DNA of 63,937 nt, filler included, from Octopus bimaculoides (GCF_001194135.2; 5 parts of 5 records of this genome joined end to end with filler, not necessarily neighbours in it), one strand, 5' to 3'. Counted from the whole stretch's first letter, positions 1 to 63,937 are shown. The notes: generated from the sequence alone by a model not told the origin. A program made the numbers and translations.

Positions 1-180
1 CAAAGGAGCCTGGACTATAGACAAAATAAAATCTAACCCCAGAGCCTTCTACAAGTTTGCCAAAGAAAAAGCTTCGGTGCACTCCTCAAAAAAGATGCCC
101 CACTCACAGGAAACCCAATGGGGATAAGTGAAATACTAAATAAGCAATTCAAAAGTATTTTCACTCAACCCTTAGGACAC
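1..180 (+). mobile_element. CR1/L2-like LINE ORF2 fragment
   Basis: Translates with frameshifts to KIKSNPRAFYKFAKEK...ISEILNKQFKSIFT, resembling the NPK.F..Y...ILN..F.SVFT linker between endonuclease and RT. Confidence 0.6.
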
Positions 181-265
181 TTGCAAGTCAGCAATCCAGC
201 TGATTTTTTATTCTGCTGCAGATATAAAAACAGAGGCAGTGATGATTGATTGCATTAATATAAAG

Positions 266-1665
266 CATGGGCCACCAAATTACGGCCCGCGACGTGACAC
301 ATTCTACCAGTATCCCAAGTTTGAAAGTGTTTCGTTAAGAAAACAAGTGTTGCCCGTCAAACCAAAAAGATCCGCATGGGAATATTCTTCAGTATTCATA
401 GGTGGTACCAAAAACACTACATAAAACATTAATGAAAAATGTTGCCCGTTAAACCAAAAAGATCCCATGCTTTTATACTGCTTCTTGCACTTCTTAGATT
501 ACGCATGTTGTATGTATACTGTGTCAGTCACTTCACGCACTACGTATTTCACGCGCCATAATAATTACAACAGTATATCACGTGTGCCTTGAGCTAGTCA
601 GTTATTAGTGATTACAATTAAAATGCGAATATCTGACGCCGAGGCCTGTAAGACTGCTCTTGTTTTTTCTCCAACTATCGTTATGGTTACTAAGAAGAGA
701 AAGGTTAACGGTGAATGTCGTATTTTCAATAAAGAATGGGGAGAAAAGTACTTGGATCTATTTTAAAACGGGGGCCACATTTTTCATTAATGTTTTACGT
801 AGTGTTTTTGGTACGGAAAGACTTTCAAACTTCGTATACTTATCTATTTTGTGTTATAGAACAGAAAAATATTTTTGTATTCGAATTTATTTCATGTAAA
901 AAATTGTCTTATTTCGATAATTTCAACCAATCACTGACAAGTATTCAGTTGTTTATATNNNNNNNNNNNNCGTTTTATTTGCTTTTTTCATTTTCTTTTT
1001 TTTTTCTTCGTTTTATTTGCTGTTTTCTTTTTAAATTTGCCGTTTTACCCTAACCCTAACCCTATCACCGATAGAATTGTTTCAGAATCGTTTGTTTATG
1101 TAGTCGGCACTTAATGTATATCGGCTGAATGGACGTCAGTGATTGGTTGAAATTACAGAAATACGACAACTTTAACATGGAATAACTTAGGGATTTCTTT
1201 TTTTTTTTAAGAAGACTAAGAGAAAAAGATGTTTTATATGACACATTCTACCAGTGTTCCAAGTTTCAAAGTGTTTCGTTAATGAAAAATGTGGCCCCCG
1301 TTTTAAAAACGATCCAAGTAGTTCTTTGGTGGGGAAAAAATTACCAGAAAGCTAGTTGCCTGATATGTAACGAAAGTATTATTGTTATGAAAGAGTACAA
1401 TATTCGTTGTCACTACAAAGTAAAACATCTCTCAACACATTTTAAATATTTTTGAAAATTACGGTCCGAGAAATTTGAATCTATGAAACGTAGTTTGGAA
1501 TCTGAAAAGGATTTCTTTATGAAAAAGTTCGTTGAAAATGAATCTATCACTCATGTAAGTAGCAAAATAGTGAATAAGTTAGTTGGCTGAGCGATGAAAA
1601 CCAGTTACTGACAGAAAGTTTATAAAAAGACTGCGTGATGGAAGCAGCATATGTCCTCTCAACGA
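266..1665 (+). mobile_element. Decayed hAT transposon (SPIN/Charlie-type), interrupted by a MITE
   Basis: ATG 683 gives MVTKKRKVNGECRIFNKEWGEK. After the MITE it continues FF...KASCLICNESIIVMKEYNIRCHYKVKH...KPVTDRKFIKDCVMEAA, typical of this transposase N-terminus. A left-end-like sequence, catgggccaccaaattacggcccgcg, lies at ~266. Confidence 0.75.
751..1318. mobile_element. MITE with ~40-bp TIRs, TA target-site duplication and a (CCCTAA)n core
   Basis: TIR cttggatctattttaaaacggggccacatttttcattaa pairs with ttaatgaaaaatgtggcccccgttttaaaaacgatccaag. TA at 749-750 and 1319-1320. Inner inverted repeat tttcaaccaatcactgac / gtcagtgattggttgaaa. Confidence 0.85.
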
Positions 1666-2169
1666 TTAGCCAGGGATGATTTTTAAAATGAGAATACCTG
1701 AAATAAACTTGACTGCACTCACAAACGAGAATACTAAAAATGAACCTGACCACTCTCAAAAATTAAGTAAAAAAAAAAAAAAACAGTCATGGACTGTGAA
1801 GGTGGCTGTAGAAAATTTAGTAACAGTAATAAATAATTTGTCCTTACCTAATACAAGCCAAAGTTAACAAATTCACCATTCAAAATAATTACAGGCTAAA
1901 GGGAGATAACTGAGAAAGACTTGAAAATTAACATATGATCGTAATAGTTCATGTAAGGTAAAGTAAATATAAAAAATAATCCAGAATCCTTGTCTGATAC
2001 TGGATCAATCCCAAAATCTAATCAGTTTGTGCCAGTCATGAGGCCAAACATCCCTGAAAGTTTCATACAAATCCATCCAGCGGTTCTTGAGATATCTTGT
2101 CCACGGACAAACAAGCTTGTCTGAAAAAAATACCTCCACCTTCGCTAAGGCGGAGGTAAAATAATGATA

Positions 2170-2510
2170 ATCCTTTCTACAATAAGCACAAGACCTGGCA
2201 TTTGTGGGGAGGGGACTTGTTGAGTACATTGACCCCAGTGTTTAACTGGTACTTAATTTATTGACCTCGAGTAATAATAATAATAATAATAATAACTCTT
2301 TCTACTAAAGGCACAAGACCTGAAATTTTGGGGGAGGGGACTAGTTGATTACATTGACCCCAGTGTTTCACTGGTTCCTAATTTTTTGACTCCGAAAGGA
2401 TGAAAGGCAAAGTTGACCTCAGTGGAATCTGAACTCAGACCGTGAAGATGGACAAAATGTCATAAAGCATTTTGCCCAGCATGCTAACAATTCTGTCAGC
2501 TTGTTGCCTT
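2170..2510 (-). mobile_element. SINE family B (one partial + one near-full copy)
   Basis: Matches other copies carrying gtcgactttgcctttcatcctttcggggtcgataaaataagtaccag (Nin/Deu-like domain as I recall it). Confidence 0.75.
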
Positions 2511-2600
2511 AATGATAATAATAAGGAAAAAATAAAGGCATTGGAGGGGCGATGCATACACTATGCACAGATAAATTTTCTTGCAGATTATAGTGTGGCT

Positions 2601-2850
2601 TGTGGAGGTGCGTGGCTTAGTGGTTAGGGTGTCAGCATCATGATTGTAAGATTGTGGTTTCGATTCCTGGACCGGGCAACGCATTGTGTTCTTGAGCAAA
2701 ACATTTCATTTCACGTTGCTCCAGTCCACTCCACTGGCGAAAATGAGTAATGCTGCGATGGACTGGCGTCCCGTCCAGCTGGGGAACACATAACGTTATT
2801 GAAACCGGGAAACTGGGTCCATGAGCCTGGCTAGGCTTTAAAAGGGTGCT
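2601..2850 (+). mobile_element. tRNA-headed SINE (head A + CORE-like + gcgatggactggcgtcccgtccag domain)
   Basis: A box tggcttagtggttagg, B box ggtttcgattcc, T-rich tail, approximate TSD ttatagtgtggct / ttatagtatagct. Confidence 0.75.
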
Positions 2851-2921
2851 TTTTTTTTTATAGTATAGCTTACAATGTGTTGCTTACCCATTCTTCTTAA
2901 TTGAATTGAATTTATTTATTC

Positions 2922-3672
2922 TTTTTTAAGTATCACCATGATAGATGTTTATACTCCAGTGAAATTAAGAAGTTAACTCATAAATAAACGAAACCCTCAA
3001 ATACATCACTGTACACACACACACAAAGTTGCATATCTAATGTATGTATGTAGTACCCACATGTGTCTACACACATGATCTATACACACACACACACACA
3101 GAGAGACAAGGATCAATTCATATGAAAAAAGAAGTGAACTAAATGAATTACTTGTAGAAAATAGTGCATAGAATTTAATTGTTTCAAACGTCTTTCAATG
3201 ATGGTAAGTGAATCAAATGTACTGTAGTTCATTGTAGGATATATATAACATGACCACTTGTTTATCGGGAAATTTGTGAATTTAATTTTTTTAAAAATTT
3301 GTTTTTTTTAAGTATCATCATACTCTGGTGAAATTAAGAACTCAACTTGTAAATAAACATCCATCACTGTACATGCACACACACACACACACACAGTCAC
3401 ATATGTATGTATATATGTATATACCCATGTGTCTACGCACATAAGTACACCATGATCGATATACATGCAGACGAGAGTAAATTCATAAGAAAAAGAAAGT
3501 GAACAAAATGAAATGCTTATTGAAAATATTCCATAGAATTTGAGAAGCATTTCACCATTATAGGTATTTATACTTAGGTGAAATTAAGAAATCAACTCGT
3601 AAATAAACAAAACCCTCAAATCTATCACTGTACACACACAAACACAGTTGCATAGCTATGTATGTATGTTTG
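2922..3672. repeat. Degenerate local tandem triplication (~300-380 bp unit, third copy partial)
   Basis: The motif gtgaaattaagaa...taaataaac...atcactgtaca(ca)n recurs at ~2960, ~3330 and ~3580. Confidence 0.7.
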
Positions 3673-4074
3673 AAGATAATCAAACCAAATTTTCATCATT
3701 TTGAACCACTTACTCAATGAGTATTGCTGCCAAATTTGGTGAAAATCAGTTCAGCCATTTTCCAGTAATTTTTCAAACACACAGACAATCAAAGGTGAGT
3801 GATTACAATGCTCTGCCATTGCTTATTCACGCAGTGTAATAATGTTAATAATAATAATAATATTTGAAGGAGGAAGATGAATAGAAAACAGAATAGAGGC
3901 AAAACGGGATGTTATAAACATGGAGTTGTTAATTAAAAAATATGAAAATGATGATGATGAGTATGTTATGCAGAAATATTTATATGTGTGTATGGAGAGG
4001 TGCATTCATGCAGAAATACTCTGCAGTGTTCATATCCAAATGAATAATCTCCCTTTTATATCAACGATGTCTAT

Positions 4075-4234
4075 CATCATCATCATCATCATCATCATTT
4101 AACGTCCGCTTTCCATGCTAGCATGGGTTGGACGATTTGACTGAGGACTGGTGGAACCTGAAGGCTACACCAGGCTCCGATCTGATTTGGCAGAGTTTCT
4201 ACAGCTGGATGCCCTTCCTAACGCCAACCACTCC
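4075..4234 (-). mobile_element. RTE-type retroposon 3' end with (GAT)n tail
   Basis: Minus strand reads ggttggcgttaggaagggcatccagctgtagaaac...gcggacgttaaat(gat)n, resembling RTE-clade 3' UTRs. Confidence 0.65.
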
Positions 4235-4459
4235 AATTTGATGAGAACAGTTAGATAAGTAGCAGACAAAGTACAAAGAGTTCGATATAATCAACTGAAA
4301 CTCCCCAGAAAAGAGCTTCAACAGAACCACAGACCAATGATTAAAACCGATAACAGAAATGAAGAATTCCAAAGAATCTCTTATTCACAAGATGTTTTAC
4401 GGTCAAAAGAAGCTCTTGAGAAAACAGTTGATCTGCATCTAAGGCACAACACTAACATT

Positions 4460-4842
4460 TTATTGATGATTAGTTTTGTATAAACTGGTGATAGACAAAT
4501 AACTTGTATTGTGGCTGATAAACTTTACCATGTTCATCTTCAAAACAATTGTATCATTTACTTTAAATCGGTATGTAAATGATGATTGCATTATGGCATA
4601 TTCTGGTGTATTTTTTAAGGAATTGAAACTTTTTTTTATACATTTATATTTTGGTCCATTCTTTCTTTGAAACATTAAGGTTACAATTACTGAAGGAGTA
4701 TCTTCTGGAATGTACAATTGCACGGCGCAGCCTATTTGGTAAATCCCATTTTGTGGCACATATATGTAAGTTTCATTAACCAAATGAAAGTTGCCTACAT
4801 CCTGGCTCTCATCTTTGAACCAATGTAAATCAGTTATACCCT
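4460..4842 (-). CDS. TNF-like ligand gene 1, exon 4 (TNF homology domain)
   Basis: Acceptor ttccttctttttcag|. LHW...GNFHLVNETYIYVPQNGIYQIGCAVQL matches the TNF pattern L.W...L.VP..G.Y.IY.QV.F, and the C-terminal SYLSITSL aligns to strand H. Exon sum 222+31+48+383 = 684 nt = 227 aa + stop. Confidence 0.88.
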
Positions 4843-5300
4843 CTGAAAAAGAAGGAATAATAATACAATAAATAATAATAGTGGAAGGATTTCCAGCATT
4901 AATAGATTCAGAAGAAATTGCAAAACCTCTGTGTAGTTCCTGCATGGGGCAAAGCATTGCTGGTATTTATTTCCCCTTAATATTGTAATAGTAAGAATTA
5001 ACACAAATCCATAATGTTGCTATCTAAGCCTTTTGATAGCAACTTGTCAAATACAGCCTCTTGTTCTATTATACAAACATCTTGTTTTATCATTATCTAA
5101 ATTGAAACCTTCTTTCTAAATTTTATGAATTTTCTAAACATTAGCTTAATAATGAACAAAACCTTTTAATAAATTTTTCATTACTTAAAAAATTAATTGA
5201 AAGAAAGTTTATCTCAAAAAAAATATGATAGCAGAAAGGTTAAATGTGTGATGCAAATTATAAGAAATAGTGTGCAATAATTCTGTATAAATTAACTTAC

Positions 5301-5348
5301 CCAACTCAGTGTAACCTTCTGTTTTCAGATAGAAGAAGGCATGGTGAG
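5301..5348 (-). CDS. TNF-like ligand gene 1, exon 3 (48 nt, SHHAFFYLKTEGYTEL; probable beta-strand A)
   Basis: Acceptor cttatctttcag| and donor G|GTAAGT, phase 1 to 1. 45/48 nt identical to the paralog exon at 13588-13635. Confidence 0.85.
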
Positions 5349-5877
5349 CTGAAAGATAAGAAGAGAGAAAGTAGATGGTGAAAAAGATATATTTTAATAC
5401 AGATTCAATATCAAATAGAAGACTATTCAAAGAAAAAGGCACTTCACATTACCATCTAATAAATAACCATACAGCATATTAATTGTTTCACAATCAATAT
5501 TATCAGAATGAAAATGATCTACATGGAGAACAAGTATTAACCATTAATGAAAGGGAGCCAAGTTTATATAAACATCCTTATATTACACTCATCACATAGT
5601 AGTTTCATGAACTTTAACATGGTTAGTTGTACAGTAGTAATGCCTTGCTAGGACTGATTATACAATTCTAGTAAATTACTGTGGCCATTTCTTTCATGTA
5701 TTTAATGATGTGGGTATTTTTATCATTTATTTCTTTAGTATGTCTTATTTTTCAAGTTGCCTGTTTTAAGACTGTAATGTATTGAAGACATGTTTAGTGA
5801 TTTCATTAATGCTACGATATATTACAGTCAGATAATTTTATTGAGACATGGAAGGTGGAACGACGAAAATAACTTAC

Positions 5878-5908
5878 ATTGTTGAGGTGGCTGTTGCTGT
5901 TTTTCCTT
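5878..5908 (-). CDS. TNF-like ligand gene 1, exon 2 (31-nt stalk microexon, KEKQQQPPQQ)
   Basis: Polypyrimidine acceptor ttttctttctattttag| and donor T|GTAAGT, phase 0 to 1. A homologous exon sits at the same position in the paralog. Confidence 0.8.
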
Positions 5909-7024
5909 CTAAAATAGAAAGAAAACAAGGTAAGAAAACCAAAATTAACACAAGATGGTGACTGATGTTTTTATTACTTTCATCATATTATTGTCATATG
6001 TATGTATATATTAACCAGAGTAAGCACATAAATGTGAAACAAAGTGGAAAAAATAGTTCTTGAATACAGGAGGTGGAGTAATATGCTCAATTTTCTTAAT
6101 TAGACATTCCATTTTAATGATCCGATTTAGATAAATTAAATTATACATATATATATATACATACATATACATATATATATATTTATATATATATATNNNN
6201 NNNNNNNNNNNNNNNNNNNNNNNNNNNNNNNNNNNNNNNNNNNNNNNNNNNNNNNNNNNNNNNNNNNNNNNNNNNNNNNNNNNNNNNNNNNNNNNNTAGC
6301 ACATTGAAAGAATCCGAGAGATTCAGAAAAAATATCTGAGATCTAAAGGGATTAAGTTATACTTTTATATATATAAAGTTGACCAGTAAAGTGGACATTT
6401 AATTATGCTAGAAATAGACCATATGTTGTGTCTACTAAGACCTAGTATTTCTCAAAAGAAATTCAGCGAAATATCAAACCGTAAGCGGGCAAGACATTGA
6501 AAATTACATATATAAAATTAGAAAGTTATTCGCGGACAAAGGTTTCGGAGGTTATACATACAAATGAAAAGTCAAACAAAAGAAAGTGACACTCATCGCA
6601 TTAGTTGGAAGGAAAGACAGAGAGAGACAAAGAGATGGACTGACATGAAGATAGACAATAGTATTGAAAAACGTGTGAGGAAAAAAAATGCAATTTGCAG
6701 GTAAAAGAAAATTAATGAATATGGCGAAAACATGGTTTCTTTACTTTTTGTGTCTTATACAAAAAAGGAAAAACATTTTACTGAAGGCAAAAGCGTAACA
6801 AAAAAATATTAAAGAAAAAAAACAGGTTTTAAAAAATTATTTTAGCGGTGGTGCAAGCGAACAATGGTGGTGGGGGGAGCACAGGATGTTTACAAACAAT
6901 AAAATGATTTTCCTTTTTGTGTTTTGAAAGACAATCGTGAATAAGTAAAAATACTCCGACTCATGCGAGAGAGCTAAAATAAATTAAGTCCGCTGAAAAT
7001 AAATAAAATGTATTGAAATCTCAC

Positions 7025-7246
7025 CTGATTTAGATAAATTATTACTACTGTCACTGCAACTATGGCCAAAGCAATAATTCCGTATTTAAAATACGAGTTG
7101 CGATGCTTTTGTGCGATAATTTCAGTGTCGTTCGTATTTTGTGATTGATTTTCTCTTTCATCGTCTGCATTGATATCTTGAAGGGATTCCTCGGAACCAC
7201 TCTCAGAAGACACTAGTTGCTCTGCATCTGTAATATACCTTGTCAT
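7025..7246 (-). CDS. TNF-like ligand gene 1, exon 1 (cytoplasmic tail + type II transmembrane helix)
   Basis: ATG at 7246-7244 gives 74 aa, MTRYITDAEQLVSSESGSEES...QKHRNSYFKYGIIALAIVAVTVVIIYLNQ. A basic cluster precedes an ~18-aa hydrophobic helix. The exon ends at a CAG|GTGAGA phase-0 donor and splices in frame to exon 2. Confidence 0.85.
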
Positions 7247-7574
7247 GTTTGAAAGTTTTCGTGCACAAATATACAAGACGACATCAGCAAAGATCAATTA
7301 ACCCACTTTCTAGTTTTTCCCTGTATTTATTTCAAGGCCGTGTCAACTTCTCCCTCCAAACTCTTACCTTTTCTCTCTTTCTCTTTGTCTTCTTTTTCTC
7401 ACACTGTATAATAACTTCCAAATAACTCACTCCCCCTTCCTCTCTCAACTCTTTTATTTCTTTCTTCCTTACTCTTTCTCCCTCTCGTTCTTTCTTTCTG
7501 TTCCTCTCTATCTCTTCCTCTACTCCGCTTTGCTTTTCAATACCTGTCAGGCCGTCAATTATAATATATATTTC

Positions 7575-8190
7575 GGCACTGTCATGGTATTAGCTGTCAG
7601 AATTGAAAGTAGAAAAATCGGAAGGAACGTTACTGCTGGTTTGAGTTGATTCTTTGGCTACTGACAGCTAATACCATGACTGGCCGGAGCGAGCTATATG
7701 TCTCTCTCTCTCTCTATCTATCTATCTATCACTCGAAAGTTATTGGAACAAATTTGACACCTATATCCATGCGTTTGAAAACACACAGAGTATAAGGGTA
7801 CTACTAAAGCAGAGTGGTCCCGAACGCGCAGTCGCGCGTCCGCGATAGCTAGTCGTGAGTGGTCGATCCTATTATTTTTAAACTTCAAACTTCATTTGTT
7901 TTCTATTTTGATAAATTCTCTCTGTTGAAAATTATATTTTTATATTTTAAATAATTTGCAATTTCAGAAAATATATTTTTATATTAAATTTGCGTTTTCT
8001 AATTTGATAAATTCTACGGACACAAACAGAGGTGAACGAATGATAGATAGATAGAGAGAGAGAGATAGTGAGATAGACAGACAGATAGATAGCTCCGGCT
8101 AGTCAGTAGCCAAAGAATCAACTCAAACTAGCAGTAACGTTCCTTGTCAGTTCTACTTTCAATTCTGACAGATAATACCATGACAGTGCC
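7575..8190. mobile_element. Non-autonomous DNA transposon with ~90-bp TIRs and 8-bp TSD (Merlin- or Mutator-like)
   Basis: Ends GGCACTGTCATGGTATTA ... TAATACCATGACAGTGCC. Identical TATATTTC at 7567-7574 and 8191-8198. Confidence 0.85.
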
Positions 8191-8847
8191 TATATTTCAT
8201 ATGTAGTCTTTGCGGTGTATGCGGGATATTAGAAGTAAGACACCGACCTTCTCTTCGTCGACGCAGACCTCTCCGGTGGTAACGCACCCTTCCACGTGGC
8301 CCGACCCGAACGCTAAAAATAGCAGCTGCTGTTCCTCACCTCGTCGAAGCGCTCACACGTCCAGCGCTCTCGACTACCCCGATCGAAAGGCCCAATCNNN
8401 NNNNNNNNNNNNNNNNNNNNNNNNNNNNNNNNNNNNNNNNNNNNNNNNNNNNNNNNNNNNNNNNNNNNNNNNNNNNNNNNNNNNNNNNNNNNNNNNNNNN
8501 NNNNNNNNNNNNNNNNNNNNNNNNNNNNNNNNNNNNNNNNNNNNNNNNNNNNNNNNNNNNNNNNNNNNNNNNNNNNNNNNNNNNNNNNNNNNNNNNNNNN
8601 NNNNNNNNNNNNNNNNNNNNNNNNNNNNNNNNNNNNNNNNNNNNNNNNNNNNNNNNNNNNNNNNNNNNNNNNNNNNNNNNNNNNNNNNNNNNNNNNNNNN
8701 NNNNNNNNNNNNNNNNNNNNNNNNNNNNNNNNNNNNNNNNNNNNNNNNNNNNNNNNNNNNNNNNNNNNNNNNNNNNNNNNNNNNNNNNNNNNNNNNNNNN
8801 NNNNNNNNNNNNNNNNNNNNNNNNNNNNNNNNNNNNNNNNNNNNNNN

Positions 8848-8884
<37 letters not shown>

Positions 8885-8899
8885 ATGTATATATATATA

Positions 8900-9036
8900 C
8901 GGGGGCTTCTTTCAGTTTCCGTCTACTAAATCCAGTCACAAGGCTTTGGTCGGCCCGAGGCTATAGTAGAAGATTCGCCCAAGGTGCCACGCAGTAGGAT
9001 TGAACCCGGAACCATGTGGTTGGGAAGCAAGCTTCC
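8900..9036 (-). mobile_element. SINE family C (CORE-like ccttgggc(a/g)ag) with TA/CA microsatellite tail
   Basis: Near-identical to copies at 44590-44745 and 40755-40919. Confidence 0.8.
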
Positions 9037-10089
9037 TGAAGGGCCAAGTGGGATAAAATGCTAAAGATAATACTGGGGTAAAAAGAAAAAAAAAACACAG
9101 AGAAATATAGCAACTGTACTTAAAGAAATGATATAAAATATATAAAGATAAGTTCGAAGAGATTTCATTTTTATAAAAATCGTGGGCGGAAAGCGTAGAA
9201 TGTGAAAATAATGGTGGAAGGGAGATAACTCTAAGCATCTTATTAAACCGCTTTTCACACGGAAGTGATCGATAAAATAAAGAACTAGTCAAGTTCAGCG
9301 AATGATTTAATCATCTATAACGAAATCAAAGGACCTGAATCTATAAGTTTTAATAAAGTATTGAGATCGATCACATCTATATGCACGCACGTTGTTCATG
9401 TTATCTTTAGCTGGAATTATGCATGGGCTGACGATGCCAGACACAAAAATAAGGAGAGAGAAGAATAGGGACAGTAGTGGGTATTGAGGAACTAGAGGAC
9501 CTCTGGGGTTCGAAAAGCTGATTTTGGGTAATTGGGTATCAACATTGTAAACAACATGTTCTAGCGGTGTCTTGGGATCTTTTCCCTTGAATAAAATTAG
9601 TGCCGTTGTTTGTCAACAACAACTATCGGCGGTAGTTATTTATGACATCGTTCGTGCGTCTGTACTGGTTTTAGCTTTAGGGTTAGGGTTTGGGTTTTAG
9701 AGTTAGGGTTAGGGTTACGATTTGGCAAAAATACTCATAACCCTAACCCCTTTAAATCAACATCCTCTTTGTATTTTATATCTTACTTGCAGTCACCCAG
9801 CCTTTGCCCTGGGCTGTACTGTACTCACATGCATCTCTTGTAATGCCCAGGAGTCAAATTGTGGCTAAAAGTTGCTAGTTGCCACTCTTCCTGAGAAAAA
9901 GGTCTAAATTCTAACCAATTTGTCGTTGTTCTGATGTTTCCGGTTCTCTGGAGCAAGCATTTCAGGCTGTGTTACTTTGAAGTTGTTCTGTTAACACCTG
10001 TTCTCTTAAGCAGGATTTTCTATCAGCTTGAGGCTCCAACCTCCCTTGTTTCTGTTCTGGTATCTTATGTTTCCTCAAGCAGGTAACAA

Positions 10090-10660
10090 AGGCTCTCTGT
10101 TGATAACAAAGGGCCGCTCCCTCAGAGTGAAAGGCAGACTGTATGATGCCTGTGTGCAAACAGCTATGCTACACAGTAGTTAAACATGCCTATACTTGAA
10201 AGAAATGAAGCTAGTATACTTCACTCGATGTGCAATATCAGTGTGCATGTACGACAGAGTATAAGTGTCTTGAAAGAAAAGCTGGACATAAGAGGCGTCA
10301 AATGTGGCATACAAGAGAGATGACTGTGCTGGTATGGGAATATAATGCATATGGCCGAGGGCAGCTGTGTAAAAATGTGCTGAACTCTAACTGTGGAAGA
10401 GATAGATCTAGGAAGACATGAGACAAGATGGTGAAGCATGGTCTTTGAACATTGGGCCTCACGGTGACAATGACAAGTGACCAAGACCTTTGGTGAGATG
10501 TTGTGCTTGAAAAGACCTGTCAAGCCAAATGAAATTATAGTCGTGGCCAATGCCAGTGATGCAGAGACTGCAACAGATACACCCGGACAAGTTTCAAATA
10601 AGTGGATTATACGTGGGCTACGACACCCTGCCAAGTGTAGTAACGGTAGAGGAGCTGTGG
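10090..10660 (+). mobile_element. RTE-clade LINE 3' fragment (decayed ORF end + 3' UTR)
   Basis: LLITKGRSLRVKGRLYDACVQTAMLH...ERNEASILHSMCNISVHVRQSISVLKEKLDIRGVKCGIQER*LCWYG, with in-frame stops. Confidence 0.85.
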
Positions 10661-11558
10661 CCACTTACAATTGCTAAAGAAAAAACATGATTATTAACTG
10701 TATGAGAGAACTGTTAAATGAAACTGCGAGTTTTGGGGGACTCGTAAGCCATTTCATCACCTCATTGTAAGTAATTCATTTCATTCATCATTCGTTCTTT
10801 GTACCCCACATGCTGTATTGTTTTGTCTGTCCTTGTAGTGTCCCTCCTCTGTGTAGTGGCCGCATGTGCCAAATAAAGAAATCAGTCTGAAATTGGTTTC
10901 TGACTCGCATGTATGAACAGCGGGGTTTTAACTGCTACCAACTCAGCTGAGACATGCAACAACCCAGAACAGCAGTTTTCACTGCTGTCAACCAAGCTGA
11001 ACCAATACTGTGATTTTTCATCACGCAAAAATGCTTTCTCCGCATATAACTCATAGCTAGTTATGCACATTTGTAATGTAGGGATATGTTTCGATGTCAG
11101 CTCAACACAGTATCATTTATGCTAAATAAATGAATTTATACTCACTACGACAGGATACATATCCACTACAGCGATATCAGAATGGAACTTTCTACAATGA
11201 TTCATCTGCATTAACATCTGTAAGTCCCACTAACTCACACACTGTTTGTTGTTTTACTCTTCTTCTACCAGCATATGTGATGAGACAGAAGGGTGTCCAT
11301 AAATAATCTTTACAACACTACCAAACTTCAAATTGGAATGGTAATTTATTCCCCACCCACCAACCTGTTTTCAGGAAAAAAAAGTGTATAGCGAGCATGA
11401 CAGAGGTCAGATTAGTTTAAAACATACAAAAAAAACCCAACTTATTACCAAATTTATTTAATGAAAAGAGTGGTTAACATACAAACCAACTTTGCTTTTT
11501 GAAGTATTAAGATGAGAAGGACTAAATAAGTACCAAACAAAGTACAAACAGGTTGATA

Positions 11559-11786
11559 TTGGGTTGTCCGGAAAGTTTATGCCGATTTGTAGTAGCTTAC
11601 CTTTCGACTTATTTGCCATGAAACCACCTCAGTTCTGGGAAGAGGTTATTTTCAAGTTAAAGGAAAGATGGAGACGCATTGTGCAACAAAATGGTTCATA
11701 TTTGGTTGATTAAAAATGTAATGGCAAGTATTTATTGACCTTTTTCTTTCCTTTAAGAATCGGCATGAACTTTCCAGACAACCCAA
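11559..11786 (+). mobile_element. Internally deleted mariner element (MITE)
   Basis: TIR ttgggttgtccggaaagtttatgccgatt / aatcggcatgaactttccagacaacccaa with TA TSDs. The interior encodes the transposase C-terminus FAMKPPQFWEEVIFKLKERWRRIVQQNGSYLVD*. Confidence 0.92.
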
Positions 11787-11893
11787 TATAATTAAATGAA
11801 ACAAAAGAATCTCTTATTCATAAGATGTTTTATGGTGAAAAAGAACTTTTAAAGAAAACAGTTGACCTATGCCTAAATCACAACACAACCACT

Positions 11894-12282
11894 TTATTGA
11901 TGAAGATTTTCGTGTAAGCTGGTAATAGACAAATAGCTTGAGGGTTTATTGGGACTGATGTATTTTGCCATGTTCATCTTCAAAAAGATTGTATCATTAG
12001 TTTTCAATCGGTATGTAAATCCCGATTGTATTACAACATGTTCTGGTAAATCTTCTAAGGAGTTAGAACTTTCTTTCATATATTCATATTTTGTTCCATT
12101 CTTTTTCTGAAACATCAAGGTTACAACCATCGAAGAAGTATCTTTTGGAATATACAATTGCACTGCACAGTTTATTTCATAAATCCCATCTTGTGGAATA
12201 TATATGTAAGTGTCGTCAACCAGCTGAATGTTGCCTACATTCTGCTGCCTACTTTTCTCCCAGTGCAAATTAGTTACTCTCT
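11894..12282 (-). CDS. TNF-like ligand gene 2, exon 4 (TNF homology domain)
   Basis: Intact frame, 81/129 aa identical to gene 1 exon 4 by hand alignment. One in-frame 6-nt indel, same acceptor, same stop context. Confidence 0.85.
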
Positions 12283-12325
12283 CTGAAAAAGAAATAATAA
12301 TAATAATAATAACAATAATAATAAT

Positions 12326-12592
12326 GGGTGTTTTGCTCAACATCCTTAAACAAACCTTATTCAGGGACCTTTTGAGCGGGATGGGCTACTCAACCTGAAA
12401 AAAATTCTAACTGGGCCCCACCTGCGAGGTCATGCGCTGTTTATCTTGATATGAGATCACCATGTCGCGCACATATGGTTGTGATGCATGTGCCAGGTGA
12501 ACCCTTATCAGATGGGTAGTCATGATGGGTATATTAGGCTTTGTATATTTTACCCCAGTGTCACTTTGATGGCATGCACTGCTCTCTCACTC
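12326..12592 (+). mobile_element. ~260-bp retroposon-like element embedded in (AAT)n, within gene 2 intron 3
   Basis: Reverse-complement copy at 46816-47068. Both copies are flanked by AAT repeats on both sides. Absent from the gene 1 intron. Confidence 0.8.
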
Positions 12593-12647
<55 letters not shown>

Positions 12648-13587
12648 TGCACATTGCTATTTCTCAATTATACATCAACCAATATAATATTTGTGTTTAT
12701 ACAATTCACACACGAACATGTAGTAGCCTCCACACATACACAAGATAAACAAGCATTGAGCACACAGTATTTAAATGCCTCTAACAAAAGCTGCAACAAG
12801 TTTCTTTTATTTCTTTTTAAACAATGGAAAGGGACATCTGTGCTCATTTGATAAAGCTTTCAAGAAATATTGGTGAATTTCATTCTGTAAACCTTGGGCA
12901 AGCACAATACAAAAAAAAAGCCCCATTACACGACTGGAGGCAGTGTTCTGTCAAAAAGTTCACACTAAACAGAAGGACCCGTCCCTTAATGTCACTTCCG
13001 ATACCCAACTGAAGGACACAACTTATAATGCACAAGCAATCCACAATACAAACACTAGGAGAGCAAAAGACTCAAGCACAAACTCCATAATAAAACATAC
13101 TGATGCAGTGCAATACAGAAAGGGTTTGTACTTCCTAAGCAATAAATAAAAAGGAACACATGATGCGTAACCCTCTGTTGCAGGGTTGTGAATACTGTGT
13201 TGATGACAAGCATGCACAGCCCCTCCAAATGCGGGTAGACAAACCCCTTCCAAGCTTGAAGCAAATCTGTTTAGGTTAGTGATGAAAATCACTCCTTGCC
13301 AGTAAGGTTAAAATGAATTCTTCATGTAAAATGCAGACTAAAAACGGATTATACCACATTGTCTGTTACATGGGTCACCAAGGGACATCCCCAGGGAGGA
13401 CTCAACTTCAGTTTAAAAAGTTGAAAATTGGAACAAACTCCTCTGAAAATGATCTTGAGGGAAATCAATCTTGACACCTTTCATTACTAACCCGGCTGAA
13501 ACCGGCTCAGGCTCTCTAGTACAAATGTCTAGCTTTCATTAGCAAATTATGAGAAAGTGTGCAATAAATTGGTTAAAATTAACTTAC

Positions 13588-13635
13588 CCAACTCAGTGTA
13601 ACCCTCTGTTTTCAGTTGGAAGAAGGCATGGTGAG
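13588..13635 (-). CDS. TNF-like ligand gene 2, exon 3 (SHHAFFQLKTEGYTEL)
   Basis: Same 48-nt length, splice sites and phase as gene 1 exon 3. Confidence 0.85.
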
Positions 13636-14266
13636 CTGAAAGATAAGAGAGAAAGTAGATGGGGAAAAAGAGATATATTTTAATACAGATTCAATATCAA
13701 CAGAAGACTATTCAAAGAAAAGGGCACTTCCTGATCTATTTCATAAATTTAATATTTCTGATTATTATCTAATAAATAATTATACAGTATATTAACTGTT
13801 TCACAATCATCATTATCATATAAAAATGATCTACATAGCAAACAATTATTAATCATTAAAGAAAGGGAGCTAAGACAATATAAACATCCTTATATTACAC
13901 CCATCACATAGTAGTTTCATGAGCTTTAACATGTTCAGTTGTACAGTAGCAATGCCTTGCTGGGAACAATAGTACAATTCTAGTAAACACGTACAGGAGG
14001 CTTCATCCTATCAAAGTGTCATCTGAAATCATGGTCCAGTTAATTATTGTAGACATTTCATTCACATATTTAATGATGTGGGTATTTTTGCTATTTATTT
14101 CTTTAGTATGTCTGATACTTTTCAAGTTGAAAGTATTGTTGCCTATTTTAAGACTGTAATATATTGAGGACATGTTTAGTGATTTCATTAACATTACTAT
14201 GTGTTACGGTGTCAGAGAATTTTATAGACATATGGAAGGTGAAATGAAAACAATATATGCACTTAC

Positions 14267-14309
14267 ATTGTGGACGCGGTGATGGCTCAGGCTGTTGCAA
14301 AATGTTCAC
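14267..14309 (-). CDS. TNF-like ligand gene 2, exon 2 (43-nt stalk microexon, VNILQQPEPSPRPQ)
   Basis: Acceptor ttttctttctttccactttag| and donor T|GTAAGT, phase 0 to 1 as in gene 1. Flanking introns are homologous to gene 1. Confidence 0.78.
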
Positions 14310-14566
14310 CTAAAGTGGAAAGAAAGAAAAGAAGATGAGAAAAGAAAAAGTAAAGATAAGATGGTAACTGATGCTGTTCATATTACCATCCTCTTTTTAT
14401 ATATACACATATGTTGTATGTATTGTTGGTTGTGGCTGGTCAGAAAGTTAACATTGGTTTCACACCTGTTATTGCACTTAACGATAGAGACACTTTCTAG
14501 ACTTGTTGGCCAGAGGCTCACAATCTCTCTTCTAATGGACACAAAAATAGAGTCTTAGTCAGTTTG

Positions 14567-14790
14567 GTAATAATCCTTTCTACTAAAGGCACAAGGCTTG
14601 AAACTTACAGGGAGGGGCTAGTGGATAGTCGTTTACATCAATCCGAGTGTCTCACTGATATTTAATTTATTGACTCCAAAAGGATGGAAGTCAAAGTCAA
14701 CCTTGGCAGAATTTGAACTGAGAATGTAAGGATGAGCGAAATACCGCTAGGTACTTTGCCTGGCGTGCTAATGATTGTCAGCTCGCCAGT
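14567..14790 (-). mobile_element. SINE family B
   Basis: Similar to other B copies (aaggatggaagtcaaagtcaacc...gaatttgaactgagaatgtaa). Confidence 0.75.
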
Positions 14791-14845
14791 TTGATAATAA
14801 TAAAGACCCTTCTAGGAGAGATGAAATTATCTCCCATTGAATATA

Positions 14846-15010
14846 TCGATATATTTAAAACACAGGATGTGTGTATGTCTGTGTGTTTGTCATGTCATTA
14901 AAACTCAAGATCCACCCAACCGATTTTAATGAAATTTTACACATGCAATACATAGGATCCATGGAGTGTCATGGGCCAAAAAAATTTTCAACTTCTTGCC
15001 TAATGCAAGC
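14846..15010 (+). mobile_element. Possible Helitron-like 5' end
   Basis: A|TC start, AT-rich run, tgtgtgtatgtctgt, then ccgattttaatgaaatttt, as in non-autonomous Helitron 5' ends. Confidence 0.35.
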
Positions 15011-15689
15011 CTATGGGAAGATAAACCGCATTTTTAAAGCATTTCGCAGCATTAAGGCCTGTAACTTGAAGAGTTGCTTTCTTCCAAATTTGCAACAAAC
15101 ATTCATCAGGCTCCTCGAAGTGCTGTTGACTAAAAAATTTTTCCAACGCCGACTATGCCCCCCCACTACCACCACAAAAAATGCAGATTAATCAGATTTG
15201 AGTAGGTTGCACTGGGTTTTATCTTTGTTTTAGGCCATTTTCTGACAATAAAATATATTGACACTACTTATGAATTATAAGTAGTGTATAATATTTCATG
15301 AAAACTGCTTTTGTTCAATTTGGCAGAGGAAATGAAAAGAACATTAAAATTTTTGTCAACGCTCTGCTGATGCTTCATGTTACCATCCTGTGTACCACTG
15401 GGCCATGTATTTGTGTGTGCAGCTGGGTAAAGGCACAATAAATCCAGTCATCCATTCTCCAGAAGTGCCCTGTTGATATTTCATGTTTCCAATCCTGTGC
15501 AATGCAGTATGTCTGCTTTCTATGTCACCCATGTCTATTTATGTTTATAATGTTTAATATACATTAAAAGTGTATAAATTTTGAATTTTGTTTATAATTT
15601 TATTTTCGTTCTTGTTTGGACCCCTCTTATTTGTCCATGACAGCTTTTTTCCAATTTGGCAGCAATCAATTTCTTTACCTCCACCCACC

Positions 15690-15937
15690 AGATGGGGCAA
15701 TTCTTTAGCTGAATAGTGCAGGAGCTAACTCCTGACCTGCTTCAAAATGTTTTTCACAACGCTAAGGAGAGATTTGAAGTATGCAGGGATACAGACATGT
15801 TGAAAATTTTCAATAAAAATTTGACATAAGATTTATAAATCTATTTGTTTTGGTAAAAAACATGGAATTTGGTCAGTTTTTTTTTTTTAAATTTGCTTAA
15901 TTTCATTGAAACAGATAGTTAATTCTGGAACACCCTG
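15690..15937 (+). mobile_element. Tc1/mariner-superfamily 3' remnant
   Basis: PDLLQNVFHNAKERFEVCRDT...HVENFQ* resembles a DDD transposase C-terminus. Ends with TIR ...ttctggaacaccctg|TA. Confidence 0.65.
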
Positions 15938-16077
15938 TATGGTGTAGCATTGTTAATTGTTGCGTTGCTCGAGTAAATATTAACATCAAAGGTCTTCTCA
16001 CCGTAAACGTCCCATCTTTTTGTTAAGCATAGTGTATCAAGGAGTATATTATCCAAAATGTATCTTTCCTTTATAGG

Positions 16078-16188
16078 TATGGCTGTGTGGTCGAGAAGCT
16101 TGCTTTCCAACCATGTCACTTTTGGTTCAGTCCCACTGTGCAGCACATTAGGCAATTCTCTTTCCTAGCAGCTGACCAAAGCCTTGTG
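16078..16188 (+). mobile_element. SINE family C, partial
   Basis: ggctgtgtggtcgagaagcttgctttccaaccatg...ggttcagtcccactgtgcagcac...gaccaaagccttgtg. Confidence 0.65.
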
Positions 16189-17643
16189 TATTATATAATT
16201 GACATTACTGTATTGATATATAAAATAACACATACAACTCACTTATTGTCATATAATAAACAGAGGTTCGTGTATGAAATTGATCTTTTTTCTACTTCAA
16301 TTATTACATGTTTTTTTCTTATAAAATACACACATACAGAAGGAGTAAATCTCTATATATGATAACACTTTGAATGTGGCTCCCGAGAAAGAGTAACAGT
16401 AATTACCCGATCAACGTGGCACCAGTGAGTTTAAGAACTCAACCAGGTACTATATTCTTCTAAGAAAAGCTATTTGTATTTTTGTTTGTTGTAATGCTTA
16501 AGTTCAATAAATCATGGTGCGTTTTAAATTTTCCCCCAAAATTTATTCACTTATCTCCCTTAGACCCGTCGTGTTTTTTGATAGGGTGGGGGCTGCACTA
16601 AATGCAACATTTTGGAAAAGGGCCCGTAGCTCCCTTGAATGGGGGAAGGCACATAAAGACTTGGGAATACTTCCATAGTCTTACCCGGAAAATTTTACAC
16701 AAGAATTAACTTTTAGTTTTTATGTAGATAAAATTTCACCCCACCCCCATTGATCTTTTCACCCGCACGATTTTTACGAAGGAAAAAAAAAAAATCGGAT
16801 CCCACCCCCTTTTTTTCCGAACGAAAATAAAGGATTTGCAGCATATTAGGAGATCAGAGTACTTGATTCCACGCAAAAAAATCCGATTTTTTTTTCCTTA
16901 GTGAAAATCATGCGGGTAAAAAGATCAATGGGGGTGAAATTTCCGAGGCTTCCACCTCACCCCGCCCTGATTTTGGAACCCAAAAAGGGTTTTGTAGTAT
17001 ATNNNNNNNNNNNNNNNNNNNNNNNNNNNNNNNNNNNNNNNNNNNNNNNNNNNNNNNNNNNNNNNNNNNNNNNNNNNNNNNNNNNNNNNNNNNNNNNNNN
17101 NNNNNNNNNNNNNNNNNNNNNNNNNNNNNNNNNNNNNNNNNNNNNNNNNNNNNNNNNNNNNNNNNNNNNNNNNNNNNNNNNNNNNNNNNNNNNNNNNNNN
17201 NNNNNNNNNNNNNNNNNNNNNNNNNNNNNNNNNNNNNNNNNNNNNNNNNNNNNNNNNNNNNNNNNNNNNNNNNNNNNNNNNNNNNNCGTATTAATTCCAA
17301 TATCTGTGTGCGCGCACACACTAACATAAATACATACATAAACGAAGGGGCATAACTACAGATTTCGGTTAATGTTGACATTATTACCCGGAAATGAAAT
17401 CGAAAAAAAAAAAAATACTTGAAAACAACAACAATTTATTCATTTGGACACCAACTAAAAATTACAAAATGAATATTGTTTACCCTAAGGTTCTTCAAGA
17501 GTGACAAATTTTCAGTTCTAAATTCTATTATCATCACAATTTAGATATTTTTTTTTATAGAATATAGAGATTTTGAAATAACTATGCGAAAAAAAAATAT
17601 ATCTTCACATTTATACTTTACTAATCTGAACAAGAACAGCAGT

Positions 17644-17674
17644 AACCCAGACAATGCTGGGTAATTCAGCTACT
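17644..17674 (+). mobile_element. Helitron-like 3' terminal hairpin
   Basis: acccagacaatgctgggt palindrome followed after a few nt by cagctac|t (CTAG-like, one mismatch). Confidence 0.45.
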
Positions 17675-17689
17675 GTGTGTGTATGTGTG

Positions 17690-17850
17690 TGTGTCGTAAC
17701 TTAGCGGTTCGGCGAAATAGACTGATAGAATAAGTACCAGGCTTAAAAGAAAAAAAGTACTGGGGTTGATTAATTCGACTAAAATGCTACAAGGCGATGC
17801 CCCAGCATGGCCGCATTCTAATGACTGAAACAGTAAAAGCAATAAAAGAA
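17690..17850 (+). mobile_element. SINE tail module D
   Basis: gtaacttagcggttcggc...gatagaataagtacc...ccagcatggccgca...atgactgaaaca, also seen at ~31020-31170 (+) and 44305-44480 (-). Confidence 0.75.
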
Positions 17851-18217
17851 ATGAGCTTTTCAGACTTAATTTCCCTCCGAATTATTTCTCCATTCTAAAC
17901 CTATCGTTTGCGTCATCGTTCTGGAGTGCGTAGAACAAAAAAAAAATTTTTGAAAAAGTCTGCTCTGATGGTTTCAGGAAGTAGCGAAATGAGTTTTGTG
18001 GGGAGAAAATATTGAAAAACGCCAATACTTGTCAGTATGAGAAAGAAACGAGAAAGGTAGTGATGGAATATGCTAGAAACAAAATCTATCTTTAATCTCA
18101 CAACTTTTCGTCTGAAAATATCTTTTCTGTTTTTTTACCGAAAAAGTTTCTATAATTTTTAAGTGACCCCTCCNNNNNNNNNNNNNNNNNNNNNNNNNNN
18201 NNNNNNNNNNNNNNNNN

Positions 18218-18229
18218 TTAATTAATTAA
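18218..18229. other. Synthetic scaffold-join linker TTAATTAATTAA (also 25238-25249, 56918-56929, 62795-62806)
   Basis: Identical 44N + 12 nt + 44N structure four times. The 12-mer is a palindrome with stops in all six frames. Confidence 0.92.
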
Positions 18230-18344
18230 NNNNNNNNNNNNNNNNNNNNNNNNNNNNNNNNNNNNNNNNNNNNATATATATATATATCCCCCATCCCTCA
18301 AATCTTTTACCTCATGCCTAATTTCGAAACTATGAAGGTGGTGA

Positions 18345-18770
18345 ATTGACACAATCGTTTCTGGCTCGAAATGAGTAGCTTGCTGGTATTTGTTCTGATT
18401 CTTTGAGTTCTGAGTTCAAATCCCACTGACTTCATCTTGAATTTTTTCCCCACCGGGGTCCAGAATATGTACCTGTTAAAAAGTGTGGTAGATTTAATCG
18501 TATTATTCTTTCTCTTGAAATTTATGGTCTTGTGCTTATGTTAGAAACGAGCGAGTTGGCAGAATCGTCAGAATGCCGGACGAAATGCCGCTAGTCTGCA
18601 TGTTCTGAGTTCAAATTCTGCCTTGGTCGACTTTATTCTTTTTATCCTTTCGGGATCGATAAAATAAGTCCCAGTTGAATTCTGGGGTCGATGTAATCGC
18701 CTGACCCCTTCCTTCAAAATTGCTCGCCTTGTGCCGATAGTAGAAAGGATTACTATATTTATTTTTTTAA
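18345..18770 (+). mobile_element. Two tandem SINE family B copies (older + younger)
   Basis: Each contains ttctgagttcaaat...catc(c)tt...ggggtc...tgtgc. Confidence 0.75.
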
Positions 18771-19264
18771 TTATCGTTATCATAAATCGCTATGAAATAT
18801 AAATAAAAAGCGAGGAGTGCTGATAAGCTAAGGCACATAAACCCCTTTTTTGTTATTGTGTGATTGCCCCTAATTCCTTGTAAGCAGGTGTAAGGCTTGT
18901 GAAGGATGACAATGACTAGATCTGCTTAATTTAGTTAACATATATATGTATGTATAGGCTGGCGTGTGCTGTCTTAAACGGAGGTCAAACTGTTGGTGAT
19001 GGCGTGCGAGTTACTCGGTAGCCAATATGGCGGTGGTGAAGGTGATGATGGTAATGTGATGGTAGGAATGGTGGTGGCGATGGTGGTGATATGGTGGTGG
19101 ATGTGTTAGTGGATTGCTGTGGTATTGGCGATAGTTGCGGTGGTGTTAATTAATTGTGGCTCGTGGCATTGTTCCTGTTGTCTATTAGCTGTAATCGCGC
19201 AAACCTTTGCGAAAAGGCACCCCAGCCATGACCATCCTGCTTTTTTCCTCTTACGACAGAATAG

Positions 19265-19460
19265 ATAACAGATCGGCGAAGACGTTTTGCCATAGTCCTT
19301 CCGGCTCTTTACGTTCTGAGTTCAAATCTTGTTGAGGTCAACTTTGCTTTTTATCCCTTCGGTGTCGATAAAATAAAGCACCAAATATTGAGGGTTAGCA
19401 TAATCCACTTACACCCCTCCCCTTCAAAATTACTGGCCTTCTGTCTAAATCAGAAACAAT
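19265..19460 (+). mobile_element. SINE family B, diverged
   Basis: tttacgttctgagttcaaatc...ggtcaactttgctttttatcccttcggtgtcgataaaataaagcacca. Confidence 0.7.
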
Positions 19461-20885
19461 TTTCCTGTTTCTTTGTATTTGAGGAATTCTATGTGGCTGG
19501 AAGACTGAATTTCAATGATTATGTTTTAAATCTGCCATCGAGGCGACAGAATTTTTTAATAGAACCAGTTGAACACCTGAGTCGATGTATGCGTCTTACC
19601 CTTTCTCCCGAAATTGCAGGCCCTGTGCTAAAACTTAAAACCAGTTGTGCAACAGGGTGAACGTTTTCGTCTTCCTCTTTCTCCCGAAACTGTTGGCCCT
19701 GTGCCACAACTATATTATCTAATGTCACCCGTTCATGAATTTCCAAGACGGGAAGAGGTGATATAAGGCAAATTTCAGCTGCTATATCTAGCAGTTTGGA
19801 CGAACGCATAGAGGTTTCCTTTGTTGGCCCGCGAGTTAATCACATTGATAGCAGTAACATTGTTGCTCAGTGACTTCCGGTCATGCAAGCATATGATCAA
19901 AGGCATTCCAACTGAGACCCTCCCGTCGATTTTAATTTTTTTTTCTTTTGTACAGCGTATTTCAGAACACATCTGGGGTGGCCTTCGTTTAAAAAAAAAT
20001 ACTGTAGGGTATAATATGAGAGAGATCTGGCTGTTATTTTTAGAAGGTCGTACGACCGTTCATTAGATCGTAGTGGTGGTGTTAGGGAAGATGGAGGTGA
20101 TGATGGTGGCGAAGGTAGTGATGGTGGTGGAGGTGGTGGTTGTGGTGGTGGCAGTGATGGTAATGATAGTGATGAATGGTTCACCAGGGTGGTCATGGAG
20201 GTGATGGTGGTGGGGGTGATGGTGGTGGGGATGNNNNNNNNNNNNNNNNNNNNNNNNNNNNNNNNNNNNNNNNNNNNNNNNNNNNNNNNNNNNNNNNNNN
20301 NNNNNNNNNNNNNNNNNNNNNNNNNNNNNNNNNNNNNNNNNNNNNNNNNNNNNNNNNNNNNNNNNNNNNNNNNNNNNNNNNNNNNNNNNNNNNNNNNNNN
20401 NNNNNNNNNNNNNNNNNNNNNNNNNNNNNNNNNNNNNNNNNNNNNNNNNNNNNNNNNNNNNNNNNNNNNNNNNNNNNNNNNNNNNNNNNNNNNNNNNNNN
20501 NNNNNNNNNNNNNNNNNNNNNNNNNNNNNNNNNNNNNNNNNNNNNNNNNNNNNNNNNNNNNNNNNNNNNNNNNNNNNNNNNNNNNNNNNNNNNNNNNNNN
20601 NNNNNNNNNNNNNNNNNNNNNNNNNNNNNNNNNNNNNNNNNNNNNNNNNNNNNNNNNNNNNNNNNNNNNNNNNNNNNNNNNNNNNNNNNNNNNNNNNNNN
20701 NNNNNNNNNNNNNNNNNNNNNNNNNNNNNNNNNNNNNNNNNNNNNNNNNNNNNNNNNNNNNNNNNNNNNNNNNNNNNNNNNNNNNNNNNNNNNNNNNNNN
20801 NNNNNNNNTATATATGCACATACATACTTACCTTATGCATATACGAGTACATATATGTGTATGAATGTATTTCCCTTTCATTCAT

Positions 20886-20925
<40 letters not shown>

Positions 20926-21439
20926 ATATAAGAAGACCATTTTGCTCGCCTTTGATTATTCTTCTGCATTGCACTTCTTTGCCTTCTCTGTGGAAAGCAA
21001 TCGGGTGCAGCTGGCTATTAACTCTCATCACATCGATAATACTCCATTGCTGATTCAGTGCACAAATGCCCACAAGGATATTCAAGACCTGATTATACCC
21101 CCAGGTATATTTAGCCAAGGATGACTTACATGCTGCCAAAACATTTTCCGCCAATGCGTAACCTCCACACCAACGACAGCTGTTCGTGTCATTCCAGCCT
21201 CACCGTTTAAATCCGACCGAAGATGATAAAGGCACAGTTTATACCGTTCAGAGGAGAAACTGGAACGTGGAGAGCTCTATTTTAGACATCATAGTCCTCA
21301 ACAGATTCCTTTGCGGAGATTTCTCCCATGCTGAGCAAGCTTTATGCGTTTGCTGAACCCCTTGTTTTTGTCAAACTCACCACTTTCGGCTCAATCCGTT
21401 GAGCCTTTCTCGTCACGATATTTCATCTGTTTTCTTTAT

Positions 21440-21645
21440 ACTGGTTTCAGATTTTGGCACAAGGCCAGCAATTCTAAGGCGGGGATAAATCGATTACATC
21501 GACCCCAGTGGTCAATTGGTACTTATTTTATGGACCCTGAAAGGATGACAGGCGAAGCCGACATCAGCGGTATTTGAACTCAGTATGTAAAGACGGACGA
21601 AACTCTGCCAAGCATTTTATCGGGCGTGCTAACAATCCTGCCAGC
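21440..21645 (-). mobile_element. SINE family B
   Basis: cgattacatcgaccccagtg...ggtacttatttt...gaaaggatga...gaactcag...aagcatttt. Confidence 0.8.
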
Positions 21646-22020
21646 TTGTTAATTAATACAATACCCCTCCAGCCCAGCCCTTATGTTTTGCATCACTCCA
21701 AATACCTCTTTATTTTTTCAGGTTTGTTATGTAGTCCCTTCACTTCCTTTTTGTGAACCCAATTGGCACAAAAACCCAATTGGCCTCGTTGTCCGTTACC
21801 CGGACAACGAGGCCCAGGAAATTCCATACCATCATCATATGCCAGCAAGCTATTGCTAGGTTAAACCAGCAACGTTCAAGACACGCGAGGTTTTGCAGTA
21901 GCAACCACAGCATCTCCAACGGGAAACAAAGCCACTTTATATAAGAATTTGGTAGCCCGTTTTACCATTTTCCATTCTCTCCAATGTCTTATGCTGAATC
22001 TTTAATGCTAAATCTGGTGA

Positions 22021-22300
22021 GGTGGAGGCGTATTGGCGCAGCGGACTCGCGGTAGGAGGATCACGGTTTCGATTCCCAGACCGGGGGTTGTGTGTGTTTA
22101 CTGAGCGAAAACACTTAAAGCTCCACGAGGCTCTGGCAGGAGGTGGTGGCAACCCCTGTTGTACTCTTTCACCCCAACTTTCTTTCACACTTTCTTCCTG
22201 CTTCTTGAGTAAAAAGCTGCGATGGACTGGCGTCCCGTCCAGCTAAGGGGGAGCACATACGCGATGGAAACTGGGAAACCGGCCCCGTGCTCCACAAGGG
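22021..22300 (+). mobile_element. Chimeric SINE: head A + body A + gcgatggactggcgtcccgtccag domain
   Basis: The first ~180 nt align to family A. The remainder aligns to the 3' part of the 2601-2850 element. Confidence 0.75.
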
Positions 22301-22454
22301 ACTAAGAGGATTTCCCCCAAATCTGGTGAGAGGTGTCGCTGAAGACGATGGCTTTTGCATATTTCCCACTTTATAAGGAATAAACTATTAGAGACACAGT
22401 ATTTTCTTCTAGGTTAGAATGATTTCGGGTATAAATGAAAACATTTCAAACGGA

Positions 22455-22580
22455 TTTGTTTTGATGCTGTGGATTTGAGAAATAACGCCATAGAAAGGAC
22501 CTACGAAGATCTTAAAAGTAAATTTGAAAACTTCCTCAAGAGAAAAAACCAGAATCTATGCCGCAGTATGCTGGCTGGAT
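22455..22580 (+). mobile_element. Possible hAT transposase fragment
   Basis: FKRICFDAVDLRNNAIERTYEDLKSKFENFL resembles the hAT pattern YFE.LD.II..I..RF. Confidence 0.35.
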
Positions 22581-22620
22581 GAATTATTATTGGTGGAAAT
22601 TGATCACAGCATTACGGACT

Positions 22621-22740
22621 ACATCCTATAACGAACCATATCTTATAACGAACCACATCGTATGAAGAAACACATCGTATAACGAACCACATCATATAAC
22701 GAACCACATCCTATAACGAACCACATCGTATAACAACCCA
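22621..22740. repeat. 17-bp minisatellite, ~7 copies (ACATCGTATAACGAACC)
   Basis: Direct reading; units abut with no unique spacers. Confidence 0.9.
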
Positions 22741-23121
22741 TTTGCTTTCTCCATGGCGATAATGTAGTGAACATTTTTTTAAGCGACTGGATTTTTCCAG
22801 ATAACACCAATAAAATTTGCTGCTTTTGTCGCAAAATTTTTAGCTTCTCAAATAAGACATTTTTAGAAAAAGCCTGGAATTAATAGCTGGAATGAATCAT
22901 GCTCATGAATATTTGTAATCACTTAAAAATTCAGTCGATCATCTGAAATTCTTAAGAAATGGTTTGAGACATTACTGCAATGGCAGACATTATAAGACTG
23001 TTGATAAAGAGATGCAGTCACGTGTTGGAAGAGAGACGGAGAGCATTGGTGTAATATCTACGAATGTTTAATAATCGTCGCTCTGTATTTATATGAAAGT
23101 AATTTGGCTTTCAGAAAATGT

Positions 23122-23154
23122 TTAGGGTTAGGGTTAGGGTTAGGGTTAGGGTTA
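23122..23154 (+). repeat. Interstitial (TTAGGG)5
   Basis: Five perfect units. Similar short arrays at 1048-1064 and 9677-9716. Confidence 0.9.
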
Positions 23155-23565
23155 CACCGAATACTGTTTTTTTCTTATTTCAAAAAATTTTTTTTAAGTT
23201 TCTTGAGATACGTGGAAAATTTGAATCCGTAAATGAACGAACACGAAGTCAAGCAGTGTTTAAACAATTTCACGTTCATCTTTGTACAAAAAAATCAGAA
23301 TGAAGTAGCTTGTGTGTTATGAAATGCTGTTCAGTAAAATATATAAAACTGGGCTGTAAAAAAGGAAAAAAAAAAAAAAAAAGCTTTATATTTCAGCCTT
23401 ACCTTAGGACTGTAAGCCAGATTTAAGTTAAATGGAACAACTTTCACTTATATTAAGATCTTTCAAAACATTTCAATGCAGGAGAATTTTGTTGGCTATA
23501 AAGCAATTATAGATACTACAAGCAGATGATTATCAGAAAATATACTTTGATTTTCAAAGAGAGAG

Positions 23566-23624
<59 letters not shown>

Positions 23625-23887
23625 AAACTTACATTACTGCAGAGGTCAGAGATATGACAATGGTTCAAATTTGAAAGGAGAGAATAAAAAGATTCAGGAA
23701 TGCATTACAGATGTTTTATTTGGCTGGAGAGAAAGTCCAGTCGGATTTTAAACATAATCACCTTGAGGCTACTTTTATAAATACTCATGGTAACATAAGC
23801 ATTAACTTTTACAGTCTCTTTTTTTTTTTCCTTGCAGATTATTGTACACCATAATGGTTAAATTCGTATCAGTTTTACCATATTACA

Positions 23888-24210
23888 ATGAGTTTCGATC
23901 AGACCCATATTAAACACCGTATTCTATATGAATTGAAAAGGTACTCTTCAGCAATGGAGCTAGCAAGAAATATTTGTTCTGTCTACGAAAATGGAGTTTT
24001 AAGTTACTGGATATACTTACGATAGTTTGGGCCAGTTTCCTCGAGAAATTTTTATCTCGCAGACTTCCCTGGATTTGGATGATTAAGTTCTGTCAATGAT
24101 GGGCTTCTGAAAACCGTGGTTGGGGAAATTCAAAGCAAACTGCACAAGGATTAGCAAAACAGTTTAATTCAAGTCACACTCCAGTCATAAAATACTTTGT
24201 GAACAAGGAA
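23888..24210 (+). mobile_element. Decayed mariner transposase N-terminus (HTH)
   Basis: MSFDQTHIKHRILYELKRYSSAMELARNICSVYENGVLS...LR*F and ...TAQGLAKQFNSSHT, with stops and frameshifts. Confidence 0.75.
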
Positions 24211-25142
24211 AACTGTTTAAACTTGGTCAGTAGGTCCTTCATCATCTGACTACTTCTTAGCGTAATTAAAGACTTGATCTCATATGAGATCACTTAAAAA
24301 TTACAAATTTCGTAATTATCTGTCAATATTTACACATATCTAACCTTTTTGCTTTATCTACTAGGTATATTTCTCTGATATTCACAAGAGGTTTGCTAAT
24401 TTTTCACCCAATATCTCGCTTATTTCTATTTAAAATATTATTTTGAAATGTTATTTTGATCATTCCAGCGTGTTTCTAAGGCTGTTTTATGCTAGAAATC
24501 AAAGTGTCATAAAAAATTCCAATTAATAGAATTATGGGAGGTAATGGGTTAACATGAAATTGTAGATTTTCGATTTGGAATTTTCAAGAAAATTCTTTAA
24601 CGTTACATATATAAGGGCTGCAAAGTTCATCTTACCCACGGCATCAGCGACCATTGGCCGGTCCTGTGAGTGGTTGCTACACTGGGGTTAATATTTTCAG
24701 AGGAATGTGTGTAAGTGTGCATGGATAAGACTGTAAAATCTTTTGCAGTCAGGTCAGCTGCTACGATTTCATCTGCACGTTGTTCCAGAAAGAAAAAAGA
24801 AAGATTTCTGCTCATAGTTTTCTTCGCATCTGTATAATGCTTCTCCGTGTGTATGTATGTACGTATGTATGTATGTATGTATGTATGTATGTATGTATGT
24901 ATATATGTATGTATGTGTGTATGTATGTATGTATGCATGCATGTGTGTATGCATATATATGCGTATATATTTCTATATACGCATATATATAGGTGAGTAT
25001 GTATGTAATTATGCATGTATGTAGATATATATGTATGTATACATACATATATGTATATATGCAAGTGTATATATATATATATATGTATGTGTATGTATAG
25101 AGATATATTCATATATATACAATACATATATGTATATATAAT

Positions 25143-25193
<51 letters not shown>

Positions 25194-25686
25194 NNNNNNN
25201 NNNNNNNNNNNNNNNNNNNNNNNNNNNNNNNNNNNNNTTAATTAATTAANNNNNNNNNNNNNNNNNNNNNNNNNNNNNNNNNNNNNNNNNNNNAATCACC
25301 ATCCATCATCATTATCATCATAAACACCACTACCGCCTCAGCAACTAACATTAATTTCTCTCTCTCACTACTACTACTACTATTAATATCACTATCACCA
25401 TCACTACTACGATCATTGCTATCACGATGACCACCACCAACACCACCACCACCACCACCACAACCACCACCACAACCACCACCACAACCACCACCACCAC
25501 CGCAAGACCTGCTGTCATCATCAATAGTAATGCTGATGCATTGATACCGAAACAGAATGACAGTACACCACCACCCTACTAGCATCACAACTATAATCTG
25601 CACTAAATCGCCACCAATACCGCAACCACTATCAACAGCATCATCATCCTCAAAAGCAGCTGTGGCAACAACCACACTATCACTAC

Positions 25687-25994
25687 TGTGGAGGCGCAAT
25701 GGTCCAGTGGTTAGGGCAGCGGACTCGTGGTCATAGGGTCGCGGTTTCGATTCCCAGACCGGGTGTTGTGAGTGTTTATTGAGCGAAAACACCTAAAGCT
25801 CCATGAGGCTCCGGCAGAGGGTGGTGGCGAACCCTGTTGTACTCTTTCACCACAACTTTCTCTTACTCTTACTTCCTGTTTCTGTTGTGCCTGTAATTCA
25901 AAGGGTCAGCCTTGTCACACTCTCTGTCATGCTGAATCTCCCCGAGAACTACGTTAAGGGTACACGTGTCTGTGGAGTTCTCAGCCACTTGCAC
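25687..25994 (+). mobile_element. SINE family A (tRNA head, A/B boxes), runs into gap
   Basis: tgtggaggcgcaatggtccagtggttagggcagcgg...ggtttcgattcccagacc; about 90% identical to the 41545 and 57958 copies. Confidence 0.9.
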
Positions 25995-26474
25995 NNNNNN
26001 NNNNNNNNNNNNNNNNNNNNNNNNNNNNNNNNNNNNNNNNNNNNNNNNNNNNNNNNNNNNNNNNNNNNNNNNNNNNNNNNNNNNNNNNNNNNNNNNNNNN
26101 NNNNNNNNNNNNNNNNNNNNNNNNNNNNNNNNNNNNNNNNNNNNNNNNNNNNNNNNNNNNNNNNNNNNNNNNNNNNNNNNNNNNNNNNNNNNNNNNNNNN
26201 NNNNNNNNNNNNNNNNNNNNNNNNNNNNNNNNNNNNNNNNNNNNNNNNNNNNNNNNNNNNNNNNNNNNNNNNNNNNNNNNNNNNNNNNNNNNNNNNNNNN
26301 NNNNNNNNNNNNNNNNNNNNNNNNNNNNNNNNNNNNNNNNNNNNNNNNNNNNNNNNNNNNNNNNNNNNNNNNNNNNNNNNNNNNNNNNNNNNNNNNNNNN
26401 NNNNNNNNNNNNNNNNNNNNNNNNNNNNNNNNNNNNNNNNNNNNNNNNNNNNNNNNNNNNNNNNNNNNNNNNNN

Positions 26475-26673
26475 TTTGAATTACAGGCACAACAGAAATA
26501 GGAAGTAAGAGTGAGAGAAAGTTGTGGTGAAAGAGTACAGCAGGGTTCGCCACCATCCCTTGCCGGAGCCTCGAGGAGCTTTAGGTGTTTTCGCTCAATA
26601 AACACTAACAACGCCCGGTCTGGGAATCGAAACCGCGAGTCCGCTGCCCTAACCACTGGGCCATTGCGCCTCC
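26475..26673 (-). mobile_element. SINE family A, inverted relative to the 25687 copy, with an internal 14-nt deletion
   Basis: Reverse complement of the head and body. The deletion lies between two TCGCGG repeats. Confidence 0.88.
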
Positions 26674-27533
26674 CCATGTAGAAATAATCCTCTCTGTACG
26701 AGTGAACGCCATCAGAGAACGACAGAAGCTGCGGCTCTACTTGACTTGCACCCTAAAACCCCCATAAATATGTCTTACAGAACCTACAAAAATATTTACA
26801 CAAATAAGTACGAACAAACATCAGGATTAATAAATACTCTAGAAAAATACACGGCTTTACAGCGAAAATAACGTTAAGAAGAAAAGAACAATATTAAAAA
26901 TAACAACGACACATGAAGTTACGTTGTCATTCGCCTTTCCACCATTCTCTAAAGAATACATTTAAAAATAAACGCTTTGCACACAAAGTAAACGTGGTAA
27001 ACATGACAAAAAATATTCTAAAACTTCTGCACGACGACATTAACGGCATTAAAAACATCATTATGAAACTAAAAGATTTTTTATAATCTCACGCGACATT
27101 CACGTTGTACGTAACACAAAACTCTCAATATTCCAAATTATGCTTATATCAGACGAGACGCCAATGGAGGCGGTCTGATTACATAAATAAAAACGCGTAT
27201 TAAATCTATATTGATATCATAAATGACATTCGTAAACTAATAGGGAATGAAATGGAGTCTTTAAAAAAAAAAGAAGAAAGAAAAGAAAAGACAGAAAGAA
27301 AGAAATGAGGCTCATTAATACACACACAGATATATCTCTACATCGCTATCGAAATAGCTATCTATCGCTATATTTGAGGATTGTGATTTTGCCCAAAAAA
27401 CATAAACCTGATAGATATCTGTCTATCTATCGATGCGTATGTGCGTGAGTGAGTATGTGTGTGTGTGTCTGTTTTTTGGGGTCTACATTCGTAAACTGTT
27501 CGCTACATACACATATTCGTATGCATGTATATG

Positions 27534-27628
<95 letters not shown>

Positions 27629-27971
27629 AATAACATGTATATATGTGGGCACAGGACATCATGAAACGTGTACGACAAAAAAATACGAAGCTCGAGTACA
27701 TGGAACATGAACTATTCTTTCGAACAACGAAAGACACAAATGGAAAACAAAATGAACAACATAAAGAACGACCCTTCATTAGTTGTTGGCTGTTTTTCGA
27801 GTCTCGTATTTCGAGCATTTAACAACAATATACGCTTTCGATAAAACAGTTGCTCCCGCAAAGCAAATTAAATAAAATTTGGGATTTTTGCAGAGGATCA
27901 AAATAGGTGACACAAACAGGACAGTGAATACAAACAGGAAGGGCTGCTAAGCCTAAACGATGTTGTGGTGG

Positions 27972-28024
<53 letters not shown>

Positions 28025-28599
28025 CGTGTGTGTGTGTGTGTGCGTGCGTACATGTGTGTGTGCGTACATGTGTGTGTGCGTACATGTGTGTGTGCGTACA
28101 TGTATGTTTGTATGTACATACATATATACATACACACACGACACACACATGCACACACACGCACACACACATATTAACATTAAAAACAAAAGGAAAAATG
28201 CTGTGTGAACTTTATCATAAAAAGGGCGTGGAGAGAAAGGATTTACATTTTTATCAAAAGATGTTACCAGTTTCAATTGTTAACGCAATATAATCATGCA
28301 AAAAGAAAAAGGAATGAAATTAACTTAATATCTTATTGAAGACGTTTAGAAAGTTGACAAGTTTTTCTTTATAAAAAAATGTATATGTTAATCACTGTTA
28401 ATCTTCCTTGGATAGCTGTTGTGATCAAACTAATGACAAACAGCATAAGCAGCAGCCGTTAAGCTGGTATTTATTGTTCCTTGTTGGCAATGATGGTGGT
28501 ACTTACATTCATACACGCACACATACCACACACTCACATATACCACCACCGTCTCACCAACCACTCCACTAGATTACACATATCACTCACCTACAACGC

Positions 28600-29712
28600 T
28601 TTTACATTCTCTTGCAAACATCATCGCGGGCGACTTCAATGCAACCGACACCTCATGGTTTTCAAATGACGTAGATAACGAAAGAAGTAACATAATAGCA
28701 TTACACTCAAACTTCCTTTACATCGTATAGATCCCGCACATACACACACATACTTACCTAACTGCAGCAATTCTTCCCTAGACATTATATTTTGTTCCAC
28801 ACACCTAGCTGCCATAACTATATGATAAATAATTCCTCAACTTTCCTTGAAGTAGCTACCAATTATTATCACAACACGCTCGCACATCAATGAAGAAAGC
28901 AAATACGATTTTACAAACTTCAAAAAACCTCAATGGAACGAGTCCCACCAAGAAACAGAATCAAGGTTTGTTTATTCAGAATTCAACACAACCACATTTA
29001 CCAACAAAAATACTGCAGTACACACATTGTACAAAATAATTACAGACGCGTCTAAAAACATATTACACAAACTAATATAAAAAAATATAACTCCAGTTAT
29101 ACTCCAAAAATAGCCAACTTCATAAAAACTAGAGACAACCTCAAACACAATGCACCAATACAATAAACAGCTGAAATGAAACTCAGCATCAAGAATTAAA
29201 CAAATAAGAAAAAAAACAACAGAAAGAAAACAGAAGGCTGGCAAGCACTTCTTTCCAACAGAAACCACAAAACTAAAAGTAACACACTATATAGAATAAT
29301 TCGTAGTATCAAGAAAAACAGCAAAGGTTATAACACACTCATGTCATAATAACATCGTATAATATACCCACATTGCAACATCAAGAAAACGCCCTTATCG
29401 GCTGTTTCTAGACAAATCAGCCACCAAAAACAAAAACACACACACACACACACAAAGAAGAAGAAGAAGAGGAAGAGGAAGAAGAAGAAGAAGAAGAAGA
29501 AGAAGAAGAAGAAGAAGAAGAAGAAGAAGAGGAGGAGGAGGTGGAGGTGGAGGAGGAGGNNNNNNNNNNAGGAAAAAGAAGAAGAAGAAGAAGAAGAAGA
29601 AGTAGGAGAAGGAGGAGGAGGAGGAGGAGGAAAAAGAAGAAGAAGAAGAAGAAGTAGGAGAAGGAGGAGGAGGAAAAAGAAGAAGAAGAAAAAGAAGAAG
29701 AAGAAGAAGAAG

Positions 29713-29753
<41 letters not shown>

Positions 29754-30275
29754 AACAACAACAATATCATGCAGAGAAGACAGGGACTGAGAACATGAAG
29801 TATGCACCTTCCACTTAGACCACCATCCATCTTAAGAAGAGGGAAATCTTAAAAAAAAAAAAAAACTCGAAAGCCTTAAGGCGATACAGAATCACAATCA
29901 TAATCCTAAAACCCCCAACAGCCTGAAGAAATCGCTGTGTTCATCGACATCTGCAACTGCTCCTACCAACACTGTCAAATTCCCAGAATCTGAATTCTTA
30001 GCAAAAGTTGAACAGTTTTAAAAACCAATAAACACCCAAATGAAGTAACAACGTTGAGACCGATTGCTTTTTTATACTCATCCATAAAAGTCCAAGAACG
30101 GCAAGTACTTATCACCAGTAGCCCATATATTTTCTCTCCAAGTCACCACAGAGATTTAACTCAACCGTCATACGTAACATAGAAAATAAACGAAGCCTTC
30201 GACAGCAAAGAAATCTCCCGCGCATAACATTTTAACGACCAGTGACATCTGTAAAGCTTTCGGCTCTATTCCCAA
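28600..30275 (+). mobile_element. Decayed I/Jockey-like LINE (APE + RT remnants), split by a (GAA/GAG/CAA)n tract
   Basis: IIAGDFNATDTSW, SSLDIIFCS and FTNFKKPQW (endonuclease region), then IIILKP, PIAFLYSSIKVQER, KAFDS and DICKAFGSIP (RT domains). Confidence 0.75.
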
Positions 30276-30336
30276 CTAACCACACAACAAAATCCCGTCG
30301 CGCATGCGTGTGTTTGTTTATATATGTGCGTGTGCT

Positions 30337-30950
30337 TGTGGAGGCGCAATGCCCCAGTAGTTAGGGCAGTGGACTCGCGGTCATAGGATCGCGGTTTCGA
30401 TTCCCAGACCGGGCGTTGTGAGTGTTTATTGAGCGAAAACACCTAAAGCTCCACGAGGCTCCGGCAGGAGATGGTGGCGAACCCTGCTGTACTCTTTCAC
30501 CACAACTTTCTCTCATTCTTACTTTCTGTTTCTGTTGTGCCTGTAATTCAAAGGGTCAGCCTTGTCACACTGTGTCACGCTGAATATCCCTGAGAACTAC
30601 GTTAAGGGTACACGTGTCTGTGGAGTGCTCAGCCACTTGCACGTTAATTNNNNNNNNNNATTGAGCGAAAACACCTAAAGCTCCACGAGGCTCCGGCAGG
30701 AGATGGTGGCGAACCCTGCTGTACTCTTTCACCACAACTTTCTCTCATTCTTACTTTCTGTTTCTGTTGTGCCTGTAATTCAAAGGGTCAGCCTTGTCAC
30801 ACTGTGTCACGCTGAATATCCCTGAGAACTACGTTAAGGGTACACGTGTCTGTGGAGTGCTCAGCCACTTGCACGTTAATTTCACGAGCAGGCTGTTCCG
30901 TTGATCGGATCAACTGGAACCCTCGACGTCGTAAGTGACGGAGTGCCAAC
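30337..30950 (+). mobile_element. SINE family A, full length; body duplicated across a 10-N gap
   Basis: Ends ...gacggagtgccaac. 30660-30880 repeats ~30429-30649 exactly, probably an assembly overlap. Confidence 0.88.
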
Positions 30951-31319
30951 ACATGTGCTTATATTTGTGTGTTTGTACTCCACCATCGCTTGACAACCGA
31001 TGTTGGTTTGTTTACGTACCTGTAACTTATCGGTGCGGCAAAACAGACGGATAGAATACGTTTCAGATTTTAAAAAAGACGAGTACTGTTGTCAGTTTGT
31101 TCGACCAAGCCCATCAAAGCGTTGCTCCAGCATAGCCGCAGTTCAATGACGAAAGCAAGTAAAAGATCACTCTAAGAAACAACTCAATATGCTAACTGGC
31201 AAACTATCTTTCAGCGTTTGCCGTTTCTTGAATGGAGTAAGGCAGAGATCCGTCCTCTCACCCATTCTTTTCAACTTATATCTACACAACTACCCACCAA
31301 ACTTTCAAATACAATAAAC

Positions 31320-31613
31320 CAGGGGTTTTCAAACTGTGGTCCGCGGACCACAGGGGGTCCGCAGGACAAGACAGGGGGTCCGTGGACAGCAAATACTTTT
31401 TATGAGCAATTTGATTTTATGTATGTTTTTTAATCGAAATCTTTTAATTGACAATAAACCTATTTGTTAAATACTGTTAAATAAATAAATGTAAAAATAT
31501 ATTATTTTAAGCAAATATTTATGTATAAATTTCATAAGCGTTTATAAGGGGGTTCCTAAGGTAAAGCCTGAAATATAAAGGTGTCCGCAAGTCAAAAAGT
31601 TTGAAAACCCCTG
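31320..31613. mobile_element. hAT-family MITE (294 bp)
   Basis: TIR CAGGGGTTTTCAAAC / GTTTGAAAACCCCTG with an exact 8-bp TSD CAATAAAC at 31312-31319 and 31614-31621. Confidence 0.93.
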
Positions 31614-31972
31614 CAATAAACCATCAAACTCAATAACATAAATACCCTACACTTACGGAAGATGTAAAGTATAGTTCGTTGCTGCTGCACACTTCACTTC
31701 CACGGCATTTTTCACTATATAAAAACCCGCTTTTGGGTACCCAAACACACGCACAAGATACGCTTAGTTTTAGAATGGTGGCAGCTGATGAAGGAAATGT
31801 TCCCTATGTGGCCTGTGTGTTTTCTGTATACCGTTTATCATTTTGTACACGTTTTTCTTTTTTTTTTTTGCTACGTCCTGTACCCAGATATGCATCTATA
31901 TATACAGGTAGACGTAGGTATGTACATACATGTACGTATATACGCATATACTCATATATTATTTGTATTATT

Positions 31973-32005
<33 letters not shown>

Positions 32006-32473
32006 NNNNNNNNNNNNNNNNNNNNNNNNNNNNNNNNNNNNNNNNNNNNNNNNNNNNNNNNNNNNNNNNNNNNNNNNNNNNNNNNNNNNNNNNNNNNNNN
32101 NNNNNNNNNNNNNNNNNNNNNNNNNNNNNNNNNNNNNNNNNNNNNNNNNNNNNNNNNNNNNNNNNNNNNNNNNNNNNNNNNNNNNNNNNNNNNNNNNNNN
32201 NNNNNNNNNNNNNNNNNNNNNNNNNNNNNNNNNNNNNNNNNNNNNNNNNNNNNNNNNNNNNNNNNNNNNNNNNNNNNNNNNNNNNNNNNNNNNNNNNNNN
32301 NNNNNNNNNNNNNNNNNNNNNNNNNNNNNNNNNNNNNNNNNNNNNNNNNNNNNNNNNNNNNNNNNNNNNNNNNNNNNNNNNNNNNNNNNNNNNNNNNNNN
32401 NTATATATATATATATATATATATATCGTCGTCGTCGTCATCGTCGTCATCGTTGTTGTCGTCGTCGTCATAA

Positions 32474-32599
32474 CATCATCATATCACTGATGTCGTTAAC
32501 GTCATCATGTTTTTAATTCCTTCAACCATACCACTAACACAATCGACCACGTGCACAATACCATCGTGAGTTTTACTAGTCATTCAACCGCCATGTCAT
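32474..32599 (+). repeat. ~125-bp unique-looking sequence repeated at 35568-35695
   Basis: catcatcatatcactgat(g/a)tcgttaacgtcatcat...gaccacgtgcacaataccatcgtgagttt...cattcaaccgccatgtcat; about 90% identical, same orientation. Confidence 0.9.
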
Positions 32600-32859
32600 A
32601 TATATGTGTATATATATATATATATGTGTTTGGGTGTCCAAATAGTCAGATCAGTTGAGAGAGTGCAACGTATCCAGATTGTCATGCTGCACCTCATAGC
32701 ATTCATGACTGCATGTCAGACTGTGCAGCAAGGTCCTCGGCTTAGACAAACACATGGCGTGTCGAGGAAGAATGAATCTGTGAGTCCACGCCTTGTCTTT
32801 CGACCGATTGCTTGCCTTTCGTACGGGGACCTGCTTCATCGGGGCTGACCTGGAGTTAG

Positions 32860-32904
<45 letters not shown>

Positions 32905-33187
32905 GCACCGACACACTACGACCACTATGAAATTCACCATCGTCACTACCACCACAACCACGACCACCGCCACAACCACCACGCAACAATCTCTATCAAA
33001 CTTCAGTTAATACCACCACCACCAACAACAACAACAACAACGACAATAGCAACAACACTGTACCTACGACAACGACTACTACCACCATAACTACAGCATC
33101 ATAACTTCTAACACCATAATTACCAATATCACCGCCACCACTATAACCACTTCCAATACACAACGAAAATGATCGCCACTATGACTG

Positions 33188-33240
<53 letters not shown>

Positions 33241-34050
33241 GTTGCTGCTGCTGCTGCTGCTACGCCAAAATCAGTCATCGCCATGGTCTTCGACACCACC
33301 AATGCCCAGCACCGCACCACATAAAACAGTCATCACCACCACCGCCACCAAACACTACCACAACCACAATCATCATCAACATCTCCACTACAACCGCCAC
33401 CACCACCACCACCAGCACCATCACCACTAAGCAACGCTTATCACCAACACCAGCGCTATCATCGCTGCTACTACCATAAACAGCATCATCAGCATCATCA
33501 TCACCAATACCACCACACCATCACTAACACCATCTCCGGCACCACCACCATCACTACGACCGTTGTCATCATCATCATCATCATCAATATAGCGTTATCG
33601 ATACAATGCAATAATACAGTAAAACCGTCACTGTCCACCACCCCACCAACACCCCCACCCCTCCATCTTTTAATATTTCTTTCTTCTTCATTTCTTCAAT
33701 CATTTAATCGGTAATGGAAACAGCAGCAGCAAAAGCAGCAACATCGATAGTAACATCAACAACGGCAGCAGCAGATGCAGCAGCAGCACAGCAGTAACAT
33801 CAGTAGTAGCAGCAGCAACAGATGCAGCAGCAGCAACAGATGCAGCAGCAGTAGTTGTAGTAGTAACATCAGTAACATTAGCAATAGTAGGAACACCAGC
33901 ATCACTGGCAACATCATTGACAGCAGCAACATCGCCACTAGCAGCAGCAGCAGCAACACCACCAACAACAATACCATGAGTTGCCACAACAGCTGCAGTG
34001 ACAGCAGCACTGACGGCCACATGCGATATAGATAAACAAAAACCGTGAAT
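32860..34050. repeat. Compound trinucleotide low-complexity tract (CAA/CAC/CTA/CAT/CAG)
   Basis: Direct reading. Confidence 0.9.
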
Positions 34051-34392
34051 AATATACAAATACAATAATACAACGACCACCAGAGTTATCCATACCATCC
34101 TCCGTTTTCAGCTACCATTCGCATTTAAGAAATCAACAGAACTCTACCAGTTCCACCATCGATACCTATATCCGTTCTATTATACAAAATCACAATTCCG
34201 CCACATAGTTTCCGTTATTGCACATCACCGACCGACCGACCGACCGACCGACCGACCGACCGCTAGTATTGGCGGAATCGGACAAAAACGCTTGCTTGTG
34301 CTTTAGATTCGCGAGTTCAAATTCCGACGGAGGGCAAAGTCAAAATTTGTCTTTCGTCATTCCAGGTTCGATAAGATAACATACTGTATACA

Positions 34393-34428
<36 letters not shown>

Positions 34429-34675
34429 TATATANNNNNNNNNNNNNNNNNNNNNNNNNNNNNNNNNNNNNNNNNNNNNNNNNNNNNNNNNNNNNNNNNN
34501 NNNNNNNNNNNNNNNNNNNNNNNNNNNNNNNNNNNNNNNNNNNNNNNNNNNNNNNNNNNNNNNNNNNNNNNNNNNNNNNNNNNNNNNNNNNNNNNNNNNN
34601 NNNNNNNNNNNNNNNNNNNNNNNNNNNNNNNNNNNNNNNNNNNNNNNNNNNNNNNNNNNNNNNNNNNNNNNNNNN

Positions 34676-34706
<31 letters not shown>

Positions 34707-36764
34707 ATAGAAAGGACAACAAATATATATATGTTTTTAAATTTAGATTCGTATATCTGTGTGTGTGCGCGTGCGAGTGTATGTATATATATATATGTGT
34801 GTATATATACATGTGTGCATATATGTGTATGTGAGGCTATATACGTATATGTGTATATATGCGAGTATGTATGTATGTATGTACGTAAGGAAGGGTGGAT
34901 GGGTGGTTGGATGGTTGGATGGATGGATACTTAATATATTTGTGAATGGAATTGTTAGGAGAGAAACGAAAAGCTGCCGGTCTTACCAGTGACATGCAAA
35001 ACTACTCACATCCACATCATAGGCAGAGTATAATATCGCTCGACTTGCTAAAAACAGCAGCCAAATCTCTCAAATCACACCCTTGCGTCTGAGAAAAGTG
35101 GTTTTGAGTGTACTGTAATTGTGAATATGAGAGAATTGTCACGACCGGGATGTACTTAATCATGGGTCTACTCCATTAGAGAAAACCAAGGGCTAAAGAA
35201 TAACAACGAAAACATCAACAATGATCACAATTTTAAAAATCGTTAAACCATTTCTACCGCCATCGTCATCATAGTATCAACTCCCCCCATCTTACCATCA
35301 CCCTCACTAAGATATTACCTTCCCCGCTGCCATCGTCATTATAAAAGCCATCTACCCCATTTTACTATCACCGCCACTACCATGTTACTATGTTACCATC
35401 CACAACACCATCGCCATTTGTAAGGCCACCTACCACCCCGCCATACCGCCACCACCGCAATACCATCGGCGTCGCATTTACTAACGCAATCTCGCAAATT
35501 TTCACCCTCTCTTACACTAACATACCACCACCACCACCACCACCACCACCATTATCATCATCATCATCATCATCATATCACTGATATCGTTAACGTCATC
35601 ATATTTTTAATTCCTTCAACCATACCACCAACACGATCGACCACGTGCACAATACCATCGTGAGTTTCACTGGAGTCATTCAACCGCCATGTCATTAATC
35701 ATACCATTAACCATTAACCATATCACTAGCTATATCACTAACTATATAGCCAAACCATACCACTAGCTATATACCATCTACATGCAATACTACCAAACAC
35801 ACCACGATATCACGAGCTTATTATACTAGCTATAACTAAGCACACGATAGCCATGCCATCAACCATTGATAACTCATGGCAAGGAGTATTGTAAACATCA
35901 CCACAAGGAGAAGAAGGGGAGAAAGAGCAGAAAGAGAGGGGGAAGAGAGGGACAGATAGATAGAGAGAGATATAGAACGGGAGGGAAGGACGAAGGGTAA
36001 ATTGATAGATAGAGGGGTGAAGTGTGTTAGGAATTGAAGAAAACATAGAGAGAGAAAAGGGTGGAGTGAGAAATGTGCAGAGAGATTGAGAGGTGGGTGG
36101 ACGGAAAGGAGAAAGATAAAGAGTGGTAGGGAAGAGAAAAACAGAGGAGGAAAGTATATGGAAAGAACGATAGAGTGAGAGAGAAAGAGAGTGTATTTGC
36201 GTGCGTGTGATAAAGGGAAAAAAGATGGAGCGAGAGAGGCAGAGAAAATAGTATGGAGAGAATGATAGAGAGTGGTGGTGAGAGGAATAAAGAGATCGAT
36301 GGGAAAGAGGTAGATGGGGATAGAGTGATAGAATAAAGGGAGATAGAGCTTGATTAGAAAGAGAGAACGAAAAACATAGAGAGAGAAAGAGAGAATATTT
36401 TGAGATGAAGAGAAAGAGTGTGTGTGAGAGAGAAAATAAGCTATAAGCCTCATATCAACACTTGTGTTCTTTTGTTTTATCGTTGTCGTAAGGTTAGCCT
36501 GATTTTCCTGTTCTTGTGGCGAATAAATAAGGAAATCACCTTTATTGTTATTTATTCTTGTAACGTTCTTTTGCCCCTGTGGCAAAATCAATCTTTTCAG
36601 TATTCTTTCAGTACTATCGTTATCACAATTTTACTTCCACTCGCACACTGAGTGATTGGTTTGTACATACATACATACATACATACATACATACATACAT
36701 ACATACATACATACATACATAAACACATATATGTATATATATGTGTTTATGTATATATATACAT

Positions 36765-36803
<39 letters not shown>

Positions 36804-37078
36804 TAGATATATATAGATATACATATNNNNNNNNNNNNNNNNNNNNNNNNNNNNNNNNNNNNNNNNNNNNNNNNNNNNNNNNNNNNNNNNNNNNNNNNNN
36901 NNNNNNNNNNNNNNNNNNNNNNNNNNNNNNNNNNNNNNNNNNNNNNNNNNNNNNNNNNNNNNNNNNNNNNNNNNNNNNNNNNNNNNNNNNNNNNNNNNNN
37001 NNNNNNNNNNNNNNNNNNNNNNNNNNNNNNNNNNNNNNNNNNNNATATATATAGATATATATATAGAGATATATATAT

Positions 37079-37115
<37 letters not shown>

Positions 37116-37246
37116 AATATATAGATATAGATATATATCTATATTTTTGTATGTATGTATGTATGTTTGTATAGCATATTGTTACTGTCTCTCACTCTTT
37201 CCCTCTTTCTCTCGTCCCCACCACCATCATCTACAACCTCTATCAT

Positions 37247-37292
<46 letters not shown>

Positions 37293-37744
37293 GCATATAT
37301 TCACACGTACATACGTATATATACATCCATCCATACATACAGACGTACACGCATATGCATATATTCACACGTACATATGTATGCATACATACATATACAC
37401 ATACATACATACACACACACACATACATACATACATACATACATACATACATACATACATACATACATACATACATACACACGCACACGCATAGCGGATA
37501 CTGCTGATACCGCTGGTCCAGCACCTGCTGCTGTTGTTTCCACACATCAAAAACAAAACCAAGCTACAATCATTTACTTCAAACAATCTAGTATTTTGGA
37601 GGTGGTTTCTCGAGAAAGAAGTTCAAACTTATTGTTTCTATTAATATTATTTAACATCTCTTTCTTTCTCTCTCTCTTTTCTCCACCACCCCTCCTCTTC
37701 CCCCCCCCTCTCTCTCTCTCTGTCTATCTATCTATCGATCTATC

Positions 37745-37780
<36 letters not shown>

Positions 37781-39191
37781 TATATATGTATGTATGTATG
37801 TATTATTAAACACTTCTTATGATCGTCTCAATCTAAAGTTGAAATGATTATGAGAAATCTTAATGTGTGTGTTTGTGTATATCTGAATAGTATGTATGTA
37901 TGTATGTATGTATGTATGTATGTATGTATGTATGTNNNNNNNNNNNNNNNNNNNNNNNNNNNNNNNNNNNNNNNNNNNNNNNNNNNNNNNNNNNNNNNNN
38001 NNNNNNNNNNNNNNNNNNNNNNNNNNNNNNNNNNNNNNNNNNNNNNNNNNNNNNNNNNNNNNNNNNNNNNNNNNNNNNNNNNNNNNNNNNNNNNNNNNNN
38101 NNNNNNNNNNNNNNNNNNNNNNNNNNNNNNNNNNNNNNNNNNNNNNNNNNNNNNNNNNNNNNNNNNNNNNNNNNNNNNNNNNNNNNNNNNNNNNNNNNNN
38201 NNNNNNNNNNNNNNNNNNNNNNNNNNNNNNNNNNNNNNNNNNNNNNNNNNNNNNNNNNNNNNNNNNNNNNNNNNNNNNNNNNNNNNNNNNNNNNNNNNNN
38301 NNNNNNNNNNNNNNNNNNNNNNNNNNNNNNNNNNNNNNNNNNNNNNNNNNNNNNNNNNNNNNNNNNNNNNNNNNNNNNNNNNNNNNNNNNNNNNNNNNNN
38401 NNNNNNNNNNNNNNNNNNNNNNNNNNNNNNNNNNNNNNNNNNNNNNNNNNNNNNNNNNNNNNNNNNNNNNNNNNNNNNNNNNNNNNNNNNNNNNNNNNNN
38501 NNNNNNNNNNNNNNNNNNNNNNNNNNNNNNNNNNNNNNNNNNNNNNNNNNNNNNNNNNNNNNNNNNNNNNNNNNNNNNNNNNNNNNNNNNNNNNNNNNNN
38601 NNNNNNNNNNNNNNNNNNNNNNNNNNNNNNNNNNNNNNNNNNNNNNNNNNNNNNNNNNNNNNNNNNNNNNNNNNNNNNNNNNNNNNNNNNNNNNNNNNNN
38701 NNNNNNNNNNNNNNNNNNNNNNNNNNNNNNNNNNNNNNNNNNNNNNNNNNNNNNNNNNNNNNNNNNNNNNNNNNNNNNNNNNNNNNNNNNNNNNNNNNNN
38801 NNNNNNNNNNNNNNNNNNNNNNNNNNNNNNNNNNNNNNNNNNNNTATATATATATATGTAGGTATGTATGAGTGTAGTGTGTATATATATATATGTATGT
38901 ATATATATATATGTATATATATGAGTATTGTGTGCGCGCGCATACACTGAGAAACTGAGATAAAGGAAACAGTTGAACTTTTTTCATTTAAACTTAGTTT
39001 ACTTCCTAAAATATAATTCAGGTTCTTTTCATTGACATTTTAAAGAAATCGTAAGGCTCATCATACACACTACAAAGTTTGAGAGAAGCTTTCTCTCCTG
39101 CATATAAAAAAGAAACAAGATAAATTCCTTTACTAGTTGAACAAGCCGACAAGACGAAAATTGTACTCCCAGTCAACTTGATCCTCAGCAC

Positions 39192-39250
<59 letters not shown>

Positions 39251-39277
39251 CATCCATCCATCTAGATAGATAGATAT

Positions 39278-39309
<32 letters not shown>

Positions 39310-39586
39310 GTAGTGACCCAGCTAGCTAGCTAGATATTTGTACATATGTATAACTGTTGTTTGTACCCTTTCAGTTACATTGTGTGCGTACATTTTGTGT
39401 GTATTGGTATGAAAGCGCCAAACAACCGGTGCAGCGAATTCACGCCTATAGTATTGTGTATGGTTGACCTTGATCATCAGTTTACTAATAGCCATATAAC
39501 ACCAGGTCACTTAGTCAGCCATCAGTCGACATTTACAAGCGTGAACGTATGTTTTGTGCACTTTGGAATTGGTCGCATGATGAACA

Positions 39587-39900
39587 ATGAAAGATTTGCA
39601 AGAACAACGTGTTTGTATGAAACCCTATTTCAAATTGGAGACCAAAGCGGAGACTTCTTTCATGTTGCGACAAGCTTATGGGGGAAGACTTTGAGCTGTA
39701 CACAATGTCATGAGTGATACTAACGTTTGAAATCGAAGAAACCATTCACCGACGGCAGTACTAAATCTGAACGATCTATCATGACAACTACTGCAATCAC
39801 CCTGCGAAATAATCTACGCTGATCCGCGAAATGGTCGCGTGACTGACATTCACCAAAGACGATCCCAATTCTGGACGATCTACCACGACAACTGCAATCA
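39587..39900 (+). mobile_element. Decayed mariner-type transposase N-terminus with an internal ~100-bp tandem duplication
   Basis: MKDLQEQRVCMKPYFKL...MLRQAYG/EDLSCTQCHE*Y*RLKS and DDPNSGRS match EQR.CIKFC.K.G...MLK.A.G...W.KRFK.GR....DD.RSGRP. Confidence 0.8.
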
Positions 39901-40559
39901 CACTGCGAAAGAACGTGCCCTGATCCGTGAAATAATTGCCTGACTGTCCGTTAAATTTACGAAGAAGCAGGCATCTGTAAAAGTTCGTTTCATATGGTTT
40001 AAAAAGAAAAATTGGAAAAAAAGAAAAAAACACAGTGTTGCGGCAAAATTGTGTCGCGTTTAGTAACGGACGGACAAAAATAGAACCGAACTGGAGTCAG
40101 TCAAGAACTGTTTGATCGCTCGAATATTGATGAAAACTTTCTGACGTGTGTCACTTCATTGCCGTCTATCCAAAATGTCGTCAATCCCAAACGTCGCCGT
40201 TGTGTGTTGCAACACTGCTACTCCTCCATCATCATTAACCACCACCACACACACACCATCACCACCAAACACACACACACACACATACACACAGGCGCAA
40301 AACATCTCGGAGTCGCTGCTGAAACGCCGTGACATTGGTTGTCGATTTTAAATGTAAAGATATCATTCATGAGTTGTTTTCACGTGATCATACGATCAAT
40401 AAAGAGTTTTATTGGATATCCTCAGACGTTTGAGAGGCCTGAAGCAAGGACAAACATAACCTACATACTGTATCTACTCACATTTAAGATTTTTAGGCAA
40501 AATACGAGAAGAATTTCGACTCTTCTTCCGAAAACTGCTCTATTTTTCGGATTTGGCTT

Positions 40560-40718
40560 AACAGGAATGAAATCGACCCCACTACTTTTATTTATTTTCT
40601 TTAAAGCCTGGTACTTATTTTATCAAACCGCTAAGTTACGGAGACGTAAACAAAGCAGCACTGGTCGTCAGGTGGTGGTCGGGCACAAACACAAACAGAA
40701 AGACACTCACACACACAC

Positions 40719-40753
<35 letters not shown>

Positions 40754-40919
40754 TACGACGATCTTCTTTCAGTTTCGGTCTACCAAATCCACTTACAAGG
40801 CTTTAGTTGGCCTGAGGCTATAGAACATGACACCTGCGCAAGGTGATACGCAGTGGAACTGAACCCCGAACCATGCAGCTGGAAGGGAACCTCCTTTCCA
40901 CACAGCCACTTCTGCGCCT
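40560..40919 (-). mobile_element. Composite SINE (family C head + (CA)n + tail D), diverged
   Basis: Same module order as 44305-44750. Confidence 0.7.
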
Positions 40920-41544
40920 TGGAGAAGAAGCTTCGCGCGCGCGAGCGTCCTCTTGCATACATGTATATATACGTACATATATGCAGATGCAGGTATATAT
41001 GTACACACATAAGCACACTCATATATTGCTGGTACTGACCACTGTACCGAAGTTTGTTGTATTAACTCTGACGTTTCGTTTCTCAAGATCTTCCCGACAA
41101 CACAATCTATATACACTTCCCTTCATATATACACTCTGAACACTTCCTTTCACATAAAGGCACTCTCTATGGCAGCGGTAGTAATGTTGGTGCCTATGGT
41201 GATGGCGTTTACAAATCCATCGTGATCGAATGGGTCAGCGTTTGATCAAAGACGTCGCAATCATGACTATCCTCTCTTTTATTCAGAACGACATTGTCCA
41301 CTATGATTCAATCTTTTAAAGTTGAAGAGCGCTGTTTGAAGAAGATCTGGCTGCTATATCTAGCTCTTTGGACGACCATCCACTGGCTTCCTAACTTGCT
41401 TATTGGTTTGTTCTTGTATATCTCCAAGTTAGCCTTGACTGAGTAGTCCTATGACGCTCAGGTTGCAGGTTGACGAGGCACTTCCCACCGATCCAGCTTC
41501 CCGTTTCGCCATTTGAATGATAGCCACACTTATATTCTAACATA

Positions 41545-41931
41545 TGTGAAGGTGCAATAGCCCAGTGGTTAGGGCAGCGGACTTGCGGTCATAGGATCGC
41601 GGTTTCGATTCCCAGACCGGGCGTTGTGAGTGTTTATTGAGCGAAAACACCTAAAAGCTCCACGAGGCTCCGGCAGAGGGTGGTGGCGAACCCTGCTGTA
41701 CTCTTTCACCACAACTTTCTCTCACTCTTACTTCCTGTTTCTGTTGTGCCTGTAATTCAAAGGGTCAGCCTTGTCACGCTGTGTAACGCTGAATATCCCC
41801 GAGAACTACGTTAAGGGTACACGTGTCTGTGGAGTGCTCAGCCACTTGCACGTTAATTTCACGAGCAGGCTGTTCCGTTGATCGGATGAACTGGAACCCT
41901 TGCCGTCGTAAGCGACGGAGTGCCAACAACA
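41545..41931 (+). mobile_element. SINE family A, full length, with 11-bp TSD
   Basis: ATTCTAACATA at 41534-41544 and 41932-41942; A/B boxes; (AAC)n tail. Confidence 0.93.
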
Positions 41932-42382
41932 ATTCTAACATACAATGGATGAAATGTATGAGGTGCAGTGCAATATTCAGCAGACATTGTACTTTCTAAA
42001 CCAGGGTTTATCTTTGAACATATTTGTTCCAGTCATTGAACTGCAGCCATGCTGGGCCACAATCTTGAAGGGATTTAGCCGAACAAATCGACCCCGGTAC
42101 TTATTTATTAGAGTATGGTATTTATTCTGTTAATCTCTCTTGTGGAACTGCTAAGTCATAGTGATGTAAACTAACCAGCATCAGTTGTTAAGCGGTGGCG
42201 GGGACAGACACAACGGCCCAAGGTTCTGTGCAGTGACAGTGTACTCGAAACCATCTTCATAGCCATACAGCCATGTCTCTCAAACTTTTTTTAAACTCAA
42301 ACCCCTTTTTTTTAATTAACACTTTTCTACCCCACCCCTTTTCTCTTGCTACAGTTCAATAATATTAAATACACCACATAAA

Positions 42383-42600
42383 GCGGCGACTTGGCAGAAA
42401 CGTTAGCACACCGGGCGAATTGCTTAGCGGCGTTTCGTCCGTCTGTATGTTCTGAGTTCAAATTAAGCCAAAAGTCGACTTTACCTTTCGTTGTTTCGGG
42501 GGTCAATAAAATAAGCACGAGTTGAGCACTGGTGTCGATGTAATCTGCTTACTCCTTCCCCTCAACTTGCTGTCCTTGTGCCAAAATTTGAAATCAATAT
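42383..42600 (+). mobile_element. SINE family B
   Basis: ggcgacttggcagaaacgttagcacaccgggcgaa...ttctgagttcaaatt...gtcgactttacctttc. Confidence 0.8.
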
Positions 42601-42724
42601 TAAATACACCACAAAAAACTGCTGCCAACATGTTGATCACATTTAAAAGATTATTTACACATAAGTCATTTCATCAATATAATATGGAGTATCAAAAATA
42701 ATATTTTGTCCCTATATATCGATT

Positions 42725-42905
42725 TCAAAATTTGGCACAAAGCCAGAAATTTCGCAGGAGGGGATAAGTCGATAACAGTGTTCAACTGGTATTTATTTTA
42801 TCGTCCCCGAAAAGATGAAAGGAAAAGTCGACCTCAGTGAAATTTGAACTCAGAACGTAAAAACAGACGAAACGCCGCTAAGCATTTTATCCGGCGTGCT
42901 TAAGA
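42725..42905 (-). mobile_element. SINE family B, inverted relative to the 42383 copy
   Basis: gaaaagatgaaaggaaaagtcgacctcagtgaaatttgaactcagaacgtaa. Confidence 0.8.
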
Positions 42906-43914
42906 TTTTACTACCTCACTATCTATTTCGATATACCCTTTAGATTCTGGTGATGACCAAAATGGAGATGGGCAAAGTAAACTCAGACAGAATAGAAGAG
43001 TTGTTGTTCTGTTAGTGACGTACATCCAAGCATAGTGTTTGAGACCCGTACAGCTATTGATGTTTCAATTATTTTAGTGTGTTCGTAGTGTTCCTTATGT
43101 TTGTTTAAGCTTCAGTGGTAGAAAAAAAGTATCTTTTAGGATATTGTAGTAGTGTTTTAGAGTGTTGCTGCAGAAACAAACGATGTCTCTCTTACATGTG
43201 CAGGTGGCCCTTCATTTTTAGCATTATTGTTTCGTTGAGCAGGTGGTCCGTGGGTGTGGTCTGTGTACAACCTGTTATGATACGTAATGTCCTAACATGT
43301 TCTTTGTAGTTTATTGTGGAGAACTGGGGGCGCAAGCAGGGGCAGGACTGGCACAGCCCATGATTGAAATAATGTATTGTTTGTACAGCATTGTTGCAGT
43401 TTCTTTCTGGTGGCCAAATGTATTGTGATTGCTCTAAGTATCATTGTGCATTGTTTTGCTTTCTTTGCTATATACTCAATATGTGCTACAGAGGATTCGT
43501 GAGTAACGCCTCGTAATTATCTTCAGCATGTGTGGTATGTTTATGTTGTTGAATGTGAGGGTCGATCGTATTTGTTTTGTGCTAAGAGGAGACAGTGGAT
43601 CTGGTAGATGCTACGTTAAGTTTTGTCGTGGAGCCAAACTTTCTAGGTGACCTCCATAGGGTTGAAGTAGTTGCGGAGTAGTGTCTGCAGAATGGTGAGA
43701 GGACGTGAATGTGATGTCATCTATGTATAAAGCTGGTTGTATGTCGTGTGGAAGGGTGGTAAAGTTGAGTGGGTATAGCCTGCAAAAATAGATGGGAGAA
43801 CGGATACTCCATCCGGGAAATTGCAAGTTTTGAAAGTGTTCTAGTACACTACATATGCTTTGGCTGAACTGGCAAGTAGTTCATTTAGCATTTTCTTAAA
43901 GGGGTTTCTTTATC

Positions 43915-44290
43915 TTTTACTTGCTGTAGTCATCAGACTGTGGCCATGCTGGGGGGGGGGGCTGCCAAGAAGGATTTAGTCGTACAAATCAACCCCAGTA
44001 CTTGTTTTTACGTCTGGCACTTATTCCATCTGTCTTTTTTGACGAACTACCAATGCACGATGACATAAGCAAACTAACACCGGTTGTCAATCGGTGGTGC
44101 AGGACGAACACAAATACACACTTACGATGGGCTTCCATAGAGTTTCCGTCTACGAAATTCACTCACAAGGCATTGGTCGATCCAGGGCCATAGTAAAAGT
44201 CACTTGCCCAGAGTGCTGCGCAGTTAGATTGAGCCCGAAAACGTCTGGCTGCAAAGCGAGCTTCTTATCCACACAGCCATGCTTGCGTCT
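43915..44290 (-). mobile_element. Composite SINE (C + D), diverged
   Basis: Same modules as the adjacent younger copy. Confidence 0.7.
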
Positions 44291-44304
44291 GTAATTAAGC
44301 TCTA

Positions 44305-44526
44305 TTTTACTCTTTTACTTGTTTCAGTCATTTGACTGCGGCCATGCTGGAGCACCGCCTTTAGTCGAACAAATCGACCCCAGGACTTATTCTTTGGAAG
44401 CCTAGTACTTATTCTATCGGTCTCTTTTTGCCGAACCGCTAATGTCACGGGGACGTAAAAACATACCACCATCGGTTGTCAAGCGATGGTGGGGGGACAA
44501 ACACAGACACACAAACATACACACAC

Positions 44527-44581
<55 letters not shown>

Positions 44582-44750
44582 CATATATACGACGGGCTTC
44601 TTTCAGTTTCTGTCTACCAAATCCACTCACAAGGCTTTGGTCGGCCCGAGGCTACAGTAGAAGACACTTGCCCAAGGTGCCACGCAGTGGGACTGAACCC
44701 AGAACCATGTGGTTTGGTAAGCAAGCTACTTACCACACAGTCACTCTTGC
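44305..44750 (-). mobile_element. Composite SINE (C head/CORE-like + internal (TA)n(TG)n + tail D), well preserved
   Basis: Continuous element: ggttcagtcccactgcgtggcaccttgggcaag...gaaagaagcccgtcg, then microsatellite, then gtaacttagcgg-like tail, ccagcatggccgcagtcaaatgactgaaacaagtaaaagag. Confidence 0.85.
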
Positions 44751-45756
44751 TGTATATTTTTGCTTGCATTTTTTTTTTGCACATGAATGGATAGCAAGAT
44801 ACGGAGTCAAAAGTTTTACTAGTGTTGATGGTAGTTAGAATGGTAGACATGGGAAGTTTTGATGGTAATGAAGCCATCATGCATTTCTGTGTTGGGTTTG
44901 TGAGTAGTGTGTTTGCGTGTGAGTGTAAATGGTCTGAATATGTGCTGCAGTTTAGAAAGGCGGGTGCATGAGGTTATGGATGTCAGGAATAACCCTTTCT
45001 AGAATTTCGGGGGCGTGAATTGGTGATGATAGGTCTATATTGTATTGGTGGGAGTGGTGATGGTGGTGGTATAGGGACAACAGTAGTGATGGTGGTACTA
45101 ATGATGGTGGTATGAGGGTGGAGCTGGTGTTGGTGTTGTTGGTGGTGGTGTTGTTGGTGACGGTGATGGTAATAGTAGTAGTAGTGGTGGTCGTGGTCGT
45201 GGTAGTATAGTGATAACAGAAGTGGTAGTGGTGATAGTGGTGGTAGTGGCGATAGTGGTTAAAGCTGTCGTTGTATGAGTGGTGATAGTGGTGGCAGTAG
45301 TACAGNNNNNNNNNNNNNNNNNNNNNNNNNNNNNNNNNNNNNNNNNNNNNNNNNNNNNNNNNNNNNNNNNNNNNNNNNNNNNNNNNNNNNNNNNNNNNNN
45401 NNNNNNNNNNNNNNNNNNNNNNNNNNNNNNNNNNNNNNNNNNNNNNNNNNNNNNNNNNNNNNNNNNNNNNNNNNNNNNNNNNNNNNNNNNNNNNNNNNNN
45501 NNNNNNNNNNNNNNNNNNNNNNNNNNNNNNNNNNNNNNNNNNNNNNNNNNNNNNNNNNNNNNNNNNNNNNNNNNNNNNNNNNNNNNNNNNNNNNNNNNNN
45601 NNNNNNNNNNNNNNNNNNNNNNNNNNNNNNNNNNNNNNNNNNNNNNNNNNNNNNNNNNNNNNNNNNNNNNNNNNNNNNNNNNNNNNNNNNNNNNNNNNNN
45701 NNNNNNNNNNNNNNNNNNNNNNNNNNNNNNNNNNNNNNNNNNNNNNNNNNNNNNNN

Positions 45757-45796
<40 letters not shown>

Positions 45797-45803
45797 CACA
45801 TAC

Positions 45804-45843
<40 letters not shown>

Positions 45844-46058
45844 TTAATAATAATAATATGCAATTAGGGTGAAGTACTTGCAGAAAAGAGCATTGCTTGG
45901 AACCGCTCGAATACTCCGAAAGGTGCTCGAAAAATAAGAGGTGTTACCTTAGTTCAGTAGTAGTGAACAGCTGACACCGTAGTACATCTCCAGCGTTAGA
46001 AGCTCTGCAAAGGCAATAAATAATAATAATAATGATAATAATAATAATAATAATAATA

Positions 46059-46117
<59 letters not shown>

Positions 46118-46561
46118 GATCCCCTTCTTTGAATGTTGTTTCCGTTTCTTGACGAGAGTTTTCTCGATACCTAGGGCAAAGAAACTCACTGTATACTTTG
46201 GTAGGCCTTAAAAATAAACACACCAGATTGTTCATTTAGAAAGACATGTGGGAGGGAAAAAAACGGGAAAGAAAGAAAGAAAAAGGAAAGAAGAGAAAAA
46301 AATGGATAAAGATAAAATAAGGGGGCGGGGGAGGGAAAGAAAATTCATAGCAACAATGTTCTTCTCAATACGTGCGATGTATCAGTTAAAACAATCTTTT
46401 ACACTTCCTGCACTGATGGTAAGCCAGGGATCAGTCTCAAATAACTTTTTTTTTATCATTCCTAGTGCTCCTACAATCAACTGATATTGTAACTGTCTTG
46501 AGAAGCCACATTTTTTTTTCGATTCCAATCAGCAAATCTTTATATTTTCTGAGCTTTATTA

Positions 46562-46780
46562 TTGGCGAGCCGGCAGAATCGTTAAGCGCGCTAGACGAAA
46601 TGCTTAGCACATATTTCAGCCGTCGCTACGTTATGAGTTCAAATTCCGCCGAGGTCGTCTTTGCCTTTCATCCTTTCGGGACCGATAAATTAAAGTACCA
46701 TTGAAACACTGGGGTCGATGTAATCGACTTAACCCCCTCCCCCAAGGTGCGTTTGTGGCAAAAATCTGAAACCATTATTA
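46562..46780 (+). mobile_element. SINE family B
   Basis: ggcgagccggcagaatcgttaagc...gagttcaaattccgccgaggtcg...cctttcatcctttcggg...ggggtcgatgtaatcgac. Confidence 0.85.
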
Positions 46781-46815
46781 TTATTATCATCATCAGCAGC
46801 ATTATTATTATTATT

Positions 46816-47067
46816 GAGTGCATGCCATCAAAGTGACACTGGGGTAAAATATACGAAGTTCATTATACCCATCATGACTACCCGTCTGATAAGGGTACAC
46901 CAGGCACATGCGTCACAACCATATGTGTATGGCGTGGTGATCTCATATCAAGATAAACAGTGCATGACCTCGCAGGTGGGGGCCCAGTTGGAATTTTCTT
47001 CAGGTCGAGTAGCCCATCCCGCTCAAAAGGTCCCTGAATAAGGTTTGTTTAAAGATGTTGAGCAAAA

Positions 47068-47068
<1 letters not shown>
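46816..47068 (-). mobile_element. Second copy of the (AAT)n-embedded element
   Basis: Reverse complement of 12326-12592, flanked by (ATT)n on both sides. Confidence 0.8.
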
Positions 47069-47116
<48 letters not shown>

Positions 47117-47164
47117 TAAAACAATCTGATTTAGCCCCATACAACTTAAAATCTAGCTCGTCAG

Positions 47165-47320
47165 CCCTAGTTTTCCATCTGCTAGATATACTCACAAGGG
47201 ACTGGTCGGCGCGGTGTTATAGTAGAAGACACTTGTCCCTATATGCCACGCAGTAGGACTGAACTCGAAACCACGTGATTGGGAAGTAAACTTATTACAC
47301 AGCTATACTTGCGCCTACAA
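47165..47320 (-). mobile_element. SINE family C, diverged
   Basis: atagtagaagacacttgtcc...tgccacgcagtaggactgaactcgaaaccacgtg. Confidence 0.7.
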
Positions 47321-48820
47321 AAGGTGATTGTTGTAGTGGTTGTGTTAGGCGGTGGGGATGTGTGCAGTATTGTTTGTGGTAGTGGATGAGGAAGTGGTGT
47401 TATTATTGGTCGTTTAACCCCAGGTCAACCCCGACTTATCGTGACCACATTCAAAGCCGTGCTAGCCGTGACCATGCAAGTCTTTTAAAGGACCCAACCA
47501 CGACTGCCACCACCAAAACCACCACCCACTATATCCTTTTTTTAAAGATGTAATAATATGGTTAGAAGAGTATTTGGCTGCTATTTCTAATAGGTTTAAC
47601 AACCACACAGACATAGAAGCTTCTAACCTTAGGAAACGTATGAACACCACCACATCTTATATCCTTTGACCCGATCATAAGCTTTTCACACTATCCCACT
47701 GCTAGAAATAATCATCATCAGTATTATCATCATCATCGTCATCACCACCACCACAACAACCACCACAACTACCACCACAGCCACTATCACAACCACCACC
47801 ACAATCACTACAACCACCACTACAACCACCACCACAACTACCACCACAGCCACCACTACAACCACCACCACAACCATCACCACTACAACCATTATCACAA
47901 CCACCTTCACAACCACCACCACAACCATCAAACTACCTTCACAACCACCACCACCATCACCATCACCACCACTACCACCACAACCACTACTACCATTACC
48001 TCAACCGCCACCACCACCACAACCACCACCAGAACTACCACCACAACCACCACTACAACCANNNNNNNNNNNNNNNNNNNNNNNNNNNNNNNNNNNNNNN
48101 NNNNNNNNNNNNNNNNNNNNNNNNNNNNNNNNNNNNNNNNNNNNNNNNNNNNNNNNNNNNNNNNNNNNNNNNNNNNNNNNNNNNNNNNNNNNNNNNNNNN
48201 NNNNNNNNNNNNNNNNNNNNNNNNNNNNNNNNNNNNNNNNNNNNNNNNNNNNNNGAAAGCCGGTTGCTATGGGCGTCAATGTTTTACAGAAGTGTTTATA
48301 AAATGTTCTTCTGCTTGACTATACAACCACTACCACAACTACCACCACAACCACTACTGCCATCACCTCAACCAGCATCACAACCATCATAACCACCACC
48401 ACCTCCACAACAAACACAGACCACAACCACAACTACCAGCGTCCCCATCATCATCATCATCCTCATCATCATCATCCTCAATACCATTACAACACCGTCA
48501 CCACCGTCACCTCCATTACCAAAACCACTAAACATCAGCATCATCACCCTCAACAAGCCATCACCGCTGCTATCACTTCCTTTATCGTCGTCGTCGTCGT
48601 CGTCGTCGCCGTCATCAACATCAACATCATCACCATCAATAACATCACCATCATTGCCTCATCATCATCATCATCGTCATCAGCATCATCATCACTATCA
48701 CCATTATTGTTTTGTTTCCATCCTTTGTTTAAATATATTAAGAAAACAATGAAAAAGTGAATTAAATGCTTTGTTTTATGTGCATGTGTGTATGTGTACG
48801 TGTGCGGACGTGTGTGTGTG

Positions 48821-48887
<67 letters not shown>

Positions 48888-49627
48888 GCAATATATAAAT
48901 GTAAACATACATATATACACAGACGCGCGCAGACTCACATTCGCTCACATTCACTCACACACACACACATAATATAATATATAGAGAGAACACACACACT
49001 TATATATTTTTATACATATAATCCGTGTTGCTTATTGTTTGATTTTAATCACCCATCCTTTTGGGATGTGATATTCGGGTGCCTTCGCATAAGTACCATA
49101 TTCAAGCCTTGAATCTATATCTAAACCGTATACATATATATATATATAAAGACGAGAGATAATAGAGAAAAAGAGATAGAGAAAGAGAGATGGAGATATA
49201 TATATATATAGAGAGAGAGAGAGAGGGAGAGAGGGAAAGAGTGTGTTTGTGTGCGAGGTAGAAGAATCACCGGCGACAAATTGTGCATGACGTCGATTCG
49301 ATCACTGTTCCTCGCTGGTTACTGTAGCAGCTGAAAATATAGTTTGTGTCCAGTACTCATCGCATTGGAAGTAGTGAGAGCCGTAGTAGTGTTCTTGCTG
49401 TATCCGTAATACTAGTGGTAGTGGTGGTGGTGGCCGTGGTGGTAGTGGTGGTAGTGGCGGCGGCGGTCGTCGTCGTCGTCGTCGTAGCCATCGTCATTGT
49501 CGTCATCGTAGTCGTCGTCGTCGTCAACGTCTGGACGGACTCAGTCCTCTTTCTAAGTTGTTTATCAGTCATGTTGGCGGCGTTGTCGTCATTGGATAAT
49601 AATAATAATAACAATAATAATAATAAC

Positions 49628-49662
<35 letters not shown>

Positions 49663-49739
49663 TAGCAACAACAACTATAACAACAACAACAACAAAACAA
49701 ACAATAATAATTTCACAAAAAGGAAGATTAGAAAACGTC

Positions 49740-49889
49740 AATGTGAAAGAAGATCCCAAAGTCTTTGGTTTTTACCATGGGATAGTTGTGCTAATAATAA
49801 CAGTAGCAACAACAACAACAACAGCTGCGTTAGAAACAGTAGTTATTGCAATGTCGGTGAGAGATACCGGCCTGAGGCGAGAGATCTAG
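49740..49889 (+). promoter_or_regulatory. Cluster of three short upstream ORFs in the putative 5' leader
   Basis: ATG-TGA at 49741, accATG-GGA-TAG at 49777-49785, and a 12-codon uORF at 49851-49889. All are out of frame with ATG 49937. Confidence 0.4.
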
Positions 49890-49936
49890 GCTCGAGCGGG
49901 CCCCGTGTCTACACAAAAGTCGGACCAGTGGTCACG

Positions 49937-50003
49937 ATGGGGATTTTAAACACATTCTGGACTATAGTGCTTCTGGTTCTTACCCTAGCTGATTGTACCC
50001 CAG
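49937..50003 (+). CDS. Probable first coding exon (signal peptide) of an unidentified secreted or membrane protein
   Basis: ACG-ATG-G start context. MGILNTFWTIVLLVLTLADCTP has a hydrophobic core with small residues near the end, followed by a CAG|GTAAAT phase-1 donor. No downstream exon identified in the window. Confidence 0.6.
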
Positions 50004-50419
50004 GTAAATTACTTTTTTGTTGTTCTTTCTTTAAAGGTTCTGTTTTTCATAAAGGGAGACATACACAGCCATACAACAAACAGTCACAGACAAAATTTAA
50101 CATCTTCATCTTTTCACTCATCCTACGATGTCATTTCAGTTTTTTTTAATTTTCATTCTTTGTTATGTATCATTAGAATTCTATTTTAAACGTGACATGC
50201 ATGTATACCATGTTTAAATACATGTATGATATATATATATGTCGACTATCAAACCATCCCTCGTATATGTATGTTCCTGTACATACATACATACATACAT
50301 ACATATATACATACATACATACATACATACATGCATTTATTCATATATATATGTGTGTGTGTGTGCGTGTGTGTATATATGTATGTATGTATGCATGTAT
50401 ATACGTATATGTATAAACG

Positions 50420-50480
<61 letters not shown>

Positions 50481-50738
50481 CATACATACACACACACATG
50501 GATTGCATATATATATATATATGCACATCTAAGCATGTATTTATTATAATAATCATATTAGTTGATTTAAGTCATTTAGTTTTCCATATAGCCATAATGA
50601 AAGTGTATAGTATATAACATGTACATGTATTTATACGATTGTACGTATCTCTTTCATACATACATACAGACATGCATACACACATACAAACATATTTATA
50701 TACATGCATACATATACACACATACATACAAATATATG

Positions 50739-50786
<48 letters not shown>

Positions 50787-51458
50787 CGCACACATACACA
50801 TCTCTACACACACACATGCATGCGCGCGTGCATAATTATATTTGAAACTCTAAATGTAAGCGTGTGTTTGCGTTTTTGAATATGCATATCCTCATGTATA
50901 ACTTTTGTATGTATGTACATGTATATTTCCCTCTAGATATGTGTGTGTATATGTATGTACGATATATGTATGAACAGCTCTCTGTATATGTGTATATGTA
51001 TGTAAATATATATACATATGTATTATATGTATACCTTATATATAGACAATATTAAAATTATTACTGTACACACAGACACACACTCACACACACACACATT
51101 TATGAGTGCACGAATACACTTGCAATCTCACTCACATGCGAAGATACATATGCACACATACATACATGCTCAAATACATGCATAGTTTCAAAAGTCATTT
51201 TCTTATTGTATAAATAAAATATTATTACACATGGAATATTATGTGTCGTGTAGTCATCTACGACAGAATACAAACTAAATTTAAACATACAAGCGCATTT
51301 AAAATGTTATGCATTCATACAATATATGTATGTATGCACGATGCACTGTTTTTATATTGTAGTTTGAATGTGTAAAAGTGTATAATGCATGATGTAATGC
51401 GTGCTTTTAAGTATACCGTGTGCATGTTTAATAAGTTTGTACATACGTACGTATAAGT

Positions 51459-51505
<47 letters not shown>

Positions 51506-51578
51506 TGTGTGTGCGTGGATGGGTTTGTGTAGGTGGGACTGTAGGTGCGTTGTGCTTGTTTCTATGTACGTATCTATG

Positions 51579-51644
<66 letters not shown>

Positions 51645-51891
51645 CATACATTATATATGTATGTATACATGTGACAGTTGTGTATGGTATGTATGTATGT
51701 GTTTTTGTATGTAATATATGAGTTGTGTAGAGACGTTCTCTACTTCAACTTGAACCCTGGCTGACGGTTTATGGCTGTCAAACTGTGAACAGTAGATTTA
51801 TTAAGAGTTCTGTTAGAATCTCATAGTTGCTTTAAAATGTGTCCGATGGTTGTATAGGGGTCCCATCTTCCTCTATCTATTTATCCCTCAG

Positions 51892-51953
<62 letters not shown>

Positions 51954-52913
51954 CATCCATCTGTGTGTGTGTGTGTCTGTCTCTATTTCCCTGTTCAAAC
52001 TGGGGCCCCCTGAACAACAGTAGGAAAGACAGTGTTGAAAGATGGAGAGTAAACGGCGCCTGCTTGCCATTTTCTATTCAGGGACATTACTCCCTTTTTT
52101 TTTTCTGGGACACTTGATTCCCTACTTTTTCATTGCCTACACACATCGTACACAGCCACAACTCACACTTGCATTACACACACACACATACACATAAATA
52201 GATACACACATAAACACACACTCACACGTACGCACACTGAAAATGTACGCCACACATGAACATTTGATACAGTAGTGTACATGTATACACATTAATGATG
52301 TATACACACTAACAACGTGTACCACACACACACGTTGACACTACTTTATATACACACATTAACGTTCACTGACATACTATTACACACATTAACGTTCACT
52401 GACATACTATTACACACACACACTCAAACATGCATTGACAAAGGGAAAAAAAAGAACCAGCCTATACCACACGTACACACAATCAACTTTATACGTATAC
52501 ACACACATAATATACGTGTATACACACAAACATACAGACGTATAGCCAGTACACCACACTTACGCACATGACTGCATAGCTTATACTTAAACATATACAA
52601 TATACTTGACATACACAGATATACACTCTATAACTACATACACACACTGACACACACACATATACATACACACACGCATACACGCAGGCAATACTTACTG
52701 TCCATACAGACACATGGCACTATATAACAAACACACGCATATGCCATGTACGTGACACACAAACATACACTCTATACAACACACACACACGCATATATAT
52801 ATAAATATATATATATATACGACACCTACATATACTTGATAATACTTTTTACCACACATACATACATACAAAATACATCCTTCAAACACATGGCACTATA
52901 TATCACTCGCACG

Positions 52914-53002
<89 letters not shown>

Positions 53003-53554
53003 ACTACACACCTCACGCCGAGAGAGCTTCTGTGTGATTGCTCGATCTACTTGAAATAGCAGACAAATCTTTAAATTTTGCCCACACTGTCTTTAAAAAA
53101 ATGAAAGGATTCATTGAATAATGTAGTTCCCAGTGTCTGCAAAATAGACAGGATGGTCATATCTGGAATGTCTGATCATTCGTAGGTCTGTTAAATCAGA
53201 GCTGATTAGGGTACCACTTATGGAACCATGCATCACAGCCACAGACACACACACACACACACACACGGACACAATACACTGCTCAAAATGCACGGACACT
53301 TTATACTACATTCACACATAATACGATAGTTACGCACACACACACACATACATACAGACGCAAACACTTACATCACTCACACACGCATACATTCAGACGC
53401 AGACACTTTACGTCACACATACAGACACTGCATCGCTCATACATACACAGACGGTACGTATACATATGCACACAGTAAGCATCCCTAGGCATCTTCTACT
53501 CAACTTCTTCCTCCTTAACGGCCATTCTGAGTACATCATCTCTCTACACCTTGA

Positions 53555-53591
<37 letters not shown>

Positions 53592-55055
53592 GTCTCTCTC
53601 TCTCTCTCTTTCTCTACCTCCCCTTCTACTACTCAATCTTTTTCTACCCCCTCTCTATTCCTATTACCTTCTCTCTCTCTCAACCCTTTTATCCTTCTAT
53701 CGTTCACACTGTTCACTTCTCTCTTTCTTTATAATTTTCTTATCCTGTCAGCCTCCCTACCTAGCTCTCCCGCTTTCTCTGTCTCTCTTTCTCTCTACAT
53801 GTAACTCTCTCTGTCTCCCCGTCTGTCTCTCTCTCTCTCAACATCTCTCTCTTTCTCTGTCTTTCTCTGCAGCCATATCTTGTTATCTTCCATCTCTGAA
53901 CACTTATCTTTTATTTACTTTATCTCTCATCTTCCTCTCTTCTTCTCGTCTCTTCCTCCCTTTCCTAGTCCATGTTGTCTCTCAACCCCCCACCGCCATC
54001 ACGACTGTACCGTTCTTTTTTTTGTTTCTTTCCCTCAACCCTCGAGCCAATTCTTTCCTCTTCCTTCTTGACTTCCTTACCTCACCACACCAACATCATC
54101 ATCGACAACAACACCTCTATCACCATCAACAACAGCATCAAATGTTACATCTTCCATCTCCGCCTCCTACGATCTCTTATTCCTCCGTCACCAACTTCAC
54201 TACCACTACCACTACCACCACCACCACCATCATCCTAACATCAGTGACACTCCCCCACTTTTCCTCTTCATCGCTTTCCATGTGCTGTTCAGCTCGTAAA
54301 CAAAACCGATTAACCGTTTACACACCTCCCTGCCCACCCCTCTCTCTCATAGACGCGTGTGCTCCTGCTGCTGTTATTACCATCACCACCACCACCACCA
54401 CCACCACCACCACCACACCACCGACAACCGAACCACGAAGGAACCTCTACGTGGTCGGTCGTTTTGCTAGAAATATCAGCCATATCTCCCTCGAATCACA
54501 CCCTACCGTTTTAGAAAAAAAAAAACGACGCATTGGATCATGTGATCTTGAGTTCCCTGCATGTAGGCAAAAGACGGAATGGTCATAACTTAAACGCCTC
54601 TTTGAACATAGGAACACTCTATAAGGGGCTGACCTGGGGCTAAACAAAACTGACGATCACCATCACACTACCCTACCACCCCCAGCAACACTCAACCAGC
54701 TACACTTGTTAGAAATAGCAGTCGAATGTTGCCCTTATCACACCTTGCTGTCTTAGAAGAGGTAAACCTGGTAATTCGGATTGTGTAGTCCTAGCTACAC
54801 TATGTCTGGGAGTGAGGAAGCGGAAAACCGAGGTGGGATGATCAGAGTGAGAACGTTTCCGATCATAGATTTGCTAAATCAGGTCTGACCTGGTGTTAAA
54901 GAAAAATAACGACCACTTCAACGCCATGTGTCAATTGATGGAGCCTTGTGGTCTCGCGCTCGCTCTGCTGGAAATAGCAGCCGAGTCTCCCTCAAATCGA
55001 TCCCTTATACACACACGTGCACATAAGAGAGGGTGTGTGTATACCCACATATGTT

Positions 55056-55102
<47 letters not shown>

Positions 55103-56586
55103 ACGTACGTATATTCTTAGTCTATAAGACACGATGGTCATGGCCAGATACCTTTGACCATAGGTCTTCTCATTCAAAGTTAGCCTGGAGCTACACAACA
55201 ATAGCAAGTACACCACCACTATCCTGGCCACCGCAACCACCCTACCACTACTACTTATACTACTACGACTACTACACCACTCTGCCAGAAATAACAGCCA
55301 AATTTACTTCAGAGAACACCCAGCCGTCTTGAATAAGGGAGAAATCATTTAAAGGCAGAGAGGTGGGGGGGGGAGTTTTCAGAATAAACGTCTTAAGATA
55401 TAATTCAATTTCAAGAATTTACCAATAATTAAGATCTTTCAATTCATAAAAGCAACCAAAAGATTTATCCGCAAAAAAAATATTGGATATGCTGTGATTT
55501 TTTTCTTTTTTTTTTCTTTTTTTTATTATATGAAACTTTATTAATCGGTTATCAGCTAGTTAACGTTTAGTCTGTCATGGCTCCTCTGGTTAATACAGAC
55601 GTTTAAAGCAAATAAATAGATTGTCTCGTGTAGATAGGATGTCACGGCTGAAATCTGAAATGACTGATTAGTTTTCTGCTCCATCGTGAGTTTACTTGGG
55701 AGTTAAACAGAAGGTACCGTATTACACATACACAGATCTAGCACCCAATCACCACACCCAGTCTCCATCCTCAAGCAACCATCAAACCACACCACCACCA
55801 CCACCGGGCTACCATGACACCACCACCCCTTTACTTTAATAGTCCACCATCCTACGAATCACCACAGTAGGCAACAACCACCCAATCATCCCACCAGTAA
55901 CATAACAAGTAATATCTTACCCTACCACCCTACATCCGAACTACAGAGACGTTTTTTAGTATCAGCCCTACTTCTCCCACAATAACGAACCGAACCAACT
56001 AACACAACTTATATCATCACCTGGTCCCTTTCCATTTCAGTTTTTCTCTTTCTTTTTTCTTCTTCTTTTCTTCCCCCTACCATTATTTCTTTTTTATTTG
56101 TCTGTCCCCCCCCCCCCATCAAAACTTCATCATTGGACTGAGACGTTGATGACAATAGCATCACAACATACTAACATCAGCCGTTGAGTCGGCAGTGTTA
56201 CAACAGCCCGCTTTACCGCTGGCTACACTTCGGCTAAATTGATCAGCAATTCCGAATGAATATTTACCGCCTTCACACTCCTTTGTCTCTCTCTCTACAT
56301 CATATATAACACTGCCTTGTCTTAGATGGAAGATAGAAGATGGTTGTGTTAACAAGAAGGGAAGTGAGGGGTGATGTCTCAAAACTTTACTCACGACTAT
56401 ATGTATATATATATGTTATGTGTGTGTGTGTGTGTGTGTGTGCATGTTATATACATATATTTTACACATTCTCGTTTCTCCCTCTTTTTCTCTATCTACA
56501 TATACATGCACACCCACATCTATCTGTCGGTGTGTATATATATGTATATATATATATATATATGCATGTATGTATACATACAATCA

Positions 56587-56627
<41 letters not shown>

Positions 56628-56747
56628 GTCTGTCTATCTATCTATCTATCTTTTTTTTTTTCCTTCCTTTCCCCCTTCCAAAAAGAAAAGCTCTACATTG
56701 TATTTGTCCCATCTTCGTTGAGCCCTGTGTGGCTAATAAAAGAAATG

Positions 56748-56784
<37 letters not shown>

Positions 56785-56835
56785 ATCTATCAGTCTGTCT
56801 CTTTCTTTCTCTATCTACTTATACCTATCAATCTT

Positions 56836-56873
<38 letters not shown>

Positions 56874-57957
56874 NNNNNNNNNNNNNNNNNNNNNNNNNNN
56901 NNNNNNNNNNNNNNNNNTTAATTAATTAANNNNNNNNNNNNNNNNNNNNNNNNNNNNNNNNNNNNNNNNNNNNTATATATGTATATGTATGTATCATGTA
57001 TATACATATCTGTGTGTGTGTCTATTTTTGTGTATGTTTGTGTGTCCAGTTTCTCTGGGGGTCAAACTATAAATGAGTACAAAGTTCTTGAAGAATCATC
57101 GTTAAAAAATAGAAGCCAGTCTCCTCCACCACACACCTTTCTAAGGACCCCAAAGAAATTGTACAAAGGACTTGCGTATATTTTTGTCTCGCAAGCATAT
57201 GCTAGCATACCGCAGCGACGACTATAATAACTGAAATAAAAGACACCCAAGCGTAGATTCCTACACACACAAACACACAAACACTCGTATCTTAAATTCG
57301 AAGATTTATACGTGGGCGACAAGGAATGCCTCTTGAAGAATAGAAAATTTCTAAAATTTACTCCTACTGATTTGTAGGTGTCCTTTTGTGGGGAAAAACA
57401 TTTAGAAGAATTTCTGCTACAAAACCTGGAGAGAAAATAGTTTACCATTCCGTTCTTGTACATCACTGAATATATTTATCTCTACATTTTTCTGGGCGGC
57501 ATAATTGCCATCAAGTCTATGATACTAAAATACAATGGTGCCTTAAATGTATGAAACAGTAACCATCTTAGAAGTGTACATGTACATGTATATATATATA
57601 TATATATATACACACATGACACTCGCACACATACGTATTTTTATACTGTGTACTCACCTGACGTTTTATTCCAAAGCATAGTCTGTTGATGTTCTATCTG
57701 GTTAATTAGTATCGCTATGCCCAAGGGAAATCATAATTATTCCACCGTCGCTGCTGGACACTTTTCTTCTGCTTCAGATATGCTTCTGTGGTTTTTTTTT
57801 TTTTTAGCACACGTTTATACGAGATGATATCTCGTGACGAATAACGTAGTCTTGTAGCTTTCTACAGTATACTCACGTGAAGATATACAGAATGATATCT
57901 TGAACCAATGCTGCTCCTGTCGTATGTATGTATGTATGTATGTATGTATGTATGTAT

Positions 57958-58352
57958 GTGTGGAGGCGCAATGGCCCAGTGGTTAGGGTAGCGGACTCGC
58001 GGTCATAGGTTCGCGGTTTCGATTCCCAGACCGGGCGTTGTGAGTGTTTATTGAGCGAAAACACCTAAAAGCTCCACGAGGCATCCGGCAGGGGATGGTG
58101 GCGAACCCTGCTGTACTCTTTCACCACAAATTTCTCTCACCCTTACTTCCTGTTTCTGTTGTGCCTGTAATTCAAAGGGTCAGCCTTGTCACACTCTGTG
58201 TCACGCTGAATATCCCCGAGAACTACGTTAAGGGTACACGTGTCTGTGGAGTGCTCAGCCACTTGCACGTTAATTTCACGAGCAGGCTGTTCCGTTGATC
58301 GGATCAACTGGAACCCTTGACGTCGTAAGCGACGGAGTGCCAACAACAACAA
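57958..58352 (+). mobile_element. SINE family A, full length, inserted in (ATGT)n
   Basis: Complete head-body-tail, with (ATGT)n on both sides. Confidence 0.92.
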
Positions 58353-58541
58353 TGTTTGTATGTATGTATGTATGTATGTATGTATGTATGTGTTGTGATG
58401 AACCATAACCTTGGACCCTGCCACAAGAATACCTGGAGTTCTTCAATTACCTAAATAATATTATTAGCCTGGTCTGCCAACAGAGAGCTTATGGAGTATT
58501 TTGCCCGGATTGATAATCCCTCACTATTAACTCTTTCTCTC

Positions 58542-58598
<57 letters not shown>

Positions 58599-59257
58599 NN
58601 NNNNNNNNNNNNNNNNNNNNNNNNNNNNNNNNNNNNNNNNNNNNNNNNNNNNNNNNNNNNNNNNNNNNNNNNNNNNNNNNNNNNNNNNNNNNNNNNNNNN
58701 NNNNNNNNNNNNNNNNNNNNNNNNNNNNNNNNNNNNNNNNNNNNNNNNNNNNNNNNNNNNNNNNNNNNNNNNNNNNNNNNNNNNNNNNNNNNNNNNNNNN
58801 NNNNNNNNNNNNNNNNNNNNNNNNNNNNNNNNNNNNNNNNNNNNNNNNNNNNNNNNNNNNNNNNNNNNNNNNNNNNNNNNNNNNNNNNNNNNNNNNNNNN
58901 NNNNNNNNNNNNNNNNNNNNNNNNNNNNNNNNNNNNNNNNNNNNNNNNNNNNNNNNNNNNNNNNNNNNNNNNNNNNNNNNNNNNNNNNNNNNNNNNNNNN
59001 NNNNNNNNNNNNNNNNNNACTTTAAGGCTATATATACCGGTTTTCTTCTCCAGCCTCCCAAATACTTATTTTAATTGGATTTTTAATTGGATTTCTCCTT
59101 CCTTTCTCGACAAAATGAACTACAATAATTATTATTAATGAGTAATATTCCGTCACTGTTGCATCTCTCTCTCTCACCGACGATAGTATACTCCGCCCAT
59201 GGAATCCTCACTCGGCACGATATTCCGATATTCCAGAAACAACTGTTAAAGACTATG

Positions 59258-59309
<52 letters not shown>

Positions 59310-59312
<3 letters not shown>

Positions 59313-59497
59313 ACGGGTGGGATATTGCACAGCTAGTTGTGTTACATCTATCAATGCAGGCTGTACGGGCGACCACAACATGCCAAGCGAAATCGAATAT
59401 ATGTAGTACGGTATCTTATTTAAACGAAACACCTCACGAGACACATCCTGCATTGATGGATACAACACAACTAGCTGTAGAATAACCCACTCGTAAG
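59310..59497. repeat. ~190-bp fold-back element (54-bp imperfect arms)
   Basis: 59311-59364 is the reverse complement of 59443-59496 at roughly 80%. Confidence 0.75.
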
Positions 59498-60409
59498 GAA
59501 CAGATGCAGGATGGGTCGAAACGGTCGTTGTGTTGAATAAAGATTCTTGCTGACTCCATTTTCCGTTTCCCTAATTCATTATGAACTCAACGAACACTGC
59601 GGAATTCCTGACGTAGATCCAGTGATAATTATATCATAACTGTCAATGACATCAGGTAGCCGAAAACAGTTAAAGTGCTTTAATCGGCATACTAACAGAC
59701 ATATACCCAAATTTCAAATAATTACTTATAAATAGATATAAACATATACGTATATGCATACGCACATATATGTATAGACAGACAAACATACCTATATGTG
59801 TCTAAGTACACACACACATATATAAATATATATATTGTTGACGTCATGAGAATTTTATTAGCATTCGAGAGAACGAGACATAATTCTTTTTATGGAACTG
59901 TAGATCAGTGGATATCGAAGAACATAACACTGTGAGTAAAAACATATAAATATTGGGTCGGCTTGAATGATACTTTTGGACAGAAGTCGAAAGTGGCTTT
60001 CACATTTTCTATTCAAAAGGTTTTTCAACTCTATATTTTCATGCTTTTATTTATAGCATTATGTACTTTGAGTTCCACCGTTCCTGAAAATAAATATATT
60101 TGTATACATATGAACACACTCTCACATATGTAATAGGACAAATGCCAGTTTGATTACTTTCGATAGTTTTGAAAATTCTATATTGAACACATAGTTGATT
60201 ACACTGTGTAACAAAATTTTTATTTATTATTTTTGTCTTTGATCAGTAAATGTTAATTCCTATTTACTTCTGTCTAGAAATCAAACGAAATGACTACTAT
60301 TCCCTTCAAATTTTGCTTTTGTGATCTCCACATCAATGCTTTGAAACTGACCTATTTTCCATTACATTTTAGACAGACTCAGTGCTGAGTTGTAGAAACA
60401 AAAATATCA

Positions 60410-60545
60410 TTATAGCAAATATTCTGCTCAATACCACTTGACCTTAACCACTTGAGCATGTCCCTTACTGGCTGACACTATGTGCATTTCTGATGATGAG
60501 CATGAGCACTGGGTGAGCATCATAGCCATGTGCTGAGAGGGATTA
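60410..60545 (+). repeat. Dispersed repeat; second copy at ~63680-63778
   Basis: Shared cagcaaatattctgctcaataccac...ttgaccttaacca...tgtcccttagtggctgac...atgtgcat. Confidence 0.8.
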
Positions 60546-60808
60546 TTTGGGGTGTGAATAAATGTAAGAAAAGCAAAGTTGGAAGGAAATATTAGCCATT
60601 TTTCATACTTTCTGGGGGAAAGAAATAACACTTGCTACCCAAGGACAAAAACCGTATTACACACTGCTATTACACACACAAAAAACCCCTTAAATCTGGA
60701 AGTAGCTATTAACGCTAGGTTTAGAGAAAGAGGGCCCTGTATTATTAAAGCTATATATATATAGATAGATGGATAGATAGATTTATACATATATATGTAC
60801 AGAGAGAG

Positions 60809-60840
<32 letters not shown>

Positions 60841-60895
60841 CTAGATAGCTAGATAGCTAGCTAGCTAGATAGATAGATTGATAGATAGATAGATT

Positions 60896-60932
<37 letters not shown>

Positions 60933-61291
60933 ACCCATACAAGGACGCAAACATTCACACGCACACACATGGAAATATGACCTCAACGACGATCAAATAT
61001 TTACATTTTGCAGTAATCCTAGCTATCCGCAAATAACGACTTACTGTTATTTATTTATAGCCAATAAAAAGCTTATGATTTATTTAGCCCGTGATGCACC
61101 ATTTCCTGCGGTCCTTTCACGTCAAGCAAAACCGGTTGTCAAAAAGTTTGATGTATGGAATATCTGCGCAAGTGTTGGATTCACAGAAATAATAATTTAT
61201 CAAGTGATGGTGATATAGTTACAAATTAATGTTTCATAAGTTTGTTTGTTGAAAGTGAAGCAGGGGAAAGAAGAATTAAAAGGAAGGGTGT

Positions 61292-61401
<110 letters not shown>

Positions 61402-61494
61402 AAGAGAGAGAAAGAAAGAGAGAGAAAGAAAGAGAGAGAGATGATATCTGAAACGTGTATGCACACAAACTATACATTATTACAATGTGGGAGC

Positions 61495-61528
<34 letters not shown>

Positions 61529-61750
61529 TTGAGTGTGTGTGTGTGTGTGTGNNNNNNNNNNNNNNNNNNNNNNNNNNNGGGGGGGGGGTGCGTGTTTATG
61601 TATGTGTGTGTATATACATACGTAAATACACGCATTTGTGGATATGTGTATGCGTTATATACTGTGTATGCTATGTATGCATATATGTGCGTGTGTGTGT
61701 GAGTATGTGTATGTATGTATATATATATGCATACATATTCATATACACCG

Positions 61751-61790
<40 letters not shown>

Positions 61791-61857
61791 CTCTCTGTCT
61801 CTCTGTCTCTCTCTCTCTCACTCTCTCTCACTCTCTCTCTCACTCTCTCTCTCTATA

Positions 61858-61932
<75 letters not shown>

Positions 61933-62018
61933 AATGCTTGTCCACTCGCGACCAAGAAAGACTATTAACGACCATAAAGTTCATAGATCTACATGTACAG
62001 AGAGAGGGAGAGAGAGAG

Positions 62019-62053
<35 letters not shown>

Positions 62054-62579
62054 AATAGAGTGGGTGAGTGAGAGTGAGAGAGGTTGGGAGAAAGAAAGAG
62101 ATGGAGAAATTGGCACAAAACAATCACAGATGTGACAAGACGAAACTACCGGAAAACTTCTTCATCAGCTGTTCAACTAAGGAATGTGCAGTTTCGGCGC
62201 TAGAGACAGGATTGCTTCATCGTGATACATGCCATTAACGCGAGAAAATTCACGAGGATTTATTCGGTCCAAAGGAAGCAAAGTGACAAAGGCAAACCGT
62301 GGGAACAAAGTTCAATATGTCCTGGTGAGTTATACTAAATTATATCTAACTTCATTAGAGGTAAGATAAATAGATAAGAAATAATTGTGAAATGGCTTAT
62401 TAGAAGGTAGAAAGCGCTACAGAAAATGAAGGGAAAACTATATACGTAAGTCTACTACACCTGGGATAGTACAAAACGTAACACTGGAAAACATCAACAA
62501 CGTAAGGACGGACATTGTGACGGTCGGTGTATAAAACAATCGATATTCTGGTCAATACGTACACACACACACACACACA

Positions 62580-62730
62580 TATGAACTGGTCCGTCGGTTA
62601 CGATCAACGGAACAGCCTGCTTCTGAAATTACCGTGTGGCTGAGTACACCACAAACATGCATGCACTTAACGTAGTTCTCGAGTGTCTTGACCAAGGGCA
62701 CAACACTCCGCCAAGAGTTGAACTCACACG
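62580..62730 (-). mobile_element. Short SINE: CORE-like segment + family-A-type tail
   Basis: Minus strand: gagttcaactc...ttgtgcccttggtcaagacactcgagaactacgttaag...gcaggctgttccgttgatcgtaaccgacgg. Confidence 0.65.
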
Positions 62731-63299
62731 GAATATATATATATATATATNNNNNNNNNNNNNNNNNNNNNNNNNNNNNNNNNNNNNNNNNNNNTTAATT
62801 AATTAANNNNNNNNNNNNNNNNNNNNNNNNNNNNNNNNNNNNNNNNNNNNTAAATAATGTAAATAATGTACATAATTCCTAATCTCTTAAATATAGAACT
62901 CTATTAATGTTCTGTCTGTGATGGCGGTGGGCTTCTTGGTAGTGGTGATGCTGCTGCTACTGCTGTTACTATGGTGCCGAGGGTAGTGGTGGTGGTGTTT
63001 GTGGTGCAGGTAATGGGTGTTGGAGAAGAATGAAGAAGAAGAAGAAGAAGAAGAAGAAGAAGAAGAAGAAGGCATGAGAAGGGAGGAGGAAAAGATAGGG
63101 GAAGAAGTGTGGTGCCTTTAGGGCAATTGGATGAAAACAATTTGGCGTTAGACATAAAATAAACATTCAGGTTAATAGAATAAATGATAAAAGAAAACAA
63201 CAAAACAATCAGCGTAGAGACGTGTCATCACCACCATCATCATCATCATCAAGAGTCAAAGGAAAAAACAACAACAACAATAACGATTATAATAATAAT

Positions 63300-63500
63300 A
63301 ACCATTTCTATTATAGGCACAAGTAGTGGAGAGTAGTGGATTAAATCGACCCCAGTGCTTTATTGGTACTCAATTTATCGACCTCGAAAGGATGAAAGGT
63401 AAAGTCGACCTCGGCGGAATTTGAACTCAGAACGTAAAAACGGACGAAATGCCACTAAGCATTTCGTCCAACGTTCTAATGATTCTGCCAGCTCGCTGTC
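63300..63500 (-). mobile_element. SINE family B
   Basis: gaaaggatgaaaggtaaagtcgacctcggcggaatttgaactcagaacgtaa. Confidence 0.85.
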
Positions 63501-63937
63501 TTAACAGCAACAACAATAATAACAACAACAACAACAACAACGACGACGATGATGATGATGATGATGATGATAAATTATGCACTGCCTGTACCAGACAGTG
63601 GTTCTCATGGTTTCTGATCCTAACTGATTGGAAGTGTTATCATGTACATTGTTTTGTCTTGGTATAAAAAGATGGGCTACAGCAAATATTCTGCTCAATA
63701 CCACAGATTTGCTTATCAGTTTGACCTTAACCAGTTGCGTATGTCCCTTAGTGGCTGACAATATGTGCATCTCTGAGCCACACTACTACTACTACTACTA
63801 CTAAGGAGCCACACAGATCCTGGATCATCCCAACCATCAAGGGTCCTACTTCAACCTACAATACCAGCTTAGAATAGGTTCACTGACTCAAGCCATCTAT
63901 GCTGCATTCATCCGACTTTGAACCAATTTACTGGGGG

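What the first reader, a model, noticed from the sequence alone, without database searches (positions are those of the whole stretch)
4460..14309. Tandem pair of spliced, divergent TNF-superfamily-like ligands hidden from the ORF track
Seen: four canonical GT-AG exons join into a 227-aa type II membrane protein (acidic tail, basic cluster, TM helix, ~13-aa stalk, TNF-like domain). A paralog with the same exon phases (0/1/1) lies 7.4 kb upstream on the same strand. Established: TNFSF ligands are type II proteins with most of the domain in the last exon, and molluscs carry lineage-specific TNF expansions. Inference: this is a cephalopod-specific cytokine duplication. I cannot assign it to a named vertebrate ligand or to Eiger.
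Basis: partly seen in the sequence, partly recalled or inferred. Interest (0 to 1): 0.8.

Follow-up and report, generated by a model that had tools for sequence, protein, structure and literature searches.

The report
Octopus tandem TNF-like ligand genes
Two neighbouring, intron-split Octopus bimaculoides genes encode membrane-anchored TNF-family signalling proteins; this is an ordinary lineage-specific family expansion, with one copy already annotated and the other intact but mis-joined to its neighbour in the public annotation.

Summary
On the minus strand, four GT-AG exons (7246-7025, 5908-5878, 5348-5301, 4842-4460) join into a 227-aa type II membrane protein, gene A. A paralog, gene B, has exons 2-4 at 14309-14267, 13635-13588 and 12282-11894, with the same intron phases. 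The window is Octopus bimaculoides chromosome CM046624.1.

- **Gene B** is RefSeq LOC106873363, which UniProt calls a 'THD domain-containing protein'. Its exon 1 lies just beyond the piece's edge.
- **TNF membership:** B passes Pfam TNF (27.8 bits, cut-off 23). A does not pass on its own. AlphaFold models of both match only TNF-superfamily ligands in the top 50 PDB hits. No C1q signal appeared.
- **Transcript support:** an RNA contig from a related octopus confirms the B-type junctions.
- **Cluster size:** the pair belongs to a cluster of at least four genes (B, A, C, D). The family was detected only in cephalopods.
- **Prior report:** a preprint already describes an Octopus-specific TNFSF expansion.
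- **What is new:** A's complete protein is absent from public collections. RefSeq instead fuses parts of A's exon 4 to gene C through cryptic donors.
- **Gaps:** neither gap interrupts an exon, but A's exon 1 sits on a 2.1-kb contig bounded by both gaps.

This is a new member of a known kind, of low to moderate interest.

The parts
7025..7246 (-). Gene A exon 1 (ATG at 7246). It encodes the acidic cytoplasmic tail, the basic cluster and the TM signal-anchor (aa 1-74), and ends ...YLNQ|GTGAGA in phase 0.
   Evidence: Identical to residues 1-74 of RefSeq XP_052832125.1. Lies on the contig 6297-8397 bounded by both gaps.
5909..7024 (-). Gene A intron 1, containing the assembly gap 6197-6296 (100 N). 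A TA/TATG microsatellite lies at 6142-6196.
5878..5908 (-). Gene A exon 2 (31 nt; stalk KEKQQQPPQQ; ends in phase 1).
5301..5348 (-). Gene A exon 3 (48 nt; SHHAFFYLKTEGYTELE, the first strand of the TNF homology domain; phase 1).
4460..4842 (-). Gene A exon 4 (383 nt including the TAA stop at 4460-4462). It encodes most of the TNF homology domain, aa 102-227.
   Evidence: AlphaFold pLDDT 85.3 and pTM 0.75; top 50 PDB matches all TNFSF ligands.
4689..4690 (-). Cryptic GT donor inside A's exon 4 (after Ser151). RefSeq XP_052832125.1 uses it to join A to exon 2 of the next gene, C.
4527..4528 (-). Second cryptic GT donor inside A's exon 4 (after Met204). The older RefSeq isoform XP_014774971.1 uses it, also joining to gene C exon 2.
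14267..14309 (-). Gene B (LOC106873363) exon 2 (43 nt; stalk VNILQQPEPSPRPQ).
   Evidence: The mRNA contig L004 breaks exactly at 14267/13635.
13588..13635 (-). Gene B exon 3 (48 nt).
11894..12282 (-). Gene B exon 4 coding part (stop at 11894-11896).
   Evidence: (Pfam TNF 27.8 bits).
11469..11893 (-). Gene B 3' UTR, at least this far, by alignment of the related-species mRNA contig. It contains a 234-bp MITE (11556-11789).
8398..8847 (.). Assembly gap (450 N) in the A-B intergenic region. (TA)n lies on its right flank.

Best explanation
The region holds two adjacent members of a cephalopod-restricted branch of the TNF ligand superfamily. They lie inside a cluster of at least four genes (B > A > C > < D) on O. 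bimaculoides chromosome CM046624.1.

Gene structure (shown). Each gene has four coding exons. Exon 1 encodes a cytoplasmic tail and a signal-anchor helix. Exon 2 encodes a short Pro/Gln-rich stalk. Exons 3 and 4 encode a TNF homology domain.

Mechanism (inferred from the family, not tested). The protein inserts as a type II membrane protein and displays a trimeric jelly-roll domain outside the cell. It engages TNFR-type cysteine-rich receptors to drive TRAF/JNK/NF-kB or death signalling. No furin site is present, so it probably acts membrane-bound or after metalloprotease shedding. A's acidic, serine-rich tail (SSESGSEES) could support reverse signalling.

Status of each copy. Gene B is a bona fide, already annotated, expressed gene type. 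Gene A is an intact copy that split from the B lineage slightly before the O. bimaculoides / O. vulgaris divergence. It has evolved about six times faster at non-synonymous sites. It most likely still encodes the stand-alone 227-aa ligand. The RefSeq A-C fusion models are most likely read-through by-products or modelling artefacts.
For: Gene models. Splice sites, phases and ORFs are as described. Exon structure is conserved in B, C and D, including a Gln at the end of exon 1.

TNF domain.
- B scores 27.8 bits on Pfam TNF, against a cut-off of 23.
- 10 of 21 relatives hit TNF and none hit C1q.
- The family profile has one significant PDB sequence hit, the zebrafish TNF-family ligand 7dov_A, E 5e-4.
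- The AlphaFold model of B's domain (pLDDT 72, pTM 0.70) and of A's exon 4 (pLDDT 85, pTM 0.75) match only TNFSF ligands in the top 50. These include TL1A, TNF, APRIL, TRAIL, RANKL, CD40L, FasL and LT, at TM 0.65-0.8.

Topology. There is a single hydrophobic segment with basic residues on its N-terminal side, sequons in the ectodomain and no furin motif.

Transcript evidence. An uninterrupted 225-aa B-type ORF sits on a 1,277-nt RNA contig. Its alignment blocks end at the predicted junctions.

Cluster and annotation..

Selection.
- In the domain, dN/dS is 0.38-0.48 for A against B and 0.18 for B against its O. vulgaris ortholog.
- dS between A and B is 0.41, against 0.35 between the orthologs.
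- The last 75 codons of A have dN/dS 0.38-0.47, and the only indel there is in frame.

Phylogeny. The B clade excludes A with 99% bootstrap support.

Distribution. The family is restricted to cephalopods.
Against: - A alone gives no Pfam TNF hit, even at E<=10.
- A's exact protein is in no public collection, and no transcript-derived protein carries its C-terminal half.
- Both RefSeq releases model A's exon 4 as spliced from internal donors into gene C.
- Apart from an AATAAA overlapping the stop codon, no poly(A) signal lies within 700 nt downstream of A.
- dN/dS is about 1.1-1.4 in A's N-terminal region.
- No A ortholog was found among annotated O. vulgaris or O. sinensis proteins, or within 14 kb downstream of the O. 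vulgaris B ortholog.
- The link between A's exon 1 and the rest of the gene crosses an unclosed gap.
- Trimerisation, receptor binding and cytokine activity are untested.
Confidence: 0.7

Rival explanations
1. Gene A is a decaying or non-functional duplicate. Its ORF is still open, but it is no longer used as a stand-alone ligand gene. Transcription through it only feeds aberrant or alternative 5' exons of gene C.
For: - No database protein or transcript carries A's full domain.
- Two RefSeq models splice out of exon 4 at cryptic donors.
- dN/dS is raised: 0.4-0.5 in the domain and at least 1 in the tail.
- A fails Pfam.
- No ortholog was seen in O. vulgaris or O. sinensis.
- No downstream poly(A) signal was found.
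Against: - All 227 codons are intact and all six splice signals are canonical.
- The only indels relative to B in the domain are in frame.
- Synonymous changes are in excess in the part downstream of the cryptic donor, p 0.01-0.05.
- Residues invariant across the family are retained.
- The fold prediction is confident.
Confidence: 0.22
2. The RefSeq fusion is the real product: a single protein with A's N-terminus and half-domain followed by C's complete TNF homology domain. This would be a tandem-domain ligand of the kind described as 'in-frame paralogs'.
For: - XP_052832125.1 and XP_014774971.1 exist as models.
- A preprint reports multi-THD invertebrate gene models.
Against: - The fusion cuts A's jelly roll in mid-sandwich, after residue 151 or residue 204.
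- It skips C's own exon 1, which has an ATG, a TM helix and a GT donor and is used by isoforms X1 and X2.
- The two models use different donors, as expected of noisy read-through.
- The part of A that the fusion discards still shows coding constraint.
Confidence: 0.1
3. The domain is a C1q-like or other jelly-roll domain rather than a TNF ligand.
For: TNF and C1q share a fold. Two relatives give weak hits to BclA_C, a C1q/TNF-like domain.
Against: - There is no PF00386 hit in any of the 21 members.
- All top 50 structural matches for both models are TNFSF ligands.
- The topology is type II, with no signal peptide and no collagen-like Gly-X-Y region.
Confidence: 0.03
4. Assembly artefact. The 2.1-kb contig carrying A's exon 1 (6297-8397) is misplaced between two TA-microsatellite-flanked gaps, so the 227-aa model joins pieces of different loci.
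For: - The contig is bounded by both gaps.
- The outer flanks of both gaps are similar TA repeats.
- The same gaps persist in the chromosome-level assembly.
Against: - Orientation, phase 0 and the terminal Gln match the family's exon 1.
- Its coding sequence aligns to B's exon 1, with 131 of 226 columns identical, best in the TM region.
- Every other known paralog has its own distinct exon 1.
- RefSeq joins it to exon 2.
Confidence: 0.06

Closest known systems
Octopus bimaculoides LOC106873363 (XP_014776179.1; UniProt A0A0L8H1L3, 'THD domain-containing protein')
   Same: It is gene B itself. Identity is 100% over exons 2-4 in the window.
   Different: Its exon 1 lies outside the piece. Gene A is 55% identical to it overall and 63-67% in the domain.
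O. bimaculoides LOC106872472 (XP_052832125.1, 315 aa; older isoforms XP_014774969-71) and LOC106872473
   Same: XP_052832125.1 contains A's residues 1-151 with the same e1/e2/e3/e4 junctions. C and D are the next paralogs in the cluster.
   Different: The RefSeq models leave A's exon 4 at internal GT donors and continue in gene C. The stand-alone 227-aa protein is not in any collection searched.
Vertebrate TNFSF ligands (TL1A/TNFSF15, TNF-alpha, TRAIL, RANKL, CD40L, APRIL, FasL, lymphotoxins)
   Same: They share the jelly-roll TNF homology domain (TM 0.65-0.8) and type II topology. Most of the domain lies in the last exon. The gene-structure comparison is from general knowledge of TNF genes.
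   Different: Sequence identity is only 9-21%. No single best vertebrate counterpart emerges. B has one Cys in the domain and A has two, so there is no conserved disulfide. The stalk is very short and has no furin site.
Invertebrate TNFs (Drosophila Eiger; abalone and bivalve TNFs; the six Octopus vulgaris TNFSF paralogs in preprint 10.1101/2024.07.27.603686)
   Same: They belong to the same superfamily. The preprint reports that the Octopus paralogs form a 100%-supported monophyletic, lineage-specific clade. This matches the restricted distribution found here.
   Different: A profile of this family retrieved no non-cephalopod protein at E<=1e-3. Orthology to Eiger was not tested.
C1q-domain proteins
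   Same: They share the same superfold.
   Different: There is no Pfam C1q hit, no signal peptide and no collagen-like region. The structural matches favour TNFSF.

Membership tests
TNF ligand superfamily (TNFSF; Pfam PF00229) | Sequence match to the TNF homology domain profile above the curated cut-off: gene B | tested here: met
   27.8 bits against a cut-off of 23, E 2.7e-6, covering profile positions 1-124 of 127. The full-length P0003 scores 26.7 bits.
TNF ligand superfamily (TNFSF; Pfam PF00229) | Sequence match to the TNF homology domain profile above the curated cut-off: gene A | tested here: not met
   No PF00229 hit at E<=10. Homology is carried by 63-67% identity to B and by 10 of 21 relatives hitting PF00229.
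TNF ligand superfamily (TNFSF; Pfam PF00229) | Ten-strand jelly-roll fold closest to solved TNFSF ligands | tested here: met
   B domain: pLDDT 72 and pTM 0.70, Foldseek E about 5e-9. A exon 4: pLDDT 85 and pTM 0.75, E about 1e-6. The top 50 matches are all TNFSF ligands in both searches.
TNF ligand superfamily (TNFSF; Pfam PF00229) | Type II membrane topology: N-terminal cytoplasmic tail, one signal-anchor helix, C-terminal extracellular domain | tested here: met
   There is a single hydrophobic 19-mer (A 55-73, B 47-65) with basic residues on its N-terminal side. Sequons lie in the C-terminal domain. This is a hydropathy prediction only.
TNF ligand superfamily (TNFSF; Pfam PF00229) | Assembly into non-covalent trimers | not testable with these tools
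   No multimer prediction or experiment was available.
TNF ligand superfamily (TNFSF; Pfam PF00229) | Binding to a TNFR-type cysteine-rich-domain receptor and downstream signalling | not testable with these tools
   No receptor lies in the window and no binding assay was possible.
C1q family (Pfam PF00386) | gC1q profile match, usually with a signal peptide and a collagen-like Gly-X-Y stalk | tested here: not met
   There is no PF00386 hit in A, B or the 21 relatives. The sequence shows no Gly-X-Y repeats and an internal signal anchor instead of a signal peptide.
Named orthogroup (Eiger/EDA, TNF-alpha, TRAIL and so on) | Phylogenetic or best-reciprocal assignment to one named ligand | tested here: inconclusive
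   Structural hits are spread evenly over many TNFSF members at 9-21% identity. The only significant sequence hit in the PDB is a fish TNF-family ligand, at E 5e-4. No joint phylogeny with Eiger was built.

The most novel reading that the evidence does not exclude
Gene A is a young paralog retained in the O. bimaculoides lineage and undergoing neofunctionalisation. On this reading the cytoplasmic tail is diversifying and the receptor-binding surface is altered. Alternatively, or in addition, regulated A-to-C read-through splicing produces tandem-domain ligands. That would make this cluster a live example of how multi-THD 'single-chain' TNF ligands arise.
Probability: 0.1. Interest if true: 0.45.

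Novelty: new member of a known kind. Interest (0 to 1): 0.25.

Why it matters
The practical value is modest.
- It corrects a gene model. A complete 227-aa TNF-like ligand is missing from public protein sets because RefSeq fuses it to its neighbour.
- It shows that the 'pair' is part of a tandem cluster of at least four genes in a cephalopod-restricted TNFSF branch.
- It gives a concrete warning: multi-THD 'in-frame paralog' models in invertebrate proteomes can be read-through fusions of tandem genes.

For cephalopod immunology it adds one more candidate cytokine to test. It opens no new kind of biology.

Tried and rejected
- **B's exon 1 in the piece.** I searched by tblastn, blastn and a hydrophobicity scan and found nothing. 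It lies off the edge.
- **Single-sequence searches.** Pfam on A gave no TNF hit. phmmer of B against PDB sequences was not significant, E 0.88. The family profile improved this to 5e-4.
- I used B's domain and A's exon-4 translation instead. A's first strand, encoded by exon 3, was therefore not in its model.
- **Gap closure.** The fetched chromosome loci are the same assembly with identical gaps.
- **Synteny in O. vulgaris.**
  - The B ortholog was found, with a 22-kb intron 1.
  - No A-like exons lie within 14 kb downstream of it.
  - C-like tandem copies lie 45-75 kb away on the opposite strand.
  - A 23.5-kb stretch between the two loci was not sampled, so absence of an A ortholog is not shown.
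- **A's position in the family tree.** It is unresolved: 35% bootstrap with the LOC106878338 clade.
- **RNA scans.** Rfam and tRNA scans of the piece found nothing.
- **Literature.** Searches for the LOC identifiers found nothing.
- **Repeat artefacts.** Inverted-repeat 'hits' joining the two gaps come from N runs and TA microsatellites.


Full report
**Source and gaps**

The piece is Octopus bimaculoides chromosome CM046624.1 (GCA_001194135.2), about 9.92-9.94 Mb, in reverse orientation. Megablast of the window against two loci fetched from that assembly gives 100% identity, with N runs in the same places. Continuity across the gaps therefore cannot be tested with the data at hand.

What can be said is the following.
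- Gap 6197-6296 lies inside intron 1 of gene A.
- Gap 8398-8847 lies between the two genes.
- No exon or reading frame crosses either gap.

Two claims do depend on the gaps. The first is the link between A's exon 1 and exons 2-4. Exon 1 sits on a 2.1-kb contig, 6297-8397, bounded by both gaps, and the outer flanks of both gaps are TA microsatellites. The second is the quoted 7.4-kb spacing, which includes 550 estimated N.

**The observation**

On the minus strand, exons 7025-7246, 5878-5908, 5301-5348 and 4460-4842 join into 684 nt, giving 227 codons plus TAA. The donors are GTGAGA, GTAAGT and GTAAGT. The acceptors are pyrimidine-rich TTTTAG, TTTCAG and TTTCAG. The intron phases are 0/1/1.

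The protein has these parts:
- a 54-aa acidic tail with 12 D/E against 5 K/R;
- KHRNSYFK next to the single hydrophobic segment, residues 55-73;
- a stalk of about 12 aa;
- a C-terminal domain with three N-glycosylation sequons.

The paralog's exons 2-4 are 14267-14309, 13588-13635 and 11894-12282, with identical phases. The two copies are 73-82% identical at the DNA level, from about 100 bp upstream of exon 2, through both introns, to about 220 bp past the stop.

The paralog's exon 1 is not in the piece. A mechanical ORF list does show the last exons and A's exon 1 as ORFs. 'Hidden' therefore applies to the joined proteins, not to every part.

**What the genes are**

The paralog, gene B, is RefSeq LOC106873363 (XP_014776179.1, 225 aa). 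UniProt calls it a THD domain-containing protein. Its exon 1 (MTRPANEEE...GLIQ) lies at L001 10001-10198, just past a 1,093-N gap beyond the piece's edge.

A 1,277-nt RNA-derived contig (Logan, SRR16213285) from a related octopus carries an uninterrupted 225-aa B-type ORF. It aligns to the locus in four blocks, and the exon 2/3 boundary falls exactly at 14267|13635. The B-type junctions are thus confirmed in mRNA, though in another species.

Gene A's residues 1-151, with the same three junctions, form the start of RefSeq XP_052832125.1 (LOC106872472, 315 aa). That model leaves A's exon 4 at an internal GT (4690-4689) and continues in the next gene. An older isoform, XP_014774971.1, starts inside A's exon 4. 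It leaves at another internal GT (4528-4527) and joins the same downstream exon. The exact 227-aa protein is absent from a collection of 15 billion sequences.

**The cluster**

tblastn on the flanking loci shows four family genes.
- **B and A** are as described above.
- **C** lies downstream of A. It has its own exon 1 with an ATG, a TM helix and a GT donor at L002 20098-20307. Its stand-alone proteins of 234 and 235 aa were RefSeq isoforms X2 and X1.
- **D** (LOC106872473) is on the opposite strand.

At least four further members exist in the genome: LOC106876236, LOC106876237 and LOC106880432 on the same chromosome, and LOC106878338 elsewhere.

**TNF or C1q**

- B scores 27.8 bits on Pfam TNF (cut-off 23). 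A gives no hit, even at E<=10.
- Of 21 relatives, 10 hit PF00229 at E<=0.01 and none hits C1q.
- A family profile has one significant hit among PDB sequences, the zebrafish TNF-family ligand 7dov_A, at E 5e-4.
- The AlphaFold model of B's domain (pLDDT 72, pTM 0.70) and of A's exon-4 product (pLDDT 85, pTM 0.75) are beta-sandwiches.
- The top 50 Foldseek matches in the PDB are TNFSF ligands in both searches: TL1A, TNF-alpha, APRIL, TRAIL, RANKL, CD40L, FasL and lymphotoxins, at TM 0.65-0.8 and 9-21% identity.

No single vertebrate ligand stands out.

**Distribution and prior knowledge**

An exhaustive profile search of 1.84 billion representative proteins found only 21 with E<=1e-3. Those with names come from Octopus bimaculoides, O. 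vulgaris, O. sinensis, Argonauta hians and Acanthosepion (Sepia) pharaonis.

A preprint (10.1101/2024.07.27.603686) already reports that six O. vulgaris TNFSF paralogs form a 100%-supported monophyletic clade. It interprets this as lineage-specific expansion. No paper in the library mentions these loci by identifier.

**Evolution of the pair**

| Comparison | dN/dS | dS |
|---|---|---|
| A vs B lineage, domain | 0.38-0.48 | 0.41-0.57 |
| B vs O. vulgaris ortholog, domain | 0.18 | 0.35 |
| A vs B lineage, N-terminal region | about 1.1-1.4 | 0.42-0.52 |

- A three-way split of the pairwise distances puts about 0.17 of dN on A's branch and about 0.03 on B's. This is my arithmetic.
- In a neighbour-joining tree the B orthologs group with 99% support, excluding A. 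A's own position is unresolved.
- A MITE in B's 3' UTR (11556-11789) is transcribed in the related species and absent from the homologous site in A. This fits a duplication that predates the divergence of those B orthologs.
- The 75 codons of A downstream of the first cryptic donor have dN/dS 0.38-0.47, with an excess of synonymous changes (p 0.01-0.05) and only an in-frame indel. This argues that the whole exon has been read as coding sequence.

**Mechanism**

Shown: the gene structure, the predicted topology, the fold and the family membership of B.

Inferred from established knowledge of TNFSF ligands:
- type II insertion;
- trimer formation;
- engagement of TNFR-type receptors and TRAF/JNK/NF-kB or death signalling;
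- possible shedding (no furin motif);
- possible reverse signalling through A's serine- and acid-rich tail.

**Verdict**

The finding is an ordinary member of an expansion already recognised in octopus. The one new element is that gene A's complete ORF is missing from public annotation. RefSeq replaces it with A-C fusion models. These are most likely read-through by-products or modelling artefacts, although they also hint that A's 3' end may be inefficiently terminated. Whether A is still a working stand-alone gene is the open question. I put it at roughly 60-65%.

Noticed in passing
window 4689-4690 and 4527-4528 (minus strand); L002 23030-23060: Two RefSeq releases model chimeric transcripts that leave gene A's last exon at different internal GT donors. 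Both join exon 2 of the next TNF-like gene, C. That acceptor is a NAGNAG (tagAAG|AAA), which explains isoforms that differ by one Lys.
   Followed up: yes
L002 20098-26261 (+) and 32029-32391 (-), outside the window: Two further TNF-like genes lie downstream of A. C (old LOC106872472 isoforms X1 and X2) has its own TM-encoding exon 1. D (LOC106872473) is in opposite orientation. The 'pair' is therefore a cluster of at least four genes.
   Followed up: partly
window 6297-8397: A's exon 1 lies on a 2.1-kb contig bounded by both assembly gaps. The outer flanks of both gaps (6142-6196 and 8848-8899) are TA-type microsatellites, so its placement rests on scaffolding alone.
   Followed up: partly
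window 11556-11789: A 234-bp MITE with 32-nt terminal inverted repeats (94% complementary) lies in B's 3' UTR. Its interior looks like the tail of a mariner transposase. It is present in the related-species mRNA contig, and the homologous site in A (about 4283) is empty.
   Followed up: partly
window 7570-8195: An element of about 630 bp with long inverted arms lies roughly 325 bp upstream of A's start codon. The arm segments are 44-45 nt at 93-98% complementarity, plus adjacent CT/GATA-rich arms.
   Followed up: partly
window 4460 and downstream to about 3760 (minus strand): No AATAAA or ATTAAA lies within 700 nt downstream of A's stop, apart from an AATAAA that overlaps the stop codon. B has several. 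This might favour read-through from A into C.
   Followed up: partly
window 2160-2270, 2285-2520, 14565-14800; also 2600-2830, 4070-4240, 8900-9050, 16080-16190: These are SINE-like interspersed repeats. The first family occurs as two adjacent copies (111 nt at 84% identity) and again in B's intron 1. The others were recognised by eye only. No tRNA or Rfam match was found.
   Followed up: partly
window 9676-9755 and 1049-1072: Short interstitial telomere-like runs (TTAGGG and its complement CCCTAA) lie in the A-B intergenic region and near the 12-N gap.
   Followed up: no
window 1-250, 10090-10560 (+); 620-770, 1320-1560 (+): These look like degenerate transposon coding remnants with in-frame stops. 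Some resemble LINE reverse-transcriptase tails. Others resemble a hAT/zinc-finger-BED-like ORF split by an inserted repeat (direct copies 295-357 and 1239-1301). Judged by eye, not tested.
   Followed up: no
L003 (O. vulgaris OX597837.1 29.79-29.84 Mb) and L005 (29.87-29.91 Mb): In O. vulgaris the B ortholog has a 22-kb intron 1, against about 5 kb here. Two tandem C-like copies lie 45-75 kb away on the opposite strand, one apparently with a disrupted last exon. Copy number and arrangement of the cluster differ between species.
   Followed up: partly
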